Positions 1-37,113 of a DNA stretch of 37,113 nt are shown here, piece after piece; the first letter of the stretch is position 1, and each line of letters begins with the position of its first letter. The position numbers and the translations under genes were made by a program. A model generated the notes under the pieces. The model did not search any database, was not told the origin of the DNA, and saw nothing but the letters and a program-made list of their open reading frames with translations. Source of the stretch: a virus (taxonomy: Duplodnaviria; Caudoviricetes); IMG/VR virus record IMGVR_UViG_3300005764_000038, positions 1-37,113 of that record. One strand, written 5' to 3'.

Positions 1-1462
1 TGACGATGAGCTCACGAAACGCAGAGAGAGACGAGGGCAGGCGCTTGCGTCCGGCTTCGCCTTGCGCCCACGTAGCCGCGCACCGAAAGCTTGTCGCACG
101 GTTGCCGCTCACGATGTCGGCCGTATCGTAAAGGCACATCGTGAAAGCTACCTGCTTCGAAAAGGACCGCATGCCGAGCACTTGAGTGCCGTCCACGTCG
201 GAGCCATCGTAAAGCACCGCAGCGTACGTAAAGCCGTTCGAGCACGCGAAGGCCTTGCTGATAAGCTCGACGTCTGAGATTTGCGCCTGCGCACCCTTGA
301 CCCCGGCGGTAGTGAGCGAACGAAACTTCAGAAGCTTGCGGCCATAGGTGGTAATCGTATTGGTCGCGTTCGTCGTCCAGATGATCCCCGAAGTACTCCC
401 CACCCCCGGCGCGATCGAGATTTGTCGCGCGGCATCGGTCGGCCCCTCCATCGTCGTCGGCGCGAGCACGACCGTTGCGGGTGACGAGGCCTGTCGGATG
501 GCCGCGCGCAGGCCGTTCGTATTGTCGTACCACGCGACCCACACGTTATCGAAGGTGCTTTCGGCATAGACCGCCACGGCACCGAGACCCGAATTCGCAT
601 CTTCACCGAGGGTGCCCACGGCCGTAGACGCGACACCGGCGCAGCGGTTAATCTGAACGACCGGAGTTAGGTTCCGAAACGCGATATAGTATCCCGTACC
701 CCCCACAATCTCCGACGCATCCCATTTCGGTTGAAGGAGGTTTAGGTTATTCACGAGTAGCGTATCGACGCCCCACGCCCGACTTGCACAGCTGTAAGCC
801 CTTGCCCGGATCTCATTGTTCGCCGCGCGGTCATACAGCACGACGATGGTAGCCGGGTCGGAGAGCACGACCTGCGGCGCGGCGCAGTTGCCGGTCACGT
901 TCGATACCTGGATCGGCCCCTGGATCGTTTGCCCGGTATTCACATCGATGACAAGCGCCATGATGATGTGTTGCGCCGCACCAAAGAGCCCCGCCGGGGC
1001 GCCGACCTCCCATGCAATCACAGCAAGGTTATAGTTCGCGGCTACCGCGAAGCTCGGGCCCGACGAAACGATGGTGCCAATGCCGTCACCCGACAGCACA
1101 TCGCGCTGAATCGTCTTCCGCTCGAGTACTTCGACTTCCGAAAGGGAGTAGGCGCCGAAGGCGCCCTGATGGTAGTCGACGCGGCCGAGCGCGTTATTGA
1201 CCGAACCGAGCCGCACGGGTGCCCCTGACGCGATTGTTCGTTGCTGTATGGTGAAGAGGTCATCACCCACCGAAAGCACCCGCTCGAGTGTCGTCAGGGT
1301 CGCATGGTCGAGCCAGCCGAGGCGTTTATCAAAAGACCCTGTTTTGAACACACGCCCGTTTTTGATCTCGCGCATCAGGGGACTCGGCAACGCGAACGTA
1401 TCGACGCTTTCGTCGATCGTGCCGCCGAAAGGCACCTGTACGGTTTGCCACTGAAGGGTCAC
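1..1462 (-). CDS. Tail tubular protein B / P22 gp10-like protein, N-terminal part (absent from the ORF track because it runs off the window)
   Basis: GTG at 1462 overlaps the upstream stop (GTGA). It reads MTLQWQTVQVPFGGTIDESVDTFALPSPLMREIKNGRVFKTGSFDKRLGW, a typical N-terminus for this family. No stop was seen in the stretches translated at both ends. Confidence 0.75.
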   Translation of the reverse strand, partial: MTLQWQTVQVPFGGTIDESVDTFALPSPLMREIKNGRVFKTGSFDKRLGWLDHATLTTLERVLSVGDDLFTIQQRTIASGAPVRLGSVNNALGRVDYHQGAFGAYSLSEVEVLERKTIQRDVLSGDGIGTIVSSGPSFAVAANYNLAVIAWEVGAPAGLFGAAQHIIMALVIDVNTGQTIQGPIQVSNVTGNCAAPQVVLSDPATIVVLYDRAANNEIRARAYSCASRAWGVDTLLVNNLNLLQPKWDASEIVGGTGYYIAFRNLTPVVQINRCAGVASTAVGTLGEDANSGLGAVAVYAESTFDNVWVAWYDNTNGLRAAIRQASSPATVVLAPTTMEGPTDAARQISIAPGVGSTSGIIWTTNATNTITTYGRKLLKFRSLTTAGVKGAQAQISDVELISKAFACSNGFTYAAVLYDGSDVDGTQVLGMRSFSKQVAFTMCLYDTADIVSGNRATSFRCAATWAQGEAGRKRLPSSLSAFRELIV

Positions 1463-1803
1463 GATTGAAGCCTCCGAAAACGGAGAGAGAGCGACCCCCC
1501 CCATGGTGAACGGCAGGCGAGTGCAATCGTGTCACCGGGGGACAGCAGGATGCGCTCCGTCACGAGAAGCATTTCTTTCGGACGAAACGCCGACCACGCG
1601 GTCGCGCTCGATGCTGCGCCGTCGATGCTCGCAAGAAGCTTTGCGGTCGAGCTCGACCCCGAGAAGTCGAACCGGTAGAGAAAGAAGCTCGCGCCCGTGG
1701 CCGTAGCAACGCCCGAGACCGAGTCAGGGACGAGATGCGCGCTCACGAGCTCGGAGGCTTCCGAGATGCGCATTAAGGGTCGGACGTCGCCCTGAAGCGC
1801 CAT
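1459..1803 (-). CDS. Small hypothetical virion-associated protein (114 aa)
   Basis: Abuts or overlaps its neighbours within the structural operon. Confidence 0.65.
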   Translation of the reverse strand: MALQGDVRPLMRISEASELVSAHLVPDSVSGVATATGASFFLYRFDFSGSSSTAKLLASIDGAASSATAWSAFRPKEMLLVTERILLSPGDTIALACRSPWGGSLSLRFRRLQS

Positions 1804-2613
1804 TTACATCGCCCCCGCCCCCCACCGACGACGCATGTAGTCGTGCGGCGGCACAAGATCGTCAGGGGACTTCTCGGTGAGCCACCCCAGGATTTCACCG
1901 ATCCATCCGTCGGCGAAGCCAAACGCAGTACCGCTGTCGACCGCCGAGCCCCCGATCCCGAGCGAGAATGGATCGCCTGCGTTCGTAGTCCCCGGCGTGT
2001 GATAGGCCTGGTTGACGATGTTTTCGACCCCGTTGCCGTACAGAGAAATGTGGCCGGTGCCGAAACCGAAAGCGATGCACTCAACGAAGATCGGGGGCGT
2101 GTTTACCGCGGGCACCGCGACGACCGTCACGAAGGAATCCCCGCGCGCTTGCCGCCCGCCACCCGTAAAGGTGGGCCCCATGTTCAGCTGACATTGGTTG
2201 AAATGAAGGGTCCCGGAACTGATATCGAGCATCGTCGTGGTGAAGATCAACCCGTTCGCTGAAACGCGACGGACGGCGGCCATCACAGTGAGGCCGCTCA
2301 TCGCCGAAAAGTCCCCGAGCCCAGTCACGCAGCCAAGGATCTGGCTCGACGCCGCGACGTATTTTGCGGCCGCAAGCCCGTTGATCCCTGCGCTATCCCA
2401 GGTCGGGCGGTTCTGCGATCCCCATTGCGTCCATGACCGCGCGGTCCCCTTCTTCGATGCCCACGATCCGATCGTTGCGCCGTTCGTGATCGCGCCGCCA
2501 CCTGACGCGGTAAGCGTTGTCGTGTCGGTCGCATCGACCCAAAACGCGAGGCCTGAATCCGTCGACGGGTCATACCCGTACGGTGAGCGCCTTCGGATCT
2601 GCCAGTCTCTCAT
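1804..2613 (-). CDS. LamG/concanavalin-like domain virion protein (about 269 aa)
   Basis: True start is probably the ATG at 2613 (ATGA overlap). Motifs LAFWVDATD, IGSWASKKG, NRPTWDSAGING and DGWIGEILGW...YMRRRWG are typical of phage LamG-like proteins. Confidence 0.7.
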   Translation of the reverse strand: MRDWQIRRRSPYGYDPSTDSGLAFWVDATDTTTLTASGGGAITNGATIGSWASKKGTARSWTQWGSQNRPTWDSAGINGLAAAKYVAASSQILGCVTGLGDFSAMSGLTVMAAVRRVSANGLIFTTTMLDISSGTLHFNQCQLNMGPTFTGGGRQARGDSFVTVVAVPAVNTPPIFVECIAFGFGTGHISLYGNGVENIVNQAYHTPGTTNAGDPFSLGIGGSAVDSGTAFGFADGWIGEILGWLTEKSPDDLVPPHDYMRRRWGAGAM

Positions 2614-3152
2614 AGCGGCTCGAAGTAGCTGTAAAGCGCGACGAGCGCCTGCCCGGCCGTGATGGTTCCCGTAGTCGTCGCGCGCGCGTAGATAGTCGTT
2701 CCGGGGTCGAAGGCCGCTTCGTAGCCGTTTGCCGCGAGCATCGCGGTTCCGAGCGTTGCGATCGAAAGCCCACCGATGATTTTGCGTGTGGTCGCGTTCG
2801 TGACCGGCTGATCTGTCATGATGTCGTTTCCCCCGACGGTCGAGCCGAGCCTGACCTGGACGGTTCCCGTGTCGGAGGCGCCAAGCGCGGTATAGAGCCA
2901 CACGATCGGCCGCGAGAGGACCCACGTTTGCAGGCGCCCCGGCGCTTGCGGCACCGTGTACACGAGCAGATCGGCCGACCCCGCGGAAAGCGGGAAGGTC
3001 AGAAGGCCAAATGTCCGATCGCCCCCGAGCGGGACGTGCACATCGTAGACCGAAAGCGAGTCGTGAATGTCCCCGATCGCGTCGCGGATCTGCTGAAAGG
3101 TCGGGACGAGCGTCCGGTCTTCGCAGTTTCGGGGTGGGGTGAAGTTTCTCAT
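2610..3152 (-). CDS. Hypothetical beta-rich structural protein (180 aa)
   Basis: Coupled gene in the structural operon, with Thr/Gly/Val-rich beta-strand character. Confidence 0.7.
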   Translation of the reverse strand: MRNFTPPRNCEDRTLVPTFQQIRDAIGDIHDSLSVYDVHVPLGGDRTFGLLTFPLSAGSADLLVYTVPQAPGRLQTWVLSRPIVWLYTALGASDTGTVQVRLGSTVGGNDIMTDQPVTNATTRKIIGGLSIATLGTAMLAANGYEAAFDPGTTIYARATTTGTITAGQALVALYSYFEPL

Positions 3153-3155
3153 GGG

Positions 3156-3845
3156 TCATCGACGAAACCACCAAATGTCCTCGCGCGACGCCGCGCTCCG
3201 GACGTCTTGCACCGTGGGGGCGCGCCCGAGATCGAGCGGGGTCGCCTGATCTTCGAGCCGCTTTTGATAACGTTCCTTCTGTTGAACGAAGATTCCGGGG
3301 TCTTGCTCCTGTTTCGCGGCACACTTGATACAGCAGTCGAGCACGATGTATTCGTCTTCACCCATCCATGACGTGGCGCTGTCGTCCACGAAAGCCGGCG
3401 GCTTTTCAATGTAGAAGACGACCACCGTATATACCGCCGCGGGCGGCGGATAGAACTGTATTACCGACAACGTATCGCTCTCACGAATCACCCAATACTT
3501 AGTGCGCGCGTAGTCCCATGACCGGGTGGAAAGCAATAGCAAGTCGACCGTCGGATCAAGCGGCTCGATCGGTACATAGCTATCCGCGATCTGCATTCGG
3601 ACGCCGATCAGGCGCGAGAAGTCATCGAGCAGGTTATACGAGCTCTGTCCCACAATCGTGGGGATAAGCTGCGCGCTTCGTCCAAACTGCCCGGCGGGCC
3701 AAAGGTTTACAAGTAGAGAGTGCAGCTCGCGGGCCGAGTCGACGATGTAATTGTTTAGCTCGTCATCGGTCACGAAGGTGTCCGCGTCCGGCCAGCCCAT
3801 ACGCTGCCGAATCAACCCGCGAAGCTGCAGTCTCGTGTATGCCAT
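3156..3845 (-). CDS. Head-tail adaptor / tail tubular protein A-like protein
   Basis: N-terminus MAYTRLQLRGLIRQR...FVTDDELNNYI, then SYNLLDDF and FYPPP...YIEKP. Located after the capsid gene. Confidence 0.75.
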   Translation of the reverse strand: MAYTRLQLRGLIRQRMGWPDADTFVTDDELNNYIVDSARELHSLLVNLWPAGQFGRSAQLIPTIVGQSSYNLLDDFSRLIGVRMQIADSYVPIEPLDPTVDLLLLSTRSWDYARTKYWVIRESDTLSVIQFYPPPAAVYTVVVFYIEKPPAFVDDSATSWMGEDEYIVLDCCIKCAAKQEQDPGIFVQQKERYQKRLEDQATPLDLGRAPTVQDVRSAASREDIWWFRR

Positions 3846-3848
3846 GAC

Positions 3849-4088
3849 CTAGTAAGAGGCCGCCTTGCCTCCGTCTTCCTCGTCGTCTTCTTCTTCCTCT
3901 TCCTCTTGTCCGACGACCGCCTGTGCTCGGCCGAGGCACTCGAAGGCCTTTTCGAAGTTGCCGGCTTGCATGTGTTTGTACATGCGTTTTAAGTACTGGG
4001 CTCCGATGCTCGCGGGCTTCGGGCCATCGGCCTCGTCGTCCCGCGCCTCATCGAGTCCCTTACCCATGAGAGATTTGAGAGCGCTCAT
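3849..4088 (-). CDS. Small acidic hypothetical protein (79 aa)
   Basis: Coupled ORF with an E/D-rich tail. Confidence 0.65.
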   Translation of the reverse strand: MSALKSLMGKGLDEARDDEADGPKPASIGAQYLKRMYKHMQAGNFEKAFECLGRAQAVVGQEEEEEEDDEEDGGKAASY

Positions 4089-4486
4089 CGGTTTGCCAGG
4101 GCCCCTTTCCGGTATGCCACGTTAAACGCCACCATTGGGCCGGTAAGGTTTGCGGCCGTGCCTGCCGTAGATTGCGTTTCAATTACGAAGGACGCGGGCG
4201 TTGACTTGTCCCCAATGCTCGGCGTGAGAATCACCTTCACCTGATTCGCGTTTGCTGTTGCGGTCCACAGACTCGCATCGATGTACAGAAACTCGACGCA
4301 GGGTTCGGTGAGCGTGATTGTGTATTGACCGGTTGACGGGGCCGAAACGGTAAAGGGTCCAGCGCTCTTCACGCTCGGCGCCGAGGCGCCTGCCGTGGTG
4401 AACCGCCCCGATACTCGGACGGTGTTTGCTACCCCCTCTTGGGCAGAAGGGTAATTTGCACGCATCCTGGTTTGTGCGAGTGCCAT
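4085..4486 (-). CDS. Probable capsid decoration / minor head protein (133 aa)
   Basis: Immediately downstream of the major capsid gene and beta-rich (STGQYTITL). Confidence 0.6.
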   Translation of the reverse strand: MALAQTRMRANYPSAQEGVANTVRVSGRFTTAGASAPSVKSAGPFTVSAPSTGQYTITLTEPCVEFLYIDASLWTATANANQVKVILTPSIGDKSTPASFVIETQSTAGTAANLTGPMVAFNVAYRKGALANR

Positions 4487-4493
4487 CGGTCCT

Positions 4494-5714
4494 CTAGAAG
4501 AGCATCACGCCGAGGTTTACGGGCTTCGCCCACGCGTAATTCAGAAACGCGGCGCCGCGGATGTCATAGGTGAAGTCCGTGGACTCACGGATCATCATGC
4601 TTCCATCCGCGTCGTCGATCTTCACGGGTGCGTCTTGCGAGTGGATGCAAACCCCGTCACCGATCCGCACGAGATAGCCGTGGCCATCGTTGCAGGACCT
4701 ATCCGCCACGACATCGATCGGCCCGCGCACGCCGATGATACGCACCGAGTCGAAACCGACCGTCGCGTTCATGCCCTGCGCATCGACCCGCGTGTGCACG
4801 AGCTTGATATCGCGCTCGGTCATGAGGTCGTTCAAAGTCGGCCACGACACGAAGGCCGTATCGGGCTTACCCTCTTCACGGCCCATGATGGCGCCGAGCT
4901 GCCGGATTGCCTGCGAGACGGGAAGGCCCGTCACGGTCGCGCGAGAGCCCGCGAGCCGCGAGGCATCGACGGAGCGCACCGCGGTGTAGAAGGCCGTACC
5001 GAGCCCTGTGGTGACGTCCGGGACCCAATCGGCAAGGCCTGCGCGGCCGATACCGAAGTCACCGACCGGGAAGATAAAGTCGTTTGCGGCCGCGGTCGCA
5101 ATGCCCGCCGTCCAGTTGCCCGTAGCCGTGACCGTTGCGGCGGAGCGATCGACGGAAAGCACCGTAACCGTACCCGCCTTGATCGCACCCGTGAGGCCGT
5201 TTGCTACCGAGGTATTGAGCGTCTGCCCCGCGTAAAACTTCGTGATGTCGCCCGGGTCGGCAAGCGTGATCGTCGGGGTGGCGGTGTTAGAGCCCGCGCT
5301 GATTTGCCCGATGGCCGCGCCACGGTGATTGAAGAAGTCGGCCCCTGCGTTATTCGAAAGCGACTTGATCACCGAGTCGGTGACATTGCGCAGAAGCTCA
5401 ACGAACGCGCCCGGGTCTTGCGCCTCTTCCATGGCCTTTTTCTGAAGGCTCTTCGCGTCGTAATCCTCGACCGTGGGCACATTGAAGTGCACAAAGTTCG
5501 TGGTGTTCGTCTTGCTGAGCGCGTTGGTACTCGTGTGCGACCGGTTCGATGCGTAGCCGTACTGGACCGGAAACCGGTAGTACGCACCCGTCATGCGGTG
5601 CTTCTTCACGGCAGCGAAGCCCGGATTGTCTTCGTAGGCGGTGTTTGCGACCCCATCGGGGCCGTAGTCTTCTTTCAGAATGTCGTTAACCGACGATGCG
5701 GTGATAGATGCCAT
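4494..5714 (-). CDS. Major capsid protein (406 aa)
   Basis: Follows portal and scaffold. N-terminus ILKEDYG...YEDNP and C-terminus NYAWAKPVNLGV are HK97-fold-like, with an internal beta-rich insertion. Confidence 0.85.
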   Translation of the reverse strand: MASITASSVNDILKEDYGPDGVANTAYEDNPGFAAVKKHRMTGAYYRFPVQYGYASNRSHTSTNALSKTNTTNFVHFNVPTVEDYDAKSLQKKAMEEAQDPGAFVELLRNVTDSVIKSLSNNAGADFFNHRGAAIGQISAGSNTATPTITLADPGDITKFYAGQTLNTSVANGLTGAIKAGTVTVLSVDRSAATVTATGNWTAGIATAAANDFIFPVGDFGIGRAGLADWVPDVTTGLGTAFYTAVRSVDASRLAGSRATVTGLPVSQAIRQLGAIMGREEGKPDTAFVSWPTLNDLMTERDIKLVHTRVDAQGMNATVGFDSVRIIGVRGPIDVVADRSCNDGHGYLVRIGDGVCIHSQDAPVKIDDADGSMMIRESTDFTYDIRGAAFLNYAWAKPVNLGVMLF

Positions 5715-5764
5715 GGCCGGGATTCCTTCCCCGGCAGGCCCGCTCTCTTAGTTCGGGTGCCGGG

Positions 5765-6883
5765 TTATCGGCGCCACCCTTCGGCAACCATCCGTGTCGC
5801 GCGTGCTCGACGCTCTTCCGGCGTGAGCCCCGCGGGCGGGGTTGCGACTGTCGCGGCGTCTTTATTCGTCACCGGCCCACCGACGGCCCGAGTTTTTGCG
5901 CCTTTCGACGCTGGCGTTGCTCGCTCGCCACGTTCCTTAGCGCCACTCGGCGCCTTGGTATATTTTGCTTTGTTCCGCGCGGCTTCCCGCTCCATGTGAG
6001 CGAGCACCGTGGGAATGGGAGCCTCACGATTCGTCCTTCGATAGAAGTCGAGGCGAAGCTCCATAAGGGTATCGAGAATGTCGGACGCTTCGTGGTATTC
6101 GGAAAGCGTCGGATAGTCCGAGCTTGAGTCTTCCCAGGCCTGAGCGTGCTCGCGGTGAAGGGTTGCCAGCGCGGTCTTCGTGCGCTCTTCGGCCGTCTCC
6201 CGGCCCCGCTCATCGCGAAGCGCCTTCAGCTCGGCTTCTAGCGCTTCGGCCTTCGCGAGAGCGGCCTCGGCGGCCTTTTCAGCCGGGGTCTTGTCGACCT
6301 TTGCGACCGCGGATTTCGCGACTTCCCGGAAGTCAAAGCCGTGCTTTTCGAGCCACGCGGACGGGTTTTCGACGCGAAGCTTCGAATCGGCTTCCGAGTC
6401 TGACTTCGCTCGCGCCTGCTCGGCACGCCACGCGGCCGACTCCCGGCGCTCGGCCTTCGCGGCCTTCTTCGAAGAGCGCACCTTGCGCCACTCGCGTTCC
6501 AATTTTTCGAGCTCGCTTGCATCGCCATCGTCGGGCGCGGGCTCCTTCGGTTTCGGCGGCTCGGCGGGCTTCTCTTCGGTCGGGGTGGCCGGTTTGAATT
6601 TCCCATCTTCGCCGCGTTCGGGGGTCGTTCGTTCGCGTTCGGCTTTAGCGCGCGCCTTCTCCCCCGCTTCGGCGGCTTGCTTCGTGGCCTGCTCGATCGA
6701 TTCGTTCGTGGCACCCCGCATCACTTCGGCGGCCTTCGCGATGGCCGCGGCGCGCCCCTTGATTCCTTCCCCGAGCGTCGCCCCGCCTGCCGTCGACGGG
6801 GTCGGCGCCGTCTCGCCTTGCGGCGCGGGCGCGGCCTCCGGTGCGGCGGGCGCCGCCGGTGCTTCTGTTGCCTCGTCGCTCAT
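5765..6883 (-). CDS. Capsid scaffolding protein (372 aa)
   Basis: A/E/K/R-rich coiled-coil protein with an RGEDGKFK motif, between portal and capsid. Confidence 0.75.
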   Translation of the reverse strand: MSDEATEAPAAPAAPEAAPAPQGETAPTPSTAGGATLGEGIKGRAAAIAKAAEVMRGATNESIEQATKQAAEAGEKARAKAERERTTPERGEDGKFKPATPTEEKPAEPPKPKEPAPDDGDASELEKLEREWRKVRSSKKAAKAERRESAAWRAEQARAKSDSEADSKLRVENPSAWLEKHGFDFREVAKSAVAKVDKTPAEKAAEAALAKAEALEAELKALRDERGRETAEERTKTALATLHREHAQAWEDSSSDYPTLSEYHEASDILDTLMELRLDFYRRTNREAPIPTVLAHMEREAARNKAKYTKAPSGAKERGERATPASKGAKTRAVGGPVTNKDAATVATPPAGLTPEERRARATRMVAEGWRR

Positions 6884-8796
6884 GCGGCCACCTGCGCGGG
6901 CATGGGGGGCGGCGGAAGACCCGGAGGCGCCCCGAGTCCAGGGGGAAGGGGAAGACCCGGAGGCGCCCCCGGGAGACCGGCGGGCATCGGTTCACCCCCC
7001 GGCGGCCCCGGGGGCTCTGGCGGGTTTGCCGCGTTTTGCAGATCGATGATTTGCTCCCGAAACTCACGCAACAAATCGATCCGTTCGGCCGGCACCCCCT
7101 CGCGAAGCTCACACCGTTGGATTTCGAGCTGCACCCGATCGAGCGCGTACGCGAGATCCATGTACGGAGTCGGCGTCTGCTGCTCCCCGTCGTACAACAT
7201 GCGTGCGATCCGTTCGTCGACGATGTCGTATGGCGCATTTGCGAGATCCGTCTCGCTCTTGATATCCCCAAGCTCCATCATGGTGAGCCCGCGGCGCCGG
7301 TCGATGTATCCATTTTTAAGCAAGAAATCGACTTGCTCCATCCGCGCGCCCGGGGTGTGGGCAAGCTGCGAAGAAGACCATGCCTCGATATCTAGGTGCG
7401 TCTCGTCTTCCCCGATCGCCACGTCCGAATACCGGATTTGCTCCAAGTGCTCGCGACCCCGGAAGATCACCATTTCGTCTTGCTTCTCTTCCGTGCCGTC
7501 GAAGCCATCGGCAAGATCGGTGGCCGCTTCGAGTATCGCCTGAGCCAGATCGATATACGAGTTTTCGTACCGCTCGACTGCGGGCTTAAACCGGAGCGAC
7601 TCCGAGTTTTGGTTCACGAGTCGCGCGCGCCCGCTCATCGTTGCACTCGGGGTCTGGCTCTGCGCTTCGAGCTGCGAGACTCCCGTGATGTTGTAAGCGC
7701 GGGTTTCGAGGTACTGAAGATGCTGGAAAATCTGCGCGCTCGCGACGTCGTTCAGGCTGAAGATCGGAGGGCGCCCCGAGTACTCGATAATCGGCAGCTT
7801 CGTCGAATTCGTGATGTGCGCGTGCTGCACCTTCGAGCCTTTCTCGAGAAAGACTTTCAGGTTTCCCCCCATGTAACAGTTATCCTGGATCATCCGGAGT
7901 AGCGCGTTGATCTCGTACTGGATCCCGGTGAGCTCGGCCGGGATACCCGACCCGAAGAAGCCGAAAGGATCTTCCTCCCACCGCCAGAAGCACCCCGGGA
8001 AACGCGGCCAGCGGTAGGGGCGCTTGTAGAAGAGCGCGTTATCGATGCACATCACTTCGAAGCCGTCGGACTTGTCCTCCTCTTGCGGGAAATGCCAGCC
8101 AAAGACGACGAGGGCTTGCGCGCTATTCTCGCTTCCCCAGTACCCGCCCGCGCTCGATGCCTCCCAAATCTCGTCTTTAAACTTCGGACAGCGCGCGGTA
8201 AGGGTCGCTTTGTCGATGAGCTTCGCTTGATAGATGCACTGTGGCTCGCCCCCGATTGCTTCTTGCTCGTCGACGAGCATTTCCCCGGGCAGTATATTCT
8301 CGCTTGTGATCGCGCCCCTGACCTTTAAAACCTTCGTGCCACCGGTGCCGAAGATGACCCCGTTTCGGACGCGCCGTTGCGATAGTTGGTGGATCTTGTC
8401 GCGCACGAAGTGTGCTTGTACAAACCGCTCACGCTTGCGGGATACGTTCAGGAGCCGCCAATCGGCGCCGTCGGTCTGAAAGCTCACATAGGGACGCGAG
8501 CGGCAGATCATCGAAGTCGCGCCGTTGACGCAGTTCCGAACGACGTTCAAGGAGAGGCGCTTTTGCGCGGCGCCCCCTTGTGCGATCGTGCTCGTCGAAC
8601 GACGGTAATTCACGCGGCGTCGATCGACCCCGTACACTCCACGCCATTCGTTCACGGAATAGAGACGAAGGTGGTGCTCGTCGTCGTACCTGCGAAACTG
8701 CGTTCGGCTCGTGATGTCGCGGGCGCGTTGCATGACGGTGCGCGCCAAGTCGCGCCCGTCTTTCAGCCACCATTCGAGCTCGCCGGGATCTCTCAT
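6880..8796 (-). CDS. Portal protein (about 638 aa)
   Basis: Start is probably the ATG at 8796. Motifs LNVVRNCVN, IFGTG and FFGSGIPAELTGIQYEIN, plus a Pro-rich C-terminus. Upstream of scaffold and capsid. Confidence 0.85.
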   Translation of the reverse strand: MRDPGELEWWLKDGRDLARTVMQRARDITSRTQFRRYDDEHHLRLYSVNEWRGVYGVDRRRVNYRRSTSTIAQGGAAQKRLSLNVVRNCVNGATSMICRSRPYVSFQTDGADWRLLNVSRKRERFVQAHFVRDKIHQLSQRRVRNGVIFGTGGTKVLKVRGAITSENILPGEMLVDEQEAIGGEPQCIYQAKLIDKATLTARCPKFKDEIWEASSAGGYWGSENSAQALVVFGWHFPQEEDKSDGFEVMCIDNALFYKRPYRWPRFPGCFWRWEEDPFGFFGSGIPAELTGIQYEINALLRMIQDNCYMGGNLKVFLEKGSKVQHAHITNSTKLPIIEYSGRPPIFSLNDVASAQIFQHLQYLETRAYNITGVSQLEAQSQTPSATMSGRARLVNQNSESLRFKPAVERYENSYIDLAQAILEAATDLADGFDGTEEKQDEMVIFRGREHLEQIRYSDVAIGEDETHLDIEAWSSSQLAHTPGARMEQVDFLLKNGYIDRRRGLTMMELGDIKSETDLANAPYDIVDERIARMLYDGEQQTPTPYMDLAYALDRVQLEIQRCELREGVPAERIDLLREFREQIIDLQNAANPPEPPGPPGGEPMPAGLPGAPPGLPLPPGLGAPPGLPPPPMPAQVAA

Positions 8797-9524
8797 GGTT
8801 GCCTCGCCGCAAGCTGAAGGACGCTCGTTCTGTCGTCCCCGATATCGGCAAAGCGAGCCGTCGGGGGCGGGCCGACATCGGGGTAGCGCGCGGTCGGGGG
8901 CGCCCAAAGGGACGGCACTTGATCCGCGTCCGCGGGGTTTTCGATCGGCTGCCAGTACTTCTCCCGGTCGATCGAAAACCGCTCGGCCTCGTTCGCCGTC
9001 TTGAATTTGCGGAACGGCAGCTTGCTTGCGCTCGCGAGCCGCGCGGCCTCGCGCTCGTTATCGGCTTCGTATGGCCGGTCCCCCTTCAGCCACAAGGCAG
9101 GAATCACCGAATAGGAGCCGTCTCGGTTTCGAACGGTCACGCTGCGCTCGCTCGACCACGAGCCGTCGGGATTGTTCGTGTACTCACCCGGGGCGTAGGG
9201 ACGCGCCGCGCCCGCGGGCACCTTCGGTGCGAGCTCGGGGCGAAGGTGCGTATCGCTTGCCCCGCCGAGCGGGGGCATGGTGCCGGGCGCGTTTTGGATG
9301 GCCGCGGCGGTTCGGTTCGCGCGCGCGACCGCGGCGTACATAGCGGCCTCGTCGGCCTTTTGCTTCGCGCCCCGAATCATGTCGGCCTGCGCGTTCGCGC
9401 GCTCGATGGCCGCACGCATCCGGATTTCGTCGATCGCTTTCTGCTTTTGCTCGACGGTCAAATGCGGATGCGTCGCCACCCGGAAAATGGCATCACGTTC
9501 GGCGGGCATCGTCGGGCCCATCAT
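8793..9524 (-). CDS. Hypothetical protein with NPDGSWSSERSVTV domain (243 aa)
   Basis: Coupled to the portal gene by ATGA overlap. Globular C-terminal half. Confidence 0.7.
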   Translation of the reverse strand: MMGPTMPAERDAIFRVATHPHLTVEQKQKAIDEIRMRAAIERANAQADMIRGAKQKADEAAMYAAVARANRTAAAIQNAPGTMPPLGGASDTHLRPELAPKVPAGAARPYAPGEYTNNPDGSWSSERSVTVRNRDGSYSVIPALWLKGDRPYEADNEREAARLASASKLPFRKFKTANEAERFSIDREKYWQPIENPADADQVPSLWAPPTARYPDVGPPPTARFADIGDDRTSVLQLAARQP

Positions 9525-9721
9525 CCACCCGCACTCGCGTACATGATTTCCTCGTCTTGCCGCGCCTGTTCCATGCGTAGCTTGTCCGCCGGGACGCGCG
9601 CTTCGGCAGGGGGCAAAAGCTTTACCGAGATGCTTCCGACCTGAAACTCGGTTGCACGTGCAACGAGTCCATGCTCCTTCATGAGGCGCAATAGCTCGGC
9701 AAGCATCTCGGCGTCGGTCAT
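9521..9721 (-). CDS. Small hypothetical protein (66 aa)
   Basis: ATGA-type overlaps at both ends, with an upstream AAGGGGAAG RBS. Confidence 0.7.
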   Translation of the reverse strand: MTDAEMLAELLRLMKEHGLVARATEFQVGSISVKLLPPAEARVPADKLRMEQARQDEEIMYASAGG

Positions 9722-9861
9722 CGCTTCCCCTTCAATCGTTTGAAGTACTCCACTTGTGCGAGACGGTGCTCGGCCATGGACTTCGGGACCGGTTTCGAGA
9801 GGCGTTTGCCGCCCTTCGAAAACACGACGTAAAGCCCGGGCTGCCCGCTCGAACGGATCAC
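9718..9861 (-). CDS. Small basic protein (47 aa), not in the ORF track
   Basis: Reads MIRSSGQPGLYVVFSKGGKRLSKPVPKSMAEHRLAQVEYFKRLKGKR and exactly fills the gap between two coupled genes. Confidence 0.65.
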   Translation of the reverse strand: MIRSSGQPGLYVVFSKGGKRLSKPVPKSMAEHRLAQVEYFKRLKGKR

Positions 9862-9862
9862 G

Positions 9863-10258
9863 CTACCCCGCTTTCGGAAGCGCCTTCGTTTCGGCTTCGG
9901 CCTTCTTCGCTGCCGCGGCCTCGGCTTCGGCCTTCTCTTCTTCTGCCGCCTGAATCAGACGACCGCGAAGAGCTTGCGAGCGACGCTCCCGCGCTCCCGC
10001 GCGCGCGTCCTCGTCGTCCATCTGGGCACACTCGAATTGGAAGACGTCCGGATGCTCGGCGGCAAACTGGCCGATCGTTTTCTGCGCGGCGCGCGCGGTC
10101 TTCTTCACGTTCTCGTCGCGGTCTTGCTCCGGGTCGATCGCGGGGCCGACGAGGCTCCGATCGAGCTTCGGCTTTTCGGCGGGCTTATCCGCCGGGGCGT
10201 GCGTCTTCTCTTCGGCCTTCGCCTTTTCGTGCGGCGGGGGATCCTTCTTGTCGAACAT
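9863..10258 (-). CDS. Charged hypothetical protein (131 aa)
   Basis: Strong RBS (GGAAAGGAAAG) and same orientation as the operon. Confidence 0.65.
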   Translation of the reverse strand: MFDKKDPPPHEKAKAEEKTHAPADKPAEKPKLDRSLVGPAIDPEQDRDENVKKTARAAQKTIGQFAAEHPDVFQFECAQMDDEDARAGARERRSQALRGRLIQAAEEEKAEAEAAAAKKAEAETKALPKAG

Positions 10259-10496
10259 CTGACTTTCCTTTCCATCGCTCGTGATCTTCGGAAAACGGCG
10301 TCATCGCGACGCCCGACGGATGGCAGTAGAAAAGGGGTTCGAGCTTGCCGACCGGGACGCCGCGGCGCTGCACACCGACGAGCTGAAGGGTTGTGTCGTA
10401 ATGAAGCTCGGCTTGTGCGTCTTGCACGAGCGGCCCCATGCCCCGGAGTGTCGGCACGCCGTTGAAAAACTCGACCTTGGCAAGAGGGATTTTCAT
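10185..10496 (-). CDS. Hypothetical protein (about 103 aa)
   Basis: ATG at 10496 overlaps the upstream TGA and reads MKIPLAKVEFFNGVP. Overlaps the next gene by 74 nt. Confidence 0.55.
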   Translation of the reverse strand: MKIPLAKVEFFNGVPTLRGMGPLVQDAQAELHYDTTLQLVGVQRRGVPVGKLEPLFYCHPSGVAMTPFSEDHERWKGKSDVRQEGSPAARKGEGRREDARPGG

Positions 10497-11065
10497 CAGT
10501 GCGCTCCATGCACGTGGCGAAGGTCGGTTTCGTTCAGAACGAGATCCTTGAAGAAGGCCGCGTCGACGCGAGTACCCGTGATGTGCTCCAAAATGGCCGC
10601 GATACAGAACGTCGAATCGTGCGCGTTGCACGCGCCGACCGGCAGGCGCACCGAGCGATACCGATGTTCCCCGTGGCCCCCGATGCTCACGCGAAGCTGC
10701 ATATCGAGATTGATGAAGCCCCGGTCCTTACCGCTCGTATCGACCCGGACATTGCAGATAATCGGGTAGCCGCGGTTTGCGAAAAGGTCCCCGATCGTGT
10801 GCTTCCACGGATTGACCGGGTGCACCGACAGGGCGATACCGAGCTTGCGAAGCCATAGGGGCGCGTCGACTAAGAGGGGTTCCGTGCTTTCGTACTTCCG
10901 GCCGTCCTCTTCGAACGGCATGCGGTCCGGCCAGGCATCGCCCGAGAGTCTTCGCCGACCCGCGACCGGAGGCGCGGCAAGCTCGGTGGCCGTCGCGTGG
11001 CTCAGGCCGGCCTTACGCCCGAGCTCGTAGCGGTGTGCGATTTCATCGGCTTCGGAGCGGCCCAC
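10496..11065 (-). CDS. Hypothetical protein (189 aa), first gene of the portal/capsid operon
   Basis: Globular-looking ORF directly downstream of a candidate promoter. Confidence 0.65.
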   Translation of the reverse strand: MGRSEADEIAHRYELGRKAGLSHATATELAAPPVAGRRRLSGDAWPDRMPFEEDGRKYESTEPLLVDAPLWLRKLGIALSVHPVNPWKHTIGDLFANRGYPIICNVRVDTSGKDRGFINLDMQLRVSIGGHGEHRYRSVRLPVGACNAHDSTFCIAAILEHITGTRVDAAFFKDLVLNETDLRHVHGAH

Positions 11066-11071
11066 CCGTCG

Positions 11072-11125
11072 AGTGTGAACCCCAGTTCACAGGGTGGTCA
11101 AGTGTCACTGTGAACCATGGTTCAC
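11072..11125. promoter_or_regulatory. Two GTGAAC-N4-GTTCAC palindromic operators at a candidate leftward promoter
   Basis: TGTGAACcccaGTTCACA at 11074-11091 and GTGAACcatgGTTCAC at 11110-11125. Minus-strand TTGACC (11096-11101) lies 18 nt from CACACT (11072-11077). Confidence 0.65.
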
Positions 11126-11175
11126 GGTCGTCCGTTCACTATTGCGTGCCGGGCTTTGTCCGTCATCTTGTAAGC

Positions 11176-11667
11176 ATGCGGGTACTTTTCTCTTTTCTCG
11201 GTTTCATCGTTCTTGGTTGTGGTGGTGCGGACGGTTCGGCGGGCGTGGTAGAGGGCACCGGTGGAGAGGCGTCCGTTGCGGGCTCGGGCGGGCAGGCGAG
11301 CACCGGCGGCAGCGTGGCGACAGGCGGGCAAAATGCCACGGGCGGCAGCGTCGCGAGCACCGGCGGGGTAGCGACTGGTAGCGGTGGCGCGCCGTCACTT
11401 CGGTGCACGACCGATGCGGATTGCGCGGCCGGCTGGCTCTGCGTTGCGCTTACCGATTACGCGGGTGCCGATCACACCCCGATGTGTAGGAAACCGTGCA
11501 TCGAAGGCACTACGCCCAACCGTTCACCCGATTGCGCGAACGAATCGGACGACTTTTGCTCGGCCGTTGTCATGGGACGATTCGTGAATAACTGCGAAGG
11601 ACGCGGGGCGCCGCGTGCGTGCGCCGGGACAATCGGCCCCGATCCGCTCGGGTGCGCCGGCCGGTAA
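11176..11667 (+). CDS. Myxobacterial-type lipoprotein with Gly/Thr linker and Cys-rich domain (163 aa)
   Basis: Signal peptide with lipobox (MRVLFSFLGFIVLG-C), repeated TGG units, CTTDADCAAGWLC motif and further Cys residues. Confidence 0.75.
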   Translation: MRVLFSFLGFIVLGCGGADGSAGVVEGTGGEASVAGSGGQASTGGSVATGGQNATGGSVASTGGVATGSGGAPSLRCTTDADCAAGWLCVALTDYAGADHTPMCRKPCIEGTTPNRSPDCANESDDFCSAVVMGRFVNNCEGRGAPRACAGTIGPDPLGCAGR

Positions 11668-11670
11668 GCA

Positions 11671-11748
11671 AGCACCCGGGTACTCTTTCCTTGACAGGCC
11701 GGCAGGCTTTTGGCTCTCATGCGGGGCCAAGTGGTAATAGGGTACCAC
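11671..11748 (+). promoter_or_regulatory. Candidate promoter with operators for the plus-strand cassette
   Basis: AGCACccggGTACT at 11671-11684, TTGACA at 11691-11696, and inverted repeat GTGGTA-N6-TACCAC at 11731-11748. Confidence 0.55.
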
Positions 11749-11779
11749 GCTCACAATCGAGCATGAGGGAAGGTGCCGA

Positions 11780-12397
11780 GTGTCAGAAATCAAGACCGAA
11801 AAACAGGCCGCGGATCTCCGTAGCAAGGCAATCGAGCAAGCCGAGGCCCACACCAGGACGGCGCTCGCGCTCGCCGAAACGCTCTTCGCTATCAAGTTTT
11901 CGAGCGTCAAGGTGGGCGGAAGAGAGATGCCGCTTGTGGTGTTTTGGAAGCACGAAGATTTCCACGAGTACGCCGAGCACGAGCTTGGCATGCACGGCAG
12001 TACCGCGGAAAACTACGTGCACGTCCATGACGTCTTGATTTTGAGCGAGGGGGTGAAGAAGGAAGAGCTTCCACACTCCATCACGAAGCTGATTCAGCTT
12101 GCGCGTGTCGCAAAGACCCCGGGCGTCAAGCTCGCTTCGTGGCTGAAGAAGGCCGCGGAAATGTCGTGCTGCGGTTTCCAGGCCGCGGTCGAAGAAGAGC
12201 TCACCGGCAAGCCGAGTCATCGGACGTGGGCCTTTTATCTCAGTAACAAAGACATTCGGTCGATCGAGCGCGGGATCAAGCGCGCGAAGGAAATCCTCGG
12301 AACGAAGCACAACGGCGAGACGCTCGCGCACATCGTCGACGAGTGGACGCAGGTCGCAGAAAAGGCCGCGCTTCGCATCGTGCGGAAGGCCGGATGA
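11780..12397 (+). CDS. Hypothetical helical protein, possibly DNA-binding (205 aa)
   Basis: RBS GAGGGAAGG and GTG start. Contains an HTH-like segment FHEYAEHELGMHGSTAENYVHV. Confidence 0.7.
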   Translation: MSEIKTEKQAADLRSKAIEQAEAHTRTALALAETLFAIKFSSVKVGGREMPLVVFWKHEDFHEYAEHELGMHGSTAENYVHVHDVLILSEGVKKEELPHSITKLIQLARVAKTPGVKLASWLKKAAEMSCCGFQAAVEEELTGKPSHRTWAFYLSNKDIRSIERGIKRAKEILGTKHNGETLAHIVDEWTQVAEKAALRIVRKAG

Positions 12398-13347
12398 TGG
12401 GCCCGGGGGAAGATCCGGATCTCGCCGACCTTGCCGCCGAGCTTGCCGCGACGGGCTTTAGCCCGGCTCAGATCCTGAAAGTCATTCGAAACGCTCGGGG
12501 CGGCTCCGTCGCACCAGAAAGGAGGACCCGCGCTACTGGCGTCGCGGCGGAGTCGCCCGAGCGTACCCGCAACCGCAAGCCCCGCGCGCCTCGACCCGGC
12601 TACGTCACTCACGAGCAAGTGCTCGGGGCGCTTCTCGAAAAGGGTCTCACCGCGCAAGAGCTCGAAGCCGCGCTTCCGAGCCTCGACCATAACGGGACGA
12701 TTCGTCATCTTCGGCGCGCGCTCGACTTCGGAAACGTGATGAAGGTCGGCAACGTCTACTCGCTCACAGAGAACGGACGGGTCAATGCGCGTGCTCGCCC
12801 CGGCGCCGCGCCCCCGGAGCCCTTCACCCGTAGGACCCGGATCTCACGCGCCGATGTTTTGGCGAAGCTCCGGGCAATCGGAACGAGCTCGGTCGAAGGC
12901 CTTCGTCAAGCGCTCGGCGGAAAGATGAGAGCCAAATCGGTCTGGCAACATCTTGACCGCGGCACTCGCGAAGGAACGGTCAAGAAACACGACACCACCC
13001 CGCTCACGTTTAGCGTCGTCGGGCGGGAGGCGAAGGTCAGGGGCAAGAACGACGAGCGTATCGCAAACGCTCTCAAGGCGGCCAGGGGCCCGCTCGACCT
13101 GGCCGGCTTTGTCGCGCACAGTCCGGAGTTCAAGCGAATGAACGCAGGCGCGCAACAGATGGCGTTATCCAATGCGGTGAAGCGCGGCGTCGCGGTGCGG
13201 CTCGCAAAGGGAGTCTATGGGCTCCCGGGCAGAGCGGCGGCGCACACGGTGAAGGCGAAGAAGCTCCCAAAAGGCGCAAAGCCGGCGGCAAGCGAGCCGG
13301 CAAAGCCCGTCGACGCTAAGCCAAACGGCGCCGCCGCACCAAACTAA
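12394..13347 (+). CDS. Basic protein with three tandem winged-helix-like domains
   Basis: Three units end in wing-like motifs GNVMKVGNVYSLT, GTVKKHDTTPLTFSV and GVAVRLAKGVYGLP. K/P/A-rich tail. Confidence 0.65.
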   Translation: MMGPGEDPDLADLAAELAATGFSPAQILKVIRNARGGSVAPERRTRATGVAAESPERTRNRKPRAPRPGYVTHEQVLGALLEKGLTAQELEAALPSLDHNGTIRHLRRALDFGNVMKVGNVYSLTENGRVNARARPGAAPPEPFTRRTRISRADVLAKLRAIGTSSVEGLRQALGGKMRAKSVWQHLDRGTREGTVKKHDTTPLTFSVVGREAKVRGKNDERIANALKAARGPLDLAGFVAHSPEFKRMNAGAQQMALSNAVKRGVAVRLAKGVYGLPGRAAAHTVKAKKLPKGAKPAASEPAKPVDAKPNGAAAPN

Positions 13348-13368
13348 TCCCTGAAAGGGGGCGGCACA

Positions 13369-13611
13369 ATGAGCCCTGACAAAGAGCGCCTGCTTTCCAT
13401 CTTCACCATTTACGAAAATCCCCGCGACTATCCGGGGCGGTTCGTGGTGCGAGAGACGCGGGTCGGTCCGGGCGGCACGATGGAGATTTCCCCGGTAGCG
13501 ATGGTCGTCACGAAATCGCTCGCCCGGGCGCGTGGCGCTCTGCCGCCCGGGCTTGTCCGCCTTGACCGGTCGCCGGGCGATGACGAGTGTATTCGGGAGA
13601 TTTGGCTATGA
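13369..13611 (+). CDS. Hypothetical protein (80 aa)
   Basis: RBS AAGGGGG. Motifs TIYENPRDYPGRFVVR and RSPGDDECIREIWL. Confidence 0.75.
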   Translation: MSPDKERLLSIFTIYENPRDYPGRFVVRETRVGPGGTMEISPVAMVVTKSLARARGALPPGLVRLDRSPGDDECIREIWL

Positions 13612-14348
13612 GCCGCACCGGGCTTCGCCCCGATTTGCCCAAGCTACCCGACCGGATGCGTGCGCGGCCGCTCGATGCGCGCGGGTACCCGGTGCCGTGG
13701 TTTGTGGAATGGATCGACGGGGTGCCCGACTTCCGGGTGGTCGACAGTAAGAAACTCGTCGCGGCCATGAACCTCCGGCTTTGCTGGGTTTGCGGTGAGC
13801 CGCTCGGCCGCTTCGGTGCGTTCACGATCGGCCCGATGTGCGCCCTGAACCGGACTACGTCCGAGCCCCCTTCGCATCGGGATTGCGCCATCTTCAGCGC
13901 GAAGGCCTGCCCGTTTCTGACGCGCCCGAAGGCCGAGCGCCGGGACGCGAACCGCCCCGAGGGGTGGACGCCTCCGGCGGGCGTCATGATCGAGCGTAAC
14001 CCCGGCGTCGCACTCGTATGGGTGACGCGCGAGTGGCACCCGTTTCCGGCTGAAGGGGGCTTCTTGATCCACATTGGCGACCCAAGCGAAACGCTCTGGT
14101 TTTCGGAAGGTCGGCCCGCCACGCGTACGGAGTGCACCGAGAGCATCGAAACGGGCCTGCCCCTCTTGCTCGCGGATACTGCAAAACAGGCGCCGCATGA
14201 ATTGCACGACGCGGCCGCGTATCTCGTGACGGCGCTCGAAAAGGCGCGGGGTTACTTGCCGCTCGGAATGGGCCCCGTGACGGATCGGCCCGCTATCATG
14301 GTCGTGGGCGAAGCCATGATGACCGCTCTTCAGGAGACCGCGCCATGA
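13608..14348 (+). CDS. Hypothetical protein, probably Zn-binding (about 246 aa)
   Basis: ATGA overlap. Motifs RGYPVPWFV, CWVCGEPL and EPPSHRDCAIFSAKACPFL. Confidence 0.75.
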   Translation: MSRTGLRPDLPKLPDRMRARPLDARGYPVPWFVEWIDGVPDFRVVDSKKLVAAMNLRLCWVCGEPLGRFGAFTIGPMCALNRTTSEPPSHRDCAIFSAKACPFLTRPKAERRDANRPEGWTPPAGVMIERNPGVALVWVTREWHPFPAEGGFLIHIGDPSETLWFSEGRPATRTECTESIETGLPLLLADTAKQAPHELHDAAAYLVTALEKARGYLPLGMGPVTDRPAIMVVGEAMMTALQETAP

Positions 14349-14893
14349 AATGCCCGCGCTGCGGCAAGGTCGCAAAGGGTACCGCGGTTCTCGGCGGGCC
14401 CGGACATGAAACCCCGCCCCCCGGGGCTATCGGCGTTTGTGCCGGGTGCGGCGCGTTCGTGCGAGTCACCGACGCAGAAGAGCTCGAAGCCCTGGACGAG
14501 CTGCCGGCCGACATGCCGAGCGAGATGGTTCGTGCCTTAAAAATCGGTCGGCTCTATACGCAGAAGGGGAAAGGGAAGGCCGAGGGCTACGCGTTTGCCG
14601 CGGCCATGACCATGGACATTGTCGCGGGTTTCGTCGCGCAGGACCCCGAAGAGCTGCCGCGCTTTGCCGCCCCGAAGGGGGTAGCCCTCTTGTGCGGCCT
14701 CGATGAGCTCGGCCCCCGCATGGCGCGAAACCCCGCCGCGGGTGAGCTTCTACTCGCGATACTCGGTTACTTTCGACGGATCAAAACGGAGCCGCCAACC
14801 GTGACCATGCTCCGAATGGCGCTCGAAAAGTCGGGCATCGAAACCGAAGACTGCTCACCCGCCGATCTCGGCCTGGAGTTCCCGAAAGCGTGA
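14345..14893 (+). CDS. Hypothetical protein with N-terminal Zn ribbon (182 aa)
   Basis: CPRC...CAGC motif and ATGA overlap. Confidence 0.7.
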   Translation: MKCPRCGKVAKGTAVLGGPGHETPPPGAIGVCAGCGAFVRVTDAEELEALDELPADMPSEMVRALKIGRLYTQKGKGKAEGYAFAAAMTMDIVAGFVAQDPEELPRFAAPKGVALLCGLDELGPRMARNPAAGELLLAILGYFRRIKTEPPTVTMLRMALEKSGIETEDCSPADLGLEFPKA

Positions 14894-14896
14894 GCA

Positions 14897-15100
14897 ATGC
14901 GACCTTGCAAAGTAGCACCCCACGGCCCCGAAGAGCACGCACGCGTGGCGGCAATCCGGGCGCTCTACCTCGCAAGCGGCAGAATCAAGACTTACGTGGA
15001 CGCCTACACCACGCCCGAGAAGCGCGCGGGCTTTCTGATCTACGTGGCCCCCCTGCTCGAAGCTCTCGCGCGGCGGTTCGAAGAAGAGACGCGGTCATGA
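14897..15100 (+). CDS. Small hypothetical protein (67 aa)
   Basis: Fills the operon. Its stop overlaps the next ATG. Confidence 0.5.
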   Translation: MRPCKVAPHGPEEHARVAAIRALYLASGRIKTYVDAYTTPEKRAGFLIYVAPLLEALARRFEEETRS

Positions 15101-15216
15101 GGGCCGAATACATTTCGTTTTCGGTGCCCTCGTTCGCGGGGCTTGCCCTGTGCTTGCTCGTCGTCGGGGCGCTTCTTGGCGTGACACTTGCGCGGGCGTT
15201 TTACAGGGGCGAGTGA
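15097..15216 (+). CDS. Small single-pass membrane peptide (39 aa)
   Basis: Reads MRAEYISFSVPSFAGLALCLLVVGALLGVTLARAFYRGE, with ATGA overlap. Confidence 0.5.
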   Translation: MRAEYISFSVPSFAGLALCLLVVGALLGVTLARAFYRGE

Positions 15217-15238
15217 GGCCGGTGGGTGACAGTCGAAT

Positions 15239-15877
15239 CTACGGCATGAACCCCCGCCCGAAGCCTGCCTGTCCCGTCAATATCGCGGCGCGGCGTCTCG
15301 AAAACATCGCGGCCGGAAACCATTCACCGGCTCCCGAGCGATCGGCCAAAAGCAGATACCCCGCGCCGCAGTCGCCACACACGGAAGTCTTGCTGTCTTC
15401 CAAGATGGCCATGGCCTCGGCTTTACAGAAGACACACGTAACGGGAAAGAGGCGCACGGCGAGCGCGCCAAGCTCACAGAGCGCGAGCAGGCCCCCATAC
15501 GTTTCGATGAGCCGCACCCTTCGGAGCTCGACGGCAGCCACGATCGCAAGCTCGACAAAGAAGGCCGCGAGCAATTGGGCCCGGCGCTTCTCTTCTAGGC
15601 GCCGATTGTGCTCGGCCTCGAACAGGCGCCGTCTCTGCTCACAGATCTCGCAGCCGTAGACAATGACGGAGTGGTAACAATACCCACGCAGCAAGAGGCT
15701 TAGCTTTTCGACGCTCTTCTTTCGGCGTCGACGCACTTGCGGAAGGGAGATACCGAGAAATTGCGCCGTCTCCTTCTCGCCCCGACCGACGACCGCGTCG
15801 GACCAAAGTACGGCCGCTTCTTTGACCGGAAGCTCTTCGAAGGCGAGGCGAATATCAAGGCGCTCGTCTTCGTCCAT
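15239..15877 (-). CDS. Sigma-70 region-4-like HTH protein with Zn-ribbon motifs (about 212 aa)
   Basis: Starts at the TerL stop. Contains LAFEELPVKEAAVL...EKETAQFLGISLPQVRRRRKKSVEKL, then CEIC and CVFC...CGDC. Confidence 0.6.
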   Translation of the reverse strand: MDEDERLDIRLAFEELPVKEAAVLWSDAVVGRGEKETAQFLGISLPQVRRRRKKSVEKLSLLLRGYCYHSVIVYGCEICEQRRRLFEAEHNRRLEEKRRAQLLAAFFVELAIVAAVELRRVRLIETYGGLLALCELGALAVRLFPVTCVFCKAEAMAILEDSKTSVCGDCGAGYLLLADRSGAGEWFPAAMFSRRRAAILTGQAGFGRGFMP

Positions 15878-17472
15878 CACTCGAATTCCCCGAAGTCTCT
15901 CCACGCTTCTTCCCGCTGCTCGGCCTCGTACCGTTCTTGATCGGCGAGAATTTCGGCCCGCCACTTGGCCGCCGCGGCGTCTGCCGGCGACTGGTAGACG
16001 GGGGGCACGTCCACCGGGAAGCCCCGGGCCGCATCCCAGACGGCAAGCACAAGCGCAGACACCAGGTCCCCATGACCGCCGGTCCGCCAGCGGGGCGAGA
16101 CGATGGTGATGCCCCCGCCGGCCGTGGGGTGGGCCGTGACCTCGCGAAGCTGGCGGATGAGGCGCTCGTGATTGGGCAGGCGGATTTGCCCCTCGCGAAA
16201 GACGGCGCGCACGGCCTGGTAGGTTTCGGCCTTGCCGTTTGCGCCTTCGGGGGCTGAGACGAGGGAAAGTCCGTGCTCGGTCAGATGCTCGACGATGGTT
16301 TCGCGGTAGTGGGCGTCCGCAATGAGGTGGTCGGCGCCGTCGTCCCGGGTGTGCGCGGCGAATTGCGCGATCACCGTGGACGGTTTCAGCGGCTTCTTTC
16401 GCTCGGGGGCAATCTCCACAACCCGAGTCACGTCGACCCTTACTAGAGGGAGAGGACAACGCCTTGCTGTTACAAGGGCCGACGAGTCGGACCGGAACCC
16501 GAAGTCGGCGCCGACGCTCGCGACGCTGAAGGGTTCGACCGGGAGCTCGTCGGAAGCCTGAACGGCCGCGGTGATTGAGGCGCCGTCGAAGAAGGCGTCC
16601 CCCGCCGTCCCCATGAATTCCGCGCCGAATTCGCGGTCACTGTTGACCGGGTCGCGGGCCCGCTCCCTCTCTACATAGGAGCGCGTGTGCTCGTCGTCTC
16701 TAAGAAGGAGAGTCGGGGCGTGAGCGGAGACGGCGTCGACAGGGTGCTCCCCGCGATTTCGCTTGTGGAAGTCCCACAAGAGACCGGTCTCCGCCCACGG
16801 GGTCGACGCTAACACGAGCTGCCCGCCGCGAAGGATGCGCGGGCCCACGGCCCGGTAGAGCTCGACGTCGTTCACCTTATAAGAGGAGTCACGGAAGAAG
16901 GCGCACTCGTCCAGGATGGCGCCGACGAGCGACCGGCCGCGGACGGCACTTCCGCCGCGGGTTGCGGGCAGGACTTCGATCGCCACACGGCCGTCGGGGC
17001 GCTGAAGGGCGAAGGAGTCGGCACCGGCTTTCACGATGCGACGGCGCACGTCGGGACTGCCGCGAGCGGCGCCGAGCGCGTAGCGCAAGACTTGCCGGCC
17101 GAGTCTCATGTCCGGGGCCACGATGAGCGCGACTGCGACCTCGCCCCGCGCCAGCGTCACGAGCGGCACCGTGAGCGCAAGGTGCAGCATGCGGAGAGCG
17201 CCGAGCACGTAGGACTTCCCGGCGCGGGCGCCGCAGACCGCTACGACGATGTGACGACAGGCGGGCGGAAAGGACTCGGCCTCACCGAAGAGCTCGCGAG
17301 CGTAGCGCCGGTCCTCTCCTTCTAGGTCGCGGGGCTCGGCTCCGTCGAAAGCGACCGCGCAGAGGACACGCTGCCCCGGGGTGAGCGTCACGCCGAGCTC
17401 GTCGCAGAAGCGGAGGAAGCTCCGAGGGGCGCAGACTTCGGGCAGGGCCGAGAAGAGGGCTTCTAGGCTCAC
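15877..17472 (-). CDS. terL: Terminase large subunit
   Basis: LTPGQ Q-motif, Walker A GARAGKS, Walker B AILDE, coupling motif ASTP, and nuclease motifs GADFG and HGDLVSALVLA. Confidence 0.92.
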   Translation of the reverse strand: MSLEALFSALPEVCAPRSFLRFCDELGVTLTPGQRVLCAVAFDGAEPRDLEGEDRRYARELFGEAESFPPACRHIVVAVCGARAGKSYVLGALRMLHLALTVPLVTLARGEVAVALIVAPDMRLGRQVLRYALGAARGSPDVRRRIVKAGADSFALQRPDGRVAIEVLPATRGGSAVRGRSLVGAILDECAFFRDSSYKVNDVELYRAVGPRILRGGQLVLASTPWAETGLLWDFHKRNRGEHPVDAVSAHAPTLLLRDDEHTRSYVERERARDPVNSDREFGAEFMGTAGDAFFDGASITAAVQASDELPVEPFSVASVGADFGFRSDSSALVTARRCPLPLVRVDVTRVVEIAPERKKPLKPSTVIAQFAAHTRDDGADHLIADAHYRETIVEHLTEHGLSLVSAPEGANGKAETYQAVRAVFREGQIRLPNHERLIRQLREVTAHPTAGGGITIVSPRWRTGGHGDLVSALVLAVWDAARGFPVDVPPVYQSPADAAAAKWRAEILADQERYEAEQREEAWRDFGEFE

Positions 17473-17674
17473 GAGGCCGAGCGTCGTGCCGTGTCAGAGG
17501 GCGGGGGCTAAAAAGTCAATAGGGGGAGTCGGTCCACCCCATTGGACGAAGGTCAGCCTATGTGGACGACATAAACAGGGGAGACCTTGCCGGCCGCCGC
17601 AATGCGTTACGCTGGCTAGGACTCTTTGTCCTTTGCCGAAAGCGGCCCCGGGGGCCTAAATTTCCGCGCTTTGC

Positions 17675-18025
17675 TCACCGGGGCGGCTCGGGGACTTTGA
17701 CGCTTTCGCGCTCCCTGAGCTCGGCCTGCGAGATTGCAGGGGCCCAGCCCCGGCTTAGGAGCCACTCTCGCACTTGCGGAGTCCCAAGCGCCGCGTCCAT
17801 CCGTTGGAGCATCTCTTCGGGCGCCAGGGCCAGCGCATCGGGGGGCATCGGGGGCAGCCGAGAGAAGGCGTACAGCATGTCCCGGGCCGCGGCTGCGCGT
17901 CTTTTCTGGTCCTTAGAGTCCAAATCCTCAGTGAGAACATGAACGGCCTTCAGAGCCCCCTCGACTATCTCACGTCGGACCAGACTGTCGGATAGCGCCG
18001 TATGTTTGATTACAGTATGCGACAT
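17675..18025 (-). CDS. Putative terminase small subunit (116 aa)
   Basis: Helical protein upstream of TerL. The call rests on position only. Confidence 0.5.
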   Translation of the reverse strand: MSHTVIKHTALSDSLVRREIVEGALKAVHVLTEDLDSKDQKRRAAAARDMLYAFSRLPPMPPDALALAPEEMLQRMDAALGTPQVREWLLSRGWAPAISQAELRERESVKVPEPPR

Positions 18026-18172
18026 GTGACACTAGGGATTCGCGCGCGGGCGCGATGATTTTTCTGGGCCGCGCTGCTTTTCTTGCTTGACAGCCCTGTG
18101 GAGAAAGCGCCATCTGACTCGCGCGCGTTCTCGGTTCGCGTCCGGACGCTCAAGAAATTCGCTTGCCGCCAT

Positions 18173-18421
18173 TCAAGCCCCGGACTCGGAAGCCGCGGGT
18201 TCCCCGCGCAGTATCCCGGCGAGTGAGAGGTCTTCGTCGAGCTCGGGCCAGCAGATGCCGCTTCCGCCACCGATGAGCCGGTAATTCCCTCGCTGCGCGT
18301 CCGTTGCTCCGTAGAGACGGGGATACCACTTCAGCGGCACCACGCACTCTCGGCCGTCGGTGAGCCTCACTCGAAGCCACGAACCGGTTGTTCGAACGCT
18401 GTGAATTCGCTCGTCGCTCAT
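18173..18421 (-). CDS. DUF2442 family protein (antitoxin-like)
   Basis: LRVRLTDGR...VPLKWYPRLYGATDAQRGNYRLIGGGSGICWPELDEDLSLAGIL matches the DUF2442 pattern. Confidence 0.85.
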   Translation of the reverse strand: MSDERIHSVRTTGSWLRVRLTDGRECVVPLKWYPRLYGATDAQRGNYRLIGGGSGICWPELDEDLSLAGILRGEPAASESGA

Positions 18422-18588
18422 TGCTCCCTATCCTCCTTCAACCCGTGCGCGTCATGCTCGCGATGACTGCGTTTTAGCAGCCGCAGAGCGCGCTCCTTTA
18501 TGGGGTCTCGCTGCCATTCTGGTTTCGTTATCCGCCGGCCGTATGCTCGGCTTTTAGCGTCTCGCAGGGCTCGCTTTCGGCCTTTCAT
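18418..18588 (-). CDS. Small basic hypothetical protein (56 aa)
   Basis: Begins MKGRKRALRD, with ATGA overlaps on both sides. Confidence 0.55.
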   Translation of the reverse strand: MKGRKRALRDAKSRAYGRRITKPEWQRDPIKERALRLLKRSHREHDAHGLKEDREQ

Positions 18589-18767
18589 CGTTGTTTCTCC
18601 AGTTTCCGCGGCTCTTGCCACTGTTCGCGCTTGCGGCGCTGCGCTTCGGTTTCGGGGCATTGCCGCGGGCATTGCATCGTGACCCCGTGGGTCCCGGAAA
18701 GGTGTCGCCATACGCCGATTACGACCATTTCGCGGCCGCATACTTCGCAGCACGGGGGCTCGTTCAT
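18585..18767 (-). CDS. Small Zn-finger-like protein (60 aa)
   Basis: CEVC...CPRQC motif in a coupled ORF. Confidence 0.6.
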   Translation of the reverse strand: MNEPPCCEVCGREMVVIGVWRHLSGTHGVTMQCPRQCPETEAQRRKREQWQEPRKLEKQR

Positions 18768-19174
18768 GGGTCCTCTGTCGGCGCTGCCGCTTGGCTTCTT
18801 CCGGGCCGCAGCAATTGCTCTACCGTGAACCTAACCTGAGCCACTGACAAGCCGCCGACTTCGATAGCTCTCGCCAAGCGTGGCCCGTATAGGCCGCTTC
18901 TCGCGGCCTCCATGAGCTTACTATCATCCTGCTCGATATCGTCGCTCGGTGGGCGGAATACCTCGGCCTTGCCTTTCGGTGGCGCTATCGGCTCGGCTTC
19001 GGGGAAGCATTTGTCATCGGTCGCCAGCGTGATCGCGCTCATCGCTTCCATGAGAAACCGGTCACGAGCAGCAAGCGCGACTTCTCGCAACGCGTCTCTT
19101 GCCGCGGGGCCGAGCTCACCACGGGCGACGCTTGCGACTAGCGCCTCGGCTTCGGTTCGTTCGGCGTCCGTCAT
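18764..19174 (-). CDS. Hypothetical protein (136 aa)
   Basis: Coupled ORF containing ARGELGPAAR and RSGLYGPRLA units. Confidence 0.65.
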   Translation of the reverse strand: MTDAERTEAEALVASVARGELGPAARDALREVALAARDRFLMEAMSAITLATDDKCFPEAEPIAPPKGKAEVFRPPSDDIEQDDSKLMEAARSGLYGPRLARAIEVGGLSVAQVRFTVEQLLRPGRSQAAAPTEDP

Positions 19175-19509
19175 GCTCGCGCCTTTCGGGTGACGGCTAC
19201 TGCCCGCCTGGCTGCCCGTAGGAACGCTCTGCGCGTGGCCCCGGGCACTGTCTGCCGGGCGACTTCGGCAACGGCCTCCTGAGCCGCCTTGCCGTACTCA
19301 CCGCGGTTCACTCGCCGGACGAGCTCCTCGTCGAGTCGGTCGGCTTCGACTTCGTGCTCATCGGTGCGCGCTCGCTCTCGGCGCTCGTTCGCCTCGGCCG
19401 CGGCCCACAGTTCGATCCATCGGTCTTGCTGCTCGGCCGGCGCGGTCCGGACGATGGCGCGGTCCCATTCCGGCATGCGGGCCCAAATCGCCTCGGTGCG
19501 CTCGTTCAT
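19171..19509 (-). CDS. Hypothetical protein (112 aa)
   Basis: Coupled ORF. Its NRGEYGKAAQ unit resembles the motif in the next gene. Confidence 0.65.
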   Translation of the reverse strand: MNERTEAIWARMPEWDRAIVRTAPAEQQDRWIELWAAAEANERRERARTDEHEVEADRLDEELVRRVNRGEYGKAAQEAVAEVARQTVPGATRRAFLRAARRAVAVTRKARA

Positions 19510-20438
19510 GCTGCCCCCCTCCCGATGCTCGCCACGAGCGCCGCAAGCGCTGGGTCGGGCGCGCAGGGGCCTTCTCGGCCCCCGTTTCGGTCGTGCTCGA
19601 TGGCGCCGGGGGGTCGGAGCTTGCCCTGCGCGTTCTGGTCAATGACCCATTGGCGCGCTCTGCCCGCCCATCCGGAGCGCCGTTGGCCTGCGAGCTTGCC
19701 AATGGTCCAGGTCGCCACGAACGCTCGAACGCAATCCCGCACCGACTCGAGCGGGGCCGGGAGTTGCTCGGCTAGGCGCCGGAGCGTGCCGTTTGATTCG
19801 AGTCGGTCGGCAAGGTCCGGCGGGCACATCGTCTGGCGTCCGGGGTCTGATTCTTCGCTTGAAAATAAAAAATCACCACCACCACCACTCGGCGCTTCAC
19901 GCGCGCGCACGCTGACAGGTTCTGGATCTGGTGTTGGTATTGGATCGGATCGGATCGGATCGGATCGGATCGGAAGAGACGTATCGCGAGACGTCTCCGG
20001 TGCCGTTACTGTAGGCGTTACTGTAACGCTACTGTCGGGCGGCCCACGTGTCTCGCGTCGTGTTTGATTGACGTCTCCCGTTGGTGACTTACTCTTCGCA
20101 CGCCAGGTTTGCTGACGTCTCGCTCCTGGGGTCACGGCGGCCTGAGCTTCGACGAAGTTTGTAATCCATAGGCGGCCATCGCGATGAGTCAGGTAACCGT
20201 CATCGAGCATCGATTGAATGTACGTTTCTACGAGCGCCTTTTCTTTCGGATGAGCGTTGAGAGCTCTCGCCAGATCCCTCGCGGGGCTTTCGGTCGACCG
20301 AAGGATCGTCGCATCGTCGCGGCTCTTCGCGAGGCGAAGAAGGAAGTCGCGAAGGGAGCGGTTCAAGACGGGCAAGAGCCGGTCTTCGGTGCTTTCCCGG
20401 ATATAGAGTTTGTACCACGTCTCGACAGAGTAATTCAT
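19506..20438 (-). CDS. Putative replication initiator protein (about 310 aa)
   Basis: Start ATG at 20438 after AAGGAAAGGGG. N-terminal wHTH-like region, a RQQTWRAK basic patch, a low-complexity repeat linker and a helical C-terminal domain, as in lambda O/DnaD-like initiators. Confidence 0.65.
   Translation of the reverse strand: MNYSVETWYKLYIRESTEDRLLPVLNRSLRDFLLRLAKSRDDATILRSTESPARDLARALNAHPKEKALVETYIQSMLDDGYLTHRDGRLWITNFVEAQAAVTPGARRQQTWRAKSKSPTGDVNQTRRETRGPPDSSVTVTPTVTAPETSRDTSLPIRSDPIRSDPIPTPDPEPVSVRAREAPSGGGGDFLFSSEESDPGRQTMCPPDLADRLESNGTLRRLAEQLPAPLESVRDCVRAFVATWTIGKLAGQRRSGWAGRARQWVIDQNAQGKLRPPGAIEHDRNGGREGPCAPDPALAALVASIGRGAA
19942..20036. repeat. (GGATC)6 tandem repeat and CGTTACTGTA repeats; candidate origin
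   Basis: GGATC x6 at 19942-19971. CGTTACTGTA at 20004 and 20016, with a variant at 20027. Confidence 0.7.
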
Positions 20439-20502
20439 GCGTGGCCCCTTTCCTTCTTCGACGCAGACGACGACATCGGTCCGACGCTCGCTCCCCTGGC
20501 GG

Positions 20503-20826
20503 TCATGACGACTGCGCCTTCCGCCATTCCTTCGCCTCACGAGCTTCCACGAGCCGCGCCTCTTTGACCTTCGCCACGCTCTCGGGCGACAGCACGTAAT
20601 CGCGCATCGATTCCCAGCAGGGTTCCCCATCGTCGTGAAACGGGATCCAGTCGCCGAACGGAAACCGGATCGCCACGCGGCGCTTGGGTTCGAGGGCGGC
20701 TTCATACTCGAAGGTTTCGAGTGGTCGCAGCGTGCGTGCTGGCGGCGCTCGTTTCCGCGCCCGTTTGCCCTCGCCGATAATCGCACCGAGATATAAGAGC
20801 GGCCGCCGGTAAACCGTGAGCGTCAT
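20503..20826 (-). CDS. Hypothetical protein (about 107 aa)
   Basis: ATG at 20826 overlaps the upstream stop. Confidence 0.6.
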   Translation of the reverse strand: MTLTVYRRPLLYLGAIIGEGKRARKRAPPARTLRPLETFEYEAALEPKRRVAIRFPFGDWIPFHDDGEPCWESMRDYVLSPESVAKVKEARLVEAREAKEWRKAQSS

Positions 20827-21005
20827 GCGAAAACCCCCGCCATGCTCCATGGCTTTCGTCGCGGCGCGCCTTCGCGAAGCTCCGAGCGCCGCTCCATCCG
20901 GCACAAGTTGCACTCCGAGCGCCGCCCGTCGCTCGTCAGGGGCGAGCGCGCAAACGCCTTTCGATCGAGCACCTGAAGACATTGCCGGCAGCGCTTCGTT
21001 TTCAT
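20823..21005 (-). CDS. Small Zn-finger protein (60 aa)
   Basis: KRCRQC...F...SDGRRSECNLC motif, with RBS AGGGAGG. Confidence 0.65.
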   Translation of the reverse strand: MKTKRCRQCLQVLDRKAFARSPLTSDGRRSECNLCRMERRSELREGAPRRKPWSMAGVFA

Positions 21006-21229
21006 GGCGCCTCCCTCGCTGGTAGAGCTTTCAGGCAAAGGAGTAGGCGCTTAAGCGCGTCGTCGGCTTCGGCAAATACCGCTATCTCATCGGAATCGGC
21101 TTCGAGGCGCACGGCCGCACGCGCGTAGCCCTTGCCGTACACGAGCTCAGCCGTCTCCCCGAAGACGCGCTTTGCCTCCGTCAAGACCGCGCCCGGAAGC
21201 GCTAGCGCCTCGTCGAGCGGGCTGGTCAT
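21002..21229 (-). CDS. Hypothetical protein (75 aa)
   Basis: Coupled ORF. Confidence 0.6.
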   Translation of the reverse strand: MTSPLDEALALPGAVLTEAKRVFGETAELVYGKGYARAAVRLEADSDEIAVFAEADDALKRLLLCLKALPAREAP

Positions 21230-21513
21230 CGGAGAAGCCCTCGAAGCCCGGGGTAGGCGGCCCGAAGCTTTCGAAGCGCCGACTCCATGATCTGCCCGAC
21301 GCGTGCCTTCGTGAGACCGAGCTCGGCCGCAATCTCCTCGTACGACATGGCGGGGTCCTGGCTGGCGGCCTCGCTCTGCGCGGGATCCCAGCGCGGAACA
21401 CCGTTAGTCGAACGCTTCCCGCCCGCCCGGTATTTGCGCTTTCGCTCTGCGATCACCTTGCGATTGCGCTCGTAGTACTCGCGCCAATAGGCTTTCTGCT
21501 CTTCCGTCGCCAT
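21226..21513 (-). CDS. Stand-alone sigma-70 region-4 HTH protein (95 aa)
   Basis: Contains MSYEEIAAELGLTKARVGQIMESALRKLR. Confidence 0.8.
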   Translation of the reverse strand: MATEEQKAYWREYYERNRKVIAERKRKYRAGGKRSTNGVPRWDPAQSEAASQDPAMSYEEIAAELGLTKARVGQIMESALRKLRAAYPGLRGLLR

Positions 21514-21722
21514 TACTCGGGCCTCCCCTCGTGCACGGAAGCAAACCGGTCGTAGCCCGCGGCCTGGTCGTGTTCCGTGAGCGCGCGCTCGGCCTGGTCA
21601 CGTGCCACCACGCACTCGTCGTCGGGCAGAAGCCCGCCCGTCTCAGCCAGAACGAGCGCGCACACCGCCCGGCGGATGTTCACGGCCGAGACCAGCACGA
21701 GCGACCGCTCGCGAAAGGTCAC
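21513..21722 (-). CDS. Hypothetical protein (69 aa)
   Basis: Its stop overlaps the next ATG (TAATG). Confidence 0.55.
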   Translation of the reverse strand: MTFRERSLVLVSAVNIRRAVCALVLAETGGLLPDDECVVARDQAERALTEHDQAAGYDRFASVHEGRPE

Positions 21723-21729
21723 CGGACGC

Positions 21730-21970
21730 CCCCGACTTTGACACTTTCATGCGGACGGGGCGTAACGCGCTGATACAATGCGACACGTTTCCAGCCGAAA
21801 ACCCGCCAAACAGCGGCGCCCGTGCTGTTTGCAAAGGACGAAGGTTCCTTTAGCGCAAGGGACCTTTGCTCGCTCGCCATTCGACGGGTTTCCAGCATGA
21901 TTCATGCTCCTTCCGTTACTCCGCTACGGCGCCGGCCGAGGCCTCGTCGGACCCCGACTTTGACGCTTTC
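21730..21970. other. Candidate attP region
   Basis: 19-bp direct repeats CCCCGACTTTGAC(A/G)CTTTC at 21730-21748 and 21952-21970 flank several inverted repeats, including AAGGTTCCTT-tagcgc-AAGGGACCTT at 21841-21866, at the 3' end of int. Confidence 0.6.
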
Positions 21971-22992
21971 TTGTGCTTTTCGACGAGCGCGATCTGCGCT
22001 TCCATGACGCCCATGGTGGCGAGCGCTTCGGGGTGGCCGTAGACGCGCTCGACCATTTTCGAGTCCACGTGTCCGAGGTTTTTCGCGACGAGCGCGGTAT
22101 GGACCCCGGCCTCGATGAGCCACGTGGCGTGTGTCCGGCGTAGATCGTTCGGGGTCAAGCGGGGGATGCCGGCCTTCGCGCAGCGGCGGGGCAGGTCGCG
22201 CGAGATGCGGGCCCATTTCGTTTCCATGGCCGGCAGCGCCGTCAGAAGCAGGTCCCGGAACGGGGTCGGGACGGGCACCACGCGCGCCGAGAGCGCCGTC
22301 TTAGAGCCCCGCAGTCTGACGAGCCAAGAACGGTGGTTCACGTCGAGCCGTACCGCGCGCAGGTACTCGGAGAGCCGGGCGCTCGTCGCCACGATGAAGG
22401 TCACCGCCGAAAGCTCGTGCGGTTTCAGAACGGCCGCAAGCTTCTCTAGGTCCCCCTGGTCCAGATGCGCCTTGCGCGGCATATAGCCCGAGGAGAAGCC
22501 GATGGGTTTCAGCGCCGAGATATCACCCGCGTACTGGCCCTCGCGCTTGGCGTGCTTGCAAACCTGGACGAGACACGCGAGCTCTTTTACGAGGGTGTTA
22601 TTGCAGGCGCCTTCCTCGCGCCGCTTGTCGATGTACCGATCGATCGTGGTCGGGGTAATCACCGACATCGGGCTATGCTTGCCGAAGATGCGGCTTACGT
22701 GACCGAGCTTGCAGCGGTACATGTTCACGGTGCCGGCCGCGCTGTGCTCGACCTTGATCGCTATCACCCTGTCTATCCAGTGCCCGAGCTCCGCTTCACG
22801 CGAGGCAAGGTAAAGGGGGTTGTTGACGCAACGTTCCCGATCTTCGAGCCAAGCGCGAGCGCCTTCGATCGTGCGCGCGCCCGTGGAAACTCGCTTGCCG
22901 GAAGCCGGATCACGGGACCACCATACTTTGGAGATCCGTTGCTGGCCGGTTTTCTTGTCGAGGTATTTCGGTTTATAGAATCCGTCTTGCAT
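21916..22992 (-). CDS. int: Tyrosine recombinase / integrase (358 aa)
   Basis: Catalytic motifs TSARLSE (R), GSKT (K), NDLRRT (HxxR box with N), LGH and RVYGH (Y). Confidence 0.92.
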   Translation of the reverse strand: MQDGFYKPKYLDKKTGQQRISKVWWSRDPASGKRVSTGARTIEGARAWLEDRERCVNNPLYLASREAELGHWIDRVIAIKVEHSAAGTVNMYRCKLGHVSRIFGKHSPMSVITPTTIDRYIDKRREEGACNNTLVKELACLVQVCKHAKREGQYAGDISALKPIGFSSGYMPRKAHLDQGDLEKLAAVLKPHELSAVTFIVATSARLSEYLRAVRLDVNHRSWLVRLRGSKTALSARVVPVPTPFRDLLLTALPAMETKWARISRDLPRRCAKAGIPRLTPNDLRRTHATWLIEAGVHTALVAKNLGHVDSKMVERVYGHPEALATMGVMEAQIALVEKHKKASKSGSDEASAGAVAE

Positions 22993-23180
22993 TTTGCTCT
23001 CCTGTCATTTCCGCTCGTGATGAGCTCTTCTAGGACGTCAGCGGGAATTCGCCGAAGTCCGTCGACCTTTACCCCATACCGCGCGACAAGCGCGTAGGCT
23101 TTCGTGCGCCCGCAACGGAGCACGGCTCGGACGTCGCGAGCCCGAAGCAGGACTTGACCCGGGGCGCGCGTCGTGCTCAC
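22773..23180 (-). CDS. Excisionase-like HTH protein overlapping the int start
   Basis: GTG at 23180 after GAAGGGGG. LLRARDVRAVLRCGRTKAYALV...KVDGLRRIP is an HTH_17-like pattern. Confidence 0.7.
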   Translation of the reverse strand: MSTTRAPGQVLLRARDVRAVLRCGRTKAYALVARYGVKVDGLRRIPADVLEELITSGNDRRAKCKTDSINRNTSTRKPASNGSPKYGGPVIRLPASEFPRARARSKALALGSKIGNVASTTPFTLPRVKRSSGTG

Positions 23181-23344
23181 GATTGCCCCCTTCGGGGAAG
23201 TAGCGGCCACCCGAGAACGGGTACAGGGGGGGAAACCGGGATGCCCGGGTGACCGCTGCGCACGGGTGTACTCCGGTCCACTCCGTAGCGAAACACGGAA
23301 CGAACGGCTGCCCCGTTTTGCAACATGCACATTCGGGTGGACAC

Positions 23345-23584
23345 TTAGGCGGCCCCCCGGTTGGTGCTACACCACGCATGGCGGTACCGAAGGCCATCGA
23401 AATGGACGCGCTCGGTTGGCTCGATGACCCGGCCGCACTCCGGGCAGGTTTGCTGAACGGGCCCCGGGGGGCCGGAAATCTCTGGAGGTTGCCGGTCATC
23501 GAAGAAGCGCAAGAGCACCCGCGTACCGACGTAGGCCGCGAAGAAGATGCCGGCGATCCACCAATAGAAATAGGCGGTAACCAT
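23345..23584 (-). CDS. Small membrane protein with C-terminal Zn finger (79 aa)
   Basis: Hydrophobic segment YFYWWIAGIFFAAYVG and a CPEC...HAWC motif. Confidence 0.6.
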   Translation of the reverse strand: MVTAYFYWWIAGIFFAAYVGTRVLLRFFDDRQPPEISGPPGPVQQTCPECGRVIEPTERVHFDGLRYRHAWCSTNRGAA

Positions 23585-23592
23585 ATGGGGCC

Positions 23593-23823
23593 TCACGCGG
23601 CAAGCACGTCCGGCGGCTCGCCCGATCCGAAAAGGAGCCACCCCGGGGAGCACCGAAGAGCGCTCGCGATGTTTCGGGCGGCTCGAAGCCGCAGATTTGA
23701 GCTACGTTCGCCGCGTTCGAGCTTGCTCACCATGGAAAGAGAGAGCTTCGCCCGGGTCGCAAGCTCGCGCTGACTCAGATTTCGGGCGATTCGCAGGCGC
23801 CGGATACGGGTGCGCATCATCAT
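23593..23823 (-). CDS. Cro-like XRE HTH regulator (about 76 aa)
   Basis: Contains RIRRLRIARNLSQRELATRAKLSLSMVSKLERG...IASALRCSPGWLLFG. Confidence 0.85.
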   Translation of the reverse strand: MMMRTRIRRLRIARNLSQRELATRAKLSLSMVSKLERGERSSNLRLRAARNIASALRCSPGWLLFGSGEPPDVLAA

Positions 23824-23832
23824 GGCTTTCGA

Positions 23833-23864
23833 AGCACTAGCGTACTTCGCAGCACGGTGGTACT
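23833..23864. promoter_or_regulatory. Tandem operators between the divergent repressor genes
   Basis: AGCACtagcGTACT at 23833-23846 and AGCACggtgGTACT at 23851-23864. Confidence 0.7.
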
Positions 23865-23925
23865 CCAGAACAATCGTCCACCGAATCCAGATGACCCCGA
23901 AACGCGGCCAGGGCAGGCTAGGCCC

Positions 23926-24423
23926 GTGACCCTGTACGACCGCATGAAGCGGGTAATTGCGATGCACCCCGGCTGGACCACCCGCCATTGGGCCCGCGCG
24001 GCGGGGCTAGCCGAGGAAAGTCACGTCTACACGATAATGCAACGGCTCCGGAGAAACCCGGAGGCGACGGTTTCAGTACGGACGCTTGCCGCACTTGCGG
24101 AGGGGGCTGACGTCCCTTTTGAGTGGCTCTCCACCGGGAAGGGCGACCCCCGTAGTACCTGGATACGGATCGACCCCGACCCCATGTACCCGACCCGGGC
24201 TCAGGCGATTGTCGCGGCCCGCCTGCTCGGTTGGGATTCCCGCGCCATCGCGAAGGTGAGCTCCGTCAGTAATCTCCCGACCGATCCGGGGCTCGATTAC
24301 TGGCGCCGTCTTATCGAGGCTCAGCACGTGGCCCTCCCGCGCGACGCGCTTACCGGTCCGCTTCCAATCGCTATCAGGGCGGACGGTTCCGGCCCGCACA
24401 CGGGCCGCCGCAAGACCCGGTAA
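23926..24423 (+). CDS. CI-like repressor with N-terminal HTH (start uncertain: 23857, 23926 or 23944)
   Basis: Contains WARAAGLAEESHVYTIM...RTLAALAEGADVPFEWLSTGKG and is divergent from the cro-like gene. No S24 peptidase domain is visible. Confidence 0.7.
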   Translation: MTLYDRMKRVIAMHPGWTTRHWARAAGLAEESHVYTIMQRLRRNPEATVSVRTLAALAEGADVPFEWLSTGKGDPRSTWIRIDPDPMYPTRAQAIVAARLLGWDSRAIAKVSSVSNLPTDPGLDYWRRLIEAQHVALPRDALTGPLPIAIRADGSGPHTGRRKTR

Positions 24424-24713
24424 GATGTCCGCGGGAGCCCCCTCGAGTCGGGCAACCTCACGCAAACCCCCGCCCGGGATTTCTTCGTAGGAAATCACCC
24501 GAGCTAAGTTACCGAATCTTTGGACGGAGAAGACCACGATCGGCCCCTTCTCCCGGCGAGTCCCCCGAACAGAAGCCCCGGACCTTATCCGACCCGAACC
24601 GCCGGATGGAAGTGGGCTCTTCTGCCACAGCACACGATTTGTACGAGCCTCCCCGCCCATGTGGGCCGATGTCGGGAAAGCTCCCACTTATTTGTGACAT
24701 TCAGGCACTAAAG

Positions 24714-24750
24714 AGCACCCCGGTACTAAAGTACTAGAGTACTCCGTACT
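24714..24750 (+). promoter_or_regulatory. Operator cluster upstream of the rightward early operon
   Basis: AGCACcccgGTACT at 24714-24727, GGTACtaaaGTACT at 24722-24735 and AGTACtagaGTACT at 24730-24743. Confidence 0.7.
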
Positions 24751-24751
24751 C

Positions 24752-25078
24752 GTGTCCCCTGAAGACGCGGCTTACTACGACTATCGCGCGGCCGAGCTCG
24801 AAGCCCGCGAGCGCGAGGAAGAAGAAGCCGAGGCTCGGAGGGAGACCGAGAGAAGGGAGCGTAGTGGGATGACGGTCCAGGATGCGCTACGGGAGACGGC
24901 AAGGCTCGCGAAGGGGCGAGCGGAATACTTCGAGTGCCGGGCGGGCCGGCGCGATTCGTACCGGACGCCCGCGGCCACCGAGCCCGCCGAGCGGGCCCGC
25001 TTCGAACGTGACGCGCTTGCCTTCGGACAGGCCGCGGCCGTCATCACGACGCTTGCCGATACGGGGAAATGGCCATGA
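24752..25078 (+). CDS. Hypothetical protein (108 aa)
   Basis: First ORF after the operator cluster, coupled to the next gene. Confidence 0.65.
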   Translation: MSPEDAAYYDYRAAELEAREREEEEAEARRETERRERSGMTVQDALRETARLAKGRAEYFECRAGRRDSYRTPAATEPAERARFERDALAFGQAAAVITTLADTGKWP

Positions 25079-25257
25079 CCAATACGCACCGTCAACGGGT
25101 GCGCCGCAAGATCGGACGCGCGCTCGAATGGCTCGGTGACGCGCTATGGGGACTCTGCCAGGCCGATTACTCGTTTGCGGCCGCCGCCTACTGCTTCCTT
25201 CGGGCCCGGGGCATCGGGGAGCGTGAGAGCGATGCGATCCTTCGGGGGCAGCCATGA
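25075..25257 (+). CDS. Hypothetical protein (60 aa)
   Basis: ATGA overlaps on both sides. Confidence 0.6.
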   Translation: MTNTHRQRVRRKIGRALEWLGDALWGLCQADYSFAAAAYCFLRARGIGERESDAILRGQP

Positions 25258-26741
25258 GAACGCTTCTGCTCGTCGACCTGTCTAACGTGTACTGGACGCT
25301 CTACCACGTCACGAGCGACAAGCCGCTTTCGGAGGCCTTCGAAGCCACCGTCAGCAAGGTGCACGGCCTGCGGGGGGGGTTCGATTACTGCGTTTGTTGC
25401 TGCGATGCGAAGTCGCCCTATTTTCGCCACGAGCTTCTGCCGTCTTACAAGGCAAACCGCGAAACCGCGCCCGCGCAAGCCGTCGAGCAATTCGCCCGCG
25501 TGCGTGAACGCCTCCGAAAGGATGGCCTTCTCTTGTGGGGGGCCGACGGTTTCGAAGCGGATGACGTCATCGCGACGGCCACGGCCCGCGCCATCGAAGA
25601 AGGGCTTTCGGTCACAATCGCGAGCGCCGACAAGGATCTCTTGCAGCTCGTCGACGATGACAAGGGGGTGCGCGTCTTCTCTCCGTTCACGGAAAAGCTC
25701 ATGATGCGGACGCAGGTTATCGAGAAATTCGGCGTTGCACCCGAGATGATGGGAGACCTGCTCGCGCTCGTCGGTGATAAGGCCGACAACGTGGAAGGCG
25801 TACCGAAGATCGGCGTCAAGACCGCGGCGAAGCTTCTCCTTCAATGGGGAACGCTCGATGACGTGCTCTTCAAGGCAGATCAGAACACCCCGGCGGTCCG
25901 TGACGCGCTCATCACGTATGCCGAAAACGCTCGCCTCGCTCGGCGGATAGTGCAGCTTCGGCACGACGTACCGATCGACTGGTCTGAGCTCTTCGCCGAC
26001 CGGCGGCCCGAGCCGCTTGCCGAGGCTCAGTGGACGGAGGGCGAGACGGAGGCCGACGAGGCCGCTCAGGCGCTCATTAGCGGGCCCCGGAAGCCCGACA
26101 CCATGCCGGCCCCCGCCCCGGCGCCCGAGACGCCGAGGGAGCCAAAGGACGAGCCCCGCCAGGGCCCCGGGGTGCGCTCGATCGTCGTGCCGGACACCGC
26201 ATCCCTCGCCGCTCTCGATTGGAACCTTCAGCTCGAACCGACGACGCTCGCCATTGCCCGCCGGCTCGCGATCGACCTGAACGAGTCCCGGCTCTTCGCG
26301 AAGAAATTCCACTCGGCCGAGGCTATCTTCGCCGTCATCATCCGCGGGCGAGAGATGGGCATCGGGGCGCTGACGGCGCTCGCGGTCACGCACTTTTTTG
26401 AAGATAAGATGTCGCTAGATGCCCACTACATCGTGGCGAAGGCGAAGGAGCACCCCGATTGCGAGTGGTTTCAGTACATCGGGGGAGACGACACGTATGC
26501 CGAGTGGCGGACGAAAAACCGCCGAAACCCCGGGCCCACGACGCACCGGTACACGATCGAGCAGGCGCAAAAGGCGGGCCTGCTTCGCCCGAGCCGAAGC
26601 GGCTACCCGTCAAACTGGACGCTTCGCCCGAACGAGCTCTTGCGGAAGACTTGCGCGGTGCAGCTCGTGCGGATGGAGTACCCGTCGGCCGCGCTCGGGC
26701 TTTACGCCGTCGAAGAGCTCGGCAGCGAAGACGCCGCATAG
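25254..26741 (+). CDS. 5'-3' exonuclease (PolA/FEN-type PIN + H3TH) fused to a RecT-like single-strand annealing domain
   Basis: N-terminal motifs LLVD, RHELLPSYKANR, FEADDVIAT, SADKDLLQL and GDKADNVEGVPKIGVKTA. C-terminal motifs RGREMGIG, YTIEQAQKAGL and NWTLRPNELLRK...RMEYP...GLYAVEE. Confidence 0.85.
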   Translation: MRTLLLVDLSNVYWTLYHVTSDKPLSEAFEATVSKVHGLRGGFDYCVCCCDAKSPYFRHELLPSYKANRETAPAQAVEQFARVRERLRKDGLLLWGADGFEADDVIATATARAIEEGLSVTIASADKDLLQLVDDDKGVRVFSPFTEKLMMRTQVIEKFGVAPEMMGDLLALVGDKADNVEGVPKIGVKTAAKLLLQWGTLDDVLFKADQNTPAVRDALITYAENARLARRIVQLRHDVPIDWSELFADRRPEPLAEAQWTEGETEADEAAQALISGPRKPDTMPAPAPAPETPREPKDEPRQGPGVRSIVVPDTASLAALDWNLQLEPTTLAIARRLAIDLNESRLFAKKFHSAEAIFAVIIRGREMGIGALTALAVTHFFEDKMSLDAHYIVAKAKEHPDCEWFQYIGGDDTYAEWRTKNRRNPGPTTHRYTIEQAQKAGLLRPSRSGYPSNWTLRPNELLRKTCAVQLVRMEYPSAALGLYAVEELGSEDAA

Positions 26742-26783
26742 TGAACCTATACCTATCGAGGGCGCATACTGTATCGGTGAGCC

Positions 26784-27236
26784 ATGGCTACATCAAACGG
26801 CACGGATACCGAGAGCACGACTTCGCCCGACGAGGCCGCGCGGCTTTTCTTCACCGACAAGGCATGGCGGGAGCGGTTCGAGGCGCGCTGCGAGAACCAG
26901 CGTGAGGCCGCCCGGAGCGAAGCGGAAGAGATGATCCGAGAGGGGCAAGAACGCCTTGCGGCCCTGGCTGACTCGAGCGGCAAGTGGCTCGCGCCGAAGC
27001 CATTGAAGAAGACGAACGGCAAGGCCGCGCCCGCCCCGAAGGGCAAACCGAAGGCGAACACCAGTTCGACCGATGCGCTCGATTGCATCCGGGGCGCGGG
27101 GAAAGACGGTATCGGAACGGTCGCGCTTAGCAAGGTGCTCGGCACCGCAGCGGGTCCCGTCGTCCGCCCGCTCATCGATGCCGGCAAGGTCCGGAGCACC
27201 GGAAAGAAGCGCGGTATGACCTTCTTCGCCGTTTAA
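26784..27236 (+). CDS. DNA-binding protein: coiled-coil N-terminus, basic linker, C-terminal winged helix (150 aa)
   Basis: C-terminus LIDAGKVRSTGKKRGMTFF is wing-like. Confidence 0.65.
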   Translation: MATSNGTDTESTTSPDEAARLFFTDKAWRERFEARCENQREAARSEAEEMIREGQERLAALADSSGKWLAPKPLKKTNGKAAPAPKGKPKANTSSTDALDCIRGAGKDGIGTVALSKVLGTAAGPVVRPLIDAGKVRSTGKKRGMTFFAV

Positions 27237-27266
27237 ACGGTACGCCTGGCGTGATAATGAAGCCGG

Positions 27267-27995
27267 ATGATTGCGCCGCATGAATTAAGGGCGGAATTCC
27301 GCGCGCGCGGGTATGCGGTGGCTCCGGGGGTGGTCAATCCGGCGGCAATTGACCTGCTGCTCGAACGGTTTACCGGATTGGTCCGTAAAGCCGGACTGCC
27401 GTCATTCAAGGATCCGCGGGGACCCGTAGCAGCCGATCTGCTCGCCGCGCACCCGGATATCGTGGCGCGTGTTTACGATGAGATCCGGCAAACGCCGTGG
27501 CTCGCGGCCCTGGCCATGGACCCGGGTATCACCGCGCTCATCGGAGAGATCATTCAACGACCGTTCGGCCTTCTTAGAAAGCTGCCCTTTCGAATCGACG
27601 TGCCGCGCGAGACGAAAGAGATCGCTGTTTGGCACCAGGATTATTTCTATGTTCGCGGCAGTCGCCAGACGATCACCGCGTGGATCCCGCTTCAAGACAC
27701 GAGCTACTTGAACGGCTGCCTTTTGATCATGCCGGGTAGCCATGAGCTCGGCCCCCTCGGGCACGATGGCCACGCGCTCGGCAAGCGGCATTTCCCGACC
27801 GCCATTTTTGGCAGAGAGGTGCGCTACATCGAGCTACGACTAGGGGACGCGCTCTTTTTTGACGCTTGTCTGCTGCACTCGTCCGGCGTGAACCTATCGC
27901 CCGTTGTTCGCTACTCTCTGAACGCCCGATTTGCACCACTCGATGGGGAGCACGATCCGGGCATGGGGGGCATTCTCCCGATCGAGGCACCATGA
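27267..27995 (+). CDS. PhyH-family Fe(II)/2-oxoglutarate dioxygenase
   Basis: Motifs WHQD (HxD), AWIPLQD, NGCLLIMPGSH and GDALFF...LHSSGVN...R. Confidence 0.9.
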   Translation: MIAPHELRAEFRARGYAVAPGVVNPAAIDLLLERFTGLVRKAGLPSFKDPRGPVAADLLAAHPDIVARVYDEIRQTPWLAALAMDPGITALIGEIIQRPFGLLRKLPFRIDVPRETKEIAVWHQDYFYVRGSRQTITAWIPLQDTSYLNGCLLIMPGSHELGPLGHDGHALGKRHFPTAIFGREVRYIELRLGDALFFDACLLHSSGVNLSPVVRYSLNARFAPLDGEHDPGMGGILPIEAP

Positions 27996-28741
27996 TCCGC
28001 GAACCCAAGAACCAGTCACCGGCTGACACCGCTCAGTTTGCGGCCGTCGAACGCGTGTTCGCGGAATCTGCCGGGAGCGTCTCCGACAAACTCGACGCTT
28101 TCCCAAAATTCGCGAGCAGGCAAGCACTCGCCAAGTTTTTAGCCCGGTACGAGATTTTCAAACAAATCCTCGCTGTGAACGGCTCGATCATTGAATGCGG
28201 GGTCCTCCATGGCGGCGGGCTCCTTACATGGGCAAAACTCTCGGCCATTTTTGAACCATCGAATCACACGCGCCGAATCATCGGGTTCGATACATTCACC
28301 GGGTTTCCGAGCGTGCACGCGTCTGACCTTTCCGGCGACTCGTCACATGTGGCGGTCGGAGGGCTTCGGGGCTCCACGCTCGCGGACGTGTCCGCCGCGG
28401 TAGAGCTATTCGATCTGAACCGTCCGATCGCCCATATCCCGAAAATTGAGCTTGTGGCGGGTAACCTCTGCTCGACCGCTGGCATCTATCTCCGGTCTAA
28501 CGAGCATCTCGTGGTCGGGCTTCTCTATCTCGATGTCGACCTCTATGAGCCAACCAAGGCGGCCCTAGAGGCGTTCTTGCCCCGGATGCCACGAGGCGCC
28601 GTGCTCGCCTTTGACGAGCTCAACGCCAAGACGTTTCCCGGGGAAACGCGAGCCGTGCAAGAGGCGATAGGCCTGGCTAACCTGAAGATTCGGCGCTTTC
28701 CCTTCGATCCGTATATCTCGTTTGCGATCATTGGCGACTAG
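27992..28741 (+). CDS. TylF/MycF/NovP-family SAM-dependent O-methyltransferase (249 aa)
   Basis: ATGA overlap with the dioxygenase gene. Motifs GSIIECGVLHG, GFDTFTGFP, LDVDLYEPT and GAVLAFDE. Confidence 0.88.
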   Translation: MIREPKNQSPADTAQFAAVERVFAESAGSVSDKLDAFPKFASRQALAKFLARYEIFKQILAVNGSIIECGVLHGGGLLTWAKLSAIFEPSNHTRRIIGFDTFTGFPSVHASDLSGDSSHVAVGGLRGSTLADVSAAVELFDLNRPIAHIPKIELVAGNLCSTAGIYLRSNEHLVVGLLYLDVDLYEPTKAALEAFLPRMPRGAVLAFDELNAKTFPGETRAVQEAIGLANLKIRRFPFDPYISFAIIGD

Positions 28742-28877
28742 GTGTGTCTTCACTTGTCGACGATCACGCGCGCGCCCCCGTCGGGCAGCTCGATAGGCAC
28801 GTAATAACAGACTTGTTTCATCGAACAGGACCCAGCGCCCCAAAAGAGCAGGCAAATCCACAAGCGCGCCTTGACGC

Positions 28878-29951
28878 TCATAGGGTCACGAGCCCCCCAT
28901 ATTTCAGCGCCACCGCGCTATCCAATGCAGCGATCGCGCCCGCACCCATGGCATAGGTACCCGTCAGAATCATGTGTGAGGCTATTTCGATTTTGCCAAA
29001 CTGGGCCGATCCGGAAAAATACGCACCAATGGTAAACCCCGCGGACGGATCGCTATTGCCTGCATTGGCCCCCGTAACGGTGCTCGCCCCTGCCCTGAGA
29101 AAGTCCCCGGTTGAGTTTGTGAACTGGACCACGAAACGACACCATGTGTTAACGGCAGCCCCGCTATTGTTGTTTACGTTCGAGCCGCAATACATCGACA
29201 GCGCCGGGGTTGCTACCTGCATACTTAATACCCCGGCAGCGGTTCCGCTAGTATTCCCACAGAAACCCTTGCCGCTCGTCCATGTCAGGGTTCGGGCCAC
29301 AATATAGTAACAGAAGGGTGTGGACCCCGGGGCCGCCATATTGATGCTCGCTGCGTCAAGCTGATCGTCGATGCCGTCCGTCTGAACCGTAGCGAAGCCA
29401 TTTAGGGCGGCCGCATTGCGGGCGGGTTGTTTGCTACCCGTGGCTTGCGAATAATTGTTTCCATTACCCGATTGGTCGGCCCAAGCGGAGACCCCGGTGC
29501 CGATGGTGATTCCCAGATCGGACTGTACGCTAGCAACCACCGTCCCCCCGTTCGCGGTGGCTACCTTTGCGAAATCGGTAATGACGGTAATGTTGATTGT
29601 GGGGGAACTCGTCGATTGGCCGGCCCGCGTCGCTTTTGCGGCTAGCGTATGAGACCCATCCGCAATGGTTGTCTCTGTCCAGCTGGTAGAAAAGGTTCCG
29701 GCAGGGGTACCGGCGCCCAATACGGTAGCGACCACGGTAGAGCCATCTAAGATCCACTCCATCTTATCAAGATCGGTATCCGTAGTCGAAGCAGATACCG
29801 TAACAGCTGTGCTGTGATAGACGTTGGATCCATTTGTTGGGGCCGTCAATGTCGGCACTTGTGGTGCGGCCGGGCCGCTTCCGCCCCCGCCGAGAATCCC
29901 TGGCGGCACACCCCCGAAGATCGGGGCTACTCCAATACCGATAGCGCCCAT
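28878..29951 (-). CDS. Virion protein with Ig-like plus LamG-like domains; candidate receptor-binding protein (357 aa)
   Basis: Ig-like region TAPTNGS...ADGSHTLAAKAT, then LamG-like region VSAWADQSGNGNNYSQATGSKQP...DGIDDQL. Confidence 0.75.
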   Translation of the reverse strand: MGAIGIGVAPIFGGVPPGILGGGGSGPAAPQVPTLTAPTNGSNVYHSTAVTVSASTTDTDLDKMEWILDGSTVVATVLGAGTPAGTFSTSWTETTIADGSHTLAAKATRAGQSTSSPTINITVITDFAKVATANGGTVVASVQSDLGITIGTGVSAWADQSGNGNNYSQATGSKQPARNAAALNGFATVQTDGIDDQLDAASINMAAPGSTPFCYYIVARTLTWTSGKGFCGNTSGTAAGVLSMQVATPALSMYCGSNVNNNSGAAVNTWCRFVVQFTNSTGDFLRAGASTVTGANAGNSDPSAGFTIGAYFSGSAQFGKIEIASHMILTGTYAMGAGAIAALDSAVALKYGGLVTL

Positions 29952-29958
29952 GGCTTAT

Positions 29959-30270
29959 CTAGAAGAAGACGAGCACGCTCGTTACTGTGCACGCGGCCGT
30001 GAGCGTGATGGCTTCGATTTCGAGCGCGACACCTTGAAGATTCGTCGCGTCGAGCGTTTGGGTGACGCCGTCTGAGCCGACCCAACCGAGCACTTTCGTA
30101 CCGGCGCCCACGTTGTTTATGATGAGCTTCCGGGATGCCGTCGCCTGCGTGGATAGCTGCGTCAGGTCGGCCGGAAACGAGCTTACCTGCCTTGTGCAGG
30201 ATGAGGAGCCGATGTCGTGCGTCCGGCCGCTACCACGCCCCGAAGGGCCTCTAATGAGTGAAGCTGCCAT
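29959..30270 (-). CDS. Small beta-rich structural protein (103 aa)
   Basis: RBS GGGAGG. Lies at the distal end of the late operon. Confidence 0.65.
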   Translation of the reverse strand: MAASLIRGPSGRGSGRTHDIGSSSCTRQVSSFPADLTQLSTQATASRKLIINNVGAGTKVLGWVGSDGVTQTLDATNLQGVALEIEAITLTAACTVTSVLVFF

Positions 30271-30274
30271 GGTT

Positions 30275-32629
30275 TCAAATCCTCCCGCTATTCATCTCCA
30301 TTTGATCGAGTGACGAGTCGAAGCCCGCCGGGCGATTGCCGGGGACCGTTTCCTTCGGGGGCGCCTGATCGGCCATCGCCTGCTCTTGCTGGCCCTGCGC
30401 CTGGCGCCGCTTCTCGTACACCGCCTGGCCGGCGCGGATAGACTCTGGACGGAGCGATGGATCGGTCGGCACGCCGAGCAGGACGCCGAGCTGTATGCGG
30501 TCGTCGTAGTCCATGTCCGCGTTCTTGTCGGTTATCTTTTCGACTGCGATACGCCGAAACTGATCGAGCAACGCGGGCGCGGTCGCTTTCAGAGCGTCGA
30601 TGTGATCGGTGGTTAGGCGACCTTCGTTCAGAGCGGTAAGGGCGCTCTTCGGGTCTTCAACCGTCTTCACCTTGCGAAGCCATTTCAGGGTATCGACGAT
30701 GTTCGGGGGAGCCTGGCGCGCGACGCGCGCGAGCACCGGGTGCTTGATTTGCGCCGGCCCGACGGGCGCCTCTTTCATGAGGTAGGCGGCTGCGGCACGA
30801 CGGGCGGCCTCGGCTGCAGCTTCCGTCTTCGGCGCTCCCGGAATGCTCACGAGGGTGCCGGGCGCGCTCTTCGCCTCGCGCTCGACGGCTTGGAGCTTCG
30901 CGTAATACTCGCGCGTCCGCGCCTTCTGGTCGTCTGCCGCGGCGAATTGCTCGCGAAGCGCAGGCGCCCGCGCGGCGGAAACCGTCCCCTTCGCGGCGCG
31001 CTGCGCGCCTGAGACCCATTTACCGATCGAGCTGTCGATCTCGGTATCGAGGTTTGCGAGCGAGTGAGCGAGCTTTCCGACGATGCGATCGGCCTGCGTC
31101 GAGCGAAGCGCCCGCGTCGCTGCGGCGGCAAGGACACCAGCGGGACCCGCGTGCGCCAGGCCCGTCATGCCCGCCATAATGTCCATGGGGTTCAAGTCGG
31201 CGAGGCCTGCGACGCCCCCGACACGTTTATTCGCAACGCCCGTGATTTCCTTCAGCGTGCCGTAGCGCGCTTTCGCGTCCATGTATTGCTGCCGAAACTC
31301 CGGGGACGTGCCTCGCATGACGGCGTCCGCATCCGTTTCGAATTGCGTTTCGAGGTCGGCGCGGAGGTTTCGGATCTGCTGCTCGAACGCATCCGCCGGT
31401 CGCCCCTTGCCAGTGCCGGGGTAAGTCTTCTTCCCGTAGTTCGAAAGCTCGTTATCGAGCTTTCGGCGGAAGTTATGAGCTTCTTCGAAGGAGACCGGCT
31501 CACCCTCCGGAAACGATTGCTTGAAGCGTTCAAGCTCGCGCCCGAACCGCTTCGCGAGTCGGTCTTCACCGCGCGTTTGCGCCGAGGCCTGTAGCTCTTC
31601 AATGCGCGTGCTGGCCTCGTCGAGCACGCCACGCACGTTGACCCCCTGCCCGGGCGTCCGCGCCTCGTCGAGCGCCTTGCGCATCTCCCCGAGTACTTCC
31701 CCGGCTTCGGACTTCGCGGCATCGAGCTTGCCGGCCGCGGTCTTCAGGCTGTCGAACGTACCGATCGATTCGGTTTCGCGGACGGCGTTCGCCACCTTCC
31801 GCATCTCGTCCTTGCCCGCGCGGCTCAGCTTCGAAATGTCGGCGCCCTGGTAACCTACACTCTTCAGCGCTTTCGCATCCGCGATGTCTTGAAGCATTTC
31901 GCGGGCCGAGAACGAGCCACCGATTTTCCGGGCGACCGCGCCCCCGAGCTCACCCGCGGCGCCGAGCGCCCCGCCCCCGAGCGCCCCGAATTCCGCGCCG
32001 TCGATGGCGCCCGCCCACAGTCGCTGCGCAAGGTTATTGTAGTCGCCTCCCGGCGCTAGGGCGGCTTCCGAGAGCGCCTGCCCGGCACCCATGGCGCCCC
32101 CTTCGAAAGCGCCCTGAGCCGCCGATTTGAGGGTGCCAAGGGCCACTCTGCCGGCAAGGCTCTCACCGGTGAGCCCCGCGGCGCCCGCAAGCGCTTCGGC
32201 TCCCCGACTGGCAAGAGTCCCACCCCGCGCCGCGAGCGCGAGCGGAGAGAGCTCGGCGGCCTCGGCCAGAAGCGAGCCGCCCCCCGTGAGCGCAATCGGC
32301 GCAATGATACCAGCGGCGCTCCCCGCGAGGCTCGACGCAGGATTTGCGATTTCCCGGAGCCGTCGGTTTTCGCGAAACTCGTCACCGAAAAGCGCCCCTC
32401 CCGCGACGTCCGAAAGGCCGAGCGTGAGTGTGGACGCGCCGCTTCCCGCGAAGGCCTTCGCCGCGCCTGTCAGCCCTTCTTTCGCTTCGAGCTCGCGCGC
32501 CGCGAATTGCTCGGGCGTGAGTAACTGATATCCCGCGTCCGCGGCTTCCGTGAGCTTGTCGGGACGTACTTCGACCGTCCGCCCATCGGGCGAGATCGCA
32601 TGCACCGTTTCGTCGACGGCCTGAGTCAC
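30275..32629 (-). CDS. Large internal virion / DNA ejection protein (about 784 aa)
   Basis: GTG at 32629 overlaps the upstream stop. Gly/Ala-rich hydrophobic N-terminal half and helical C-terminal half. Third of three ejection-type genes after tail tubular B. Confidence 0.7.
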   Translation of the reverse strand: MTQAVDETVHAISPDGRTVEVRPDKLTEAADAGYQLLTPEQFAARELEAKEGLTGAAKAFAGSGASTLTLGLSDVAGGALFGDEFRENRRLREIANPASSLAGSAAGIIAPIALTGGGSLLAEAAELSPLALAARGGTLASRGAEALAGAAGLTGESLAGRVALGTLKSAAQGAFEGGAMGAGQALSEAALAPGGDYNNLAQRLWAGAIDGAEFGALGGGALGAAGELGGAVARKIGGSFSAREMLQDIADAKALKSVGYQGADISKLSRAGKDEMRKVANAVRETESIGTFDSLKTAAGKLDAAKSEAGEVLGEMRKALDEARTPGQGVNVRGVLDEASTRIEELQASAQTRGEDRLAKRFGRELERFKQSFPEGEPVSFEEAHNFRRKLDNELSNYGKKTYPGTGKGRPADAFEQQIRNLRADLETQFETDADAVMRGTSPEFRQQYMDAKARYGTLKEITGVANKRVGGVAGLADLNPMDIMAGMTGLAHAGPAGVLAAAATRALRSTQADRIVGKLAHSLANLDTEIDSSIGKWVSGAQRAAKGTVSAARAPALREQFAAADDQKARTREYYAKLQAVEREAKSAPGTLVSIPGAPKTEAAAEAARRAAAAYLMKEAPVGPAQIKHPVLARVARQAPPNIVDTLKWLRKVKTVEDPKSALTALNEGRLTTDHIDALKATAPALLDQFRRIAVEKITDKNADMDYDDRIQLGVLLGVPTDPSLRPESIRAGQAVYEKRRQAQGQQEQAMADQAPPKETVPGNRPAGFDSSLDQMEMNSGRI

Positions 32630-34386
32630 TTTTCGATGTCCTCCGCTTTCGCGCCGCCCGTCTTCATGTTCGACCATGGCTCAGTGAAAAGTGACTTCTT
32701 ACGAGTGTTCAGCTTGAACTGAAGAAGCTGTCTTGCCTGATCGATGCCGGCTCTTGTCGCGTCATCAAAAGAGAACGTGTCGCCCGTCGCCTTGCCCGAG
32801 AGCGGATCCATGAGCTCGGCGTCTTGCTTCGAAATCGCACCGAGCTCGTTCGAGTCTTTCAGCGCGAGAATATTTGCCGAGAGCGCCGTCCGGATACGGG
32901 CAAGGTCGCTCGGTGAGATGGAGTGGCCCGGTTTGCTGCCGAGCTGTTCAAGCAGGTTATAGGCGTTCAAAATCTCGGCGGCAGAGTTCACGGCTTTCTG
33001 TGCCGGGACCCCTTCACCCGGGCGCGAGTAGAGTTTCGTCCCGTCGGGGAAGATGACGGTGCGGCCGATTTCGCTTTCCGCCTGCCCCCGCTGGTCGCTC
33101 GTCATGGCTGGCCCCGGAAGCTCACCGCCCGCGGCCGCAGCGAGCGCATCGCTCGCCTTGATATCAGTCCCCTTCACCAAATTTGCGAGTCCGCGCAGGC
33201 CACCCGGCTGCGCCCCGACGACTTGCCCCGGAACGTACTGACTCGCGATGCGCGCCGCGCCTCCCTCCGCTTGCGCCATTTGCGCGTCGTACTGAGCAGC
33301 CTGCGTTTCGAGCGCCTGCGCTTGCTGCATGGCGTTTGCGCGCGCTTCGGGCGCTGCAGCACTCGCCGCAAGGCGCCTCGCTTCGGCTGCCGCCGCACGA
33401 AGACCGAGCGCCGTCTCGGCCGCGTTGGCCGCTTCGGGCGAGAGCATTTGGCCTTTGAAATCTTCCATGCGTTGCCGGAACGCAGAAAGCTTCTTGTCGC
33501 GCTCGGTCGAGAGACGCTCCATATCGTCTTTCACCATGCGAGAAACGCCCTCTGGATCTCCCGCAAGTCCAAACATTCCCGCCGCGATGAGTGCCAAGAT
33601 CTTGTGGCCCGTATCACGATGCGTCCACCACGCGTTAGGTTCGAGCTCGGTGTCTTTTCGGAGCTTTTCGAACTGGTCGTCGAGCCCCCGAAGATGCGCC
33701 TTAGCGGCCTCGTCTTTCCGCACCTGCTCGGCCTCTTTCGCACGAAGGTCACGCGCTTCAATGTCTGCCTGAATCCCGGTATCCAGGGCGGCCTTCGCCG
33801 CGACATCGCCCCTCTCGCGAATTAGCGCCTGCTCTTTTTCCTGACTCTCATGGATGCGTTGTTTGATCTCTTCCGGAACAGGCGCCGTCTTTTCCAGCAC
33901 GGTCGTGGTCGGTTGCTCGTGGCCTGGCACGTAGTGACCGGGCGAGCCTCGGAGCGCGCGCCGCGCAGCTTCGCCGACCAGCTGGCTTGCGATCTGATTC
34001 GGGGTCGGGCCCGGAGGGGGGGGCGCCGCTGGCGTGCTCCCCTTCTCCGCCGCTGCCGAGGCTAAGGCCTCCGGCGAAATCGTCGACATTGTCGGCGCGG
34101 GCGCAACGGATGCCGCAGGCGCAGCGGGCGGGGGCGCGACCGACATGCCTCCAACCGGAACGTCGCTCACACTCGGGGCCGGCGCGGGAGGCGCCGAGCT
34201 CGTGTCCCCGCTCCCTGCCATGATGCTCCGTGGGTCGACATCGGCGGTTCGAAGATCGGGCCCCATCGCCGGCTTCGTGATATCGGGCGCCCATAGCGCA
34301 TCGATGGCCGCCCGTTTCTGGTCGGGCGACATATTCGGATCGTCAACGATCCGATACGTGTCGAGTTCCAGGGGATTGCGTGCCAT
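32626..34386 (-). CDS. Internal virion / ejection protein (586 aa)
   Basis: Pro/Ala-rich then coiled-coil, with a short hydrophobic segment ILALIAAGMFGL. Position matches podovirus ejection genes. Confidence 0.65.
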   Translation of the reverse strand: MARNPLELDTYRIVDDPNMSPDQKRAAIDALWAPDITKPAMGPDLRTADVDPRSIMAGSGDTSSAPPAPAPSVSDVPVGGMSVAPPPAAPAASVAPAPTMSTISPEALASAAAEKGSTPAAPPPPGPTPNQIASQLVGEAARRALRGSPGHYVPGHEQPTTTVLEKTAPVPEEIKQRIHESQEKEQALIRERGDVAAKAALDTGIQADIEARDLRAKEAEQVRKDEAAKAHLRGLDDQFEKLRKDTELEPNAWWTHRDTGHKILALIAAGMFGLAGDPEGVSRMVKDDMERLSTERDKKLSAFRQRMEDFKGQMLSPEAANAAETALGLRAAAAEARRLAASAAAPEARANAMQQAQALETQAAQYDAQMAQAEGGAARIASQYVPGQVVGAQPGGLRGLANLVKGTDIKASDALAAAAGGELPGPAMTSDQRGQAESEIGRTVIFPDGTKLYSRPGEGVPAQKAVNSAAEILNAYNLLEQLGSKPGHSISPSDLARIRTALSANILALKDSNELGAISKQDAELMDPLSGKATGDTFSFDDATRAGIDQARQLLQFKLNTRKKSLFTEPWSNMKTGGAKAEDIEK

Positions 34387-34388
34387 GG

Positions 34389-35402
34389 TTAAAGAGCCGC
34401 GGCCGCCTTAGCGCCCGTATCGACCCAACCCTTCACCGCGTTCGTTTCGTTTTCTGCATTCTTCTCCTGAATTCCGACGTTGATTCGCGCGGCATTTTGA
34501 TAAGCCTGCTGGTTTTGATCCTGCTGATGTTGCGTGCCTCCATACAGCTGCGTCCCGTACACGTTCGTGAGACCCGCCAGCGCTTGGTTCAGACTTGCGC
34601 GTGCCTGGTTTTGCTCTTCGGCTCCCGTGATTGCCGCCTGCCGCGCGGCGCCGAGATTTGTTTCTGCGTTCTGTCGCATGGCGGCCCCATATAGAGCGGC
34701 CCTTTGCGCGCCCGTTCCGCGAGCGCTTGCCGCCGCACCGAGCGTTCTGCGAGCCGCGTCGTCCGCGGCCTGGCCATAATAGTTCAAAGCCGCACTCGGT
34801 CCTCGCCCTTGAGAAGCCGAAAGAAGGGAGCTGATCAAGGGTTGGTATGCTGCGCTCGCCTCGTTCAGAAGACGCGCTCGATCGGACTGGTTTTGGATCG
34901 CCAAAATATCCGGCTTCTGCGGTTCTTGTGCGCCGAGCGCCTGAAACTGTTTAATCAGATCCTTCGATCCCATGGGATCGGCCTGAATCCGATTTTTCAG
35001 ATCGTTCATCTGTTGCGACCAAGCATCATGACGCGCCTGGTATTCAGCCTGCGCACCCGTTACAGCAGCTACGTCCCCCGCATCAGGCAGGGTCGCCTGC
35101 AACGCGGGATCGACGCTGACGTCACTCTGTCCCATGAGCGTTTGAAGAAAGTTTCGGTCGCCCTGATGCACAGCACCCGTGGAAGTCGGCGCATAGGAGC
35201 CCGATGTGCCACCCGCAATCGGGGCAGCCTGATTACCGGAGACACCCGGCTGATAAGGCGCTCCACCCGGCGCAGGATTCGGCGCGGAGGAATTGCCAGC
35301 GTTCTGCGACGGCTCCATAAAAGTACCCGTGTATGGGGTGCGCTGCTGAGCGGCTAACGACTCTTCTTCTTTGCGCCGGTAGTAATCTTCAAGCGCGCCC
35401 AT
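34389..35402 (-). CDS. Internal virion / ejection (pilot-like) protein (337 aa)
   Basis: Q/A/G-rich with a GRGPSAAL motif. Directly after tail tubular B. Confidence 0.65.
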   Translation of the reverse strand: MGALEDYYRRKEEESLAAQQRTPYTGTFMEPSQNAGNSSAPNPAPGGAPYQPGVSGNQAAPIAGGTSGSYAPTSTGAVHQGDRNFLQTLMGQSDVSVDPALQATLPDAGDVAAVTGAQAEYQARHDAWSQQMNDLKNRIQADPMGSKDLIKQFQALGAQEPQKPDILAIQNQSDRARLLNEASAAYQPLISSLLSASQGRGPSAALNYYGQAADDAARRTLGAAASARGTGAQRAALYGAAMRQNAETNLGAARQAAITGAEEQNQARASLNQALAGLTNVYGTQLYGGTQHQQDQNQQAYQNAARINVGIQEKNAENETNAVKGWVDTGAKAAAAL

Positions 35403-35405
35403 GGA

Positions 35406-37113
35406 TCACCTCATTCCAATCTGTGCCATTTGCGGTGTCTGCTTCTTCAGGCCGAGCTCAAGCGCAAGCCCCGTAAACGAGGCGCTGGCCCCCGCCGGAC
35501 TGCCGAGCTTCGGCCCATCGGCAATGGTCACCTGACAGAATGCTGCGGTTTGGTCGCGCAGGTGCATCTTCAGCGCATACGTGAAGAGAGCCCCCGTCGC
35601 GGCGTCCGGCCACGTGAAAGACTGCGAGAGCGGAAGAGCCCCCGTCGGGTGGTGAAACGTGTCGATCTTCACCGTCAGGTCATGCACGCCGAGGCGCGTT
35701 CCGAGCACCGATAGCCATCGCGCGCGCGTGAAGGCCTGCGTCGAGCCGGGATTGAGCATGGCGGTTTTGAGCTCGGTATAGATCCATTGGCCACCCGGAT
35801 CGGCGTAGCCCTCCTCTCGATAGAGAAGCGGGCTTGCCTGGATTGTGGAAAAGACCCCGTCCGGAGTGACCGCAAACGAAGTATGAAAAGTAAAGGCCGT
35901 GCCGAGCTCATTGGGGAAACCGATCTGATCGACCGACCACACGTTGTGGGCCCAATCGTACACGATGGTGCGGCCGTCGAAAGAGTCGACGATGGTACGC
36001 GCGTCCGCCATGGCCCAGTAAATGAACTCTTTGTCGGGGACCACGAGCGACGCGAGCGTGAACGGAAACGCGCTTACCGTGTCTTCCACGTTGCCACCCA
36101 CACGAGCAATGTCCGTCTTCCGATTCATCAGGCAAAACCCGGTCGTCGCCTGATAGATGATGCCATTGGGGAAGGTAACGACGCTTTCGGCCGAGATGCA
36201 CCCGTGTGGAGAGTTTAGATGGAAGGGTTCTTGATAGTCGGAGTTCAGTCCCTTCCGGTCGGGGCCGTCACCTGTGATGAGATAGATCCCGTTCTTGCAA
36301 AGGATGACGAGCTTTTCGTCGATCGTCGCAAGCGCCACGCACTCGTCGGGGACGTCTATCACGAGATCCGGATGCCACCCGGGAAGCTCCCCAGCGTCAT
36401 ACGTGTGCGTGAAAACGACCTTCTTCCGGTTCTCGGCCGAGATCCCAAAGAGTCGGTTTCGGTGCGTGTGAATGTATGAGAGCGCGGGCGGGCTCCAGTT
36501 TTCGAGAATATCCCCGTGCGTGTAAACCTTCCGGTGTTGAATGGCCGCGGCGTCCGCTTGCTGGACCGTGATGGAAAGCGCGACGGGTCCCGGGTAGGCG
36601 TTAGCGAAGCCGCTCGAAACCGTAAAGTCGCCCTCGGCGTAGTAAATCGTTCCGTTCGCCTCGGTGCGATACGCACGGCAAACGCTCCCGCCTGCGTTGC
36701 TGAGCTCTTGCCACTTGCGAGTGAGATTCAGAGTGGGCGCGGTGATTGTGATCTTGTCGTTCGCCACCGTCGGGATATTCGTGGCCGTCGGGGATAGATG
36801 CACGAGCGCAGGCGCGCTTTGTACGATGTCACCAGTCGCGAGCCGGTATTCGAAAACGAGCTCGGCCCCGTACTGGCCTGCCGTCAGGTTTCCGCCTGAG
36901 CCCGCTGCAACGGCCTTGCCGTTCTCAGGGGGTACGAGGAAGCCGTACTCTTGCAGCGCAACGCCGTCCCACACTTGGGGAACGCCACCCGAAAACACGA
37001 CGTTGTCACCGATGCGCTCCGCGAAGATAGGCGGAATATTCGTGATCCGTTGACGGCACAGATCGACGCCAGGCCGGCCGACAATTGCGCCCGTGTCGGT
37101 GCCCGCTGTGATG
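35406..37113 (-). CDS. Tail tubular protein B / gp10-like protein, C-terminal part
   Basis: The frame stays open from 36998 to the window end. Beta-propeller-like motifs HRNRLF, LVILCKNGIYLITGDGP, HGCIS and TIVYDWAHNVWS. Confidence 0.8.
   Translation of the reverse strand, partial: ITAGTDTGAIVGRPGVDLCRQRITNIPPIFAERIGDNVVFSGGVPQVWDGVALQEYGFLVPPENGKAVAAGSGGNLTAGQYGAELVFEYRLATGDIVQSAPALVHLSPTATNIPTVANDKITITAPTLNLTRKWQELSNAGGSVCRAYRTEANGTIYYAEGDFTVSSGFANAYPGPVALSITVQQADAAAIQHRKVYTHGDILENWSPPALSYIHTHRNRLFGISAENRKKVVFTHTYDAGELPGWHPDLVIDVPDECVALATIDEKLVILCKNGIYLITGDGPDRKGLNSDYQEPFHLNSPHGCISAESVVTFPNGIIYQATTGFCLMNRKTDIARVGGNVEDTVSAFPFTLASLVVPDKEFIYWAMADARTIVDSFDGRTIVYDWAHNVWSVDQIGFPNELGTAFTFHTSFAVTPDGVFSTIQASPLLYREEGYADPGGQWIYTELKTAMLNPGSTQAFTRARWLSVLGTRLGVHDLTVKIDTFHHPTGALPLSQSFTWPDAATGALFTYALKMHLRDQTAAFCQVTIADGPKLGSPAGASASFTGLALELGLKKQTPQMAQIGMR

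What the first reader, a model, noticed from the sequence alone, without database searches (positions are those of the whole stretch)
25254..26741. One-polypeptide recombination machine: FEN/PolA-type 5'-3' exonuclease fused to a RecT-like annealase
Seen: about aa 1-246 form a 5'-3' exonuclease with the acidic catalytic motifs and H3TH. A Pro/Glu/Ala linker of about 75 aa follows, then about 170 aa with a RecT-family pattern, with no stop or frameshift between them. Known: phage two-component systems (lambda Exo/Beta, RecE/RecT) use separate genes and PD-(D/E)xK-type exonucleases. Inference: a nuclease of a different fold has been tethered to the annealase, giving coupled resection and annealing or flap trimming in one protein. 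No other exonuclease or annealase was recognised in the genome. It could serve as a single-gene recombineering tool for myxobacteria. I cannot confirm novelty without a search.
Basis: partly seen in the sequence, partly recalled or inferred. Interest (0 to 1): 0.85.

Follow-up and report, generated by a model that had tools for sequence, protein, structure and literature searches.

The report
Phage flap nuclease fused to annealase
This uncultured temperate phage, like hundreds of relatives, encodes one protein that joins a DNA-polymerase-I-type flap nuclease to a domain predicted to fold like the lambda Red-beta strand-annealing protein, so it likely does in one chain the DNA end-trimming and annealing that phages normally split between two proteins.

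Summary
Observation confirmed. Window 25254-26741 (+) is one 495-aa frame: a Pol I/FEN-type 5' nuclease (aa 1-250), a disordered linker, and a Red-beta/RecT-fold domain (aa 322-488; Foldseek to lambda Red-beta E 4e-5, TM 0.57). It is a family, not an assembly artefact: 119 of the 120 best nuclease-domain hits carry the annealase domain, and 117 of 119 annealase-domain hits carry the full nuclease. The nuclease's acidic catalytic residues and the equivalents of Red-beta's DNA-binding W143 and R161 are near-invariant in 129 diverse members. Unfused relatives keep a C-terminal extension and often sit beside YqaJ/DUF3799 nucleases. Fused ones lack that extension, and 0 of 11 fused phage records hit YqaJ or PDDEXK_1. 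The tether therefore likely replaces the usual exonuclease partner and its docking domain. Many relatives show a likely internal start that would make annealase-only protein, but this gene has no good one. No activity was tested. A myxobacterial host is unproven, and a two-gene myxobacterial recombineering system is already published. Ten literature searches found no description of the fusion. This scan reported the same family before in at least six other genomes. Verdict: new variant of a known kind.

The parts
25254..26741 (+). Fusion gene, 495 aa: FEN/Pol I-type 5' nuclease, linker, Red-beta/RecT-type annealase core
   Evidence: Single frame; family of >200 full-length relatives
25244..25257 (+). 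G-rich ribosome-binding-like site and ATG overlapping the stop of the upstream 62-aa ORF (25069-25257); likely translational coupling
   Evidence: Sequence; anti-SD pairing -8.6 kcal/mol; ORF list
25254..26003 (+). 5'-3' exo/flap endonuclease domain (aa 1-250) with D8, D51, E101, D103, D104, D126, D128, D175, D178, arch residues Y65/K66/R69 and H3TH
   Evidence: Pfam; Foldseek to ExoIX, FenA, Taq Pol, T5 FEN; phmmer to Taq Pol I E 8e-37; conservation in 129 members
26004..26216 (+). Pro/Ala/Glu-rich, largely disordered linker (about aa 251-321); poorly conserved, 32-146 aa in relatives; tolerates an in-frame 9-nt insertion behind 26028
   Evidence: pLDDT; 16% mean identity against 44% and 51% for the domains; lengths; runs X5 and X6
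26036..26105 (+). Region where relatives carry an SD + internal start. Here there is only GGAGG (26036-26040) before an in-frame ACG (26046) and a weak-SD ATG (M284, 26103); an internal start in this gene is doubtful
26217..26717 (+). Red-beta/RecT-fold annealase core (aa 322-488) with W455 (=Red-beta W143), K465 (=H153) and R473 (=R161)
   Evidence: Fold searches; profile hit to 7UJL E 0.0019 with alignment; conservation
26718..26741 (+). Short acidic tail and stop; no Red-beta-like C-terminal domain
   Evidence: 44 of 44 fused rows end <=25 aa after the core; 22 of 24 unfused rows have >=45 aa
21916..24423 (.). Context: tyrosine integrase (21916-22992 -) and divergent HTH pair (23593-23988 -, 23857-24423 +). 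The fusion lies in the transcription direction of the + strand repressor-like gene, a position like lambda's early left operon
   Evidence: PHROGs/Pfam; integrase upstream on the opposite strand in 4 of 5 related viral loci annotated

Best explanation
The gene encodes a FEN-type 5' nuclease and a predicted Red-beta/RecT-type annealase in one chain, which likely works as a single-gene phage single-strand-annealing recombinase. Inferred steps: (1) the annealase cores oligomerise on single-stranded DNA as Red-beta does; (2) the flexibly tethered nucleases remove the 5'-ending strand at broken or linear phage DNA ends, and the oligomer supplies the avidity that the toroidal lambda Exo gets from its ring; (3) the exposed 3' strand is bound and annealed to a complementary strand of another genome or a replication fork; (4) the same nucleases cut the displaced 5' flap to leave a ligatable nick. 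The covalent tether likely replaces the C-terminal domain through which Red-beta docks on Exo. In many relatives an internal start at the beginning of the linker would add nuclease-free annealase subunits. Shown: architecture, family, residue conservation, loss of the C-terminal extension and of a PD-(D/E)xK neighbour. Predicted: the fold. Inferred: all activities and their coupling.
For: Reciprocal co-occurrence: 117 of 119 annealase-domain hits have the full nuclease and 2 have part of it. 119 of the 120 best nuclease hits have the annealase domain; the exception is a 99%-identical 300-aa piece ending in the linker. Both halves look active: 7 of 9 carboxylates plus Y65, K66 and R69 are invariant in 129 of 129 members, D8 is in 127 and D51 in 128; R473 is in 129, W455 in 126 and K465 in 107. 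The Red-beta equivalents W143, H153 and R161 bind the template strand (passages of PMC9512822; mapping). Replacement pattern: unfused relatives of the annealase lie beside YqaJ or DUF3799 in 7 of 14 genome loci, and beside YqaJ or PDDEXK_1 in 2 of 5 further loci, with a below-cut-off DUF2800 hit in a third. YqaJ and PDDEXK_1 hit 0 of 11 fused phage records, 6 of them >=90% complete. The C-terminal extension is absent in 44 of 44 fused rows and present in 22 of 24 unfused; Red-beta's CTD binds Exo and SSB (abstract PMC6393309). The gene sits in an early-operon position, and an SSB gene directly follows it in L004. Internal start, family level: Met at linker offsets 7-13 in 56 of 129 against 16.4 expected (max 27 in 1000 shuffles); SD + start at offsets 4-25 in 13 of 17 loci against 6.9 under synonymous resampling (0 of 150 as strong), with six control windows null.
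Against: No biochemical or genetic data. FEN-family nucleases are structure-specific and, from my own knowledge, mostly distributive, so long resection is not a given. Red-beta without its CTD anneals but does not recombine in vivo (abstract PMC5052646), and how the fusion reaches SSB-coated DNA is unexplained; this genome has no SSB match. Pfam RecT is below cut-off for this member, and the Red-beta R128 and K154 positions are not conserved (K440 variable, T466). The two halves reassort: P0268 is 70% identical in the nuclease but 37% in the annealase, which argues against a tightly co-evolved machine. The internal-start windows were chosen after seeing the data, the ATG-only SD test was not significant (35 of 150), and this gene is one of 4 of 17 loci without such a site. 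The absence searches can miss divergent nucleases, and DUF3799 was searched only in this genome. For 7 of 14 unfused loci no nuclease neighbour was seen within 1.5 kb.
Confidence: 0.62

Rival explanations
1. The annealase is real, but the nuclease acts only after annealing: it trims 5' flaps or RNA primers at the new joint, and resection is left to host enzymes or replication gaps.
For: The domain is a Pol I/FEN-type enzyme with intact arch residues, a class described as cleaving flaps and Okazaki primers (passage of PMC5499597). Red recombination at forks is more sensitive to 5' than 3' non-homology (abstract PMC2918612).
Against: Fused phages have lost the PD-(D/E)xK resection nuclease that unfused relatives keep, so a phage-encoded end-processing role is vacant. 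T7 gp6 and T5 D15 digest duplex ends (recalled).
Confidence: 0.2
2. The fusion mainly serves replication, or is a fusion of convenience: primer removal or concatemer processing, with the two halves acting independently or being separated by internal initiation or proteolysis.
For: Long, variable, disordered linker; domain reassortment; internal-start signal in relatives; replication genes near some loci.
Against: No unfused copy among the 120 best nuclease hits except one piece ending in the linker. One frame is kept across 31-55% identity. The phages encode no Pol I-like polymerase that I saw, and the host has its own Pol I 5' nuclease (general knowledge).
Confidence: 0.14
3. Artefact or decay: a read-through from an assembly error, or a dead RecT remnant attached to a nuclease.
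For: The Pfam RecT score is under cut-off; no raw reads were available.
Against: More than 200 independent full-length relatives; 7 ESM Atlas clusters with this Pfam set; the C-domain is more conserved than the nuclease (51% against 44%); other runs keep the frame.
Confidence: 0.03

Closest known systems
Lambda Red (Exo + Red-beta) and Rac RecE + RecT; exonuclease-annealase two-component recombinases (EATR, review PMC11611040)
   Same: 5'-3' nuclease plus Red-beta/RecT-fold annealase; early operon of a temperate phage; Red-beta W143, H153 and R161 positions kept as W, K and R
   Different: One polypeptide; nuclease of FEN/PIN fold instead of PD-(D/E)xK; annealase has no C-terminal Exo/SSB-binding domain; stoichiometry fixed at 1:1 unless an internal start adds annealase
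YqaJ-RecT and DUF3799-RecT phage modules (PMC8093625), incl. Myxococcus MxRecET (PMC13454183)
   Same: The nearest unfused relatives of the annealase domain are in such modules
   Different: Separate genes, PD-(D/E)xK nuclease, annealase with C-terminal extension
Pol I 5' nuclease domain and stand-alone FENs (Taq Pol, E. coli ExoIX/Xni, M. smegmatis FenA, T5 D15, T4 RNase H)
   Same: Fold and both carboxylate clusters
   Different: Fused to an annealase instead of a polymerase or alone; forms its own clade apart from the 74 cellular Pol I-type rows (SH-aLRT 100, quick tree; stand-alone phage FENs not in the tree)
T7 gp6 exonuclease + gp2.5 (recalled, not checked in a call)
   Same: A FEN-family exonuclease working with a strand-annealing protein in phage recombination
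   Different: Separate proteins; gp2.5 is an OB-fold SSB, not a RecT/Red-beta annealase; lytic phage

Membership tests
FEN / Pol I-type 5'-3' nuclease (PF02739 + PF01367) | PIN-like core plus H3TH domain above Pfam cut-offs, FEN fold | tested here: met
   101.8 and 82.1 bits against cut-offs 34.3 and 40; Foldseek E 6e-19 to ExoIX
FEN / Pol I-type 5'-3' nuclease (PF02739 + PF01367) | Metal-binding carboxylates and basic arch residues | tested here: met
   D8, D51, E101, D103, D104, D126, D128, D175, D178, K66 and R69 present; they align with Taq Pol motifs from D51 on; 127-129 of 129 conserved
FEN / Pol I-type 5'-3' nuclease (PF02739 + PF01367) | 5' exonuclease / flap endonuclease activity | not testable with these tools
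   Needs an in vitro assay
RecT/Red-beta single-strand annealing proteins (PF03837) | Pfam RecT score above gathering cut-off | tested here: inconclusive
   19.6-22.1 bits against 24 for this protein; 43 of 55 family members match at E<=0.001, best 1e-9
RecT/Red-beta single-strand annealing proteins (PF03837) | beta-hairpin + helix + three-stranded sheet + helix fold | tested here: met
   Predicted model; 7UJL TM 0.57/0.62, Z 9.4; 7UB2 TM 0.51, Z 6.3
RecT/Red-beta single-strand annealing proteins (PF03837) | Conserved inner-strand DNA-binding residues (Red-beta W143, H153, K154, R161, R128) | tested here: met
   W455, K465 and R473 kept (126, 107 and 129 of 129); K154 and R128 positions not conserved. 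The F66 equivalent could not be assigned
RecT/Red-beta single-strand annealing proteins (PF03837) | C-terminal domain binding exonuclease and host SSB | tested here: not met
   Protein ends 7 aa after the core motif; 44 of 44 fused rows end <=25 aa after the core
RecT/Red-beta single-strand annealing proteins (PF03837) | Oligomerisation and ATP-independent annealing | not tested
   No homo-oligomer prediction was run; annealing needs a bench assay
EATR two-component recombinase (lambda Red, RecET) | Two separate proteins joined by a protein-protein contact | tested here: not met
   One frame, conserved as one frame
EATR two-component recombinase (lambda Red, RecET) | PD-(D/E)xK exonuclease partner | tested here: not met
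   Partner domain is FEN-type; YqaJ and PDDEXK_1 hit 0 of 11 fused phage records
EATR two-component recombinase (lambda Red, RecET) | Promotes RecA-independent dsDNA recombination in vivo | not testable with these tools
   Needs a recombineering assay

The most novel reading that the evidence does not exclude
A widespread, undescribed third architecture of phage recombinase: an annealase filament decorated with tethered flap nucleases that resects, anneals and trims the 5' flap in one machine. It would need no Exo/SSB-docking domain, and one gene would set its own nuclease-to-annealase ratio by an internal start. It would be a natural single-gene dsDNA recombineering module and the simplest system in which to solve a complete exonuclease-annealase structure.
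Probability: 0.4. Interest if true: 0.8.

Novelty: new variant of a known kind. Interest (0 to 1): 0.62.

Why it matters
The 2023 review of these systems (passages of PMC11611040) lists as open how exonuclease and annealase form one machine, whether they stay together, and how a 1:1 complex meets the need for excess annealase; no full complex structure exists. A natural covalent version, apparently with a built-in way to make extra annealase in many members, makes those questions directly testable with one protein. It also shows non-orthologous replacement of the resection nuclease by a flap nuclease that could finish the joint. And it offers hundreds of one-gene candidates for recombineering, of unknown host range.

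Tried and rejected
Docking of the two halves: the full-length AF2 model had pTM 0.77, but the ESM Atlas model had pTM 0.51, and the complex prediction of aa 1-260 with aa 318-492 gave no verdict (score 0.01, mark 0.32, controls not folded). Nothing is concluded either way. A single-sequence PDB search with the C-domain found nothing meaningful. The C-domain found 1 weak unannotated record among 50,697 cultured or GenBank phages and none in plasmids. A viral-contig scan with the nuclease domain alone found no pattern match, so I could not test for a two-gene FEN + RecT version with context. Short annealase-only hits (8; 32 of 150) begin with linker-like sequence and, where known, lie on short contigs. 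I read them as truncations or internal-start gene calls, not proof of split genes; this was not verified. FEN fused to a Rad52-type annealase (earlier scan notes) was not seen among my 120 best nuclease hits or in the Atlas. No RNA holder was listed. Runs X1, X2, X7 and X8 gave no useful cover. No sigma-70-like promoter was found in 23400-28900. NCBI-source members gave a host name for only 1 of 10 (Polyangiaceae MAG). The record behind L090 is not held. Iyer, Koonin and Aravind 2002 on SSAP classification was not held, so I could not check it. The careful nuclease tree did not finish; both trees are quick trees, and support for one origin of the fused annealase is weak (54).

Full report
Observation. 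Window 25254-26741 (+) is one 495-aa frame. Its ATG overlaps the stop of a 62-aa upstream ORF and follows a G-rich site pairing with an anti-SD at -8.6 kcal/mol. Pfam places 5_3_exonuc_N at aa 4-160 and the H3TH/SAM domain at aa 161-244, far above cut-off, and RecT at aa 415-492 below cut-off (19.6 against 24 bits). PHROGs gives three weak RecT/Bet-like hits for the C-part. The full-length AF2 model has two confident domains and a low-confidence linker. The nuclease half matches ExoIX, FenA, Taq Pol and T5 FEN. The C-domain folded alone (pLDDT 91.7, 120-row alignment) has lambda Red-beta NTD 7UJL as its only Foldseek hit under 1e-3 (E 4.4e-5, TM 0.57/0.62). In VIA-align 7UJL is the only chain of 48,161 with Z>=8 (Z 9.4), followed by LiRecT 7UB2 (6.3); RAD52 is fourth (5.7) among dsRBD-like rows. 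A profile of 18 C-domains also finds Red-beta by sequence (E 0.0019).

Not an artefact. L090 holds the gene exactly but may share the sample. Contigs of run X4 cover 24700-25968 and 25980-27300 unchanged; X5 and X6 bridge the junction and carry an in-frame 9-nt linker insertion, also seen as three extra residues in P0267. Only contigs, not reads, were available. Searching with the C-domain gave 119 proteins, 117 with the full nuclease and 2 with part of it. Searching with the nuclease gave 120 listed hits, 119 with the annealase domain; both searches covered only 272-867 aa. In the 50%-identity library the C-domain has 3,216 hits. Of the best 150, 99 are full fusions, 14 partial, 32 lack the nuclease and end like the fusions (probably truncated or internal-start calls, unverified), and 5 are stand-alone annealases with a C-terminal extension. 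The 207 full fusions then in hand fell into 102 groups at 50% identity. The ESM Atlas shows 7 clusters with this Pfam set among 30 hits; the three listed are 97-100% viral.

Both halves look functional. In 129 diverse fusions, E101, D103, D104, D126, D128, D175, D178, R58, Y65, K66 and R69 are invariant, D51 is in 128 and D8 in 127. They align with the Taq Pol I motifs. On the annealase side, Red-beta W143, H153 and R161, which hydrogen-bond the template strand (passages of PMC9512822), map to W455, K465 and R473, found in 126, 107 and 129 of 129. The R128 and K154 positions are not conserved. Mean identity to this protein is 44% in the nuclease, 16% in the linker and 51% in the annealase (55 rows).

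Context. The window is a temperate tailed phage: terminase, SU10-like portal and adaptor, major head protein, tyrosine integrase and a divergent HTH pair (43 ORFs scanned). CheckV calls the record 51% complete. However, the contig behind L090 is 37,121 bp, starts at window 20411 and has 20,793 bases left where the window's two remaining arms sum to 20,785. That suggests a circularly permuted, essentially complete genome; this is inference, as the record could not be fetched. The fusion lies two small ORFs downstream of the + strand repressor-like gene. An integrase lies upstream on the opposite strand in 4 of 5 related viral loci, and an SSB gene directly follows the fusion in L004 (103 selected ORFs).

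What the fusion replaced. Unfused relatives of the annealase sit beside YqaJ (L114, L126) or DUF3799 (L115-L118, L121) in 7 of 14 genome loci; 60 of 84 candidate frames were scanned, with 1.5-kb flanks, and L110-L112 are near-identical. Among 5 further loci, L095 has YqaJ, L002 has PDDEXK_1, L092 has a below-cut-off DUF2800, and L001 and L089 have none. YqaJ and PDDEXK_1 hit 0 of 10 related fused phage records (6 at least 90% complete) and not this one; DUF3799 and SSB were searched only here, with no hit. All 44 fused rows end within 25 aa of the core, while 22 of 24 unfused rows have 45 aa or more. Red-beta's CTD binds Exo and SSB (abstract, PMC6393309) and is needed for recombination but not annealing (abstract, PMC5052646). 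Quick trees put the 57 fused nucleases on one side of a branch against 74 cellular Pol I-type rows (SH-aLRT 100; no stand-alone phage FENs included) and the 44 fused annealases on one side with weak support (54). One old origin is compatible with the data, not shown. The halves reassort: P0268 and P0269 are about 70% identical in the nuclease but 32-37% in the annealase.

Internal start (lead from earlier finding e1-10074970, tested here). Met occurs at linker offsets 7-13 in 56 of 129 proteins, against a mean of 16.4 and a maximum of 27 in 1000 within-linker shuffles. In 17 DNA loci (duplicates and L087 dropped), an SD plus ATG/GTG/TTG at offsets 4-25 occurs in 13, against 6.9 under synonymous resampling (0 of 150 as strong); six control windows are null, and the ATG-only test is not significant (35 of 150). 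The windows were picked after seeing the data. This gene is one of four without such a site: it has GGAGG before an in-frame ACG, and M284 with a weak SD. Excess annealase improves Red recombination (passage, PMC11611040), so an internal start would solve the fixed 1:1 ratio in many members. It is not supported for this one.

Mechanism. Most likely (0.62) this is a one-gene single-strand-annealing recombinase: the annealase oligomer carries tethered nucleases that remove the 5' strand and later trim 5' flaps. Rivals are flap or primer trimming only (0.2), independent halves or a replication role (0.14), and artefact or decay (0.03). All activities are inferred from fold, residues and context.

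Host and tool value. Fusions were found in 6 MAG contigs (2 Polyangiaceae, and one each of Betaproteobacteria, Rhodospirillales, Vicinamibacterales and Chloroflexota; scan stopped at 51 of 64 parts); phage contigs in MAGs can be mis-binned. The annealase profile hit 11 of 401 genomes of the phylum of G011 (Myxococcota by L003's label) and 3 of 401 of the phylum of G014. Each count includes the seed, and the seeds were the only fused hits. A myxobacterial host is plausible but unproven. A two-gene MxRecET tool is published (passages and section 7 of PMC13454183).

Novelty. Ten full-text searches listed no paper describing this fusion. Term look-ups found no mention in PMC8093625, PMC11783212, PMC11611040, PMC12926913, PMC13490951 or PMC5499597 (passages only; supplements not read, and they could list the architecture). 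Subscription journals, patents and the 2002 SSAP classification were not searchable. Databases label members only as 5'-3' exonuclease. It works like lambda Red/RecET but fails two defining features of that class (two proteins; PD-(D/E)xK nuclease), and FEN-type nucleases in viral recombination have precedents as separate genes (T7 gp6, recalled). Hence: new variant of a known kind, interest 0.62. This scan reported the same family in at least six other genomes; those are unchecked AI notes and are not counted as support.

Noticed in passing
L110:1018-2874, L111:1057-2913, L112:159-2421: Three genomes of the Myxococcota sample carry a near-identical unfused RecT-like gene, among the closest unfused relatives of the annealase domain, directly beside a CDP-alcohol phosphatidyltransferase gene and with no nuclease neighbour within 1.5 kb; possibly a domesticated chromosomal annealase.
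   Followed up: partly
window 27267-28741 (+): A PhyH-type dioxygenase gene and a TylF-type O-methyltransferase gene follow the fusion operon; a possible auxiliary or modification cassette.
   Followed up: no
window ends (1-1504 and 35406-37113) and L090: Open minus-strand frames at both ends and a differently permuted 37,121-bp record suggest a circular, nearly complete genome despite CheckV's 51%.
   Followed up: partly
window 26017-26280 (+): An 87-aa TTG-started alternative frame spans the linker. It is Arg/Pro-rich and looks like a shadow frame; an earlier scan note reports a nested gene in another member's linker.
   Followed up: no
window 26784-27236 (+): 150-aa ORF right after the fusion with a Lys/Pro-rich middle and a C-terminal part that looks HTH-like by eye; only a weak DUF3253 hit.
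   Followed up: no
window 18173-18421 (-): DUF2442 protein (E 7e-22), usually seen in toxin-antitoxin-like pairs (recalled), upstream of the terminase.
   Followed up: no
P0167, P0169, P0170, P0195, P0207, P0210: A subgroup of fusions with very long linkers (about 190-230 aa, total 620-670 aa) and no Pfam domain in the insert.
   Followed up: partly
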